Shown in pieces: positions 1 to 64,000 of a stretch of 64,000 bases of DNA. Source of the stretch: Lingula anatina (lineage: Eukaryota; Animalia; Brachiopoda). The DNA is taken from assembly GCA_051362555.1 (NCBI GenBank), contig CM120640.1, positions 12,400,001 to 12,464,000 of the forward strand. Reading direction: 5' to 3'. The notes under the pieces were generated by a model. The model saw only the letters and a program-made list of their open reading frames with translations, made no database searches and was not told the origin of the DNA. Positions within the stretch are counted from its first letter, which is position 1. The number at the start of each line of letters is the position of its first letter. Made by a program: the position numbers and the translations under genes.

Positions 1-1013
1 CTATTCAATATAAAAAAGTTCTTGTAGTGCAGGAATATTTTCAATACTCACCGTACCAATCATACTCAATTTACTTGGTCCACAGATTGTAGTACAGGCA
101 CTGAAAATGTTCAAAGTTATTGTGATTGTGGAAACACCTGGAATTAGATGTAGGATATGTTCAGGTGACCAGGTGGCTGTCAGACTTCATACAAGTCATC
201 CTGCACTTGGCTGCACACACACAACTGCTAACTACAATTTAAGAATGTTCCAATGACAAAGTTATGGGTGTGCAATTTGTCTGACAGAATTAAGTTTTGC
301 TATGACTATAGGGCTAGTAGGTCCTGTTATTTACAGTGGTGCTTGGGGAATGGTGAAATTGGACTGTTCACCTGGCTGCTTTTCAATAGATTCAGGAACA
401 CACTTTGTTTTGTTGGAATTACACCCAGACAAACAGTTGCAGTAAATCCTCTATCTGTATGGAAATGGTAATTGGAAATTTTGTCACTACAAATGACTTG
501 TTTCCCCTGTGGAAAAATTAGACAACTGGGAAATGCTTGCAACTATGAAATTATTGGGTCAGATTTCACAAGGACCCAATACCCTTAGATTACGATGTGT
601 AATACACCAAGAAGCAGCATCCTCTACAACCAATAAGATCATATAAAAAGCGATTTTATCAGAAGTATTTCAATTGATAAGCAAAAATCTAAAAGTACAT
701 TTTTTCCCAATTTTACATCAGTAGAATCCTGTCTTAACCTTAAAAACATGTTAAGCTAAAAGTATTATGAAAATTTTTGCATCTTGATGTGAAAATTTTT
801 ATTGAAAGATAATATATAACTTATTTATTTCTATGAAATCTTTTCTCAGGCAAGTTAGCGATATCTGCAGATATTGGAATGAACCATCCTTTTGGTTGGG
901 AAAATCTTTACTGTGAATCAGAATTTGATCTAGGTTCTGTGTCTTCATGGTCAAAAGACCTCATTTAAAAATTGCTGGCTACAGGCCTGAGTTTTATATC
1001 TTTTTTCTTTTAG

Positions 1014-4000
1014 AGCTTCCCAAGTCCATCTACCAGCAGCAGAAGAAATTCAGATTCCCCTGGCCTGGATGGAGTGGGACAGACAAGATTTGAGGTAAAA
1101 ATTTTGGAAAAAAAAGGTTTTTCATACTAACAGAAGTGAGTCAGAAACTTTTAATTTGATACTAGATAATCGCAGTAGACATTTGATGTTTTAAGGGACA
1201 AAATTAATAGGATGAATGAATGAACTAGCTGACCTCTGTATATACTAAAAGTCACCTCTCAGTCTTCCTTTCAAACTGAAGTATACATCCTGAGACAACA
1301 TTTTTTTCTCGTGACCTGCATTGAATAAAGAGTAATAAGCAATTCCTAATTAAACAAATATTTCTTTATTAAATCACTTCAAAAAGAAATATTTGCAAAC
1401 ATAATTAAGTATAGCTTCGAATGCGTTGAAACATACTGAATTTACTGCATTATCTTTCTTTGCAGATAAAGCATTCAAAAAAAAATTACTAATTAACCCA
1501 TTTCCATTTAATGACAATTGTGTCTGGCAAAGATATTGATAAAATTAAGCAAAAGCTCTCCCCTGGTGTTATACATTGTCTGTTCAAATAATTTAAGTGG
1601 GGAAGAAAAATCTGAAACTATAGTTGATCTCTGACATGATTGGATTGGTATTGGACTATCTGTACCCTAGCGGATCCCTGTCTGGGGGAGTATTACATTA
1701 GATAAAGGCTAGAAAAGGACAGTATTGAAAAAGGAATATTTCGTAACAGCCATTGGGGTCAGAAGCCACTTTTTGAAGTGAATACAGAAACCGCATTTGG
1801 CAGCACCCCTGAAGGATTTTGGATAACTGTGACAAAAGGGAAGTTCAATAAAGCATGGCTTGGTCCCCCCACAGGAGCCATAAAACACTGATTTGATTAC
1901 CACACGTGAACTGCCCCTGAAAAAAGCCACTACCCCACATGAGCAACACCCATGCCTGCTTCACAACCTTTTATTGAACTACATTAAGGCGCTACTTATT
2001 TAATTGATCTCAAAGCTCATCAAATATGCAGCTCACTTTATCAAGCATTGTTCCCCAGTGGCTGGTCTTTTATAGGGGGTTTGTCACGCATTATATACCT
2101 TACCACCCTCGGTCTCCCTTGCGATCATTGTGTTAGGGTAACCGTTGTAGAAACGGCCCAATAATTTCCACTAACGTAACATTGGCGTGACAATTAATGT
2201 GTTAAAAGTGGCCACCTCCCATTGATTCTCAACACCTGGTTTTTGTGGCTGTCATTAACTCCCTGCTTTGGGGGAGATGATTGCCTTTTTTGATGTGAAC
2301 AGTTGTAATGATAATGATGGTAATTGCACCGGGACCTGGACGTGATTTGAAGCATAATGCAGACGAGATGCTGGGTTGTGAAAGAAGTAATGAAAAAATT
2401 AATGATATGCATGGTTCCAACAGAGCTGGTGCTTTTGTTGTCGAACAATGTGGCTGTCAACTTTATGTCATAATAAAACTATCAAGCATTGGTCACTCAA
2501 AAATATGAACATAAAGGCATAATTTCTTCTTGGTTTATGGCATAGAATCACTTTATAAATTCTGTAAAAGACGGTGGCTGGTGACTAAGTTTTCATTAAT
2601 GTACAACACATTATTTTATTAGCCTGACTGTATATGATGCTGCAAAAAGTGGGTATAATGTTATTGAACATAAAAAAATGTTTTGTCTTGACTACTACAA
2701 TGGTTTAACAACTTGCAGTACTTTTCCTAAAAGGATTTTTTCCACAATGAATTAGACTATTTTTTTAAGAAAAAATGTTGATATTTGTGACTTTTGCACT
2801 GTAAAAAGATTACTCTTTAGAACTATGTGTATAACTGTACATTTAGCCCACTCACACCTGTGTCCCACTAAATTGAGTGCATTTAATGAACCATCTGGAA
2901 GAATCAATAGTAATTCTAACCAATACAACTTATGCAATATACAAAATAACAGTGGACTGGAATCACATATATAATTCATGCACTTCCATTTATCACCTTT
3001 AGTCTGTGGTCAGTCTTTTGTAACATAAATAATGTTCAATTATAACAGTAACATTCACCCCTATTTGACCTTTTGTCTAGCTAGGCCAGTTTTATCCAAA
3101 GGGTCTTTGTCAATTAGTTGATCTTGTAATAATGTGTGAAAACCCAAAAATTCTATAATTCCACGCACTATGCCCAACAGCAAAACGATGTATTTGTGTC
3201 CTGTTCACATTTCCAGCCTGGGGGATTTAAAACAATTAGCTGAGCTGATGGTCACTGTTGACCAACTTGGCAGTTAAATCAACACAGACATTGGGGACCC
3301 AGTGTCAATCATTGGCTGCTTGATTCCTGCCAGTGTGTATGTTAAAGATTATCCAAACAGTTTGACAGCATTCCTCCTGCAATGACCATTCAGGCTCATG
3401 TGACCAAGTGGAGTAATAGAATTGCACATTAATTTTTGATCGGATTAGATTTCGGGGTCATTTAGTTGATACAGTGTTTCTTAGTACCTCCAGGTATTGT
3501 TAAAGGGCTACTGCCAGAGGGGAGTTCATTTGGCAATATAAAGTCCCCTAAGTAAATAGTAAACACAACTGAAAGGTGAAATAAACAATAATTTTCCTAC
3601 TTGATAAAATCAAATGACTATAATTTTAGGGTGGCTGAGTTTGTTTTTCAGCAAGCAGCTGTGCTCAGGGGCAACTGCCTTAATATAATACAAGTTCCAG
3701 ATTATCTGTCACTCAAATCTGGAAAGTTAGACATTTTAACAGAACTAAAAACATTGGATGTAACAGGCTATACATTTTTGTGTGAAAGCTAAGCTGCTGG
3801 GGTATGTGCCCCAGGGATATTGAAATTTTACTTGTTATTTCAAATTGAAAATAGTGTATATCACTTTACCCACCTGCATCTTTTTCCAAATGCAGATATG
3901 TTAAAGGTATACATAAGTGTTAATTTTTCCACTCTGGTTTCTTTCAGACGTATTTGCGAATCAAAGCAAACCGACAGAATAGGCTAGCAGGTGAATACCT

Positions 4001-6215
4001 TACATTTATGATACTTTTATATCTTTCGAGTAATAAAAACATGTGCAGGTGTTCTTTTTTTTTTTTTTTTTTTTTTTTTCCAATCAAGTATTACTTTTCT
4101 GGCTTTGGTGTACATATGTAATGGAAATAAAAAAGGAAGGGGAATTTCATGTTATTTAATGGGAATGTACAAAATTCCCTAGCTAATTTCTTTATAATTC
4201 TTCCTTTTTTCAGCTAAAGCTAGAACAAGCAAAAGGAAGAGAAACCAGGAAGAAACATCTTGCCCTGTTTGCAATGAAAAGGTGATCGGGACACCAGAGG
4301 AGCTGAATGAACATGTGGAAAAATGTCTCAAAAAAGTAGGGTCAGATTTCCTGCCGCTTTGGTTAGAATCTATATATAAGGCAAAATGAAAGTGCAAAAA
4401 GAATAGAAGCATTTCCATTTTAGAATATTTACTTTTGTGTAGCTTCACTATTGATATTCAATAATCTATAATGAAAGATATTTTAAGATAAGTTCCAGCC
4501 AAAATTCAAAAGTATATTTTTGAATTTTTTATATTTAATTATCTTTTCAGCGAGACAGCGGAGAAGAGGAGGTGGTTGATATTGAAGGTGATCAGTTTGA
4601 GGAATATGAATGGGCTGGACAGAAAAGAATTAGAGCCAGCTCTCTGTTACAGGGAGGGATGGCTGGTAAGATTGAACTATTTTATTCTGAACATGAATGA
4701 TGGTTTCATAAGCATCACATCAAAAATGTTAAATTTTATACCAATTTTAGCAAAAACTTAAGACCACTGAAATTTGACAACATGCAATCTTTATCCATTT
4801 TATTCAGGTTCTGGCTTCCAAACATCCAAGAGATCCGAGTCTGATGAAGATATCAATTTGGATGTAGATGGAGACGATTCTGAACAATATGGTGGTGTCC
4901 AGTACACAGAAGCTGATATCATTCCATGCAGTGCTGACGACTCAGGGGAAGATCAGGAGAGAGAGGCCCTCAGGGGAGCAGTGTTAAGGTGAGCCACAAC
5001 AGAGAGTATTTTAGAAAAGCACTTTTTTGTGAATCCAAAATAAAAAATATTATACTTTGGAGATTCAATAAGATTTGTGATGACAAAAGGCTTTGAATAA
5101 TTTAACACATTTTTGTGATGGAATAGAGGGACTTTGATTACCTTTGATGATTTTCATTTCTAGAGGGGAAGGAACACAACCCAAGGCTATTTCTGCAGAC
5201 AGAAGTAAATGGTCCTCTGATTCTGGTAAGAAACTCTGATCTTGCTGGTTTATATAACATGTTTTGCATTATTTTTTTAGGTGTAATTTTTTCTCAAGCT
5301 AACTTTTCCTCAAGCTAACTAGTGCATTGCTTTCATATGAAGTGTTAGGCCAAAGTTGAAGGTGTCAAAAAAAAGTACATTGTCTGTAAGCATCATTTTT
5401 GCTTTTCAGCAGAACCTGGTACATCAGAAAGTCCAGACAACTCGGACGAGACTGTGTCCAGTTCTGAAACTGTCCAGGTTCAAGATCCCAAGGCTAAGGA
5501 GGTCATTCAGGCTCTTAAAGCCAAAGTGAAGGATCAAGAAGATCATACCAAGAAAGGGGACAAATTTAAATGCTTAATATGCATGGTAAGTGCTTCTATA
5601 TGTTCTACATGCATGCACAAATGCAAACTAGATATTCAAATAATTTTTCCACACTAGCACAGGTGATGTAATAAGATCAACGTGTATTTAGTATGTCCAA
5701 AGACCTCAGCTCTTTTTATATATTTTTATCAGTGAACTTGTTTCAGTCTCAAAACCTATAAAAAGTGTATAAATACAAATTTTTCATTGTTTTAGGAGCC
5801 TTATGCATCCCCTTTAACCTCCATTCAGTGTTGGCATGTCCACTGTGAAGAGTGCTGGTTGAGAACTTTGGTAAGTATACAAGTCATGTTAGAACTTTCT
5901 TTAGCCACACCCCAAAATGTTGCAAATTAAAATGTGTAAAATTGTCCTATTCAGGTTAATCTTTGAAGTCTGAATCCATTTGTAAAGTATTAAATATTGT
6001 GGACAAAACTGAAACGGATTACTTAAAATGATAAGATTGTTAACAGTATGTTGTCAAAAAGGGTATAATAAACATCATGTTTGGGTATAAGATAAACTTC
6101 TTTTGACTATCTTCCAAAAAATACTCTCTGTTTACATTTTCAGGGAGCCAAGAAGTTGTGCCCACAGTGTAACATGATCACCTCTGCTGCAGACCTCAGG
6201 AAAATCTACCTGTAA
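1014..6215 (+). CDS. RNF220: E3 ubiquitin ligase RNF220, 3' portion (5' exons upstream of window). Exons: 1014-1094, 3948-3990, 4214-4335, 4551-4665, 4808-4988, 5164-5225, 5410-5585, 5796-5870, 6144-6215
   Basis: Phase-consistent GT-AG exons translate to ...TYLRIKANRQNRL...CPVCNEK...HVEKCLKK...FEEYEWAGQKRIRA...DLDVDGDD-like INLDVDGDD...QYTEADIIPC...EREALRGAVL...KCLICMEPYASPLTSIQCWHVHCEECWLRTLGAKKLCPQCNMITSAADLRKIYL*, the recognisable RNF220 middle domain and C-terminal RING. NAGNAG acceptor at 5407-5412. Confidence 0.93.
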
Positions 6216-8345
6216 GAGGTGTCTGGAAGTACAACAACAAACCCCAACAGACTAAGAACTGCATTATATTCAGCATCTTCCTAATATTGTCTGGGCATGC
6301 CTTTGTCACTAAGGCACTGGTAGTTGATTAAATGTCTCCAGGACACCACGAAGATAAACGGGAGAGCTATTTGTACATAATAGCAGACAATATTACTTGA
6401 CTGCTGCTTCTACTGTCTATGAATAAATTGTTTTCGTGTAACTGCAGAATTTATGGTCATCATAAAGGCATGCTCAGGAGAGGCAAACATGCCATGTTGT
6501 TCCTGTTTGTGACCATGTGATCTCTGGTCTAACAGCACAAGAATTCTAGAGAGAATTTTTAAAGCTCAGGCTTGATGTATTTTCTTTATTGCAAATGTGA
6601 TTATTAAGTAGAGACTGCTTCCCCTTACCTAACATTTTCAATATAGAGTTGATGTTTTTTTACTTTTAAGATTAAAATGGATAGTTACAACTATTGTGGT
6701 GCCCTTGTTGCTTCCATTTGAAGTAGTTGCATTGTTAAATGTAACAATACTGATAAGCCTTGAAATACTTATTCTGTTATGTTAGTAATGCTAATTTATG
6801 AGCAGGGTTCTTCCATTTGTTATGCACAGCAGATTGTATATAGGAAATTGCACTGAATTTTGTAAACCAACTTATTTTAAATAAATGTTGATTGACCCTT
6901 CAGCAATCTAATAGACACCCAAGTCTGCAGTGCTGATTGTACAATTTATTGGTACATTCATTGGTATAATATTATATTTAATCAAAACACATGTAATATT
7001 GATATTGGCCACCAATTATTTTCAAAAGTAATTCTTTTGCTAAAACAATACAATAAAGACGAACCCTGGAAGATGGATGGTCACCTATTTAATAAATGCG
7101 ATGCCCCTTTCCAACCTTCAATAAAAGTTACCATAATTTTTTTTTATTTTTTCATACCTAAATCCTCATTTGCATTCATAAGGCTGAAGCCAAAGTTAAA
7201 TTTGTCGAGATTGTTTTAACATACATTTCTAAACGCCCTGTCCAGTTTGTTCCTATTACAATCTATTTAGATGCAACTCATGAGATTGTTGTCTTGTGTC
7301 TTCCACTTCTCTCTGTGCACTTATTGAAAAGGCATGCTTTATATATATATATATAACATTTTTTAAAATGGATAACTAGACCAGAATTGGGATGAAAATC
7401 CCACTTTAGAAAGGAAAATAAAACATCACTAACTTGAAACCAATTTGTTAAACAAGAAATGAAAGAGAATCCAAGTGCAGGAATAATGAGCAATGATTGG
7501 AAGAAACGTTGTGCGAAAACCCCTTGCACATGTACAAATGTACTATTAATCACTACAGCCTGTAACCCATTTTACGTAAAATGTAAAATTCCTTGATATG
7601 ATCTTTCTCATAAGGGTTAAGATCACAGTTACTGTAAATAAAGTACTTTGATGGTCAAATATTTACTTTTTTTCTTGCTACGTAAACATGCAGTACGTAC
7701 CCGTAAGTAACATAGCCAACGATGTTAACATGTAACATTAAAAGCCAAATATTATTAATTTATTGTTACTGTTTAGATCATTTTACTAAACATCTGTACA
7801 ACAACAATCCATTTGCCGTTTATGTTAACATTGTGTGTGTTAATTAATAACTGAGTCAATGTTTTACCAATAAATCCGATTTTGCGACCAACTGAAAACT
7901 GTGTCATACGCAGGTTTACATGCATGATAACTTGATTCTTTTTCATTTTGGTGTCAAGAGAAACAAAAAGTTGAGATTTTTTTAATGTTCCATTTTGACT
8001 CTAAGCTTTTACGGGCATCTTATCTTGTTTACATTGAGATTGAAATTACATTTACCTGTAAAATTCTAGCGATGTGGTAGATGTGATCTTGTCGCAACCA
8101 ACACACTTGATAAAAGATAATTTTTTAAATAGCCTTTATATCATGTAGAAAGGTAAATTTTGTAATTTTAAAATTATCAATATTATAAAACATAAAAGTT
8201 ATATGAAATGTGTTGATTGAAATTGTATAATACTGATATTTTGTATTTATATAGCTTATAAAGTATCTTGGTATGGATAAGCGTCTACCTGTGTACTTAA
8301 AGTAACTCTCATTACACTTAAGAGGTTGACCTACATAAGAGCTTC

Positions 8346-8487
8346 AGCTTTGCGCAGTGGCGGTACCATAGCCAATGAGGTTTATCCGAGGCGTGGTTAT
8401 TGCTAGTTGAAAACTATACCCAATACCCCGCACTGACGACGTGAAATATCGTCGGTAGTGCAATTTTTGAACGCCTCTACGGGGGCA
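8346..8487 (+). ncRNA. RNU4: U4 spliceosomal snRNA
   Basis: Starts AGCTTTGCGCAGTGGC (U4 5' end, U6 pairing). K-turn 5' stem-loop GCCAATGAGGTTTATCCGAGGC with compensatory ACCAT/GTGGT stem. TGCTAGTTGAAAACT, 3' stem GCACTGACGA...TCGTCGGTAGTGC, Sm site AATTTTTG (8462-8469) and terminal hairpin GCCTC-TACG-GGGGC. Confidence 0.96.
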
Positions 8488-8938
8488 ACAAATAAAACTG
8501 AGTAATAGCTAATCCCCTCAAAACTACTTCTGTCTTGTGTGTGCGAAATTTTTTTAATGGAGTGAATTGGGTTACCTCATTTAGCATGCTAGAATACCGT
8601 ACTTAGCTAGGAAAACTTTTCTCCTACCTCTGTCGATTTCTTTTGTTCACCAATGTGTATTTAAGACGAGACGAGAGATCTGCATTTCTGAACTTTAACA
8701 GGAAACCTTTTTAGTCTGGGATTAATTATTTGAAAAGTAAACAAGAAAACAAGCATTAAACAGACCCCTTTTTCAAAATTATGATATATTTTGACTTGTG
8801 ACTGCATATGTGTATATGATTAATTTGTCCACAAGAAAATATAGGTCAATAATGTTCTGCTTTTAGTTTTGTCCAATATTCATGTTTAGGCGTTTTTCTA
8901 AGTTAATTGATCAATTAACATAATAAATTAATAAATAC

Positions 8939-8988
8939 ATTAATTAATTAATTAATTAATTAATTAATTAATTAATTAATTAATTAAT
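8939..8988. repeat. (TAAT)n / (TTAA)n microsatellite
   Basis: About 12 perfect tandem units, self-complementary. Confidence 0.95.
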
Positions 8989-10483
8989 AACCTGTTTATG
9001 CAAATTAACACAAAAAGTTTAAAGAGAATTGGACATATCTTTGATTCCATACTATATATAACCCATGAACAACCATTCCACTAAGATGTCATTAAAAATC
9101 ATTTTCTGACAAAATTCCTAACATCATGTTGAAAAGATACCAGCCTGTGATGCTTTCTTTAACAGTTTCTCAATCTTACTGCATTGTTGCTAAAGGACCA
9201 ATTTATATGTTACCAGTAGGCCTGTAAATTCAACAATCCCTCAGAAAAGGTCGAAAATAGAATGATTTCAATTATCTTGGACCTTGGTCTCCCCCCAAAA
9301 AATGAAACTATATGAATTATTACCCTAGGTTCTAGATTTCAGTTTTGCCAGCTCGATCTTGATTTCATATATAACCATATCAGCAAAACAGTAAAGTTAT
9401 TCCATGAAAAGGTTTGAATAGTTAACAAGCTAGCTTCACAGTGGCCCTGACACTCAGGGTAGGAATTATAAGAACCTCTCTTGAACCTGCAATCCTTCAA
9501 TAATGGAAATTGTATGGGTAATTGGCCTGCATAAACGATCATGTTGATGTTAGTGCAATTATGTCAAGCACTTTTAGATACAGTACCCCATGTAGTTATG
9601 TTTTGAACTGTTTAGACCCTCAGTAAAAGTCAAAGATGGTGCAATTTGTCATAAGCAGACAGCTTTATTGACTTCACTTGCTCTACTGTAAGATTCTACA
9701 AAACTTAAAAGGTGTGGATAATGCTAATTTATGGAATGTTGGCATATCAATATGTAATGCAAATCAAGATTGTATATGTGATAATTTCTTTTGTTTCCAG
9801 TCCTTTCCATGTCTCTCCTCAATATTGTCAAACTACTTATTTTTCATTCTAGAAAATATTCATCATAAGCCACACATTTCTAAAGATAAGATGCAATGAC
9901 ACTGATTACCCTCTTCAATAGTACCAAAAAAATCCACAGATGTTAAAGAACAATTTTCTCTCTCTGTGTATATGTGTGATACATAACCCAGTAAAATTCA
10001 TTTCATACAAAAAATCTTTCCAAATTCAGTTATTACCCCCAAGATAAACAATATGCTTGAACAAGCAGGCTATTCATATGTACAAGAGGGGTAAATGTGC
10101 TGAGATTCAATTATAGAATGAAGCTATGATACTACATATTAAATAGAATTCAAGCTCTCATCTTGGGTAGATTGTAACATGACTGTTCTCAACTGCCTTA
10201 CTATTAAATCATTAAGAGCAGCAATCTTTTAATGATATATACATTTAATTAAATGATTCAATTTTTTAATGTCTTCCCGAGACTGATGATAAATGCCAAG
10301 TTTACTTCATGAACAATATGTCCGTTTCCCCTAAAACTCATTCAATATCTACTCATTATATATAATGTCTACTTCTTTATACTTATTTAAAGCAATATTA
10401 CTTTGAAGAGGACATTTCAATATTATGTGTGTGAAATGTTAGAAATTGAAAATAATGTCTTTATTGTCTTTAAAAGCTGATCT

Positions 10484-13400
10484 TTAAAAACTGTCTATTT
10501 CTGTAAATTCGCTCAATTCCTTCACAACATGGATAGTCTTCAGTTTAGCACTCTTTCTGATCTTGGATGTAATTTCCTCAGGATCCTCTCGACGGACAAG
10601 TGCTTTCTTCTCTGGAGGCTTCATCTTCCATAAGACAACAGGGGACTGAAATCAAAATGCCAGAAAAATAATGAACTTCAACAAGCATATTATGTGTAAC
10701 AATGCCCACTGACATCAGACTAACATTGGAGGCGTTTCATTTTTCTTTGTGATACTTATTATCAAAACTGCCTTGGAACTTTTTTGTAAGGTTCGACATA
10801 CCTATTGCAGTTACTTGCCCGTCACAAGTGATTTTCTTACAAATTTTTTTAATAGTGATTAAATTAAGCAGTTCCTTTTATTATATACAACTGATATACT
10901 TACATTGACACCCTTCTGAGATCGTTGATACTGAAATCAATCAAAGACAGAAGTAAATATAAATATGAAATACTTTGAAAATCATTCAAAATGCATTCAA
11001 AACTTGGGAAATGTACCAGTGCTTTTGGTTTACGCTCGTAACTAATTAAAATGTTTTTTCATGATGTTGCTGTAAAAGAATATATATCAGGCATAACTAT
11101 GCACTACATGTACAGTTACTCAATTACCTTGGTGGAAGCCACATAAGATGCTTTGACAGTCAAGACCACAGCATTCATAAGATTCTTGGCTGCTTGGATC
11201 AGAGAGGTGGCACTGTCAAGCTAGAGAAACAGGTAAAAGGTAAAAATATTGTACACATTTTGTGGCGGACTTCATAAATTACAAGTAGATGAGACATAAA
11301 AAAGTAATTTCTAATCCCACTAATTGCTGGTAATTTTAGCAAATAAATTATTTGTACAAATACAGTCAGTGGGACTTAACTTTAATAGACCCAAGATATT
11401 GACAGTGGACATTTTCCAATCATTGCCTTCCTTGTGAAAAGGGCATTTCTATTATTTTTTAATTTCATCATTTTTTTTTTTTTGGGGGGGGGGGGGGGAG
11501 GGTTGATTGCCTTTTGACAGTAAGGGGGTACTTGCTAGAGAATGTTTCTTCATTCAAATTTTATATGGGCACATATCTAATGCATCTAAATAATTCTTAT
11601 TTTCCTAGTCATTTCATTTTTCCTGTTGACAATACACTGCACATGTTGACCACTGCAAGCATTTTTTTTTTCAGTTGCAAAATTTAGTGCACGCATTGAT
11701 AGATTTTATCAATATTGTACACAACAGCAAGAAAAACACTGAGTGTTAAATAAAAATGTACAACTATGTACAACTTCAATTTTATATAAAGTGCCAAAAT
11801 TCCCGTCAATACAAATCAATGTAACTTTACTGAAACAACAAAAAAATTATAATGAAATTCATAGATGTTGAAAACAAATGATGGCAAAGCTTGCAAAAAA
11901 AGGCATCTAATGACAAAAAGAGATACATCTATGCAGACTTAAGATATCATCTACCAATAAAGATACATATTTGCCTAAACTATATATATATAAACTAAAT
12001 ACTACAACACTTTTGAAAAAAAAACAAGTTCCTATAATCAAAATTAAAATACTACAAGGACAGTGTGCTTAACCATTCATCTGTGTTGGTGGCCATCTAA
12101 CCTGTAAACATTTCTTTTACTTTACAGCACCAAATATCGGGAAGTTATAACAAAATCACGATTTGGTCAGTAATCAAAAATTCTGTTATACCCATAAATC
12201 CACTCCCCTTATTAGTGTTTGTATTACAAGGTTAAAAATCCACCTTAGCATATTCTGTGTATAACAACAACTAGGCAAACAACATCATGTGTCTAGTTGA
12301 GCAATAACCCCAGTTATAACACTGGGACTTGGACATACTATAGTGGGAGGTGCTTAAACTCAAATGCACATAAGAATATTGTGGTGCACTCTACAGAATA
12401 TGTTTCTACATTTCTACAAATTAATATGTCAATGATACAGTGGCATGAAAACAACAATAAGAATGTATTTTTAGCACTATTAATTCAGCACTATTATTTT
12501 ATCAATCAAAACTGTCAACCAAATAAATGAAAGCAAAAAGACTGCTTATTGATATTTTTGATTCTTTACCATGAAGTATTCATGCCCATGTATCCTGACT
12601 TACTATCAGCAGATGTACATGGTAAATAAGATGGGATGGGGTGGGATAGCAGGGAGCTGGTTGGAGGAAGAGGAAGAGGAAGGTGGGGCTTTTATACCTG
12701 CAGTACGTATGCCCAAGTCCCTAGAAAGCAATCTTTATTAATACTACATACCCCGGACACTATGAGCTCTCCACTGATGTTAGTGACATCAGCCTTGACC
12801 TTGCTGGTGATGTTCAACTGATGACAGTACAAGGCAATACGTTGGAGATATGCTATTAAGTCTTTCTTGGAATCAGAAACAGGGCACTAAAATGCAAGAT
12901 ACACACACCTCATGAAGCATGCAACACAAGCCACAACAACAACTATGGATTGTTACAGGAAAACCAGCAACGCAACCAACCACAACAGCAACATCAATGG
13001 CCACTGCATTGCACAGATGGGTGGGTGTTGTTTATTACATACCCCCGTCAATAACATCTCGCCACCCTGGGTGGTGACATCAGCTTTCACTTTGCTTGTG
13101 ATGTTCAATTGATGCGTGAACAGCGTGATCTGCTTCAGATATGACAGCAAATCACGCTTGGAGATTGAATCTGGGCACTGAAAAGTGGATGAGGAACTAG
13201 CATGTTAGTGATATATATGGGGGGCAGGGGACAAGGCACAGCCACCACTCTATAATGACTGTCTACTGTTGGGACTGGAGTGTGTGGGAGGAGCTAAAGG
13301 TCAAATACCATGACCCTACCAGATCATTGTCAACCACCATGCACCTGTAGCTCTCTTAATAACCTGGGGATGCAAAGGTTAAAACCAGGCTATGGATACT

Positions 13401-16400
13401 ATAGTGGTTGATTAGTGCTGGCACCTCCATATCCATGCAGTGGCACCAGCCAGGGACAGGTTAGTTCTTGTATTCATGTACTGTCTCCTCCATGCTACAC
13501 AGCTGTCTGACCACCAGACAGACAACCCAGCAACCACGACGGCTCCCAGTCGTTACCTACCCCTGATAACAGTACTTCCCCACTGTCCAAAGTGATCACA
13601 TCAGACTTCACTTTGCCAGTGATGTTCAACTGATGTGTAAAAAGAGCTATGCTCTTCAAATAAGCTTTTAAATCTTCCTTGGACCTGGAATCTGGACACT
13701 GTAAGTGGAAAATATGCACACTAGTCCTGTATGACTCTAGACTAAAAAGGTGATTACCAAGGGATGATTGGGATACAACAATAATGAATAATGTTAATAT
13801 ACATTGGGAGTGTCTCATTGAAAATACATCATAAGTTTACTATCTGAAAAAACAAATATTAATTAGAAACAGAGTACAATATTTGTCACCGACAAAGAAA
13901 ATATCTTATGCAAAGCAAAAGTTCATATGGAAAAGGTGCCAGATTCATCTTGGTGCTTCTTTTTTGGGCAAAATACTGCAAGAGACCAGAGCATGATAAA
14001 TATTTATACAAAAACAAACAATTAAGTCAATATGTAATTCTTATTCTGTTTGTTTAAGTCTTTTCTGAATAAAATGTGAATTACTTATTATTGATGAATA
14101 AACAAGTTTCTGTTCACATATACTACATCTATATCATAACCAAAATGCTGATTCGAAATCATATCATGACAACACATGCCAGAATCAGCAAGTATAATAC
14201 CTGGTCAGCAATTGTTCTGGCCAGTTTGTCCAGATTAGTTCCAGCTTCTGAGATCTTCTTGGCAGCATTGATGACATCCATAGTGGACTTCAGTGGACCA
14301 CGACCACTGAAAATATATTTTATTATTAAATACAATAAAATGTAAAAAATTATATCATAATCATTCCTGCTGCTTTATTTTGATAAATATCTATGCTGCA
14401 AAAACAACTTTAAGCTGCACTGAAATAGAACAGTATGAGTAAGCTTATAAAAACTTTTTGTGACTGAAACATAAATCATAATGATGAAAATTTTTCCTAT
14501 ATATTATGTTCTTACCGAGTGAAATCAGTCATCTCCATCATGATCATGCACATCTGTTTAGCCAATATGATGATATCATTTCCACTATCATCCCACTTGG
14601 CAATTTCTCTATCCAGCTTTGCCTTCTCCAGGCGGAAGTCTTCCACATGTTGCTGGATTTTCAGCTGTTCCTCAGGAGGCAGTTGTCTCATAAGAGCACG
14701 GTCTGAAGGTTCTCCCATAATGCTGTCAATTCTATCATACTCCTGGTCTGTGTAGTTGCTGTAGCTTGCTATTAAAGGAGATAAAGTACTGTTGTTATCA
14801 ATTTTTCATTAATTGGCACTGATTTAGGAATTAAGCCCTTTCTCAATTACCTATCAAAACTTTCTTTGCCAAAGTCATGCTATTTCTACTATTTTTGTTT
14901 AAGGCAATCCACCAACTATTTGACCCCATGCAACCTGCCTCTGTAAGAAACATCACTTACCCTTACTACGGGTCTCTGTCTCTGTATCATCATACTGATC
15001 TTCCTCAACATCAGATTCCTCGATTTCATCTGGTCCCTACATACAAAATGTTGCACATGTTTAACTCTTTAACAGAAAACATTTTGTCACAAAGACAAAT
15101 TTGTCAAAAAACCTTTCAGTGGTCAATACTTGTTTGTAATATATTACTTATCAGAATTTAATGATGCCAAAATAATTTATTTTTGAAAAAAATCTTCAAG
15201 TGGATCTGTTTCCTGTTACAAAATTTATATAAGCACATTTCTCAGGTTGCCTCAGAAGCACTAACCCTATTCATCAGCACAGCTCTGCGTATGTCACGGA
15301 CACCATCATATACAAGACGTGCAGCTTCAATGAACTCATTCTCATCAATTTCCCGTGGTGGATTGGAGGAGAGAGCATCCACTGCATCTTCTACTCTGGC
15401 AGCAAAGTTTGGCATCACTGAAACAGACGGGAATAATCAAATTTTGGGAATTCAAATTTAAAGGTTTTGGGCAAATGTGTGGGAGAGGATTTAATACTTG
15501 CTCATCTTGAAATTCCTCAAAAATAATATGCTGGTTGTGAAATAGTTTAAATCTATATATAACATTAAATTCACTTATAAACAGTATACTGACTCAGAAC
15601 TGAAAGAACACCTAAATACATCTGAAATTCAAGTTTTATAATTGCAGATTCAGGCTTTTGGTATAACATTTGAACAACGTGGCATTAGTTTTGTACCTTG
15701 ATCTCTGAGCATCACCACAGCCTCCATCACTCTCTCAGTGTAAATGCCAGGTTCATAGTTATCCATCTCTGCAGTGACCACATTGCAGACACGAGCAGAG
15801 CGCCCTCTGATGGCACCAGCTGTGCGATCCAGTGTATCAGCATCACTCTCTTGTAGTGCCAAGACACACTTGTTCACATCTTCCAGTATGTGGCTCTCTG
15901 GATGACAAATGAAAGATTATGTCAACATTGCACTAGGAGGGAGTCATGTTTCCCCTTGTAATGGTCTGAACCTGAGAACCATATTGACCATAGGAGAGTA
16001 ATCATACATTAGTCTAAAGTAAGACATTAATTTTCTTTCAAAATACTTCAGGTTTTTTAAATTGCATAATAAATTGAAACAAATGAAATAAAATTAAAAG
16101 GGTTTTTCTTCTTCTTTTCAATACCCATTACTCACATCTTTTTTCACTTAAACAACAAAAAGAAGACATCAGTCCAGCCTTAAATTTACCTGAGACAGCC
16201 AAGAAGTCATCAATGGTTGTGATATCATCCACAGCTTCTGTCAATACACGGACCTGTTTCTCCCAGGCATCCTTGAACACATCCATGTTCTCCATGGCAA
16301 CCTTGGAGCGTGGTCTAGCTGCCAGAATGCGGGCAGCATTGATAACCTGCGAATATGCCAATAATGATGCAACAATATTGATACTTCATAAAATTATCAT

Positions 16401-18753
16401 ACACAAGGTCACAATGATTCAAACTTTGTTTCAAACATATTTTCTTACTTCCAAACTACTTCTCAAATCTCCAAATTGGATGTTGTATTTAGAATGTTTA
16501 ACATCGAACAAACTTAATACTATAATGCTTTTCATGCATGATCAACATCACGAAATTTTTTTCATCTCCACATATAGAGACCTTAACATTACATAGCATA
16601 TACAGCAATAACATATACAGGAACCATACCTGTGGGCACAGATTCTCTATCTGGCTGGCAGCCAGGCGCACCAGTTTCACCCCTTCCTCATTGTTGGACA
16701 TGGAGCAGGCCAAGTTGGCCACCTCAACCAGCTTGTTAGCATGCTCTGTGAACACCTGAGCATATTCCTCAACCTCCGCCTCATTGCCAGCCTTTGCAGC
16801 CTCAATCAACACCAACAGTGGTACATTGGTTTCTAAGAAGGAGTCGGACACATGATCCACAACAGCCTTACGCAGCTGCAAAAGTAAAGGAATATTCTAC
16901 TTACAAATCTTTCTAGTAATAAATAAACGTAAGGACTTTTAAACAAGATTTCTACTAATAAATCACAAATTCATATATTTTGCAAAATAAACTCATTTTA
17001 CAAAGCAGATCATTAATAACTGGATAATCATGAAGTTGCAGTTTATTTATTTTAACTGAGAACATAAAAAATTTGAAAAAAAATAACAGCTTATTTATAT
17101 CATATATACAACATGAATCTTGCCATTTGAACATGTTACTTTGTATACTATATTGCTGATTCAGTATAGGTTATACACCCCGAGTAGAGGGTAATGCTCT
17201 ATTCTAAGGGTACTGTCCTCATACTACAGGTGGCCAATGCCCTGGGAAGATTCAGTCACTATTCTACTGACCTGTCTTCTGAGGTCTCTGGTCTTCTTGC
17301 ACATATGTTCAATGGCTCTGTCCAGAGATTCACTTGGTTCATTGCGACCAACCTGAAAATTAAGAAATAAGATTCAAGCATTTCTCTAAATTTTTCTTCA
17401 AAAATTTATATAGTTTCAAAATTTTAAAACACTAACATAATTATAAACAAATCATTGCTATTGTTCCCGTAACATCAACTAACAATGTATATTTTCCACC
17501 AAGACTTTTTCTAATAAATAATAAGTTTTATCAAAACAAACCAAGAAGTTATTCTTCTGTATATGACATATGACATATGACATGCTGAATGACTTTACCA
17601 ATATCATGCAGTTTTCTATTGCAATTTCATATCCTTAGTATCTAACTCAGCCTTTTCAACAGCTGCAACTAAAATCAATCTTGATCTTGTTAGTATTCTT
17701 AGCCTTGTTGGGTGAACTCAGAGGTTTAAATATACTGAAGAGCCCCCGTCTAATCATCTGTTCTTGATGCAAGAACATCCTCCCATATCATGCCTTTCAT
17801 TACACATTTATTTCATATGCATGCTTAACTGCCTCCTTCTGCGAAACACCATTTCAATGACAAAAAAAATAAACCCCACAGTAAAGGAGAGAGCAAAACT
17901 AGAAGTCCTCACAAGTAGGGAAACCATCTATACATGGCAATTATATTTTTTAAAACCTGTAAGAAAACCACATGTCATTATCAGCATGGTGCATCTAAAA
18001 TACCCTGCTGTGTAACCATTACCTTGTCGTAAGAGACGTGAAAGGTGACACCACCCTAAAGTGTCTACACAGTAAAGCATTCTATAACAAGACATATATT
18101 ATTGATCTAATGAGAATGCCTTTTTTCACAATACATTTGCAACGTCTCAAATTCCTGCTACGGTAAGAAAAAGGGGAAAATGTGTCCCAGCATAAACTGG
18201 AATCTCTAAAGGCACAGTGTTATTCAAGGTGCATGACCCTCACAAAGTGCTTTATATATGCAAAGCCCTTGGAAGCCATGGGAATGTCACACTCTGAGAA
18301 AATGAAATGTTTTTTGTGATGCACTATTTATTTGCAGTAATGCCTGCTGTGTTTGTATAGCAACATTTTAAACTCAACTAAAAGCAATAGGTTAGTGTCC
18401 ACAATTGTTTTGTTATTCATGAAGCGGGTGAAGGATGACTAACTTAGAATAATATCTTAGAATAATACATATAAATTACCTCAACTGATCTATATGTCAT
18501 TAAGGACACTATTTAAAACATAATAAAAACAACATGGCTTTGTACCTGATGCTTGTGATGTATTCACAGATTCCCCAAATACATAATAAATAACTAGACA
18601 AAATGTATTTAATATGACTTCAAGTGAAAAGACCAAAAACTGAAAAACAATTTGTTCTTGTGAATAGTTATTGTGGAAGTGCTTGTTATTTTCAAAGTAC
18701 AAAATTCCATATTTAAACTTTCCCGTGTGCAAAAAAAATTAAACAAACATTAA

Positions 18754-18788
<35 letters not shown>

Positions 18789-21700
18789 CTATTAAATTAA
18801 CTAGATTCAATATCTCTCCTCATGACACTTTTAATATCCATCCACTCTAAACTCTAAAGTGCTTTTCTATATGCAAGTCCATGCTCTTGCCTATAAATGA
18901 ATGCTTTTTCCATGCTGGAAACATGGATGATGCAATAAGTAACCTTGCAGAACCATGCTCTATGGCATAAGGGATTTCAACAAGGCCAAAAACATGGATT
19001 TTGCAATGCTCTAAGTGAGTGATATGGCAGTAGCCATGCAGATGTGGCTCTGGTGAGGTTGGTAGTGGTGGCAGGAGATTATATACATATATATATATAT
19101 ACATGTAACTGTATAAAACTGTGTGTATGGTTATACATATGACCAATAGCAGGCAGGGTGTATTTGCTGCATCCCATGCAACTTTTACCTGCTCACGAAA
19201 GTAGCTTGGTTTGCTACGTTTACCACACTGCAGAATCAAATAGTTACAGAGACAGGATCAAACATCAGCAATTTATCAAATGACTGATACAAGTTGGTTA
19301 CACTAGACAGAGAATAATTCCTTTGTGTATCATGCTAATATTTTAAGATCAAACAAGACTATGAAAACTTAATAATTATTGCTTTCTTTCTAAAAATAAT
19401 CAAATAATGGTAAATTTGCTCCAGGTCTAAATTTGTTTCACTAAAAAGGCAATTCAATATGTCTTAACATTTTCATTTTACTTACATTGTTCATGTACTC
19501 TGACAACAGATCTTGCAAGGCTTGTCTGACTGCATTACATTCCTGAACAATCCTCTCTCGTCTTTCATCACGTGTGCAAGAAGAGTCAGCCATCAGAGCT
19601 GCACCACTGATAATGCTCTCAAGGCGTTCCTCCAAAGAAGGTCTTGTGCGCACTTCATTGTAATTCAGTGGATCCATGATTATCTTTTGCTATAATGAGG
19701 AATTTAATATGGGTTATCAAAACACCACTTCAGTTACTGACGTTCACATTTTGTACAAGAAAGAAAACTGAACTAAACAAAATATTGCTCCTTCCTGACA
19801 AATATCATGTTTTGCATCAAATATCATTTTTCTTTTTTCAGTTTTGAATATATACCTGAAAATTGTTAATTGTGTGAAATCAAGCCAACATAAAACTAAT
19901 ACACACATATTTAGATAAAAACATGAGAAACATACGTCAAATTCATCCAGGGCTGCAGCCAGTTCTCCAGGGCCCTCAAATGGATGTGCATCAGATTGTC
20001 CTGTAGCCTGGGCCACCCCACTGATTGTGTTCACAGCATCACACACCTGTTTCAGGACAAAGTCACGGTTAGCCTTCGCTGCTGCCAACTCTGGATGGCG
20101 CACATAGGCCTGGGAAAATAATAAAAAAATCATACAAAACATACATTGATTTTGGCAAAAAGGGGGAATAAAATAACTGAATTTAGGTTCTGTTAAGAAG
20201 TTTTAACATGGCCAAACAAATCAGTGGTAAGCTTAAAAAGCATATTTTGGCATGTACCTGACTTCATGTTTGAAGTGCAATGTTAATCAACAAAACTTTA
20301 ATGTTATTCTAAATACCAAAAAAGAGCATCTTTTTTATGTATTTTAACATAATAATGCTCCATGTAGATACTGATAAATTGATTATTCACAAGTAAACAA
20401 TAATAAAAATTCTCTTGTCTATCCGTGATACCAACCCACTGCATCATTTACTTATGACAGTGACATACCTTGGAAGTGGTCAGCAGCATCATGCTGTTCT
20501 TCTTCAGTGTAGCCCTGGCTGCTGCCAAGTCATCTCTAAGACGAGGGTCTTTCAGATCCTGGAATAACGATCACATCTGAACATAAACTTCAAAAATTTT
20601 ATTATGGAAAAACAAAATTTGCAACTGTCATTTATTAACATTCATATCAATGAAATATTGCTCAATGTCAATTAACAACTCTTATTCACACATAATTCCA
20701 TTAGATTCATGAGATACAGAATCATGCAATTACCCTAGTTTATATCCTTTTTCATTCTGGCCTACTTCATGTTGTAAGTACTTACAGCTTGCCTTCTGCC
20801 TGCTTGTTCTACCAAATCCACCACATTCTTTCCAAATTCTTTGAATTCCTTCATCAGTTCTTGCTGACTTGTAGCATTGCGGATACGTTCCAGATCATCC
20901 TCAACCTATAAAAGCAAAACATCTCTATATAAATGTATTCCCAAATTATTCCCTTTTGACAATTTAAACTTCTCTTGTTCCCAAACTGACCTAAAGGAAA
21001 AACCATGTGCAGGACTGGAAATGTAAATTAATTTGTACCTTACTTCATTATTAATCAGCAAAACAATTAATGATCAATGTTGCTTACAATTCTCAGAGAT
21101 TTCAACAGCAGATGAACATCCACCATGTCTGCAAGGATGAGTAGACGTGTGACAGCAGATAATAACGCCCTGGCTGCACGCACCATGGCACCACGCTTCA
21201 TGGAGGAACAAGGATCATCAGCAAACTCTTGTGAGGAAGTGCGCATCTGATCACCTGAAAAAAAAAGATATATATATATATAAAATACACATTAAAAATC
21301 AACAGTGGTTCTCAATTATATCTTAATTGAGACACTCATACCAAACTGTGGAAGTTTGACTCATTTTAAATGATGTTTTCTTAAATATATAATAAAATTG
21401 AAAATAGTCACATTTTGCAATTATATACCTGTGCAATTCTTGCAGTCTCAGTCAAATTTATTAAATATAAAACTGGGAATCTTAATGCAGATCTCAACTC
21501 CATACTCACCTGTTTTTGTGACTTCATCCACAGCTGCAAGCATTTCATTTCGGACTTCTGGATTTTCTTCTGCTATTTCTCTTCCACGGACAATAAAGTT
21601 TTCTGTAGCTTTCTGTACTGCTGCACTCAATACATGGGCCTTCTTAGACCTTCCTTTCTTCTTCTTTGAGGGGCCTTTCTGGTTGACCAGGGTTGTAACC

Positions 21701-22020
21701 TAATGCACACCAGAAACAGTATATCTTTACTGTTTTTCAGTCAAATTTAATAACAATACTTGTGATGTTTTGTGAATTCACATACTGTGTGTTATCATAC
21801 AAATGTATAACCAATCTAGTCAATCAAAATTCACAAGAAACATTTTTCATACTCTTGCCTACACTATAACAACTCAATTTTTAATAAGTTTAACACTTCC
21901 AGTTACCTGTGTAACTAACGGTTCTAATGTTTTCTCCACAGATTTTGTACGAATTTCCAGATTCTTTGGGTCCCACTTAATCTGGATGGACCCTGTTGGA
22001 GAAGTTGTCAGGGTTGTCAT
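10484..22020 (-). CDS. CTNNA: Alpha-catenin, complete CDS. Exons 5'->3': 22020-21907, 21699-21510, 21254-21088, 20905-20786, 20558-20469, 20109-19936, 19689-19486, 17352-17272, 16875-16630, 16346-16190, 15897-15697, 15417-15266, 15036-14961, 14768-14516, 14306-14201, [one of 13698-13561 / 13177-13043 / 12886-12752], 11220-11128, 10930-10904, 10645-10484
   Basis: Phase-consistent GT-AG exons give MTTLTTSPTGSIQIKWDPKNLEIRTKSVEKTLEPLVTQVTTLVN...FADDPCSSMKRGAMVRAARALLSAVTRLLILADMVDV...RPSLEERLESIISGAALMADSSCTRDERRERIVQECNAVRQALQDLLSEYM...LRKAVVDHVSDSFLETNVPLLVLIEAAK...KWDDSGNDIIILAKQMCMIMMEMTDFTRGRGPLK...LDSATSLIQAAKNLMNAVVLTVKASYVASTKY...WKMKPPEKKALVRRE, which is unmistakably alpha-catenin. Confidence 0.97.
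12752..12886 (-). CDS. CTNNA: Alpha-catenin alternative exon 16C (135 nt, phase 0-0; closest to canonical): CPVSDSKKDLIAYLQRIALYCHQLNITSKVKADVTNISGELIVSG
   Basis: Acceptor cttgcattttAG, donor GGG|GTATGT. Retains the canonical AYLQRIALYCHQLNI.SKVKA.V...GELIVSG of metazoan alpha-catenins. Confidence 0.92.
13043..13177 (-). CDS. CTNNA: Alpha-catenin alternative exon 16B (135 nt, phase 0-0): CPDSISKRDLLSYLKQITLFTHQLNITSKVKADVTTQGGEMLLTG
   Basis: Branch-like CACTAAC, acceptor catccacttttcAG, donor GGG|GTATGT, open frame. Confidence 0.87.
13561..13698 (-). CDS. CTNNA: Alpha-catenin alternative exon 16A (138 nt, phase 0-0): CPDSRSKEDLKAYLKSIALFTHQLNITGKVKSDVITLDSGEVLLSG
   Basis: Acceptor ttccacttacAG, donor GGG|GTAGGT, open frame, paralogous to 16B and 16C. 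Confidence 0.85.
18751..18788. repeat. (AAAT)n microsatellite
   Basis: Tandem TAAA units in alpha-catenin intron 7. Confidence 0.9.
19189..19227 (-). CDS. Candidate 39-nt cassette exon in alpha-catenin intron 7 (CGKRSKPSYFREQ)
   Basis: ctgcAG acceptor, CAG|GTAAAA donor, frame-preserving phase 0-0, TGCATG 8 nt after the donor. Confidence 0.35.
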
Positions 22021-23461
22021 TTTGCTAGCGTCCTGAAAAACAAGAAACTCATGAAATCAGAATATGAAATACCCTCGGATATAATGCTCTAGAAATGAAA
22101 AAATACACATGATTGAAAGCCCCGCTTTTAATCATAAGGTTTGACGCTGTAACATATTAATTTACTGAAGAACTCGTTCAAAATATGAACCAGTATTAAG
22201 TAGAATATGCATGTATATATATCAATTACCACACGAACTTTGTTTTTGAACATCTAAAAAACTCACTACAAAGAAATTGCACAGTTAAAGCAATTTCAAA
22301 TGGGTTGGGAGAACAGATTTATTTTACATGATCCATGGCCTTCCCAGACAGGGAATGTTTATCGAATTAGTAAGACATAGATTCATTGCAAGAAATTCCT
22401 AAGTTAAGTTTTCCTCTTTTTTAGATTGGATACCAAATTTTAACTGTATTTTACCTACCTGCACAGGAGCAGACTACTCCAGAACCGAAACCCCCAGCTT
22501 AACCCTAGCTTATATATGATTTTCACTTGAAATTCCTCAAATTCCTATTGTATTTAAAAATAATGAATCATAAACCAGACGGTTGCCGTTTGATATACCA
22601 CCACTCCTCCCTCCTGTACAAGAAAATTCTTAGCCTCATATGCAAAAAAAAATTGATAAAATGTCACAATCATGTCATTTTCCCATTTTTATTAACAATT
22701 TCTTTTATTTGCATTATTTTTGATGGTATACATTCTTTGATAGATATGAAACATTTTAAGTTTGATTTATACAAGCGGGATGCAAATAATTAAATTAAAT
22801 AACAGACACAACCCACCTAATGTGCCTCCATTAAAAAAAGAGCTCCATTTTGCCCGAAACTTAAAGTGAAAAAGTAGGCCAACTCTGTGTCGCTGTTAAC
22901 ACATGTGTATGTGGACTACACTCAAAAAATTTAATTGTTCTTTGAAAGCCTGGTAAGTTAAAGCACATGTCTTATAATACATGTATGCCCTTATAATATG
23001 TAATTTAGACTAGATGAAAAGTCGAAATGAACGTCAAGTATTCGTATTACTTAAAAACCAAGGAGCCTGTTGCTACCAGTAGTACACTCTTGTACTCAGT
23101 AGTGTACATGTATTATATGGTATTGGTAGTCACTAATTCAATTAACCACTGTAACAGTATCAGCACTATTAGCCACAGTCTAAAGCTAGTAGTACGTAAG
23201 ATTGCATAATGTGCCCATTAAATCTTAGCTTATAAACGTGTAGATGTCATATTTGTCGGATTGCACAGTATGTATGTACCCTGTATATCTACCTACATGT
23301 ACATGGTACAGAGTTATTTTAGTTCATTTTGCTTGAGTTACATTTGATTATAATATTTTATCATTTTTAGTGTGCCTCGTGAAAGATTAATGCAGGTATC
23401 AACTTTATTGCAATTATATAGCTAATCTGCTACTCGTCTAAACACTAGCATGCCAGCATTA

Positions 23462-23718
23462 GGCTTCGTTCACATGCAATGTCTATTTTCTAAATTCTAT
23501 TTTCTATTCGCGCTATCTTATGATCACGATCTGTGCCCTGAATATCCCGCCGCGTAATTACTGGCAGCGCGAGCCAGTTACTTATAGCAACTTATAGTAA
23601 CTGGCTCGCGCTGCCAGTAATTACGCCGCGGGATATTCAGGGCACAGACCATGATCATAAGACATACCGCAAATAGAAAATAGAATTTAGAAAATAGACA
23701 TTGCATGTGAACGAAGCC
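23462..23718. mobile_element. Palindromic non-autonomous DNA transposon (MITE), PIF/Harbinger-like
   Basis: Near-perfect inverted arms of about 121 bp (23462-23582 / 23596-23718), termini GGCTTCGTTCACATG...CATGTGAACGAAGCC, and TTA target-site duplication (23459-23461, 23719-23721). TWA TSD and GGC...GCC ends are typical of PIF/Harbinger. Confidence 0.88.
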
Positions 23719-23867
23719 TTAGACTAGGGACACTGCACAGTTACATGTATCAGGTTTTGAAAATTTAGATAATGCTTATACTAGTAAATATATGAGTACA
23801 TAATATTTACTAGTAGGTATGGTATTTTTCAGGGCTCCTAACTGCAGGTTCTGCACTTGTCTTTATC

Positions 23868-26277
23868 ATGGTGTTTTTCACGTGTAATGCTTGTGGAGAG
23901 TCACTGAAGAAGAATCAGGTAGAGAAACATTACATGACAAAATGCCGGAACTGTGAAGTGCTGTCTTGTGTGGATTGTGGAAAAGACTTCTGGTGAGATG
24001 GCATTATTTTCTGGCTAAATTCTGCCTGCATTATGTTTGTATCATGAAGCAGTCATTAATTATAGATTATTTAAAGATTTTTTAAAAAATGTAAATAATG
24101 TATGAAAATAATGTTTTGAAAAATACATGATAAGTGAAGTTGCTTTTACTTAAAAATGCATCATTGGTACTGAATTATTATATGTAGCTCTATGTATCTT
24201 CATTGCTCAGGGGTGAGGCCTACCAGGAACATGTGAAATGTATTTCTGAGGAGGAAAAATACTCTGGAAAAAACTACAAACCCAAACCTGGCACAAACAA
24301 AGGAGAAGCTAAACAAGAACAATGGACCCAGGTAGAGATAATATTAAAAACAAACATGTCCTTCTTTAGTAAAGAAAAACTAACATAAATTTATCATGAC
24401 GTTACATGGAAGATATTTTTGAATTCTTTAGTAAGCAAAACAATGGCTAACTTGGTCATATAAAAGATTTTGTTCAGTATGATGTATAAACATAGGATGA
24501 TAAAAAAAGGATCTTAGACTGTGGCTCATTGTCACTGAGAATGTCATCAACAAAATATTTAGACCTCAGCATGCACATTTTTTCTTTATTACAATCTTTT
24601 TTAAAGAAACACGTAACATCTTTTTTCATATTCCACAGCAAGTTCAAGAAGCAATTGACAAAGCATCTGCTAATCCAAAATTGCGAAACCTGTTGATTCG
24701 CATGAAAGATTATGCCAACATTCCAAGAAAGCAAGCAAAGTTTGAGGTGGGTAGATTAGTCCTATTTTACTTGCAATTTTTTCTTCAATTACTGCCCCTT
24801 TTTTTATGTTTGTATCATTTTTTTACTGTTTTATGAAAATAGAAAGATGCATTGTATTTTTTTTTCCTTGCAGAATTTTGTGCGAAACAGTCTACGAGTG
24901 TCAGATAACACTTTAATCAAACAAGTATGGGACATTTTGCTATCAGAGAAAAATAAGGTAATTATGCATTGTTTTATACAGAAAAGTTTGAATATGTACC
25001 AAAATAATCAACAGATTTGTGGTTGGGAAATTTTATTGTCACCAGATGCTGTATCAGATTATATGTACTTGATGTCATTCACAAATTCATATTATGCTGT
25101 AGAGAAGAATTGGACAATTGATTCATTAAATGGATAGTTCTATCAGTGTGGATTCTATGTGTTATATGTATTTTGTAGAATGAGAAAGAAGGTGAAAATG
25201 GCACACCCAAGCCATCTGAGGCTCCCAGTACCATTGTAGTTGGAACAGGAAACGGTACCACACAACACCATGAACAAGAGCAAAATGGAAAAAAGAAGAA
25301 AAAATCAGCAGAAAAGGAAAGGAAAAGGGGAGATATATCTGACTCAGAAACAAATAATTTTGGATCATCTGACAGTGTAAATGATATTGAGTGTTCACAA
25401 AATGGAGAGCCTAGTCTCGAAAAGCATAAAAAGAAGAAGAAGAAAAGAAAACAGGAAGAACTGGATGATGAAATTGGGGTCTCTGAAAATGGAAAAACCA
25501 AAAGAATGAAGTCATGTACAGGTAAAATAAGAAGTAATACTTAGCAAGATGCATTGTGAATTATGCTGAACTGTATAGTAGTGGTATTTAATAAGTGTCC
25601 TTTTTGGTTTGCATAGATATTGGTAAAAATTCCTGCGAGTTAAGTCCAAATTATAACCATGCATAATGCACATATTTTGTATTTATTGTCGTATTTGTAG
25701 CAAATAATCAGTCGTGCTGATATTTTCAATACCCTGAAAAAGTGCACAATTGTATTTTATCTCTATTGACGGCTTTTGTTGGATTGGAAATGTTGCTTCT
25801 TCAGAAACAGAAAATACAGTAAAGCTGAATGACACTTTGGAGACAGATGATCTTTCAAAGAAGGGGAAATTTAAATGGGAGGATGTCATCTGCCAGGTGT
25901 TATCTGCAGCAACTGACCAAGAATTGTCTTTAAAGAAACTTAAGAAAAAGGTGAAATTGTTCTCCAGTTTCAGTCTTAAAACATGTTTTTACAACTTTTA
26001 TTAGTCAAATTAGAAAGGTATAGCTGCTTTATGTCTTACGTTAATTGTAATTGCTTTTTATAGGTAGTTTAAAGCAGTTTTTATTTAAGTAATATTTTTA
26101 CACTTGTGTGCAATTTTCTAGACACTTTTTTAAAATGTCTTATTTTAGGTGCTGGCAGAATATTCCTCATATGACAATAATAAACCAGAGGACAGAATTC
26201 TGGCAAAGTTTGAGAAGAAAGTACGAAAAAATCCAAGACTGAAGATGCTTAAAGACAGAGTGAAATTAGTGTCTTGA
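23868..26277 (+). CDS. LYAR: Cell growth-regulating nucleolar protein LYAR. Exons: 23868-23992, 24211-24331, 24639-24746, 24874-24957, 25179-25521, 25805-25950, 26149-26277
   Basis: MVFFTCNACGESLKKNQVEKHYMTKCRNCEVLSCVDCGKDFWGEAYQEHVKCISEEEKYSG (LYAR-type C2HC fingers), NIPRKQAKFENFVRNSL, Lys-rich linker, C-terminal KFKWEDVI...LSLKKLKKKVLAEY...KFEKKVRKNPRLKMLKDRVKLVS*. AATAAA at 26318. Confidence 0.95.
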
Positions 26278-27123
26278 AGTCGGCAGGCTTCTTAAAAAAA
26301 AGTGAACTGTTTTTAATAATAAATTGTGATGCTGCAGATTTTGTGTTGTCTATAGTTCTAGTTTTCTCTCAGGTGATCTAGCATTTTCATGGCATTTTTT
26401 GAAATAGCAGGATCTTGAACCTTTGAAATAGTGATAATAACCAGTGTTTGAAAAAGTTTATTTATTGTAAAAGTAAGAAAAAATAATAATTTTAATACAC
26501 CCTATATTGAGTTGAATTAATTCATGTATTTCAAGAATCGGACGATTATATGATGCTTATTGTTTCTACATTGTAAAACACTGAAATAAATCTACTTAGC
26601 TCTTTGATGCAAAACCAAATTTTACATGTAGATATTTGTGCTGTTTGACCCTAATTTGGAAAAAAAAACACGTTATAAAGGAATCTTACTGTACTCCTGA
26701 AGAGGAAATTGATTTCTTCGATATGTCAAAAGCTGGTGCAGTGCCGTGTAAACTAAAGCACAGCTAACACAATCAGGATTTCATCTGGGATCCATTAAAT
26801 AAATATTACAAGCTCTAACAAAAAGGATTAGAATTATTATTTACGATTAAATCAGTTATTATTATTTGTATGTGGGTGCAATAGATAATCCATTGGACAC
26901 TTATTTCCCTAACCGTCTGAGATACCCCCTTCTCCCTCAGAACGAGAGAAAATCAATTTTTTCAATCTCTGTGCCCTACATATGTAAATTGTCCTCGTCT
27001 TCTGTTTTATATCTGCTTAGCAAAGTGTGACAAATATCGTACCCCTACACTCCTGCTTGGCAACACCATAATCTTTGGCATCTTCGAGGACTAACTTAGA
27101 TACATTTGGCTAAACTGGGAACA

Positions 27124-27125
27124 AT

Positions 27126-27160
<35 letters not shown>

Positions 27161-27163
27161 TTT
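27124..27163. repeat. (ATTT)n microsatellite
   Basis: Tandem TTTA units. Confidence 0.9.
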
Positions 27164-30077
27164 TCTGATCCTTGAATGTACCCCCTTTCATTCTTTTTAT
27201 CAGTATGCAAATTTACATGGAAGTGATTTAATTGTTGTTGTGACTCCTGTCACCACCGTGTTGTGTCGCTACATACATAAAACAAGTGCACGCAATCAAA
27301 AACAGATTTTTATTGTAAATGAATGCATTCAACCTTCCTGTTTTGCTGGTTTGGCTCATATCGATGGTCAGTCTTTGACGTCAGAACTCATGTAATCACT
27401 TATTTTTGGCTAATCATCAGTTGTAATTGTGCCGATGCGTTATTGCTTTATTATAATACCCCATTATGAACATTATAATAGACTGATTAGTTGATAAAGC
27501 GACTAAAACAAAAGGAAGAGGGAGGTAAAACAAACCGATGGGCAACGCACGTGCGTTTGGCTATTATAATCTCTCAGTGGTGGTAAGATCAATATTCAAT
27601 CTATATTCCTAAATGCCGTTTCAATTCATTTCTGTTCACTGTGCTGTACCTCACAGTGTTTAAACTACCCCCAAAGTTTATTAGATTTCGATTGAAAAAG
27701 CATAATTACTCCCATTGCTACCAACACTGATTGCCTGCGTAAGCATTAGACGCCGGACGCCTTGAGATTATTTCATTTTGATCGGAGTTAATTTCTTTTA
27801 AATGTCATTCAAAGTATAAGCAGTTATACTTTGGGAAGTCAAAATGCGTTGACAAGATAGAATAGATATTGCATACATTTACTTTAATATTTTTCTTATC
27901 CTTAGATATATTCTAATAATTGATTTGATTGTATTGCGACGCTGATATATTTTTATATTTTTTCTGGTAGTGTATAATGGGGAAAATACCACACTAGCGC
28001 TAGAGGTTTTTGTTATTTTCATTTAAAATTCACTATTTTTCATAAAACGGTAGTAGGGCAAATTTACTTGTACTTGTATATTTTATATTAACGGGAAAAA
28101 ATCGAACATGTGCGTGACAGTAAGTGATTTTTACTTCATATTTCTTTCTCTTCAACTTGCGCTTGCTAGCGACCACGCTATTTCTTTGTTTTCGCGGCGC
28201 CTTATAAATCTGAACTGTCAACTTCTTTGTGTAATGATGTCCAAATAAAGGACCCCATCAACTGTTATTGAGAACTATTAGAAGGCTATGAAGGCGATTT
28301 GTACAATAGTGAGAAAAATTAAGCGGGTTCCTGAAACAATTAATAGGAAAAGTTACCCGTTTTAAAGGTCATCAATCCTGCCTGAGCCTGTTATTATACG
28401 TCTGATGAACGCCGGGTTCCAATAATTAAACGGCCATTAATCACAAAGAAATCGTAATTACTCGGAATTAATAGAAGATGAATTTATCTATTATTCATTG
28501 AAGGAAGAACACAACATTTGTTAACCTTCTCAGAAATAGATAGCGATATTGTCTGAATCTATCGCTTGAATTTTTTTCGTTCGAAATGCGGCTATAATCG
28601 TGATCCCGGGCGAGAGCAGTAGTGCCTGACTTCCGTCGCTCTTCTCTTTAGTTGCCTCAGTCTACTTCGTTTTATTCAAACTTATCGAGGCATTCAAATC
28701 CCCTTTTTTTCGAAAATGAACACTCAGTTAATTTGACGGAATTATTGTGGTGAACGACCTTTTATTCAACAAAGACAGTACTACTGTTTTTGGAACCAGG
28801 GCCAAACCTTTCACCTTCCACCGCACGTAGGTATGATCTCTTTGATCAGGTATTTCAGTGTAAATTACGCTGTACATGTTTAATCAGTTTAAAACAACTA
28901 ATCTTCTAAGTAGATGGTAGGCTCCTCCTTTGATTAGCCTTGTTATTGTGTACATTGACTCACCTTGAATAGGTAATAACCACAACACCTCGTTGACTTC
29001 ACCGTTAAACGGATTAAGGGGTTCTCCAACTTAAAGACAAACTGTGGAACCCAATCATCGCTACCAAAATATGGCTGCGGTTTTCTCGAAAGTCATCATC
29101 TTTAGGTGCGGTGCTTTTTGACCAGAGGACTGTAAAATTGCAATTCTTAAATATTATTGTTATGCGAGTTATTACACACCGATTACCCGGCAAATGTTTA
29201 CTACTTTTTGTTTACTACAATCAGTGCCGCCGGTGAAGTATTTGCTTTTCGTCTGAATTTCGCATATTGTGAGAAAAGCAATCTTTACTAACTTTTGATT
29301 TTTTTTTTTTTTTTTTTTTTTTGTTACGTGCAAGTAAGCATCCTATTATTTACAATAATGCATCCTGTTTTATCTGTATTTCTCCTAAATTCTCTTTTTC
29401 ATCTATCAAATTTTTGCACACTGAAAAATATGTTTAATAATTTACGTGCATACTAATAATTTATTTTTCAACATCTTTAATGCAATGTGCTTCTTATAAT
29501 AAAAAATACGGCTCTTTGACATTATTATTTTTCAGGTTTATTTCCGTCGTGCCGTCTACTACATGGATAACATATGCTTGCAGCTCTAACAAAATGCCTC
29601 CTAAAATCACACATTTGTGGGAAGAGATAAAACATGTGCACTTAAAATTATTTTTCCAAATAAAATGCACCACTGAAAAGGTTTTTCATATTGAAAACTA
29701 CTTTGCTTTACTTTAACACATCTTTATATTCTGTTTAAAATTAACGTCAAAGTTTGAAGATAATGTATAGCGAATATTTTCACATTCACATTACTTTAAC
29801 TAATTCATCCTATGTCAGTCTTTAAACTGCAGAATCAGTCTTACTAGTAATGATCACTTAACACCAATTTCAGCCCACAAAAAGACCCTAACTTCGTCCT
29901 AAACCAGTCCAGACTTGGGGAGATCTCCGGGGAGGTAAGTTCCTAATTAGGACAATAAAAGGATTGTGACTTAACACTTTGTAGTAAAATGGGCATTGAC
30001 CCAATTTTATCAATATTTATCGAACATCCACCTTAATGAGACCCCCCTCGCTCTTAAGGAATACTGTTAGATGGCCT

Positions 30078-30170
30078 GTGATTGGTCAAGTCGTGCCAGC
30101 ATTGTTGCTCGCATTCCGCCAACCTGTATAAAAGGAGGGCCATTGAAGGAGTGTGTACATTCATTCCGCA
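30078..30170 (+). promoter_or_regulatory. Core promoter of Not paralog 1 (inverted CCAAT, TATA box, Inr-like)
   Basis: ATTGG at 30081-30085, TATAAAA at 30127-30133, TCATTC about 30 nt downstream. ATG at 30268. Confidence 0.6.
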
Positions 30171-30267
30171 ACTTGCACAGCTCGCTGTACCTGAACCCAA
30201 TCAGCAGTCAGCAGTGACTTCAACTTCCAAGTGACTTTGACTGAGAAGATCATTACGACAAGAAAAC

Positions 30268-31738
30268 ATGCAGAACCAGATTCATCTCCCGATCAGCGCT
30301 CTCCAGCAGAATCCAATGTTCCAGATGGCCCTGGCCAATGCATTCCCCGCTGGTTTCAACGTCCTAGGCCAGCCGCAACTGCACCCCGCTTTCCTGCACT
30401 CACCGTACGCGGCCAACCAGCTCAGCTACCGCCCCAGCAAGGCCAGCAAGTCCTTCATGATTGACGCCATCCTGGGAAGAGATGGGGAAAAAGAAAACGC
30501 AAGACCAGAAAGTGACCTGAGAGTGGACAGCGTCCACCCTTACCTGTCCTCAGCACACAATGGTTTCCGCAGTGCACTTAATCTTCCAAAAGGTAAATAT
30601 ATCTTTTAATATGTATTTTTATTAGGGTTGAGGTAAAAATTCCGGGTTAAAATGTGTTGTGTCTGAATAAAAAAAAAAACAGATACACCATGTTTTATAA
30701 TTTTTCTAATTCAGCAACACCGAATATTTCACCTATGAGAATTTTTTCAATATTACGATATTGATATTACTAAGCGTGTCAAAAAGACGCTTAAATAAAG
30801 CAAGCGAATTATTTGATTCCCCTACTGTAAAAAAGGGAAAAACTTTAATTTCACATATTATCACAAAAAAAAAAGAAAGAAAATAATAATAATACAAACT
30901 TACAAAATAAATACAGCTTTTGACACAGGTGTTAAAATCGATATATTCGATTGAATTTACTACCACCTGCAAGGAAGATCAGTTGGTCTAATGATGCCGT
31001 CAGGCCCTAATAAACCGATAGGTGTTGCGGCGCGTTCGATCATAAGTCAATGGTCCCGGAAAGGGTTGACTCCCCTGCGTGGTTTTGGTCGATAACATGA
31101 CTCGTTCTCCCCCACTGCGAACAGATCGAAGTTCCGATCATATTTCTCTTTCAACATCACAAAGAACGAAATTATCCGTGAAAAGTCCTGACCACAATTT
31201 TGTCTGTTGATTGGTTACTCAATTTTACTTCATCACTAATTGAGTCTACCTTGGCTTCATTACTAATGCTACTAGAGGTAATTGATTAGTATGAATTAAA
31301 GGTATTACATGGGCATTCCTTTTGAAATAAAAAGTATTTTCAATTACTGACTTTAGCCGAACATATTACTTATGTCACGTTTTCACTTCAGGTAAAGCCG
31401 ATATGAAGTCTTCCGTATCCGAATGGAAACAGAACAAATCCAAGCGCGTCCGCACCATCTTCACCCCAGAGCAACTAGAGCGTCTGGAAGCAGAATTCGA
31501 AAAACAGCAATACATGGTCGGCTCCGAAAGATCCTACCTGGCCGCGACGCTCAACCTCTCTGACGCCCAAGTTAAGGTGTGGTTCCAGAACCGCCGTATT
31601 AAATGGAGGAAGCAAAGCCTAGAGAAACAACAGCAGAGACTGAGACAGCTAGATCTCCTACACAGTGAAGAATCTGGCTGCGAATCCGAAGATGATGACA
31701 GTGCAAGTGACTGCGGCAGCATCGGCAGTGCTTACTAA
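30268..31738 (+). CDS. NOTO: Not/Noto-family homeobox protein, paralog 1 (exons 30268-30592, 31392-31738; 223 aa)
   Basis: eh1 motif SFMIDAIL in exon 1. Homeodomain [60 protein letters not shown]; QQYMVG.ER and RRIKWRK are diagnostic of the Not family. Phase-1 GT-AG intron. Confidence 0.92.
31007..31287 (+). promoter_or_regulatory. Putative intronic enhancer conserved between the two Not paralogs (partner 46560-46874)
   Basis: Colinear shared blocks CTAATAAACC, GTCCCG, ACTCCCCT, CCCCCACTG, ATCGAA, TTACTCAATTT, GGCTTCATTA, TAATTGATT in otherwise unalignable introns. Confidence 0.65.
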
Positions 31739-34700
31739 ATATCACAGTTAAACATATAAACTTGAAGCAGATATGCTTTTGGAAACACCATTGACTTTCC
31801 ATACTTCTTGACTGTGATAATTTCCAATATGTGGTGCCAATGTGGACTTGTAGCGATGTCGTCTCCCTTCGCAGTACCTTATCGTGCCATATCAAATAAG
31901 GTGTGTATTCTACTGATATTTCTTTCCTTAAGTACTTTTTCTGTCTGACTGCTATTTAAACATAAACATCTTATGAATTCACCATTAAAGTACTTTTGGT
32001 TAATTTTGTAATTAATCTTCCCTTACAAATGTATAAGAGAAACCAGAAATGTTGGTAAAAATTTTGATATAAATGCTTTCAAATCATGTAACTTAATTTT
32101 CTTTTCATTTCTCTTTACAGCCAGAAGATGTAGACCATGAGATAATCAAAAAATACCACAGAATGCTTAGAAATCCCTGGACTTAGCTGAAACTCGCTGA
32201 TACGAAGAGTACCGAAAGCGAACTCCATTGAACTGTTAACGTGTAAACCAACACATGTTTATCTTAAAGCAAAAGTATTTTGCTAATGGAATTACGCAAG
32301 CTAAGAGTGGAACATTCTGCTTAAAAGGATACACGAAAGTTTAGAAAAGTTTTTTTAAAAAGTTCATACGTCTCTCGTTACTATAATCCTTAGGAGGGTT
32401 CTACTATTGTAGTTAATAACAGATGAGACATTGCGATTCCACGCAGAACTTCCTAAATGTTTAGAACTAGTAAATGTTAAGCATGTCAGTTACCTCTCAT
32501 AATACTGATCGTTTTGATTAAGTTATTTTATGTTAATATGAAATAAAATATGTGTAAAATGATATAGCTGGTGTTGTTAAATGTTTATGGTTGTGCGTTG
32601 AACTAATTGTCTGCTTGCAACAAACAAGCACGAAAAGGAAAATCTCTTCTGAATTTAAATTGAATAAAAATTAATTCGAAATACGGCTAGCAAAGGATAC
32701 GATTAATTTAGAAAATGGACATAGGTCTGTGTTTCGAATGAACCCCAAATCCCGCGCTGTTGATTTAATTTTAACCTTGTTATGCAACGTAATATTAAGA
32801 AGTTAGTAATATCAGAAAATACCCTGTTGTTCTGATAAACATGAAAACAGTTCACACGATTCAAAACAACTGGTCTGCGAGTACATGCATCTGCACGTTT
32901 CATAGAAGAAAGCCAAAGGCACATTGGACGTTCAGGCTGGCTCCCTTTTATCAACATTCACTCGTTTATTATTGTCGTTGACCTAGGCTGAAATTCATGC
33001 CTATATCGTGTAATATAGTATAATATAAGTCCAATTTTATTCTTGGTGTTTCAAGCTCATCGCTTTATAATGGCGGGCCCTGCTTTTCTTTACTGGGTGA
33101 CCTCAGCCCGGCAACCCCCATTAGTGAGGTGTGAAATAGGCGGAAAAAATGGCATTAAAGTTACGTTAATAACTACGCTTCTCCGACGAAAATTGAGATT
33201 TTACAATGATATTATCTCGTCTTATCAGTGTTAGGATCACGCACACTTCAGTGTGGACTGGTCTACGGTGAAATTGCAAGGAACACAGTCATGAGTGCCA
33301 AATCATCCGGCTGACACATGTCATCGAGATTTAATTACGGCTCTCTTCCGTGCTTCCTGTATTAGGTATCTGATCTATCCGGAAATTATTAAAGTAACAA
33401 TTTTGAAATGTCGTTGAACTTGGGTTTGTGAAGATATTTGATGTGGGTGTGTTTGGGGAATGGAACATTATGGAAGATACTTTTCACATTGACAGCTTAA
33501 TAAAACTACGAAAATGTACGGCAATGTCAATGATAATATTGCATGTTTGTGAGTTTTCTTATTGCGTCGATTATTTCTGTTGGTTCTGAGCTTGAGACTG
33601 ATTTCAGAGTAATCATTGCCAACTGAATGTAAAGGAGAAGAAATAAATGAAACCAGATGAAAAGTATCTTCCTTTCATAAAAGAAAATATATTGTTCAGA
33701 ATGATCCTTGTAAGGTTTTTGTCACTCACTGTTATGTTGTTTTTCCCCCAACCGAGTCGTTTTATTTGAATTTGTGATCTTTTTCATTCACTTTTTCTTC
33801 CCTATTTGTCCATTTATCATCCATTTATTTGGGATTTGTAACCGAAATATAATCGGAAAAGCTGTTTTTTTCTGTTTTTTTTTTCTCGACCATCAAACAA
33901 CAATTACGGTAATATTCAAAATCATAAAAAATTGCAAAGCATAACGTATCAATCTCTGTGTAAACAAATTTCTTTTTATCTATTGTGGTATTATTATTGT
34001 GGTTTTAGCACCATAGACTACATGTATTATTTACAGAATATATTGTTAGGTAAAAGTCATCGCAAAAATGTACTTGTAACAAAATAATAGATCGATGGAA
34101 GGCGAAAATCTGCCTGCGTAAGTTTCATTAGTGAAAAAAGAGCAACAGCGTAGATGGCAAACTGCATTATCAATCCACACACAACCATGGGTCTTTTCTC
34201 ATCAGTGCAATTTCCCCGTGTCTTCACGAGTAGCACAATGATGTTAGTACCTAATTACAGTTACCAAAGGGAAGCCACCCCCGCCCAGAGGTGTGTTTAG
34301 ATCTTATCAGTCGGGTCCCAGTGTGGGCATTCCGGTCATTGTAGCACACACAAAGCCTCCCCATTCCTCTCTGCTATTAAACCACGCAAGGTGAATGAGG
34401 CAATTTTTCTCAAGTTTGTTTTCAATTACTTATCAGTCCTAAGGGGTGGAGAAAACGCCGCTCCAGACACATGATGAGGAAAATTAACTCATTGAAATCA
34501 TTTCAATTAAATTAGCTGATAATAATAGCAAACTTTATTAAAGTTATGGTGGTTGTATTGAAGCCGGGGTATTAAGAGATATAATGACCGCTGGGTGGGT
34601 GAGCATCTTTAGGGAGGAGATAAGAATAACCGTGTGTAATGAACGGGAAAATTACCTCGCTCATTTCTTCACCTTGACAAGGGATGTCATCTTCATTTTC

Positions 34701-37634
34701 AGAGTGAGTAAAACCACGTGTGTGTCAAAGTGTGTCTTTCATACAGGAAAACAGGTACTCGAATAGTTGATGGGATTATAACAGATAATATTTTAAGGCT
34801 CCCACGTTACTTGGTGTTGTTCATTATATGTGGGCATGGGACCATCATGAGAACTTTCACTGCTAGGAATTAGGGACAATGATAAATGGAAATGATCTGA
34901 GAAATGACATTAAATTATGAGTCTTAAATCGTTCCGACCTAATGGTCGTTCAGAAGTTACATACTAACTGATGTCATTTTTCCAGAGAAAACCACGTGCC
35001 TGCACACAAACAGGATTACACACGCACGGCTATCTGTCTCTCTCTCTCACGTGCACACACGTGCACGTTTCTCTTCAGTCAGATTGTTTGATCCATTTTC
35101 TAAGGCAGATCAAACCATTTTTCAGATATCTAATTGCAATCGAAATCAGTTAACTATATCGTCGCTTGTGGTGTGCTGATAAATCTTTATGTTCCACATG
35201 GATTTCCCAATATCTGCTTCTAAAGATAGGCAAAAGAACAAAAGCTCCGATATTATATTTGGCTTGATCTTTAACTTTTACTCCCATCACCTCGACATAC
35301 ATGTAAAAAATCAGCGGCGCGTGGGGCCTTATGCTCTGACATTTTTTCTTACTTTTTATCTTTTCATTAGGCTTGATCCATATCGATATTAAGACGCAGG
35401 AGTCTATTATAGTTCGACCAAGAAGCCTTGCATTAATGAATGACAGGGGGTTCTTTTGTTTCTTCTCACAGTGGGAGAGCTGTCTATGTTTCGGGGCATC
35501 GACAATCGTTATTACTCTTTCAAATATCTCCTCCATAAAACAGTCAATGAGTCTGATTTAATGTAGGCTTTGTAAGGGAAATTATTTGGCACTAATTCGT
35601 CGTTATTTTTGGCAGCTATATGGATTGAAGAATATATAAAAAGCTAAAGGTTATTTAAATCGAATGGTCATGGTTGAGTGGGATATTGTTGAACAATGAG
35701 GAAAAAATCTTTTAGAGATCCCCAGCAACTGCTATCTACATGTAATCCATTGTTTTCAACACGATCAAAGCTCCTTTCTATCTTTAAGACAAACGTTGAA
35801 CAGTGCTGTTTAGATGATCTACAAATGACAGAAATGGAAAAAGAATATTTAATCGAATCGAATCCCTTAATTTCAGGCACAATTTCCGTGTTGATATAAA
35901 TTGAAGTATGGCATAAGAGAATACATACATGTAGTAAATTGATTATTTTATTGCGTTTTTCAGACTGAAGTGTTTTAATAGGCTTTCAATTCTTTTCAAT
36001 CTGGTGCCCATTATTAATAAATTTAGAGATCGGTGGAAAATCTAAAAATATTAGTTTTTTCTATTGTACTATAATTTTTGGTACATCGCTTCAGTATTTC
36101 ACAGGCTGCTGTCTCAATGTGACATTATTTGCCATTCAGCGGTAAGGTGACTCGGGATGTTTTGTTAATGCGTCATAAGTTTTAGTAGGTTATATGATGT
36201 ATTAAATATCTGTTGTTATTGGATTAAATAAATTGTTAGTTGATTCAAAAGAATTCCACTAAGGAACAGAAATTCAATAGTCAACATATACGAAATAAGG
36301 GCGTACGTGAACTGGCACCAGAAATCCATTTGTCTATCGGAGATAAATCATTTCAGGTCCTCACTATGTGATTATGTCATTTTCTTCTCATTTTCTTGTT
36401 AATTTTTTTCCTGAAGTTCGCAATCGATATGCGTACGTCTCAAACTGCTCGGAATCACCATTAATTTTACTTCTCATTTCACTACTCCTACGACCATTGC
36501 CATCGATGTGATAAAGGGTCTGGGTTTATTGAATACCTCTATCCACTAAATCTTTGTATGACAGGAAAGAGAGAACGATAATGATGATAATTACTGAACC
36601 GTAGGCTTGATTCCTTGTCCTCGTAGAACAGCTGGCTGTCCTCGTCGACTAACTCCCCTAAAGGCCCGGGGAATATAATACATCATTTAATTGGTAAAAG
36701 AATTAGAAGGAAATAATTTGTAACATTCAATGTTTACCCCCTCTCGTCGTAAATAGAACCATAATATTTACCTTAAATTTATCAAAGTCACTCCATTATG
36801 GAGGCTATGATAATTTAATAATACACACGCTAGAAGAAAACAGGAGCCTTAATGCTTCATTGTATGCCTTAATAAGATTAAAGGATATTGAGCGAAATCT
36901 AACGTGTATTTATCAACAAGAAATAGGAGCCCTGTCGCGAATGAAAATGAGTGGTAAATATCTACCGGGTCGCTTCATATAAGAACGCTCAGAATATCAT
37001 TTTGCACAGTCGACTGGAAATCAAAAGGTTATTAAAGTGAAATTGACGTTTGGGCCATAGTTATGCACCTGGCATAACAAGCAATGCACCTATTAGGCAC
37101 CTTGATATACAAACTCGCTTACATCTAGACATGTTCATTTCTTCTCCCTTTCTGTGGATGAAATGAATTAATTTTCCGTGCTCAATAAAAGCTAGTCCAA
37201 TTTAAAAGAGGCTTGTCAAAACAATGCGCGACACGCGGCGGTTTGCTGAGTACGCCGCGAGGCGAAAACACGCTACCAGTCAGTGATTTCATCAACATGT
37301 CGGAGACAACATTGGGCTGCAATGATTGTAAAGTTGATTGAAAACAACGAATATTAGACGGTAGTATAAATAGCTTGAATAGCCAGGAGAAATCATGCCA
37401 GCAGTCAGTGATTTTACATTTTGCCAGAGACGACATGGGACTCTCGTGGTTGGAAAATTACATAAAACTAAAAACAGCGTCTGTTGGGCGAAATTGATTT
37501 TAGATTACGATTCATGTGTCGTATTTGTTTGGTTCTCTAGAAGTTCGGTTTGCTATGAAAAAAAACTATTTTTTAACCAATGAACATTTTAATTTTGTTA
37601 ATATCGATGAAAATATATTTGTACCATTTTACAA

Positions 37635-37637
<3 letters not shown>

Positions 37638-37693
<56 letters not shown>
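37638..37693. repeat. (TA)n microsatellite
   Basis: About 28 perfect units. Confidence 0.97.
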
Positions 37694-37698
<5 letters not shown>

Positions 37699-37787
37699 TT
37701 ATTAATCTTTGAATATTTAAGTTACTGGAATTAATTTAGTAATTGAAAGCAGATGTACCATAGATTAAACCTGACGGCCCGGGTTTA

Positions 37788-37836
37788 CTGAGAACTAAGA
37801 TCTAATAAACGGAATATATTAGATCTTAGCTGAGAA
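37788..37836. mobile_element. 35-bp hairpin insertion flanked by a 7-bp direct repeat (minimal MITE or transposon footprint)
   Basis: CTAAGATCTAATA-9nt-TATTAGATCTTAG (37795-37829) bounded exactly by CTGAGAA on both sides. Confidence 0.5.
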
Positions 37837-40800
37837 TAAATAAAAAAGGAAAACAGGACTGTTTAGAATTTAAATCTGATCAGAAATACACGGAACTAGT
37901 AAAAAACTTCAATGATTTTCGTTTCCCTGTTATTAAAGTCATTGTTGTCTAAATCAGTTATAGGTTTTTACTACTATCTATTAAGGATATCCTGTTATTG
38001 ACTTCCGAGCATTTAGTGACTTTAATAACTGGACTTTTTAAAAAAATATTTCTATCAACAATATCATTGAGAACGTATTCCTATTAGTAGACCCACTAGT
38101 CGGTGTTTGTACGAGGGAAATAATATATGAAAAACAATTATCTTGGTGTTCTCTATACTAAAAGCCTGATATTAACCCCACATTACTCATCCATTACAAA
38201 TATACATTATAGTATAGTATCGGTAAAATCAATTACGAATGTCTACATTTCTCTGTTATACGAGTATTTTTCCATTGTAAACACACGGGAACTTGCGAAT
38301 TAATGGTTTTTGTATAGTAATTCGGAAAAATTGAGCATAATATATCTAAGCTGTTTAAAATTAAAAATTGATTTCCTTTACCAAAAAATCACATTCTCCT
38401 TACTTTTGAGTAATGCCGATTGTCATTTATATTTCCCCTGTAATATGAAAATATCAAGACGGTTTCTATCCGATTTGAAAAATTCAATATATCTTTTATT
38501 TTTTAAAACCTCCCTCCCTTCTGTGTAAATTAAAATCCCCAAATTTCAGTGACATGCAAAGGTAAAGAGAGCAGATATCATGGTGACTTTTATGCTTCAA
38601 TATATTAAACCTAGTTTGGTGGGTCCTGAAATAAACTATATGAATTCATTTTCGCAAAGTGAAACAAAGAGGAATATGCATTACGGACAGAATATTTGGC
38701 GGATATTTTTAGTATTTTTTTCTCTAGGATTTTACACAAACTCCGGCTAACCGTTTTTGTTTAATAAAAGAAGTGGGGACCCTATGTGCGGGGAGGCATC
38801 AGGTGCATAATACTATTATGTGGCGACAGAGCACCTTGCAACGAACATTTGTGATGTTTATTAGTGCAAGGGGCACAAACACCATCGGCCCCTTTATCAC
38901 GTTCCTGTGGTTTTCGATATCACAACTATTTTGAAATTAATCGCAAACAGATTGTGTATTTCCTCCATTGTTTAATGCAACAATTATCTCTTTTTGGTTG
39001 AAGGCGGGACCGCAGTAACGCCAGTCACCGGGGTGGGTGTGCCCGCAATTGTAACAGTTTCTCACAAATATTGAAAGTAAGCAAAAGTTGTTTTTCCGCA
39101 GGGAAGGTTAAATGGGAGCCGCCGGGAGCGTTGAAATCACGGTCCAAATCCGTCACCGTGGTTTGTGAAGAGGCTGCTTCCTGGCCTTTAGCAACTTATG
39201 CCGAAGAAATAATGGAAGCACTGATGTGAACGGCCAGTGATTAAAGTGATTGGAGTACAGGTAAACCCATAAGCACAATGCCATTGAAGAGGTTAAGGTA
39301 AACATTAAAACTTAACAATGATGTAAGAGTATTTCTTTAAAGAGAGGTATTTGGCGCTAAGTAGCGGCTTAAACTGTTGCAGATCTTTTACCACAAATAT
39401 TGAAAATAAGCAAAAGCTGTTTATCTTGATATGCGATCAAATGAAGCCGAGTGGTTGATCCGTATTTGTCCATTATAAGTAAATGACTGATGTGCCTAAT
39501 TCAGAAATATCTAAACCGTTAGCCGCCGATGTGTCGTCGAGACCAACTAATGCTACTTGACTTTCTGTTATCCGGTTAGTAGAATAACAGACCATTTCAT
39601 GGGTAACTACAGAAAAATGAGAGAACAACCTAATTATCTCTGTCTTTTGTATGTGACCGTTTGTACCCCAGTTTACATCTGAGGGGATATACACCGAATA
39701 CACTAAAATTATGTTAAAATATATATTAGGATGAGAGAAATGTTAAACTTTGGCTTCTTTTTGTTTGTTGCTATTGTCTTAAATATCATTAAACTTAAAT
39801 ATCGTTTTCATTGTTTTGTTTTCCCTTGCATTTGGGTTTTAGTTTTGTAAAATGTTTTATCGATCCGTGAATAGATATTAATAACCAGGCATCAAATGTT
39901 TGTCAGTTTTATCCATTTCTTACTGGTTCTTTTATAGAGAAATTAAATATTTTAGATAAAAATATATACAGTTATATGGCATCTTGATATAAATATTAAA
40001 ATGAAAGGTAAGTCTTTTTTTAGTAAGACGAAAAACTCCCTGAGATTTTGAAATTCAGCGTGTTGCGCTGGAGCTTTGCGGCATCCGCCTTTGATCTATC
40101 GATTTCAGGTACGTTTAACGTAATCCGCTCATTAAAACGTCTTAGTAGCTAAATCTCTTCTAATTGATCACGCTTTTTCCCATTAACTAACGACCACTTG
40201 ACTCTTGACTGAAGACAAATAATACTGTTTGCATTAAATAGTGTCTAATGACAGGGTAAGGACTGCGGTGGGGGTTAGGTAAAGAACTTGCTATGGTTTA
40301 ACTTGGAAGGGTTTTAATATGGCTCCATAAACATATGAGCGTTTAGATCGTAGATGCCACGTCGCATGAATGAATAGCTTCTTACTTCATTTTCTTTTCG
40401 GGTGGATGGTACTTTTGCTTAAACAACGTATAACTGTTCGGGTAAAAGTTGCACCATTCCACCCAACGAAACATGCATGCTAGACCGTAATTTGGCGTGG
40501 TATTTTAAGAATTAATCTTTTCATATCGCTAGAAGAACCTGCATACACGCTTTTTTTCAACTTAAATTTCATAATTCGAAAATGCACTTTACGCATAAAA
40601 TGGAACTTATGCAATGAAAAAAAATAGCATAGAAACTTTTATTTGAAATGCTCCCTTGGTATGACGCAGACCAGTGTCGAGAAGGAGCAAAATAAATAAA
40701 TAAAAGTGGTTCACAATATAATTTTGAACTATAAAAAGAAAATGATGGAAGTGTTTTACATAAAAAAATAGTGCAAAGCTCAACATGAATAATACCAATA

Positions 40801-42601
40801 ATTATTAATAGAAATCTTAAAATTTACGAAGATACGAAGATGTTAAAAAGGGTTAACATTAATCAATCAAAATCTGCCAAAATATCACGAAAAAGATAGG
40901 ACGAACTAACTGTGAAATATAAACGGGCCCTACTAAATTGTTTTTTGAACGTATTTATTAACTCATATAAATGACGAGTAAAAATGTCAGTGGATTTTTG
41001 TTTATCAGGTGTGGTCATGGAAAGGTGCCGCATTTTAAGTGCGTAACCTTAATTATTTAATTAAGTTGCTGCACGTTGCCCTGACATGTGTGTCCTTTAA
41101 CCTTCCCTTTCTCCACAGCCAACGAAGCAATATACAGGTTCATTGTAAAAGACAACAGGCCTGCCAATGACATGAGTTTCTAGGTGATGTATTGGTGAAT
41201 GTCGATTAGATCCTATCATCAGAGATTTCATCTTTGTAATCCACGCAGATTTGGTTTATGAAATGGCATTGTGTTTTAATGACACTGAGAAAATAGCGGT
41301 ATGGTTCCTCGCGGTGCTTCGCAATTATGGGATAGTAATAAAATAAAAAAGATTCGGTTGAATGATTAATGAAATGAATTTTCTCAGGCAAAAATTGGTC
41401 GAGTTATTAGCTATTAAGGATGCTAGACCAATGGTGTGCACAAAATAAAGAACAAATACTTATAGCAACAGCATTTTATATTGAAAAATACGGAGAGAGA
41501 GAGAGAGAGAAAAAGAGAGAGAGGCTTCTCGGTGATTAAATTAGGATGATAATGTCCAAATACAGATTAGATTATTAATTTGTTAATTTATGAAATTTTG
41601 TTAGATTGGAAATTGGCAGTTATGTAAAGAAAACTGATTGATTCAAATTATCAGATTAACATTTTTTATTTCAAACAAAGTTTTTGAACGGCGCGGAAGA
41701 CCAATATAAATTGGGTACGAAAACATTTGCGTTCAAGAGAAGATTACTAAACCCTGCAACCTTTCGGTCGTCATCACTCTTTGTAAGAAATTACTCCGCT
41801 TCATTTAACATGTTTTAATTAATCAGAACGGTGCAGGTCAAAAGCGGTAATATTGATAACGGCATCATCCACTGCATCGTAGTGCTCGGACCTTTGGTCG
41901 GGGTCAGCAGGAGCCGTGACTGGTCAGTCTTAATTAGCCCTGGACAATGGGCGATCACACACCACTGAGCGCGTCAATTGAGATATCAAACGAAATACAA
42001 TAGGACAGGGGTAATTATCAACAGTAGAACAAAGAGAGTGACTCCTTGGGGGAGATTCTGATCGTGGCGTGCGTTGTTTAGTTCGATAGATTGATCGAGA
42101 GGGCTCATTTGTAGCTCGTGTTTATTGTTTTTGTACAATTACATTTGAAAATAGCAAGTAATGATGATGGCTTTGTGTTCATTATTTCTTTAATTGGTTG
42201 AGATAATAATGTCAGAAATTAAGAAAATATAATACTCTAATTTGGTGGGTTTGAACACATGTTCACTATTAAGTCATGGACAATTACATGTCAAAATTGA
42301 ATATATCGTGTTTATATGTTTGACACACCGAGAAACACAAGATATTTAGGATGTTCATATTTCACAGATAATTGGGAGTACTTTTTTTAAAGGCAATAAA
42401 GTTATTTGTTAAGTATTTACGTTCAAACTACACAGTTTATTTTTTATAATTTTAACGACAATTAATATTTTGGACAACGCATCATACTCATTAGTGAAAG
42501 GTTATTAAATTTCACTTCAGTTAGTTACTAACTCAAAACTGGGCTATTTTTTACCAATGTTCCATACAAAGCGCTATCTTCACCCGCAAAAGACAGCTGA
42601 C

Positions 42602-42613
42602 AGAGAGAGAGAC

Positions 42614-42650
<37 letters not shown>

Positions 42651-42670
42651 AACGAGAGAGGGAGAGAGAG
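42602..42670. repeat. (GA)n imperfect microsatellite
   Basis: GA run with a few interruptions. A shorter one lies at 41492-41523. Confidence 0.93.
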
Positions 42671-44724
42671 GGGGAGAGGGGGGGTGTCGGCGTCCTGGAA
42701 AAGGGAGTGCACCGTAGGGGGCGAACAAGAATTATTGCCCCTAAAACACTTATCAATAACCATTTAGCCGTTGATCCCGCCCTAATATCTACACAAAAAT
42801 TAATTATGATTAGCAGGAGTCCATTAGAGTTGTGATCAATGCAGAATTCACTCGGTTAAATATTACCTCCATACCAGGGGGGTAAAACTCTTTGAGTGAC
42901 ATCGACCCTACTTGTTATAAAATGAAAATTAACATGTTAATTAACTAATAATTTTGTTTTCCTTTTGTATGGCAGCTTGTATGGCGTTGTCTTTAGTAGG
43001 CCCTTGTTGTTGATTTCAACACTGTTCCTTAAAGTGCATTAGTATTGATCAAACGTAGTATGTTTTTTTTCATATATTTATGTGAAGAACTGAATAATGA
43101 ACTCGTTGTTAATTTAATGTCAAAAATGGTGAACAAGATAATTCGACATCAAAGTGATAGAGAACTGGTGGATCAATTCATTCCATCAAATACAAAACCA
43201 CATAAAGGGGAACAGAAAATTGAAGAAAAACATTAAATATGGGAAAGGTTAATATTGACATCTCCATTACAGTTTTGATCATTAAGATACTCGTCCCTTT
43301 CCGCACCACAATATTGTTCTAGATATATGGTTTGACTTTTTTTCCTACAAATTTGATTCAAATCAGAAAAAGAAAAAAAGAAAAAATAAATAAAAACAGA
43401 CGCACAGATAAAGGTGTTGTAACATTCCAGTTTCTCAAACTACCAAGCCTATGAAAGAGCAATGTATTTTTGCCATAATTTTGATTCAAATCCGGAAAAA
43501 ACAGATCAATTTAACTCTCTGATCGTTTGAAATGAGCTTATTAAAATTGCTTTTAGGCTTACGAACAATGCAGAAATACCCGGATATTGCCCTTGTCATT
43601 TAATCTTGTCAAATTAAACATTGATCCATTTATTCCCCGTCGCACATTACGACGTAAACAACATAATTTCTGCTTTGTATATATGCATAATTAAATATTG
43701 GTCGAAACGCTGCTTTTCTTCGTCCGTTAACCTTTCAATAAGATTGTCGTCAACAAGTTTTCTCTCCAATGCTGTAAATAAAACGAAGGAAATTAAACCA
43801 GTTAACGAATACAATCGTGAGGTGCCAATTATCGAACTCATCTCGGGTAAAATGGGTAAACAAAGCCATATCACGTACAGTATCGGCCCTCAACCCAACA
43901 AAACAAGTCTCCTGCAATATGCTGCACATAGGTAACGAAAACGGGTGAATTTTGCCCTTACCCCACCTCTTGTTTCTTTAACTGAAAAACAAGGTAGGCA
44001 TTGTCAAAACAAACGTGTATTATTGTAATTCCAGCATGTGACAGGGCATTGTAAAAGCAAGACAGCGAGGCAATCGAAGGTATCCATGGTCCAGTTTGAC
44101 GTAGCACAACAAGACCGACTCCGCGTGTGGCAGCGGTATACACTGTATACTATCGGGGATCGATTATCCAAAATATCTCACTGTACCACCCGTGGACATG
44201 GCCACCCCTCCCTCTGCAGGGGACTGACGCAGATACCTGTTGTATGCTCCTAGTCAGTAAAAAGCGGATGTATTTTTCCTAATTAGTCAACAGGAAATAG
44301 AAAACCACACGAGCAGGAAATGATAGCCCGGGTATTGAGTTTGATACCGACTGTTTACTTAAAAATCCTTAAGATGTGAGGTTTCCGAAAGCAGTTTTTT
44401 TCAAGATTTCACAAAATTTTAAGTCTGGGCGTAATGACTAATGCAGATTTTATAGTAAAGAAAACATTTTCAGCCCTAAAGTTGACACATGACCTGAACG
44501 TTTAATCTCAGTAAACTCTCACTGATATCGTTTTGTGATATGTTGTAAGAAAACAGCGAAACTAAAAAGTATAGTAAATGCACATATTAAACAGCCTTTT
44601 TTTCTTTTCTAGAAAAATTCTTGATTGTGTGAACTATCGCGATTAGTCATGCACGAGGCACCATAAACAATAACGAACTGCACGATAACATGCCAAATAG
44701 AAGTCGTCAAGTATAGTGATCTCA

Positions 44725-44764
<40 letters not shown>

Positions 44765-46128
44765 CGAACTCAGAGGAAATATATGGATGAATCAATTCCG
44801 TTTCAATGGTTATAAAGTAATGCACCGTTAATCTACACCAGATGATCATTAGAACAGCAAATATTAATAGTGATTAAAACGTGGGGGACTCTATTACGAT
44901 ACATCGATAACTTTCTTCTATTGTCTTTAACGACTTTTCTTTTAGCTATCCGCGGGGGAGCTATTTGGTATTTTATATGTATCGAAAACCAATATACAAA
45001 TGAAGGAGACCAATAAAAACACTTAAGAGGAGAGCAGTCTGTAATAATTAAAAGTAAAATTAAAAGTAGAAAGCGAGGTTCCATTTACGACCACAAACTA
45101 ATTTCCTTAATTTATTTGAATTTTTGTTTTTTATTTAAACATAGAATGTCGCATTATGATTGATTTAAAGTATAACAAACTATATTTAACATGGATATTC
45201 AATGGAAGAAAACTAGTGATTTTGTTACTTTTCAGAAAGTTAACTTCCTTACGTAAAAATTAGTTAAAAATTATGACAATTTCAACAATAATAAAAAACA
45301 GTGCTGATATGATAACAATATTCAAACAGTTGAAAATAACATTATAGCAAAGCTAAAGTTGCCTAAATAACCAATTGATGAAACTGTTTGAAAAGCGTCA
45401 AAATAATCTGTCATGACAAGTCATCAATGAGCATCATAACTATTTTGTTAATTGCTAAAACAGACGTTAAGCACATGGATGAAAACGCATAAAAGTCAAA
45501 TCCATCCAATTTTTTAGTTTATCTTGGTTGACATGGTTGGTGCAGTTGTTTTGAAATCCTTAATCTCTGCTCTTGTCGTATGATATCAGTGTCAGATTCA
45601 TGTGAGTTATTCATCAGATCATGATCATTACGTATCGAATAAAGTTCTGCGCTTTACAAGTGTTCTTGAACTGATTTTTTATTCCAAGAATGGCAGGATA
45701 GGCGGCCGTCATTGCATGCATGTAGACACTGTGACCAAAACACCAGAATGTCTGAAAAGAGCGAAGAAACACTTGGTAAGAAAATTTTGTTTTAAATCCA
45801 ACAGATAATGCCAGTGAAAATGTTTTTATTATCACGACATAAAAATGTGACATTACATAAATTGAAATTACATCGACATTGAAATTACTATACAAATAAA
45901 CATTACATTCTCATCTTCGAAAAACATTTGATAATAAAAACTGTAGTAAACTCACCAAAAGAATATCAATTCCCGCTTTGTATTGGTCCTTATACCATCA
46001 GTTCAACTAGGTGGCATTATTTTTGGCACTTTGGGAGTTTATGCTCGTCAGTAAAGAACGCTAATGTCTTTTTTTAAAGGTTGTCTACGGTGGCTCTTAG
46101 GCGCTGCGAGAGTGGAAATGAAGGGGCT

Positions 46129-47696
46129 TTAGTGATCGCTGCCAGCCTCACTGCCAAAGTCGCTGGAAGTTCCAATGCTGGCGTTGTCGTCGTCTTCAGA
46201 TTCACAGCCAGACTCTTCGCTGTGCAGGAGATCTAGCTGTCTCAGTCTCTGTTGTTGCTTCTCTAGACTTTGTTTCCTCCATTTGATGCGGCGGTTCTGG
46301 AACCACACCTTCACCTGCGCCTCGCTTAGGTCGAGGGTGCCCGCAAGGTAGGACCTCTCGGAGCCGACCATGTACTGCTGTTTCTCGAATTCTGCTTCCA
46401 AACGCTCCAGCTGCTCAGGCGTAAAGATGGTTCGGACACGCTTGGACTTACTCTGTCTCCAACCAGGAGTGGCGGACAGTTTTTTCGGCTCCAATTTACC
46501 TAGAATAGGACAAGGGACGTTCATAAGTAACAACTACTAACTCCTTTGTAATCACCTTAAATCAATTAGACCAAAAGGATCAGAGAAAAAGTCGTCTTGG
46601 TTAATGAAGCCCGAAGGACTTCATTAGCAATTATGTCAAATTGAGTAATGACGATTTCAATTCAAGTATTACGACTAATAGATCTGGGGCCAATTTTGTC
46701 AATCGGCCATAGAAAAGGCCAGAATGGTTATTTTCGATTTTTTCTCAGTGGGGGTAGATGCCTGTAGTAAATCCATCGATTGAACACAGGTAGGGGAGTA
46801 AAACCATTCTCGGGACTATTGTGTATTTTTTTAAACCAATCAATGGACCACCATTAGATGCTGGGGTTTATTAGTTTAGATAAATCCTCTTTTAGAGCTG
46901 ATGAACTCCATACTGCACAAGATGGGATCATTAATTATTCAAGTCGGGAATCATTACAATAAATACATTGATCTTTGCACCTGTGGTTTTGCCTTTGACC
47001 TCGTTGCTTTTTCCTGTTGCCATGTGCGGTTTGTTGTCATTTTGTAAAACTCAAACAAATGCGTTTTTAAAATGTGCCGGGATGACAAAAACATACCCGT
47101 CACTTTAGTACATCATGGTAATACTACTTTGCCGAGTATTGCAACTTTTAAGAAACTTAATAGCCAGATTTGATTTTATCTTTATTTTTCAAAAAAATTT
47201 TCTGTATAATGCAGTTTGTGCGGAATTTTCCAAATAAAAAATCAGGTGCACGAGTAAAGATATAGGACCAGTTAACTGTTCACTTTACACTTACGAAAAT
47301 GATTTATCTACTTGAAAAAAAAAATAATAAACAACTAAATATAAAGTGCAAATTTATCAACCCACCTTTTGGCGTATTCAAAACCTGTCGAAGACCGTTG
47401 TTTAAGTTTGGGATCACACTTGTAGCCAAGCTATACGGATGGACACTGTCCACTGTGAGCTCAGGCTGTGGTTTGGTGTTTTCTTTCTCCCCATTTCGTC
47501 CTAGGATGGCGTCAATCATGAAGGACTTGCTGGTCTTGCTGGGGCGGTAGCTGAGCTGGTTGGCCGCGTACGGTGAGTGCAGGAAAGCGGGGTGCAGTTG
47601 CGGCTGGCCTAGGACGTTGAAACCAGCGGGGAATGCATTGGCCAGGGCCATCTGAAACATTGGGTTCTGCTGGAGACCGTTCAGTGGACTCTGCAT
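46129..47696 (-). CDS. NOTO: Not/Noto-family homeobox protein, paralog 2 (exons 47696-47366, 46499-46129; 233 aa)
   Basis: eh1 SFMIDAIL. Homeodomain [60 protein letters not shown]. Same phase-1 intron position as paralog 1. Confidence 0.92.
46560..46874 (-). promoter_or_regulatory. Putative intronic enhancer of Not paralog 2 (homologous to 31007-31287)
   Basis: Same ordered motif blocks on the minus strand. Confidence 0.65.
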
Positions 47697-47779
47697 CCTG
47701 ATTGTGACAGTTTTAAATATATAGTTGTTAAAAACTGTAGTTTAGGCACCGTTTGTGGAACACGAACTACTACAAAAAC

Positions 47780-47850
47780 GTGATTGGAACTCATTTATAT
47801 AGCGAAGCTGCCAATCATCATGCAATTAGTGCGCTGTTGGCCAATAGAAA
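47780..47850 (-). promoter_or_regulatory. Core promoter of Not paralog 2
   Basis: TATATAAA on the minus strand (47801-47794), CCAAT boxes at 47811-47815 and 47842-47846, about 100 nt upstream of ATG 47696. Confidence 0.55.
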
Positions 47851-50693
47851 TCTGCCTTCGGGGCTAATGGGCGGTGAATACGGGACCCAGTCCACGGTCG
47901 TATTTAATAACCCTCATTCATGTAAGTAGCAGAATATTAACGACGACAATAGTAAAGAAGGGGATGGAAATTGGAATTTTGATTGACAGTAATTGAAATC
48001 ACATTATCTCATTTGTGAAGGAGGCAAGGCGCAGGCCTACTTACTGAAGAACACTGGCACACGATAATTATTGTCAAAATAAGAACATAATTTCATTTAT
48101 TTAACAGAAACGTTCATTTACAGCTGACAGTAAATTTAAAACCAGTTGCACTATCTTTGCTGATATGTTGGATCTGCAATGGAGGTTCTCCATTTCGCTG
48201 GATTATAGAAATTCACGTTTTCTTAATTTAAGCAAAAATATGGCCTCTGTTTGTTCGCGAATGGTAAACATTCGCACCTATCACCTGCACTAACTGCAAC
48301 ATGCAGTCTTGTTTGTGTAGTAAGCATACGCTTCCTTTCATCCTTCCTTCCCTGTAACAAATATTAAATATCCTATTAAGTAGCTTAATCCAGTTGCAAT
48401 CGTATCGTTGTCCACGCCCCAATGAGCTCCTCAATAGAATCCCCCCTCGAACTAACATTGTCAAATTAACCGAATGCTCTTTACCTGTACAAATTTATTT
48501 GCAGATGTTTTCGATAAGATTCCGTTCAAATTGAGCTATGTGGTGTAGTCATGATTTCAATGAATGCGTTTAATTTCATCTTGCTACACAAGGAAAGGAA
48601 TATTCTAATTTTGTCAAAGTTTGTTTTCAATTACCTGTGTGGAATTGGGGGAGGAATGATTATTCGGGTTACTCTATCATGTAGAAAATGAACATGAGAA
48701 CAGTCTATTGCAGAGGCACAGAGAACATGAAGCGTGGGTTTTCTAAAGTGTTGCTGGTGAATAAACTGGTATCTGATTTCACTTAATGTTTAACTATGGA
48801 ATGTATTCCATGACAACTAGTTGAATTTGATTGACACCTTGGCATTGATGGCCTGTGACACTTACACTTAATGACACCACATGCACTGGCAGGGGGTACA
48901 TTGCAGAAATTTGGCAAAACTGAAGGAAGAAGTCATCATGAGCATGGCCAAATGCAGACCTTATTACAGAAAGGTCGAAAAAATATAAGCAATCCACCTG
49001 TTACATCTCGACTCCACCATTGCATTCGAAGTATGTAGACCCATATTCTTTCATTAATTTCTTCATTTAAAAAACATTCTTTGTATATTCCAATCATTTT
49101 AATTGTATGAACGAAGGGGGACGGGGCACTATTGATGTGGCTCTACATGTGGCACAATGCAGGATGAGCTACTATAGGGCGTAAGGCCGACGCTTGGCCA
49201 CGTAAAATATTCGTTCATGCCTTTCAGGCTTTAATGACCGTACGAAATCTTATTTGAATGTGTTATTTTTCTGTTGATATTTATTTTCCACATGTCGCTT
49301 TACTTTACTTTCAGATAACACAATGCACAGACCGGATTGTACAGAAATGTGAACCCCTGGGCATGGTAAAAAAGGATAAACTTACAATGTACAGTCTGTG
49401 CGAATCACAGTAATTAAAAACAATGTCTCTGATCTGAAAATTAAAAATAAACAGCTGCGCCTATTTTTTTTAAATTTACTTCTGGTAAACAAGAAATAAC
49501 ATGGCGAACTATCATCTTCCTTAAAACGTATAAAGTCGTGATGAAAAACATCCTCATATCTGTTCTCTGTTGATCACTCTGCAGATAGTAATAATGATGC
49601 GTAATAATAAGAAACAAAGAAAAAATGCCACATATAGTTATTAAAAAAAAAATGCAACTAAGAAATCATGGATGACCTTTAACTTACATTATCTTATATT
49701 CCACGCGAAGAATAGCGTTGTTATGAATTTTACTGAAAACAGTCATTTAATCATGATTAATAGGGCCTATAGGAAGCCTGTCTACTCTTTAAATGTTAAC
49801 AGACAAATTACGCATTTGCGAAAAGGTGAAAACTATTGGTATGTGTTCACCTATGTGCTGTACGTTTGGTTCCAGGAAACAAAAAAGGTCAAGATTTCAA
49901 ATGAGGTCATGAAATTTAACTAAAATACGATAATTCCGGCACAGAATTTACAACATTATTGCCGCGTAGGCTTATCTTCAAAAACAAACTACCAAACCCG
50001 ATTATACTGGTCCGTGGGAAGGGTCTTTGTTTAGTGTGAGATTGAGAGAAGAAAATCCAACCCAAAACTCATCTAATGTAAAAACAAGGTCACATAACGT
50101 AAGACTGAAAAGTAATTTCCCATTTCACGTTATCCCGTAATAGACCCTAGATAGTTTTGCTGATAGTTTAGTGTGTATGGATGAAGAAGTAATCACAATG
50201 ATCGTGATGTTCACCTCTAATGACACTGGAGAAATGACAGTATTCAGGCAATGTAATAAGCATTGAATTTCCTGGATAAATGAAATCGCACCGACATGTT
50301 AGTACGAGGGTAGAATATGATAATCAACAACTTAAAAAGGTTTTACAGCAGCCTAATATTTTTGCACATCGAATAGGCCTACTGATTTATCGGCATGCCT
50401 ACCAATTATTTAAGTTTTGCAGGATGTTATTGAAATCCAAGCGTTTCGAAATGGCCTAGCTACTTCACTTTTAATAAGCCCATATCAAAATTCCACCTTT
50501 TAAAAAATAGCCTAAATTGTAGATAAACCTGTGGAAATTGAAATATATTTATTATAATGGCTCAAGACAATTTAATGTACAGGTGCACTTGACTGCGCAC
50601 GCACGTTCATAACTCACAAGTTACGTGTGTTAGTTGTCCTTCCAGGTCACGTTCAGCCTCGTTGTGTTAGAGGTCTAGGTCAGCAGAACTATC

Positions 50694-53600
50694 ATGGCGA
50701 CGTCGGGAGCGAACTTGCAGCTAGACTCGGATGGTTTTCCACCATTTCGACTAAATGAATCAAGGTTTGACCAGGTAATGAATGCTTTACCTAGTGGGTG
50801 ATTGGAATAATTCTTAAGGAAAATCTAATAGGATATTTGCCTTATAGAAATGCTCGAAACAGAATAATCCTCGGTGTTCTTCCACCGGATAAATCAAGCG
50901 TATTGTCACTTTCAACCTGTTCGAGTGCTGATAACTAACTATTTAGAGCTTTTGCTGATACGAAATAAAGATAACCGAGGAATGCAACTTCGAATGATGG
51001 TTTCACGAAACTGCACCTGACATTAAGGTTAAATATCTAAAATGCTATATAGTTTTAAAAATTTTTAAATAAATTTTGCATTAATAACCCAACCCACCCT
51101 ACAATAATTTTAAACACACATTTATCATATTAATGTATTTTCTACATTTGTTTCAAAACTTGATTTACCAGAACACATTCTCTGGAAGACTGCGTCACTT
51201 TCTAGATGTTGTTGATCCAAAGACCCTATTTACATCAAATGTAAGTATTGTTCATACTGTGCTTTTAGACTCTTAATTCTGATAATATACAGTATAAAAT
51301 AAAATGCATTTACTTTACCTTAAAGGTATTTAAGTATGGTCACTGGTAATTAAGTATTTTCTTAACTATTATACTGTGTTTATCATATGTATACATCTTG
51401 TAGTGAAATTCTCTGTAGATATTTTTTGTATGTTGACACGTTTGAGAAGTTTGGCAATTAATGTACATGTACTAGTAAATGTACCTTGGTAATTATTATG
51501 TAAATGCATGCTCTTTTTTTCTGGTTAAGCCAAAATAGCTTGTCATACGCGTATATGAATGTATGTGCTCATATTTTCTTTTGTATCCACAAACCATCAT
51601 ATGATGGAGTATGGATATTTACCCATTGATCTCTAATATGTGTGGAATGTGTATGTACGTAGTATGGGTGCATCAGTAATGTGCATGGAAATTGTTGCAG
51701 TGTGTGTGTGTGTGATAATAAATATATTAATAAAAATACTTTACCTTATATATTGTCAGCATGTTGCCATATAATCAAACATTCTGGTTTCCAATTACTT
51801 TGCCATTGAACTGTTTGATGTGAATATTATGGGATGTTATTCTTATAATCATGTTTTATGCTTTTTTATAGCAACGTTTAAAGGAAAGTTGTCAGTTGCT
51901 GCAGGACTTTCAAAATGGCAAGCTACCTCCTAGTATTTCAAACAAAGAGTTATGGGAAGCACAAAAGATAAAGCAGGTACATGGATTATGAATTAGACAG
52001 AAAACATTTTATAAATTAAAAAATAGTGAATAAAAATGAGTAAATATGAAATAAAACTGATGCTTAATGTCTTTGAAACACATGGGTTATATACAGAAAA
52101 GATAAGAAAACATTACAGAGTTTTTTTTCAATAAAAATATAGATATCTAAAAAATAAACAATGAAATTAAAAAGTTTAACTGTTTGGAATAAACTAATTT
52201 TTTAAGTTCATCTAAGACAATGTGTACAATTTGTTGTTTTTATTTGTACATTTTCTTATTTTTGTAGGCAATTATCCATCCTGATACTGGTGAAAAAATA
52301 TTCATGCCATTTAGGATGTCTGGTATGGTTCATAAGGACTTAATACTATACTATTATCTGTTTTAATTATGGTACTGATTTTGATAATCTTTTCATAACA
52401 TTATTGTTTTTTGTTCTTAGTTTTGGGAAGGTTTAATATATTTTTGTGAATAAAACTAATTCATTTTTATCTTACTTAGTTATAACATTATTAACACATT
52501 TGAATTAGCTGTTTATTTCACATTCTTAGACTGTTTTGTTGTCATATTCTGTGTTTGTAGGTTTTGTTCCTTTTGGATCCCCAATTGTAAGTCCCCAAAA
52601 GTATGGAAATTACTCAATCTTTGCAATGAGCCAAAATTATCAAACTTTTAAACATAGAATTTTATAATCACAAAAATGGTATTTCTGTATAGCACTTGTG
52701 GTGCTTTTATTGCATAGAATAGAACTATATTAATTTTGTTGCTACCACTAGATATGTACGTTCTAATTTTAAGAAATTATGACTTAAAATTTACAGTATC
52801 TGTAAAAGTCACAATTTTCCAGCATTGAAAAGATTGAGTACCGTGTATAATTTGCTGCATTATTTTTTTAACATTGAATTATGTTCACCAAAGATGAGTT
52901 TTATATACACAGACATCACTGCTAAAGTGTCAGTTCCAGTAGAAAACTATATTTTTTGAATGAGGATGAAGGTACTGGTAAAGAAAAGAATGTATAACAT
53001 AGATCTTTTAATACATTCTTGGAAAATAGCATATAAGATTTACAGTTGTCTGTTTGTACTGGTGATACTAGATATTCTAGAATATCAGCATATTAAGTTG
53101 AAGATAATAAATATTATTTATCATTCAGGTTGTTGGTCTTCTCCTTCCCAATCCCACCATTAAAGCCACCATCTTCTGGCAGTGGCTGAATCAGAGTCAT
53201 AATGCCTGTGTTAACTACTCTAACAGAAATGCCACGAAGGTAAGACAACAAATATAGGCTGTGGCTAGGCTGTTAAAGGGGTAAATCCCTTTTAGATGTG
53301 GGATGGATGAAGGCTAAGTCAAACTTCTTGGATAAAACCAGGTCATGCTCTTCACCAAATAGCACACATTTGATGGAGCATTACATCATGCTAGGTCCTT
53401 ATCTTATAAATCATTATTTAATTATTATCAGTAGTAATAAAGTTTTCTGTTTTGTAAATGGCATATTGAATATAAAAGTTGTGAGTTGTTCATACAGAAC
53501 AGCCTGAATATTGTTTCTGATATATAACAGAATCAGCAGCTTAACTTATTTATGCATTCTTTGTGCAGTTCTGTCTATCCATGCTCACTGAGAACAATCT

Positions 53601-56600
53601 GTTGTGTTTATTGATTGCAGTGGCTAGTTACACACACAATAAACAACATAACTTAGCATATTTAGAATTGGAATGCTGGCAAACTTGTATAGTTTTGAAG
53701 AGAATGATAAAATGGGTGAACTGGTTTAATCTAAGAACAATTTGTGACACAATGATGGGGTAGTGAAGTAAAACGAATCAGTTAACTCACATTTTGATAA
53801 GTTCCAGTAAAATGTTTTTATCCCACTGCTGGCACTTAGAAAAAAAAAAGATAATTACACTTGTATTTCACTTACTGTATTTTTAATGTGCTTCACTGCA
53901 TTCTGAGTGAAATATGAGTGCAATCATCCTATTGTTTGAAGCACCAGCCATGGAATAAATTCATTACAACAACTTATCTTCCATTGTATGAGATGTCACA
54001 AGTGCTGATTATATCTTGGCTGCCCCTCGATATAATATATTGTATGTAGCATACGGTGGAAGACTCATGCTGTAACTGGAAGAACAATTAAAAGATTTTT
54101 TTAGACGAGGCAGATGTCTCAAAACATACCAAAGTGAATGTTTTGATTCATCTAGTTGTGAAGAGAAGAGAAAAGAAGAGCAAATGGCAAGAAGGTCGAA
54201 ACTTAGTGTTACTCATTTTTAGTAAGATCCAATCCAGATTCAATTTTTTCTCTTCTTAAGTTATCTAAAAACATACATTATAATTAGCTAAAAAGTTTGT
54301 TTCTTTTTCAGCCAACACCGATAAGTCGGTTCTTACTAGGATATGGTGCAGCTGTGGGTAGTGCAGTTACAATAGCGGTAAGATATAGAATAGCGGTAAG
54401 ATATAGATATAGAATATGTCATCATGCAAATACCACCATATACGTGTTACTGATTAACTTGACCTTCTCTACTTAAGAAATACTTAGATCCCTTTAACAT
54501 CTTTTTGGATTGAAATAGAATTTATTGTTCTATTTTCCCTTTTAAGCATAAATGTTGTTAATCTGTTATTTTAGAAAAATATAAATTTAGCTAAAAATCT
54601 TACACAGGTAAGTCTAGGAGTGATGATCAAAAGAGCAAATGCACTGACACCTTCCATGAAACTCCTCATCCAGAGATTTGTACCTTTTCCAGCAGTTGGT
54701 GAGTATATCGATATATATATATATTTTAAGTATAGAGATTTGATGTCAAGGTGACATTATTTATGCTCGTAATAAAAATGCACTCTATTAATGTTAAGAT
54801 GGTTAAGTATAAAGGTTTTTTAAACACCATTTTTTTATCATGGTAGTAAGAGATGGGCAATGCACAAATACATTTGAATCCAGACATATGATTAGATACT
54901 ATTAGATAGTATTTAAAAAAAGAGTTTGGGTAATAAAGGGAAAAACTCCACATGATGTATACCTGGCTTTAAAATGTACCAGTACATTGTCCCATTGGAG
55001 CAAGTCCACTGTAAACCGGGAGTGATTTTGCTTTAGTCTGGGTTAAATGATGGCAATATTCATCAATTGTGATAGAGAAGACGACATCATTGCCCAACCA
55101 ATTGTTACAGGTACCAGGTTGCACCTCTTTTAGGACAGATTTCATTGATGTTCATTGCACTTTGTTAAAGCAAGGCAGTGAAAAATTTAATCATAAGTTT
55201 TCACCATAAGCATGTTTGTTGATCTTGGTTATACTTTACCTGTTGTATATTTCTCCTCCAGCCACTGCCAGTGTATGCAATGTCATTTGTATGAGAAATA
55301 ATGAACTTTCTGAAGGTATTGAAGTTATGGACAAGGAAGGGAGGATAGTAGGAACATCTCAGATTGCTGCCAAGAAGGTAGTATATCATTTAGAAATAAT
55401 ACTGTAGGTTTAAGTTGAAAAATAGTTTGAAATTAAAAAAGGAGCAATTCCATTTATATTCCAACTGAACGCAGTGTCACAGACTACCTGAAAATAAAAA
55501 TGAATTTTTATGTTTTCAGCTATTTTAAACAGCTGTATTGCTTGAATTTATATTTTTTAGAAACAATTTATTTGCTGCAGGAGAAGAGTGGATTTCACTA
55601 AAGAAGAAACATTATATTTTATGTGATTTCTTCAGAAATAACTTTAAACTAAATTCCCTAAACATCTTATGTTTTTGAAGTTTGTTTAAAATATGCCATA
55701 ATGAACATGTGCCCCTATATAGCTCACCTGCGACTGAATATTGATTACCCCTATAGCAACCAAGTATAATATTTTATTAATATATGCTTTTATTTTGACA
55801 ATGGTACAGATAGTAAATACTATTATTTTGCTCATTCTTTTAATATTGAATAATTAAGAATATTATGTTTTCTGAATAATAATATATTTTGACAAATGAT
55901 AGGTGGAAGTTAGTCCTTAGTGTTGTAACATATGGTACAGAATTCCATCTTTTCTTTCCTCATGTATCACAATAAAAATACATTAAATGACACACTTTGA
56001 ATCTAGAGTGTATTTTATTTGTTTGTTTTACCATGTGTTCTGTCTTTCTCACTGTCATTAAAACTCATGCATTCAAATGAGAACAACTTATAGCTCATTA
56101 AAGTTTTAATTGATAGTTTAATTAGCTCATAATATGGGGATTAGCTTTGATGTTTTGTTGCTACATGCAACTAACTTCCCCTTTCCTTTGATCTTATTTT
56201 ATTAGCCATTGTTAAATTGTTAGTGCTTTTTTAGGGACAGGTAGATGCTGGTGTTAATACTGTTCATTTTTTCTTTGATCTCTTTTATGAAATGAAAAGC
56301 CACGTGAGAACCCTGCTATCTTTTTTTATGAATAATATAAACACTTATGAAACTTATGTCATCATGTGAAGTTATATACATCTTGGTTATATCTTATTTC
56401 TTTTACCAACCACAAAAATATCAATTTTGCAAGCTTTAAAGACAAGGTCAGAAAGAACAAGGGATGTTATTGTTTATCTCCATTTGATGCTATGTTCCTG
56501 GTAAAGTCATGGAGCGTTGGGATATTTGAGTGCTTCCAGGCCACACCAGGCTGTAGGTAATGTAATCCTAGTCTGGCAAGAATTCATGGTTTATAAGATA

Positions 56601-59600
56601 GTGAATAACAATTGAATATAACTGTATCTTAACTGTTGTAGGTGTTAGGCTGGTCTAAGGAGTTATTCAAGAGAAAAAGTGGTTATCTTTTCAGTGATTT
56701 CAGTGATATTGTCTGGAGGAAAAAAGGAGGTCAGAGATTAAGAGAATGTTAATTCAAAACTCTCGTAGAACATAATTTGTTATCATGGCCCATGCTATTT
56801 CTCACAGATTAAGGTATGAAAAACATGAACACATACTGGTCATTAGGCAACCTGACTGTTAATTAATATTATTATAAAATAATGATATATTTGTTTTAAA
56901 GCTTATCTCAAAATAAAAAGATGTTCATGCATAAAGAAACCTCAGATATATGTAAATATAAAGGGCATGGAATAGACTGTCCTTTAGCATAATAACAGAT
57001 TGGATTTTTTAAAGAGTTATATCACTGAAAAAGATATGTCTTTAGTTCTGTTTTGAATTTTGTTCAATCTTCCTTAGATATATTGGAAAGTAGTTTCATT
57101 TGGTTCAGGCTGCTATTTTGTAGGAATTATCATCAGATAATCGGTCATGCTACAAGTTTTAAGATGTTCAACTGAATGGAGTTTGCATGGAGGTGTATAA
57201 TGTGAAGCCAGTATATTCAAGTAGGAGGGTGTAAGCTCATAAAATTCTGTATGTACAAACACTAAAAGTTTGCATGCTTACACAGGTAGCCAATTCAACA
57301 TAACTGGAACAGGAGTGATTGTCTTTTAGTATAAGGGTCAGTAGACTATTTGATATCTTCTGTATATGTTGATAGTTGTTGTGTGCTTGTGTCCAAGTAG
57401 TCAGTGATACATGTGCTGTGAGCCTGTCTTATCAGACACAATGTAATGAAGGAACATGTCTAAACCTCCTATTTATAGAAAAATCCCTTCAATAATGTGG
57501 TGACCATAAGTGATTAATATCTGATTGGCCTGGAAACAGCTTTATTCTTTTTTTTTTATAATCGTTATAGTAGGGTTTTTACATGTATATTTTCTATCTA
57601 TCTATCTATCTATCTCTATAGATGTATCTATCTATCATTTATGTAGTATGTCTGACCCCATAAAACTAGAATTTTTCATTGTATGTATAAACATCCATAT
57701 GACTCTGTTACCTGTTGATTAATAGGTATGTGAAGTTTTTGTGTTATTTTGGTTAAGTTTTGGAATATTTGTGTTATTTTGTCAGATATTCTAGTTTCAG
57801 GCTCTATATGAGACAACTGTCCAAGAACAGTTTAATTTTTAATCAAACTATAATTTTAACTATTTTTGATTTTATTTTATTACTCTTGTTAAAGAAAATG
57901 CCATTATATCTTCTTTGAGATAGTCATATCCAAGCCTGATAACCTGTTAAGTTATTTTTTTTTAATTCTTATTTCTATTTTGCTTTTTCTTAATAATAAA
58001 AATGTGATATTTTCAGGTCCTCCTTCAGGCAGCAAGAACAAGGTTTATGATGCATAGTGGTTAAGTGATAAGTTTTGAAATTTTATTTCTATTGTGATTT
58101 ATGAAATTGAATATTTCCAGGCCCTCCTTGAGACGGCTATGACAAGGGCTGTGTTACCTGCCCCTATCCTCATTATACCACCTGTTGTTATGACACAGTT
58201 AGAAAAGTGAGTGATTTAACATCGAGTATTCAATGATAGATAATATAAAGAGGCAGGTAGTGTGAAATATAGAAAAAAATTTTGATTTGAGCAGCATTTT
58301 AAAAAATCCCTATGGTTCATTCATAAATTGATATAATTTTTCTCAGATGAAATGATGTAATAAAGATATAACTTAGGATGACATTGGTGACAAGGGGACG
58401 AGTCTATAATTTCAACTTTACCTGTGTTCCCTGCAAATATTTGGGTTGTTCCTTGTCAAAATGTTTGTCAAAAAGATTTTCTGCTTGTCCACTTTAGAAC
58501 ACTACTTCTTGAACCTGTCACAGCCATAGTGGAAATAAGCCATCTTATTATCAAGTGGTTAGGATTCCAAATTACTTGATAAATAGGTGTGCTTTTGAAT
58601 TTCACAAAAGAATTTGTAAGAAAAAGGGTCTTATTATGATAGCAACATTTTTTTCTATTGAACTTCCTTAGGCACTCTATCACAAAACTATTTTCCCTTT
58701 CAAATATGCCTCGACATCACCATTAGTTTTTCCCATTGAAATAAGAAAAAAATAATAAAAGTCAGTATCCCTTTCATAAACATGGTGTTTTATTTTCACC
58801 ATGATTAAGTACAAGTTGTCAAACACACAGGTGTTGCTGCTGGAGGGGAAAAGTCGGCTTGAATCGCGGGCAATTTGCTACAAAAAATTAACTCTGAGAT
58901 ATAGCATCAAAATGTACGAGAAAAGTGAATATAAAAAAAGAAACATGATAATTTCAGACATTTTTTATCTCGAGGACATTGTATCAAAATATACAAGAAA
59001 GCATAGAAGGAGAAGAGACATTGTAATTTCTGAAAAAGTAAATTAGCCTGGAAACATGTTTTCAAATTGAACAAGAAAATTAAGTGGAAAAGGTACATGG
59101 TAATTTTTCACAGATAAGTTAGCTTTAGGATATCTTTAGTATATAGATTGAATAGGAAAAATAATCATTATCATGAAAAGTGTGTTGCTTTGGGGACTTT
59201 ACTTCTATTTGATGTGCATGAAAAAAACTTGTCTCATTGTGTAAGATGTTGCTTGTGTCTGTGAAAGAGCAATCTAATATATCTAAGGTTTGTTTGACAT
59301 GTCCATGGCTGTGGACCTCTTCATTATTGTCATATTTTAATAGTATGGTGGACAATTTAGGTGGATTTTGAGAGTGATGTTGTATATCACATTACCAAAG
59401 ATAAATTCAATTTAACACACACTAATCTGACAAAGCAGAAATTTGATTTTAATAAGGTGGTTGAAGTCAAATTTTCAAAATTAATATTACAAACTACAAA
59501 CCTTTTTTCCATATTTTTGATTGGTTTTTGTAATCCATTATTCAGTTCCACGGTTACTGGAAAAAATGCACTTGGTCTGTTGTTCAAAAGGTCTATTCAC

Positions 59601-60191
59601 TTTATCATGAGGAGGCGTCTGTGGCCTGGAGGACTGTGTCCTATTTTATAGATGGCAATAACCCCCAGTTTTATCTGCTTTTAAGGTGCCCAAAGTCTTT
59701 AAACTGACATTTTGCAGAACATCAACCTTATGCAGATAACAGGATGTTTCAAGTCCTTTAACTCAGTGTTAACATTGTTTGATATGAATCTTTTACTTTG
59801 TTTTTTTATCTGGTGATGATTAAAATAGTAGCTTCTTTTCTCTAGAATAAATTTTATTTTGGTAACTCATTGACATGTTTATGCCATACATTGACAGTGA
59901 AGATATTAAAATTAAATGTAATTCTCAAAACTATGGCATGCTAGAGCAGAATTCTATATTCTTTATAGAAAAGTTTTATTCAGTTTATAATCAGCATTGC
60001 ATATGCATTGAAAGTACAGTAATCAACTGTCCAGTCGTTTCAGTAGTTAACAATTTAATTTATTTTATTTCAGGACTAAGTTTCTCCAGACTCGTCCAAG
60101 ATTTCACTTACCCATTCATGCTGCAGTAGTAACTGCCTGTTTTGGATTTGCCTTGCCTGTTGCCATTGCCTTGTTCCCACAGTTTTCCCAG
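50694..60191 (+). CDS. SFXN5: Sideroflexin-5 (mitochondrial inner-membrane transporter); last coding exon not in window. Exons: 50694-50774, 51172-51240, 51872-51976, 52268-52322, 52561-52586, 53129-53239, 54312-54377, 54608-54698, 55262-55377, 58121-58206, 60074-60191
   Basis: Phase-consistent exons give ...[32 protein letters not shown]...[43 protein letters not shown]...[23 protein letters not shown]...[34 protein letters not shown]...[21 protein letters not shown]...[24 protein letters not shown] and RFVPFPAV are SFXN5-type. The terminal ..NKGL exon was not found before 64000. Confidence 0.94.
57791..58043 (+). pseudogene. Two degenerate duplicates of the SFXN5 exon-10 acceptor and 5' end (57801-57832, 58017-58043)
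   Basis: ttcAG|GCTCTATATGAGACAACT (ALYETT) and ttcAG|GTCCTCCTTCAGGCAGCAAGAACAAGG (VLLQAARTR) versus the real ccAG|GCCCTCCTTGAGACGGCTATGACAAGG (ALLETAMTR). Confidence 0.55.
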
Positions 60192-62484
60192 GTAAATCAA
60201 TCTCTTATTTTTGTGGTCAAATGTAGGCCAAAATGTGCCCATTTCAGTTGAATAGTCTAACTGACCCTTAATATTTGTAATGAAATGATAGAAATTGAAC
60301 TACAAACATTTTTTGGTCAGGTGTGAAAAAAACACTATAATCTAAAATAAAAAAACACTAATATGAAAAAGGAAAAGAAAGCTTATGCCATTGAATAAAG
60401 GTATAAAAAGAATAGAAGGGAAAAGTGCCCTTTAAAAATGTGATAATCATATGACTTCCATTCTAGAAGGGCATTGTAACCTAGCTACTCAGCTCATTTA
60501 CACCATCTTTTTCAGAATTTGTGTTTCGAAATGTCTTAATTCTTGGCATAATGGCATCTCTGTAACTGGATAAGGATAGACAAAAATATAGTTGTTCAAA
60601 CAAACATGTGCCCATAAACACACAGCAAGTTGAAACTCTCTGTATTGTTAGTGTCATTGTGGTGAACAGTAAACCATAGCCCATTAAACCAATACTATAC
60701 ATCCAATCACTGGAGGCTGGCAATTGTTACAGTGACAAGGGAGACTTTGCCAGTTTTTGTGAAAAGCTGCGATAACACGAGGTTGCCATTAATATCCTCA
60801 TCAATTCTACAGTCGTGTTAAATGCTGACAGGATTTTTTTACCATTTAATGAAGAAAAGAATGGGTGCTTCTCACACCATTAGCCGGGAATGAATGGGGA
60901 ATGAGGCAATTCCAGTCAGAGATGATGAAGTTTTTAAAGGCTTGTCATCGTTGCATGCAGCAACACTGGATTGCTCTCCATTACACCCCATTATGTGTCA
61001 TTATCAGGAGCAACAGAGCACTGGAAATGACAAAAAAAGGTTTTTTATATATTTTTGTGCCATGGGGTTTCATGAGGAGGTCTCAGTAAACTGACATGTT
61101 AGTTTTTACAGGATGTTTGCATGTATAAAATTTTTTCACAGGTTGCTACAGCTACACTTTATTTCATATTTCACACAACACATTTTTAAAAGTATTAACT
61201 GCTTTCTAAAATACGCAGAATGTTAACTGATTTTTTTTACTTCATAAATGTGTTGTATTTTCTTTAATGAGTGCACATCTTGAAGACTTTATAATATCAT
61301 TTAGTTTGAACACAAGAAGATTGACATGATACCATATCAAATAATTTGACTTTTCATATATGAGTTAGGGAAGACTTTATAATCTACTGGGCATAGCTTG
61401 GAGAACACTGAAAGAGAACATGGATGAATGTTGTTTGGTTCATTTCTGAAATTAGACTTGAAAACTTGAACCTCAAACACCGCTATCCTAAAGATTACTG
61501 TACATCATATGTTGTATTTAATTATTGAGGAAAAAATGACAATAAAGTTCCATCATCATAACTTGAGAAATTCCAAAAAAGTAATATCTGGTCACAAAAC
61601 AAATAAAGAAAGAAAAATTTGTCACCATGGTGTTGTATTTGAAAGCATGCGTCATTATAATAAGTCAGAGCTACTTGTTGTAGCAGAATATCTGCTGTCT
61701 ATTTAACTTTTGTAGTACTGACAGTTAAATTTCCCCATGAAAACCCTCCTATTTGACAAGAGAAACATATCAATGACAGTGGAGTGGATAGTTAATGTTG
61801 GTATTTATTCTTTAAGTATGAGAAGTCCCACACCTGCTGTGCTTATAGTCAGTTCATGCTTACCATCAAAGTGGAATAAAATAAGGGTAATTGTCGTGAA
61901 AAACACAAATAAATTTGATAGCTTAATTTTGATTGATCATTGAACTTATTTTTTTTCGTCACCATAATCGACCTTGTTGCAGGAAAACATCTTCTCTTTT
62001 AACCAGTTTATTGTTGCTGTCTTTTTTCTTAAAACTGCATACCAGGAGGTATTATGAATGAAAAAAGGTTTTTATCCTTTAGAAATTATGAGTTTATTTG
62101 TCATGAATTCTGGCATGAAGTATTAATTTTCAGCACATTAAGCAATTATGATGCAGTTATGATATCCAAATGCATGATGAACTGCCATAACATTATTGTC
62201 AGGCTTGTGTAACTTGCAGTGTCATGAGTGACGCTGGTGGTAATCACTGATACTTGATCCATACATGATGTATAAATTGATGCACTGTGACTCCAAATTA
62301 TGACAGAATCAGGTTTACCTCTATCAGTTTTGCTTGATCCACATAAGTAATTTAGACTTAAAAAACAACCATGAATATTGATTCAAAAAAAAAAAAAAAA
62401 AAAAAAAGAAAGAAATAGACAGAAGGTATGCTACAGGTGCTATTTTAAAAAGGAAAACTGTGAGAAATAGATGGGTTGTTTTAT

Positions 62485-62528
62485 ATCAGTAATTAGATTT
62501 GTTTGAATCAGTAATTAGATTTGTTTGA
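62485..62528. repeat. 22-bp perfect tandem duplication ATCAGTAATTAGATTTGTTTGA x2
   Basis: Directly visible. Confidence 0.9.
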
Positions 62529-64000
62529 ACATACATTGACATATACTGTTTCATCCCAGTTAATTATCCATATCCAGTACAGGTTGATGATGACCTCTTG
62601 TGATACATGTATATGTGAGGTAGCCCATGTTGCTAAATCTAGCATAAATACATTAATACTTGCATACTGGTACATACATTGCATTGATTAAATTTCTCTT
62701 GTTCAGTACAAAAGATAACATCCATGATGGTACATCTATGTACTTCATGTTAATTTCCCTGTTCCATCATGGTACAAGTCTGGTCAACTTAATGAAATGA
62801 AATTAGAGCATTCAATCTTTGCTGTGGTTTATACATAATTGCCAGGATATGATAATTTGGTCACCTCAGTGTGCATGTTTGGCCTGATTTGGTCTTTGAA
62901 CTATAGAGTTAAGGCTGCTTATTTACTGGTAGATTATGACTAAGCTGTGACAGTTTTACACTTATTGATGTTTCATCTCTTCATCAACTGATGATGGTTT
63001 TGTAACATTCACAGGAAAACTTTTTGATGAGGATGAGGAATTTTTAAAATTAGTTTTGATGATCAATACTGTTTCATTTTACATCTGATTTGTTTTATTT
63101 TTCATAAATAATTTTTCAGTAATAACACTTACTTCAGTTAAATATTGAATTCTACTTTTTTTTTTTGCAAGAATTCGTTGTTTTATTAATATCACACAGG
63201 AGCAGATTGATGAGATAAACACATATCTTACATATCTTTATATGTGCTCACTTATTGTTAAAAATGTTCATTTATGTACTGGGAGGTGCCAGATTGAAGA
63301 ATCCTGAATGGCCATCAGACCTTGTATCAGACATTGTAACTATGGGTTATTTAAATGTCTCTGAAGTTTATTACTGACTCTGGATGTCACTTTCCATCAC
63401 CTGTATAAAAGGTCTTATTTCCCTAGAACAGGTGAAGGTGGCTCTTGGCCTATTACTGTCACTCACTCCCCCAGGGTTACCTCATCAACATGATCACTGG
63501 TTATGCAATGTTCACATACAGGTGAATGGGTTCATACTCATCAGGAATATCTCTGCGTTTGTTAGGTAAAAAACTGTGTGTGAGTTTCTGTGGTATCGAA
63601 GAGACAGAATGAAGGTTGGTGCTTGAAAACTAATACAGAATTCTTGTTTTCATCTGTTTGAAAACTGTCATTTAAAGATTCCCTTTACCTGCTTGCTTAA
63701 GTTCAGTTAAGATATATCAAAATTATATGAAAGACTTCTTGTTCAATAATATGGAGATTGATATGTGCATTAAAAAAGAAATATTTAAAGCTAAAAGTGT
63801 CCATATGTATAAGACTTTTGGTTCCTACAAAAAGTATGCTTCATCAAAAACTCTTAAAATTTTATTTTGGCACATTTCCTTTTTAAATCTATTAAAACAG
63901 TGTGACTTTCAACATTAGAAAATTAATGACAGATAAGGATTTTGCTTAAAAGCATACAGTTTAATTTTTTTCTGTATCCCTTATCCTCTTGTAGTTCCTC

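Follow-up and report, generated by a model that had tools for sequence, protein, structure and literature searches.

Three mutually exclusive exons encode the actin-contacting helix of alpha-catenin in the brachiopod Lingula anatina

The alpha-catenin gene of Lingula anatina carries three mutually exclusive exons, A, B and C, at the catch-bond helix of the encoded protein. The surprise is limited, as this type of splicing is familiar and RefSeq already contains the isoforms, but the place is new. Helix H4 and the hairpin that follows it form the actin-contacting part of alpha-catenin, refold in the force-strengthened state, and scarcely vary from insects to mammals. Judging from the residues exchanged, the swap likely tunes the hold of cell junctions on actin under force. 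Natural, selected versions of H4 on an otherwise identical protein would be reagents for finding the residues that set affinity, force threshold and bundling.

The window (the whole 64 kb stretch of DNA that was analysed) contains the complete coding region of this gene on the minus strand at 10487..22020, modelled in RefSeq as XP_013405992-995. One model, XP_013405994.1 (isoform X3, which includes exon B), matches letter for letter over 20 exons from 22020 to 10487. Between a constitutive exon for helix H3 (14201..14306, providing the common donor at 14201) and one for H5 (11128..11220, providing the common acceptor at 11220), the minus strand holds exon A (13561..13698; 138 nt, 46 amino acids), exon B (13043..13177; 135 nt, 45 amino acids) and exon C (12752..12886; 135 nt, 45 amino acids), the last being the canonical and dominant copy. 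The original prediction of three intact, tandem phase 0-0 exons was confirmed, each having an open frame with AG before it and GT after it. Tandem order, sequence similarity, similar length and a common frame are the features by which mutually exclusive clusters are recognized (PMC5740500). All three exons are paralogues of H4 and the H4-H5 hairpin, corresponding to residues 767-811 of human alphaE-catenin, with one additional residue in the H4-H5 loop of A. Pairwise identity is 65-68% for nucleotides and 28-32 of 45 for amino acids. The copies match each other in tblastn at E values of ~1e-15 to 1e-17, while the next match in the window has E >0.5; no fourth copy was found there by tblastn or by an HMM scan (97, 80 and 75 bits, then -3).

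Junction reads from eight RNA runs, where a joint is listed only if it has at least three reads in a run, connect each exon singly to the same flanks. The 520 reads to or from the cluster comprise 483 for C, 28 for A and 9 for B. Exon A is represented by 16 reads joining 14201 to 13698 and 12 joining 13561 to 11220; exon B by 3 reads joining 14201 to 13177 and 6 joining 13043 to 11220, all from run X6; and exon C by 214 upstream and 269 downstream reads over the eight runs. Transcripts are therefore not confined to exon C. The joints from A to 11220, from 14201 to B, from B to 11220 and from 14201 to C each bridge other copies, as do reads in catalogued clusters (PMC5740500), where a single read serves for exclusion and our count from three reads per run is coarser. 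RefSeq isoforms likewise include one copy each, with A in X1 and X4, C in X2 and B in X3; exon A is further documented by records P0124, P0005 and P0188. The proposal that one gene yields three actin-binding domain (ABD) variants from a mutually exclusive cassette is thus borne out by junction reads, by annotated isoforms and by the purifying selection described below.

The insert of alphaN-catenin II sits at the H4-H5 junction. A parallel co-inclusion of Lingula exons, also envisaged in the original prediction, found no support: at the three-read threshold the eight runs list no joint between cluster exons and none skipping all three. It is very improbable, and largely refuted, that A and B represent pseudoexons, artefacts of assembly or cassettes co-included with C, although an added exon would keep the frame and reads for A and B are few. 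For both exons, splicing straight to 11220 past C occurs with much the same frequency as splicing in from 14201; they replace C rather than adding an exon to a constitutive domain. A second RefSeq record (P0188), from a different scaffold, likewise carries exon A intact. Their frames, moreover, have stayed intact despite saturation of synonymous sites, and in neutral simulations at 0.5 substitutions per site only 0.1% of runs retained at least 28 identical residues.

Among A, B and C, pS is 0.68-0.81, whereas pN is 0.18-0.23. Because synonymous sites are saturated while pN is low, A and B must be old and under purifying selection. The ratio pN/pS is 0.23-0.34, with every 95% interval below 0.6, which answers against neutral evolution of the additional copies. 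The four SNPs listed within the three exons are all synonymous. In study P3, exon A has no non-synonymous difference against ~4 expected (P ~0.016, a rough value), while 20 or more differences occur across the 502 nt of the intron upstream of it.

Outside A and B, the H4 segment is near-invariant. Compared with the consensus of 95 distinct segments, A differs at 16 positions, B at 17 and C at 5. Alignment of exon C to human alphaE-catenin 767-811 (6UPV) places L785, I792 and V796 at exon positions 19, 26 and 30, and these F-actin contacts are present in all three copies, as had been predicted. Also kept in every variant are P768, D775, L776, K797 and V800, so that the contacts L785, I792, V796, K797 and V800 of the five-helix alpha-catenin ABD (PF01044) are found in A, B and C alike. 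In AF2 models H4 stays helical in both B and A, and the A-type domain matches 4K1O with a TM score of 0.86.

The changes fall elsewhere on the helix and in the hairpin. A stripe that would face the actin D-loop carries R782 to S or Q, Y786F and, in B, A778S; an ideal helical wheel puts R782 on the same face as A778, Y779 and Y786. These last three residues face the D-loop, and a triple substitution at this site was reported to eliminate visible binding (PMC7588232). In the 799-810 hairpin, L807 becomes V or M, V809 becomes L, and A has one residue inserted. Published work gives roles to L785, I792, V796 and the hairpin, which mediates ABD dimers through L807 (PMC6269467), and describes residues 795-801 turning helical on actin and V809 packing on H0 (PMC7588230).

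Since L785, I792, V796 and K797 are kept while D-loop-facing and hairpin residues are changed, the variants likely retune actin binding, and a cluster that swaps A, B and C at H4 with this effect is the explanation that we consider probable. An ancestral phase 0-0 exon would have been duplicated, one copy would have diverged, and the diverged copy would have been duplicated again; K781, F786, T787, T802, L808 and L809, common to A and B, point to divergence before the second duplication. Changes in the D-loop stripe and the hairpin would affect how H0 packs, how ABDs dimerize and how the weak state passes to the strong one, most likely with lower basal binding in certain tissues or stages.

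Alternatively, the three exons could be mutually exclusive but equivalent, A and B being old duplicates that stay intact only since transcripts including them must fold and bind actin, with their differences representing tolerated drift. We regard this as unlikely. Both exons are minor forms in every run, with 5% (A) and 2% (B) of junction reads overall and single-run maxima of 18% and 15%. Every tested actin-contact residue is retained, and many changes are conservative or occur in single-copy catenins: F786 is found in 8, T787 in 6 and K781 in 6 of the 95 segments, each singly in apparently single-copy genes, where such changes may be near-neutral. The long branches of A, B and an oyster variant discussed below (0.53-0.84) would fit relaxed constraint. 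However, a redundant exon would easily be lost over a time long enough to saturate synonymous sites, and the introns within the cluster are GC-rich (A-B 0.49, B-C 0.44) unlike the 19 others (0.22-0.34). Inclusion also differs by sample, with exon B accounting for 9 of 60 reads in run X6 versus 0 of 177 in three other runs (Fisher p 3e-6; 2e-4 on distinct starts) and exon A for 15 of 166 read starts in study P3 versus 1 of 100 in study P1 (p 0.007), differences that could be population or library effects as the runs carry no tissue labels.

A third and improbable reading is that the swap tunes something besides the actin contact, for instance binding to afadin, dimerization between ABDs, or autoinhibition by the head or middle domain. 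Afadin W1514 occupies the H3/H4 groove and D1517 pairs with K795 (PMC11482809). The dimer-mediating L807 (PMC6269467) is leucine in 87 of 95 segments but altered in both A and B as well as in the oyster variant, and C787T, common to A and B, faces away from the actin side on an ideal helical wheel. Yet both A and B retain K795, and two of the altered residues, R782 and Y786, are on the side that faces actin.

Retuned actin binding gains support from an annotated two-copy version of the same exon in Pacific oysters (Crassostrea angulata / Magallana gigas; P0353 and P0354 versus P0361 and P0363), which is the new element here, the Lingula exons already being RefSeq isoforms. The oyster variant carries R782E, Y786F, A798S, L807I and one additional loop residue, resembling exon A in the loss of R782, in Y786F and A798S, and in the longer loop. 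Changes at the same positions (782, 786, 798, 807 and loop length) also argue against equivalence, and the parallel pair suggests a useful switch and not an isolated case. The variant copy comes first in Lingula, whereas the canonical copy comes first in oyster. A tree from 45 alignment columns with long branches groups A, B and the oyster variant with support of 28/0, does not reject the oyster pair as a clade (p-AU 0.24), and weakly rejects a clade of A, B and C (p-AU 0.03); on such a tree the two clusters may have either a common or an independent origin.

The expectation that related species would share the duplication held in part, since a comparable pair exists in oysters while other invertebrate loci examined lack one. 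None of the 80 metagenome loci, of which 17 include both adjacent exons, had a second copy, and none was found among the listed isoforms of octopus, scallop, clam, mussel and cuttlefish, indicating that most animals manage with one exon. Absence is weak evidence, however, because a protein search centred on exon B (best 120 of 1390 matches) missed the oyster variant, which was found by a profile search (best 150 of 280) and a cluster look-up. More tentatively, and with considerable doubt, the H4 exon may be a recurrent or very old switch of Lophotrochozoa, whose brachiopod and oyster variants (R782 lost, Y786F, A798S, longer hairpin) would tissue-specifically reset the cadherin-catenin catch bond, exon choice doing the work of the vertebrate alphaE, alphaN and alphaT paralogues. 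The positions changed in these natural variants would then reveal which residues of the catch bond can be tuned. Oyster tissue RNA data are abundant enough to test the switch.

Mutually exclusive clusters arising by tandem exon duplication have been catalogued (Hatje et al. 2017, PMC5740500) in a paper whose main text makes no mention of CTNNA or catenin, and FGFR IgIII (IIIb/IIIc) is described as a hotspot where splicing has evolved repeatedly among bilaterians (PMC5703972). These and other exclusive clusters resemble the present one in having tandem, same-frame paralogous exons of similar length, one of which is included to swap a binding surface; Lingula differs in swapping the actin-binding helix of a mechanosensor. 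Vertebrate alphaE, alphaN and alphaT share the domain, exon boundaries and contact residues (PMC6269467, PMC7588230, PMC7588232), and a vertebrate-type locus (L075) has AG and GT at the same exon positions. The vertebrate proteins are separate paralogues, whereas Lingula draws its diversity from splicing of one gene, with 16-17 of 45 residues changed in A and B relative to C, compared with 1 of 45 between alphaE and alphaN. AlphaN-catenin I and II also involve splicing in the C-terminal region, although there the change is an insertion of 48 amino acids (PMC5505122), unlike the replacement without listed co-inclusion seen here. The vinculin/metavinculin pair belongs to the same superfamily, and splicing there likewise modifies the five-helix bundle that binds actin and alters bundling, although metavinculin has a 68-amino-acid insert displacing H1 (PMC7588232) rather than an exchange of H4 and hairpin among duplicates. 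In the literature searched, no paper was found that describes or interprets the Lingula cluster or the oyster pair, so the presumed novelty may hold for the literature but not for annotation, where XP_013405992-995 and the oyster isoforms already model the same exons automatically as separate isoforms.

How exclusion is enforced was considered from the internal introns. A frameshift device is excluded, since all exons are multiples of three, and splice sites are GT-AG throughout the cluster. Folding of the internal introns was no better than that of shuffled sequences (z 0.19 and -1.07), and no convincing inverted repeat was found. The best duplex between the A-B and B-C introns across exon B reaches -32.5 kcal/mol at one register and -29.2 in the tested grid, which is not significant (reached by 8 of 120 shuffles). 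The A-B intron (13178..13560, minus strand, 383 nt) contains two UGCAUG motifs and is a candidate regulatory region; the B-C intron (12887..13042, minus strand, 156 nt) contains one. In the B-C intron the sole YTRAY motif is 49 nt away from the B donor; with AGs present at -24 and -58, a distant branch point is suggestive only. Elsewhere in the gene, an apparent splice acceptor variant at 10642/10645 proved to be a synonymous SNP adjoining the junction.

The three tandem exons for helix H4 and the H4-H5 hairpin in this alpha-catenin gene are almost certainly real, expressed and conserved mutually exclusive exons at the catch-bond helix. As originally noted, exon A (13698-13561, minus strand, 46 aa), exon B (13177-13043, minus strand, 45 aa) and exon C (12886-12752, minus strand, 45 aa) are open, in phase 0-0 and bounded by AG and GT, and they lie between the IADQ exon ending at 14201 and the LDSATSL exon starting at 11220. 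No fourth copy was found within the 64-kb window by tblastn or HMM searches. Searching with exon B gave a 100% match to RefSeq XP_013405994.1, which is isoform X3 of catenin alpha-2 from the brachiopod Lingula anatina, and this protein maps exactly onto 20 exons between 22020 and 10487. Because RefSeq isoforms X1 and X4 carry A, X2 carries C and X3 carries B, all three exons are already present in automatic annotation. A second Lingula record (P0188, XP_013419772.1) on another scaffold of 250,738 bases shares this C-terminal region, exon A included, but its N-terminus is unrelated; the record likely reflects a haplotype left uncollapsed in the assembly or a partial duplication.

Eight of nine available RNA runs, 6-30% of each being read and both mate directions summed (mates may count one molecule twice), yielded 520 junction reads for these exons. 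Exon C accounts for 483 (214 upstream, 269 downstream), exon A for 28 (16 and 12) and exon B for 9 (3 and 6), with joints listed only from three reads per run and B possibly having 1-2 further reads in four of the runs. Reads exist for all three exons rather than C alone, each joined to the same flanks, and this single inclusion, together with RefSeq isoforms holding one copy each, bears out the proposed exclusive cassette. Co-inclusion, also entertained originally, fares poorly: no A-B, A-C or B-C joint, and none skipping all three, is listed at three or more reads per run in the eight runs, and for A and B the joints leading out to 11220 are roughly as frequent as those leading in, an observation that speaks against it. 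B reads are confined to run X6 (9/60, versus 0/177 in the other runs of that comparison; p = 3e-6, and p = 2e-4 when distinct starts are counted), and A is enriched in study P3 (15/166 starts versus 1/100 in study P1; p = 0.007). Usage of A and B differs by sample; the runs lack tissue labels, so the difference is one between samples.

The junction data agree with the bridging-read criteria of PMC5740500, and by the tests run the cluster belongs to the mutually exclusive class. It works like FGFR IIIb/IIIc (PMC5703972). Unlike metavinculin, and unlike alphaN-catenin II with its 48-aa insertion (PMC5505122), it is not of the insert type. No description of the cluster was found in the literature searched; subscription papers and supplements, including catalogues of such exons, fell outside its scope and may list it. 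Examination of the two cluster-internal introns established no RNA-structure or branch-point mechanism of exclusion. Their GC contents of 0.49 and 0.44, versus 0.22-0.34 in the other 19 introns, hint at constrained elements inside.

Divergence between copies is saturated at synonymous sites (pS 0.68-0.81) and lower at nonsynonymous sites (pN 0.18-0.23). Since the A-B pair with C left out gives 0.78 versus 0.18, both minor exons are, on this comparison, under constraint. The idea that A and B might be disrupted or neutral is contradicted by intact frames and by pN/pS of 0.23-0.34 between Lingula copies (bootstrap upper bounds 0.41-0.58). Among the other animal loci and isoforms examined, a comparable canonical-variant pair came up only in oysters. 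All listed read differences are synonymous, both in A, B and C (4/4) and in the flanking exons (9/9). The upstream intron carries at least 20 differences in 502 nt in study P3, where exon A has no amino-acid changes against about 4 expected (P ~0.016, a rough value). Across intron 13699-14200 the P3 runs X7-X9 are at least 4% divergent from the window, so the animals of that study belong to a distinct population or to a cryptic species carrying the same label.

Exon C aligns with human alphaE-catenin 767-811, that is, helix H4 and the H4-H5 loop. AF2 models confirm this, giving helix H794-820 with a low-confidence loop for the B form and helix H225-254 for the A form (TM 0.86 to 4K1O). From a consensus of 95 distinct segments, A departs at 16 positions, B at 17 and C at 5, and 7/95 segments depart at 15 or more; the selection pattern required Q789, V796, K797 and G811, which makes the invariance of these four a product of the selection. 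The pattern did not require L785, which nevertheless occurs in 95/95. The retention of L785, I792 and V796 noted originally holds within a larger set, P768, D775, L776, L785, I792, V796, K797 and V800, all retained in A, B and C and counted among the actin-contacting or latch residues by PMC6269467, PMC7588230 and PMC7588232.

A and B share Q781K, Y786F, C787T, N802T, I808L and V809L, and both lose R782 (S in A, Q in B) and L807 (V in A, M in B). A alone of the Lingula pair has S794G, A798S and one extra loop residue; B further has A778S. Those papers place A778, Y779 and Y786 at the actin D-loop, have 795-801 change from hairpin to helix upon actin binding, pack V809 against force-sensing H0 and assign L807 to the actin-bundling ABD dimer. 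On an ideal helical wheel R782 would fall on the actin-facing stripe; a literature search on this residue found no paper. Such changes would retune, rather than abolish, actin binding, and retuned binding is the likely effect of the swap. The swap might instead tune binding of a partner such as afadin, an explanation kept alive by the afadin site in the groove of H3 and H4 (PMC11482809). That the swap functionally tunes actin binding seems to us a moderately probable reading.

Oysters have a parallel to the cluster. An A and B profile search recovered a stand-alone variant exon (P0301), whose cluster includes read-through ORFs (P0339, P0341) in which a canonical copy is followed, after 23 spacer codons, by a variant one, matching RefSeq isoforms of Crassostrea angulata and Magallana gigas. 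Isoforms with the variant (P0353/P0354) and canonical copy (P0361/P0363) are otherwise identical save other small cassettes. The variant parallels A in R782E, Y786F, A798S, L807I and a 46th residue, and a putative 69-nt intron would fit steric exclusion. The variant is absent from the three listed C. virginica isoforms, all canonical. No second H4 copy occurs in 80/80 metagenome loci (17 with the exon intron-flanked and both neighbours present, representing 13 distinct exon sequences and 7 peptides, mostly from one group), and no second version among listed isoforms of octopus, scallop, clam, mussel and cuttlefish. Other taxa may hold a variant too, since the first search overlooked that of oysters.

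In a 45-column tree with long branches throughout, A and B cluster together (support 94/90) and the oyster variant joins them without support (28/0). Pairing of the oyster variant with the oyster canonical copy is not rejected (p-AU 0.24), and an A, B and C grouping is weakly rejected (p-AU 0.03, with long branches). Exon order is opposite in Lingula and oyster, and A is less identical to the oyster variant (25/45) than to the oyster canonical copy (29/45), which leads us to lean towards independent duplications.

Several other records vary at this exon. Two Mizuhopecten isoforms (P0132, P0134) have a 4-residue insertion precisely at the junction before it. In the Nucella lapillus model (P0352) an additional copy of its first ~20 residues comes first, then low-complexity sequence and then the complete exon, either a partial duplication or a gene-model artefact. 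Centipede-type alpha-catenins (P0035, P0067 and L074:642-776 versus P0014) show two H4-H5 hairpin versions with near-identical flanks; the two may reflect either divergence between lineages or a further alternative exon. A divergent fragment (P0235) has B-like K781, T787, G804, M807 and L809; because its flanks diverge too, it probably comes from a separate gene that reached these residues by convergence. At L078:507-716 and L079:2784-2993 an extra intron splits the exon.

The gene also contains a 13-aa cassette exon (19227-19189, minus strand), skipped in RefSeq X4 and placed by the AF2 model in a loop that separates two helices of the middle domain. Cassettes of 12-23 aa sit at the same site in isoforms from octopus, Mya, oyster and scallop, and the Lingula exon would be a second alpha-catenin splicing switch, apparently more widely conserved than the H4 cluster. 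The density of GCAUG in its downstream intron (19188-17353; 9 per 1836 nt, 3 being UGCAUG) suggests Rbfox-type control.

Follow-up and report, generated by a model that had tools for sequence, protein, structure and literature searches.

In the window, the 64,000-nucleotide stretch of Lingula anatina DNA analysed here, the alpha-catenin gene lies on the minus strand and carries its exon 16 as three tandem in-frame copies (A, B and C). C is the default exon and A its substitute; a single RNA docking site downstream of the cluster (12096-12078) may help to make this choice, a reading that we prefer and hold tentatively. An earlier note on this DNA had proposed that a network of competing pairings forms an RNA-structure switch picking one exon out of three. 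The exclusive use of A or C and a shared dock modestly above chance speak for such a switch; the five-pair network is not supported, and the introns contain no excess of helices.

Three copies of exon 16 and their product

The copies are 62-71% identical, 135-138 nt long and all in phase 0, i.e. they are tandem homologous exons, and in the tree A and B are sisters (89/93). The product of 16A is identical to XP_013405995. The A-B and B-C introns measure 383 and 156 nt, the A donor is 674 nt from the C acceptor, and the C-17 intron is 1531 nt long. A canonical CTAAC is found 30 nt 5' of the B acceptor. No significant homology was detected among the 100 nt that follow the donors of A, B and C (134, 119 and 363 of 1000 shuffles). 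A joint shifted by 3 nt at 10642 was considered as a tandem acceptor and rejected, being a single-letter allele.

Exon 16 aligns with residues 767-811 of alphaE-catenin. According to PMC6269467, L785, I792 and V796 of that protein are actin-contact residues and its beta-hairpin 799-810 is the dimer interface. These three residues are invariant across A, B and C, and invariant positions make up 4 of 12 in the beta-hairpin versus 20 of 32 before it. Because the actin contacts are kept and the hairpin varies, the exon swap is predicted to tune actin bundling, not actin binding.

A and C are used one at a time

Four RNA runs, chosen by species label, were read to 6-30% each, a joint being listed only if at least 3 reads from 2 starts supported it. 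C accounts for 251 of the 271 junction reads of the cluster and A for 20, the share of A varying from 0 to 18% between runs. Among the joints listed for the four runs none links A to C, A to B, B to C or exon 15 to exon 17, and none involves exon B. One exon per mRNA is thus demonstrated for A versus C only, the inclusion of B being unobserved in the reads.

Three explanations of this exclusion were rejected. Nonsense-mediated decay would not operate, since the copies (138, 135 and 135 nt) are all multiples of 3 and double inclusion keeps the frame. Steric exclusion requires an intron or donor-to-branch distance too small for splicing, about 50 nt, and the introns of 383 and 156 nt appear too long for it in the case of A versus C. 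U2/U12 incompatibility would need mixed sites and there are none: the donors of the gene model are all GTAGGT or GTATGT and the acceptors all AG. As neither frame-shift decay nor a very short intron accounts for the exclusivity, a switch of some kind is needed for A versus C.

The data could also be read with no dedicated switch, C being the default, A and B little-used relics of duplication, and double inclusion occurring too seldom to appear among the listed joints. The dominance of C, the lack of listed B joints, the threshold for listing and the fraction of each run that was read all agree with this. However, were A spliced without regard to C, which is nearly constitutive, A-exon 17 joints would give way to A-C joints; instead 8 A-exon 17 reads bypass the strong default exon and no A-C joint is listed. 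Moreover, a divergent Lingula genome (X10) has 5 exon changes, all synonymous, of which A and B carry 2 each. In a crude matrix derived from the constitutive splice sites of the gene itself (17 donors and 17 acceptors), the B donor equals that of C and the acceptors of A, B and C are mid-range. We consider a cluster devoid of any switch improbable.

The introns after A and B share a candidate dock

Duplexes between introns were scanned with length penalties of 0.2, 0.3 and 0.4, the null shuffles being run at 0.3 only; a scan without penalty was discarded as it returned meaningless sprawling duplexes. At 0.3 kcal/nt the top duplexes of the A-B and of the B-C intron meet on the same 17 nt of the C-17 intron, a convergence matched by 5/276 global and 7/276 local shuffles. 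Thus the shuffles speak modestly for a common downstream dock serving the elements that follow A and B, the p of 0.02-0.03 being weak because several statistics were tried. At a penalty of 0.2 the best A-B partner of the dock is another stretch, and on the unrestricted shared-dock statistic the antisense strand equals or exceeds the sense strand (-11.8 vs -11.3). Limiting the selectors to +15..+60, windows that were picked after seeing the result, leaves 0 and 1 of 551 shuffles and, among the real tiles, 1 of 79; the case for the dock does not rest on this figure.

In silico, and only there, one downstream site is therefore complementary, over overlapping bases, to an element after each earlier exon (Table 1). 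Selector A binds the same dock bases as the element that the earlier note had placed after exon B (pair 2), and both selectors sit at a similar distance from their own donors. They have in common TCTGT-N-GTGGYCA, a pattern chosen after the fact, whose 3 occurrences in the 64 kb are the two selectors and the complement of the dock.

Table 1. Exons, predicted pairing elements and UGCAUG motifs of the exon 16 cluster
Feature	Position	Strand	Location or character	Evidence
Exon 15	14201..14306	-	constitutive, upstream of cluster	gene model, RNA joints
Exon 16A	13561..13698	-	138 nt, minor form	12 e15-A and 8 A-e17 reads
Exon 16B	13043..13177	-	135 nt	annotated isoform X3 (P0003); no RNA junction listed
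Exon 16C	12752..12886	-	135 nt, ancestral-type, default form	98 e15-C and 153 C-e17 reads; tree
Exon 17	11128..11220	-	constitutive, downstream of cluster	gene model, RNA joints
Predicted docking site	12078..12096	-	C-17 intron, 858 nt before exon 17 acceptor	best common partner of both upstream introns
Predicted selector A	13508..13523	-	+38 to +53 from A donor; missed by the earlier note	-23.1 kcal/mol with dock
Local hairpin	13503..13521	-	predicted to hide selector A	folds
Predicted selector B	12997..13019	-	+24 to +46 from B donor; pair 2 element and pair 3 target	
Stem 1, 5' arm	12707..12721	-	+31 to +45 from C donor	duplex energy, shuffles; unaltered by any of the 16/16 listed X10 changes
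Stem 1, 3' arm	12324..12338	-	closes a 368-nt exon-free intronic loop	unaltered among the 8/10 changes listed for this X10 contig
Pair 3 arm	13435..13444	-	fully paired with 13009-13000 over 10 bp; overlaps a UGCAUG	
Pair 4a arm	13456..13464	-	likely chance	broken at 13457 in X10; fold probability 0.0
Pair 4b arm	13421..13434	-	likely chance	fold probability 0.0; alternative partner 13942-13932
UGCAUG (Fox-type)	13434..13439	-	downstream of A	
UGCAUG	13338..13343	-	downstream of A, upstream of B	
UGCAUG	12918..12923	-	36 nt upstream of C acceptor	

Taken alone, the A-dock pairing is below the shuffle mean, the best duplex between the A-B and C-17 introns being reached by 189 and 225 of 276 shuffles. 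Its net value after opening costs is -1.2, and its probability runs from 0.0 to 0.91 depending on the fold window; only two of the five reference windows give it 0.5 or more. Pair 2, which is the best duplex between the B-C and C-17 introns, is reached by 26 and 18 of 276 shuffles; folded from the B donor, B-dock has a probability of 0.99-1.0 in 3 of 4 windows. Whole-region folds are highly sensitive to the window ends (stem 1 ranged from 0.0 to 1.0) and are weak evidence both ways.

In the mechanism that we propose, selector A bound to the dock would hide B and C, selector B bound to it would hide C, and the two would compete for the same dock bases. The local hairpin is predicted to hold selector A mostly closed, which would fit the low use of A. 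A tissue-specific protein may tip the balance, as Fox- or Esrp-type motifs adjoin the selectors. Since a downstream dock cannot silence A and B, another factor would presumably keep these two exons off in transcripts that carry C.

The repression of A that the downstream dock cannot supply could come from bidirectional pairing of the Drosophila srp type, with a further dock upstream of A (13942-13927, 15-A intron) that would pair with 13436-13418 and hide A. This is the second strongest ungapped helix of the region (-22.4 stacking). But 24 of 365 shuffles reach the helix between the 15-A and A-B introns, and the B-C intron offers the 15-A intron no good partner (352/365 shuffles), so that we regard this arrangement as quite improbable.

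Candidate motifs for Fox- and Esrp-type proteins

Control by a Fox- or Esrp-type protein is a strong rival to the dock. Such a factor, specific to certain cell types, would by itself activate A through UGCAUG and GU-rich motifs downstream of it and repress C through those just upstream of C, and the pairings would be a by-product of GC-/GU-rich motifs. UGCAUG is present 3 times for 0.85 expected (237 of 5000 shuffles); the sites follow A, the exon to be activated, and precede C, the exon to be repressed, and none is touched by the 16/16 changes listed for X10. The density of GTGG/TGGT per 100 nt is 3.9 in the A-B intron and 3.8 in the B-C intron, versus 0-1.0 in the 18 remaining introns, and the uneven use of A between runs points the same way. 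Among known cases, FGFR2 IIIb/IIIc is described as run by Fox factors and gcaug elements (PMC2471395), and Esrp as binding GU-rich motifs with the same positional logic (PMC5703972). Nevertheless the motif excess is borderline, UGCAUG being common in the other introns of the gene (6 in 5944 nt), and the convergence of the best duplexes of both introns on one site is left unexplained. Protein control is also compatible with the dock; as the only switch we judge it somewhat unlikely.

The individual pairings

The 10/10 strings quoted in the earlier note are present on the minus strand at the positions it gave, and the five pairings all form on paper. Their computed duplex energies (sense / antisense, kcal/mol) are -26.2 / -21.7 for pair 1 (12721-12707 with 12338-12324), -23.3 / -26.7 for pair 2 (13019-12997 with 12096-12078), -17.2 / -17.2 for pair 3 (13444-13435 with 13009-13000), -11.6 / -11.6 for pair 4a (13464-13456 with 12105-12097) and -18.6 / -16.1 for pair 4b (13434-13421 with 12353-12331). 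No Rfam match was obtained at E up to 1.

Only pair 1 (stem 1) beats chance on its own among these helices (~2%). Its strength is reached by 0/247 global and 1/247 local shuffles of the C-17 intron, and by 17 and 19 of 1000 once the search covers the four introns together; the null allowed loops of at most 5 nt per side versus 7 for the observed value, the observed stem being loop-free. Of 39 real tiles one is stronger, and that one is a long palindrome. Stem 1 has no exon in its loop and can coexist with either dock pairing, hence it is not a selector; it is likely a genuine intronic helix, separate from the dock, by which the C-17 intron is shortened.

That the five pairings all form and compete for one of three exons is very improbable. 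The arms are present, stem 1 exceeds its shuffles, pairs 1, 3 and 4b are free of listed X10 changes, and the best duplex between the A-B and B-C introns is reached by only 8 and 14 of 276 shuffles, although this duplex (13428-13397 with 12990-12958) is not pair 3. Against the full network, the introns contain 47/12/9/3 ungapped helices at -16/-18/-19/-21 kcal/mol, versus 41-44/13-14/7.5-8/2.5-2.6 in 1000 shuffles, i.e. no excess, and unlisted helices of equal strength exist (13942-13932 with 13428-13418). Pairs 4a and 4b, which in the earlier note would each loop out B and C, both have a probability of 0.0 in every ensemble fold where they were scored and are likely due to chance. By their coordinates, pairs 4a and 2 share no bases and cross as a pseudoknot. 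Pair 3 (fold probability 0.10-0.29, net -1.3 after opening costs) is probably due to chance.

Natural variation in the pairing elements

The changes examined come from X10 and X1, within the species, and 19 of them were tested for depletion in the arms. None was found (2/19 vs 2.5 expected), the constraint on the B-C intron is not significant (1/19 changes, P 0.18), and 0 compensatory changes were seen in the arms in this comparison. Around the dock there are 5 changes in 115 nt. The X10 substitution at 12093, on a contig at full depth, turns a G-U of the A-dock pairing into A-U, a slight gain. B-dock acquires an A-C mismatch from it and goes from -26.6 to -19.4, with a probability of 0.01-0.27 in 3 of 4 windows when folded with the X10 dock. 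Pair 2, which would loop out C and joins the predicted B selector to the dock, is thus weakened by an uncompensated change. Another uncompensated X10 change, at 13457, breaks pair 4a. In X1 a 4-nt insertion in selector A brings A-dock from -23.1 to -22.1.

The run X11, from another organism, yielded no ortholog, only one unrelated 37-nt piece being matched. In a metagenome scan, 80 of 95 confirmed loci were kept, 17 of which span both flanking introns; a second copy of the exon occurs in 0/80 and the selector pattern is absent from 80/80.

Comparison with known systems

The class of mechanism is already known. Insect clusters with a downstream dock comprise 14-3-3zeta, Mhc, MRP1 and exons 4 and 9 of Dscam1, according to PMC6071210 and PMC4691838. 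As in the arrangement predicted for Lingula, they combine tandem homologous exons, one dock after the last exon and a complementary element after each earlier exon, none being needed by the last. The sister relation of A and B is what the duplication model requires, as given in PMC6071210. In contrast, the insect cases rest on cross-species conservation and mutagenesis, and the Lingula case, in another phylum and gene, on prediction and within-species variation with 0 compensatory changes. Bidirectional pairing is described for Drosophila srp in PMC4691838. The candidate upstream helix of Lingula could likewise hide exon A, but it does not exceed chance and lacks a partner in the B-C intron.

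In vertebrate FGFR2 both arms of the IAS2-ISAR stem lie between exons IIIb and IIIc, so that the earlier note misplaced this stem in setting it around exon IIIc. The stem activates IIIb and represses IIIc, according to PMC2471395 and PMC5703972. FGFR2 resembles the Lingula cluster in that an upstream exon is switched on and a downstream default off, that the introns between hold gcaug and GU-rich motifs, and that there is an intronic stem; it differs in that the Lingula motifs are candidate binding sites only, known from sequence.

The same alpha-catenin exon is duplicated in oysters (Crassostrea/Magallana, Saccostrea), the extra copy diverging at its 3' end. Unlike in Lingula, there are two copies instead of three, the ancestral one comes first, the gap between them is ~69 nt (23 codons where the frame reads through), and they form a separate branch of the tree. 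The two duplications appear independent, and the gap of ~69 nt suggests steric exclusion in oysters. Lineus has an insert at this spot. The repeated change in Lingula, oysters and Lineus points to a recurrent tuning site.

A fuller account would be that an insect-style dock and its selectors, with a hairpin gate on selector A, swap the ABD-dimerising beta-hairpin with actin contacts fixed, that the dock allele retunes the choice from B toward A, and that oysters reached the same protein swap independently via a 69-nt intron, not RNA structure; as a whole we think it unlikely. If the dock is real, the three-exon cluster is small enough for a minigene and the natural allele pair at 12093 is a built-in test, and a mechanism documented mainly in arthropods would gain a brachiopod example, in a core adhesion gene.

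The three-exon cluster

The alpha-catenin gene lies on the minus strand (22020 to about 10490), with 15 exons upstream of three homologous copies of exon 16, A, B and C. This three-copy cluster is real. Lingula anatina catenin alpha-2 isoform X4 shows 100% identity to exon A, and B and C occur in annotated isoforms X3 and X2, so that the three isoforms are already known to annotation. The exon maps to alphaE-catenin 767-811. L785, I792 and V796, which are invariant in A, B and C, are described as actin contacts in PMC6269467, and the beta-hairpin 799-810, where the copies differ most, as a dimer interface.

A second annotated Lingula locus on another contig (P0001, 359 aa), identical in exon A, is a haplotig or recent duplicate. 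An RNF220-like gene (Pfam PF15926) converges on alpha-catenin. In front of the alpha-catenin start codon lies a near-perfect fold-back of ~260 nt whose arms are 96% complementary and which looks like a small inverted-repeat element. Two near-identical homeobox genes (exon arms 84% and 91% complementary) are inverted; Pfam gives only Homeodomain, and they resemble Not/noto genes.

Features of the window; pairings are predicted, with net energy after local opening costs
Feature	Position	Strand	Remarks	Net
Exon A	13698-13561	minus	GT-AG, phase 0, length multiple of three	
Exon B	13177-13043	minus	GT-AG, phase 0, length multiple of three	
Exon C	12886-12752	minus	GT-AG, phase 0, length multiple of three	
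Pair 1 (stem 1)	12721-12707 / 12338-12324	minus		-13.0
Pair 2 (B-dock)	13019-12997 / 12096-12078	minus	selector B / dock	-7.7
A-dock	13523-13508 / 12096-12078	minus	selector A / dock	-1.2
Pair 3	13444-13435 / 13009-13000	minus		-1.3
Pair 4a	13464-13456 / 12105-12097	minus		-4.6
Pair 4b	13434-13421 / 12353-12331	minus		-7.0
G-U-rich duplex	13428-13397 / 12990-12958	minus	would loop out exon B	-0.7
RNF220-like gene	about 3900-5650	plus		
Fold-back	23461-23719			
Homeobox gene	30241-31735	plus		
Homeobox gene	46132-47741	minus		

Use of the copies

Junctions were counted in four of nine RNA runs (6, 6, 25 and 30% of each read) and listed only at at least three reads from two starts within one run. 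The flanking constitutive exons e15 and e17 were joined to C by 35/9/31/23 and 65/20/36/32 reads respectively, and to A by 0/1/11/0 and 0/2/4/2 (totals 251 for C, 20 for A). Among the junctions listed there was no A-B, A-C, B-C, e15-B, B-e17 or e15-e17. Since A-e17 is present and A-C is not listed, transcripts that use A bypass C, the strong default exon. The alternative use of A or C is thus real; exon B as RNA is unproven in these four runs.

Frame-shift decay cannot explain the exclusion of A and C, all three copies being multiples of three. As for a steric cause, the A-B intron spans 383 nt and the B-C intron 156 nt, neither of which is very short; as for U2/U12 incompatibility, every splice site of the cluster looks U2-type. 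In the divergent Lingula genome X10 all five exon changes, two of them in B, are synonymous, which suggests that selection acts on A, B and C.

Predicted pairings and chance

The earlier note had proposed five competing pairings. Its 10 quoted strings all lie where it placed them and every pairing can be drawn as described, but the five-pair network is mostly chance: the weaker helices show no excess, and 4a and 4b had a fold probability of 0.0 wherever scored. The duplex program used nearest-neighbour stacking, simplified loops and a length penalty of 0.3 kcal/nt. Stem 1 was matched by 0/247 global and 1/247 local shuffles of the C-17 intron (C to e17), a helix of -30 or better arising anywhere in the four introns in 17/1000 and 19/1000. 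Helices at -16/-18/-19/-21 numbered 47/12/9/3 vs 41-44/13-14/7.5-8/2.5-2.6 in shuffles, no excess across the four introns. Helices as strong as pairs 3, 4a and 4b are expected several times in this region by chance. Pair 4a does adjoin the dock of pair 2, but because it binds beside and not on it, the two cross and do not compete. For pair 2 the antisense strand gives the stronger duplex (-26.7 vs -23.3 on the sense), for pairs 3 and 4a the strands are equal, and for pairs 1 and 4b the sense strand is the stronger. Stem 1, whose loop is 368 nt of intron with no exon inside, is probably a real helix and not a selector.

The G-U-rich duplex (-37.5 kcal/mol) is stronger than pair 3. It stays at 0.02 or less in folds, where 13411-13401 pairs locally with 13340-13330, which accounts for its weakness.

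A proposed shared dock

The 1531-nt C-17 intron was scanned for a site pairing well with both upstream introns, and one clear winner emerged, the dock of pair 2. After B it pairs with the selector of pair 2; after A it pairs, through the same dock bases (-23.1), with an element missed by the earlier note. The shared score was matched by 5/276 global and 7/276 local shuffles; neither duplex was significant alone (A, 189/276 and 225/276; B, 26/276 and 18/276). The antisense strand scored -11.8 vs -11.3 for the sense. With a penalty of 0.4 the dock and both partners were unchanged; with 0.2 the dock was unchanged and the best A-B partner differed. The selectors lie at +38..+53 (A) and +24..+46 (B) from their own donors and share TCTGT-N-GTGGYCA, a pattern defined after the fact, found three times in the window (0.09 expected), the third being the dock's complement.

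Ensemble folds depended strongly on window ends. The A-dock reached 0.0, 0.54, 0.02, 0.0 and 0.91 in five reference windows, in which the B-dock was 0.10 or less; in four windows from near the B donor the B-dock reached 1.0, 0.99, 1.0 and 0.37. Pair 3 ranged over 0.10-0.29. For stem 1 most long windows gave 0.0, and four that start near C gave 0.06, 1.0, 0.0 and 1.0. The weak net A-dock would reflect a predicted hairpin that holds selector A. One dock with two selectors is tentatively the best single model, at somewhat under even chances.

Natural variation

Variation over 12040-13720 came from 4 of 11 DNA-type runs, with 40 of 63 substitutions listed: for X10, 16/16 changes on contig 12707-13720 and 8/10 on contig 12046-12458; for X8 10/20 and for X1 3/7, runs in which an absent change proves nothing. 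At full depth X10 has dock G to A at 12093, which weakens the B-dock from -26.6 to -19.4 through an A-C mismatch, its partner 13000 being unchanged, and turns G-U into A-U in the A-dock (-23.1 to -23.7). With the listed X10 substitutions (indels left out) folds gave 1.0, 0.43, 0.99 and 0.01 for the A-dock and 0.02, 0.27, 0.99 and 0.01 for the B-dock. A change at 13457 breaks pair 4a (-13.2 to -9.0), and the X10 tally holds none of the compensating kind. Stem 1, pair 3 and 4b have no change among those listed. The stem 1 loop is very variable (one 298-nt allele has 24 changes, and the other has a replacement of 118 nt); in X1 a 1-nt deletion lengthens the stem by two pairs (-29.1 to -31.2), and selector A carries a 4-nt insertion (-22.1). 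The 129 arm bases of the earlier note hold 2 of the 19 listed intronic changes vs 2.5 expected, hence no depletion, and none of these within-species changes is compensatory. X11, another organism, yielded no ortholog. Runs X10, X18 and X20, all under one species label, share a haplotype of their own whose introns differ from the window by several percent, hinting at cryptic lineages.

Origin of the copies

No second copy of the exon was found in 80 metagenome loci from other animals. Oyster isoforms (Crassostrea/Magallana, Saccostrea) carry a second version of the same exon, and two oyster-type read-through frames (P0192, P0194) have the ancestral copy ahead of the other, 23 codons (about 69 nt) apart. 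In a tree of 45 columns, its bootstrap not settled, Lingula A and B join (89/93) and the oyster copies stand apart (96/95). This separation and the opposite copy order suggest independent duplications.

Vertebrate alphaN-catenin has an insert at the junction that follows this exon, on which a literature search found nothing; Lineus longissimus isoform X1 (P0199 vs P0018) has a 10-residue insert exactly there. Myriapod-type sequences (P0062, P0068 and L074 vs P0058) differ sharply at the beta-hairpin end of the exon, which might be another alternative copy.

Comparison with known systems

In the model set out in PMC6071210, an exon duplicated with one stem arm gives two selectors and one dock, which the sister relation of A and B fits. 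Protein-only control of the Fox/Esrp type ranks just below the one-dock model, at rather less than an even chance; protein control can also hold together with the dock. GC content is 49% in the A-B intron and 44% in the B-C intron vs 22-34% in the remaining 18. Both introns abound in GTGG/TGGT, and GU-rich sequence of this kind would by itself inflate predicted pairings. UGCAUG occurs twice after A (13439, 13343) and once 36 nt before C (12923), 3 vs 0.85 expected (237/5000 shuffles).

No paper was found on the Lingula cluster or on brachiopod/mollusc dock/selector pairing, an absence that is unproven as most subscription literature lay outside the search; genome-wide splicing catalogues such as PMC8728262 may already include exons A, B and C. 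The proposed mechanism is of a class already known, and the placement of UGCAUG after A and before C is laid out like the FGFR2 Fox/Esrp switch (PMC2471395, PMC5703972).
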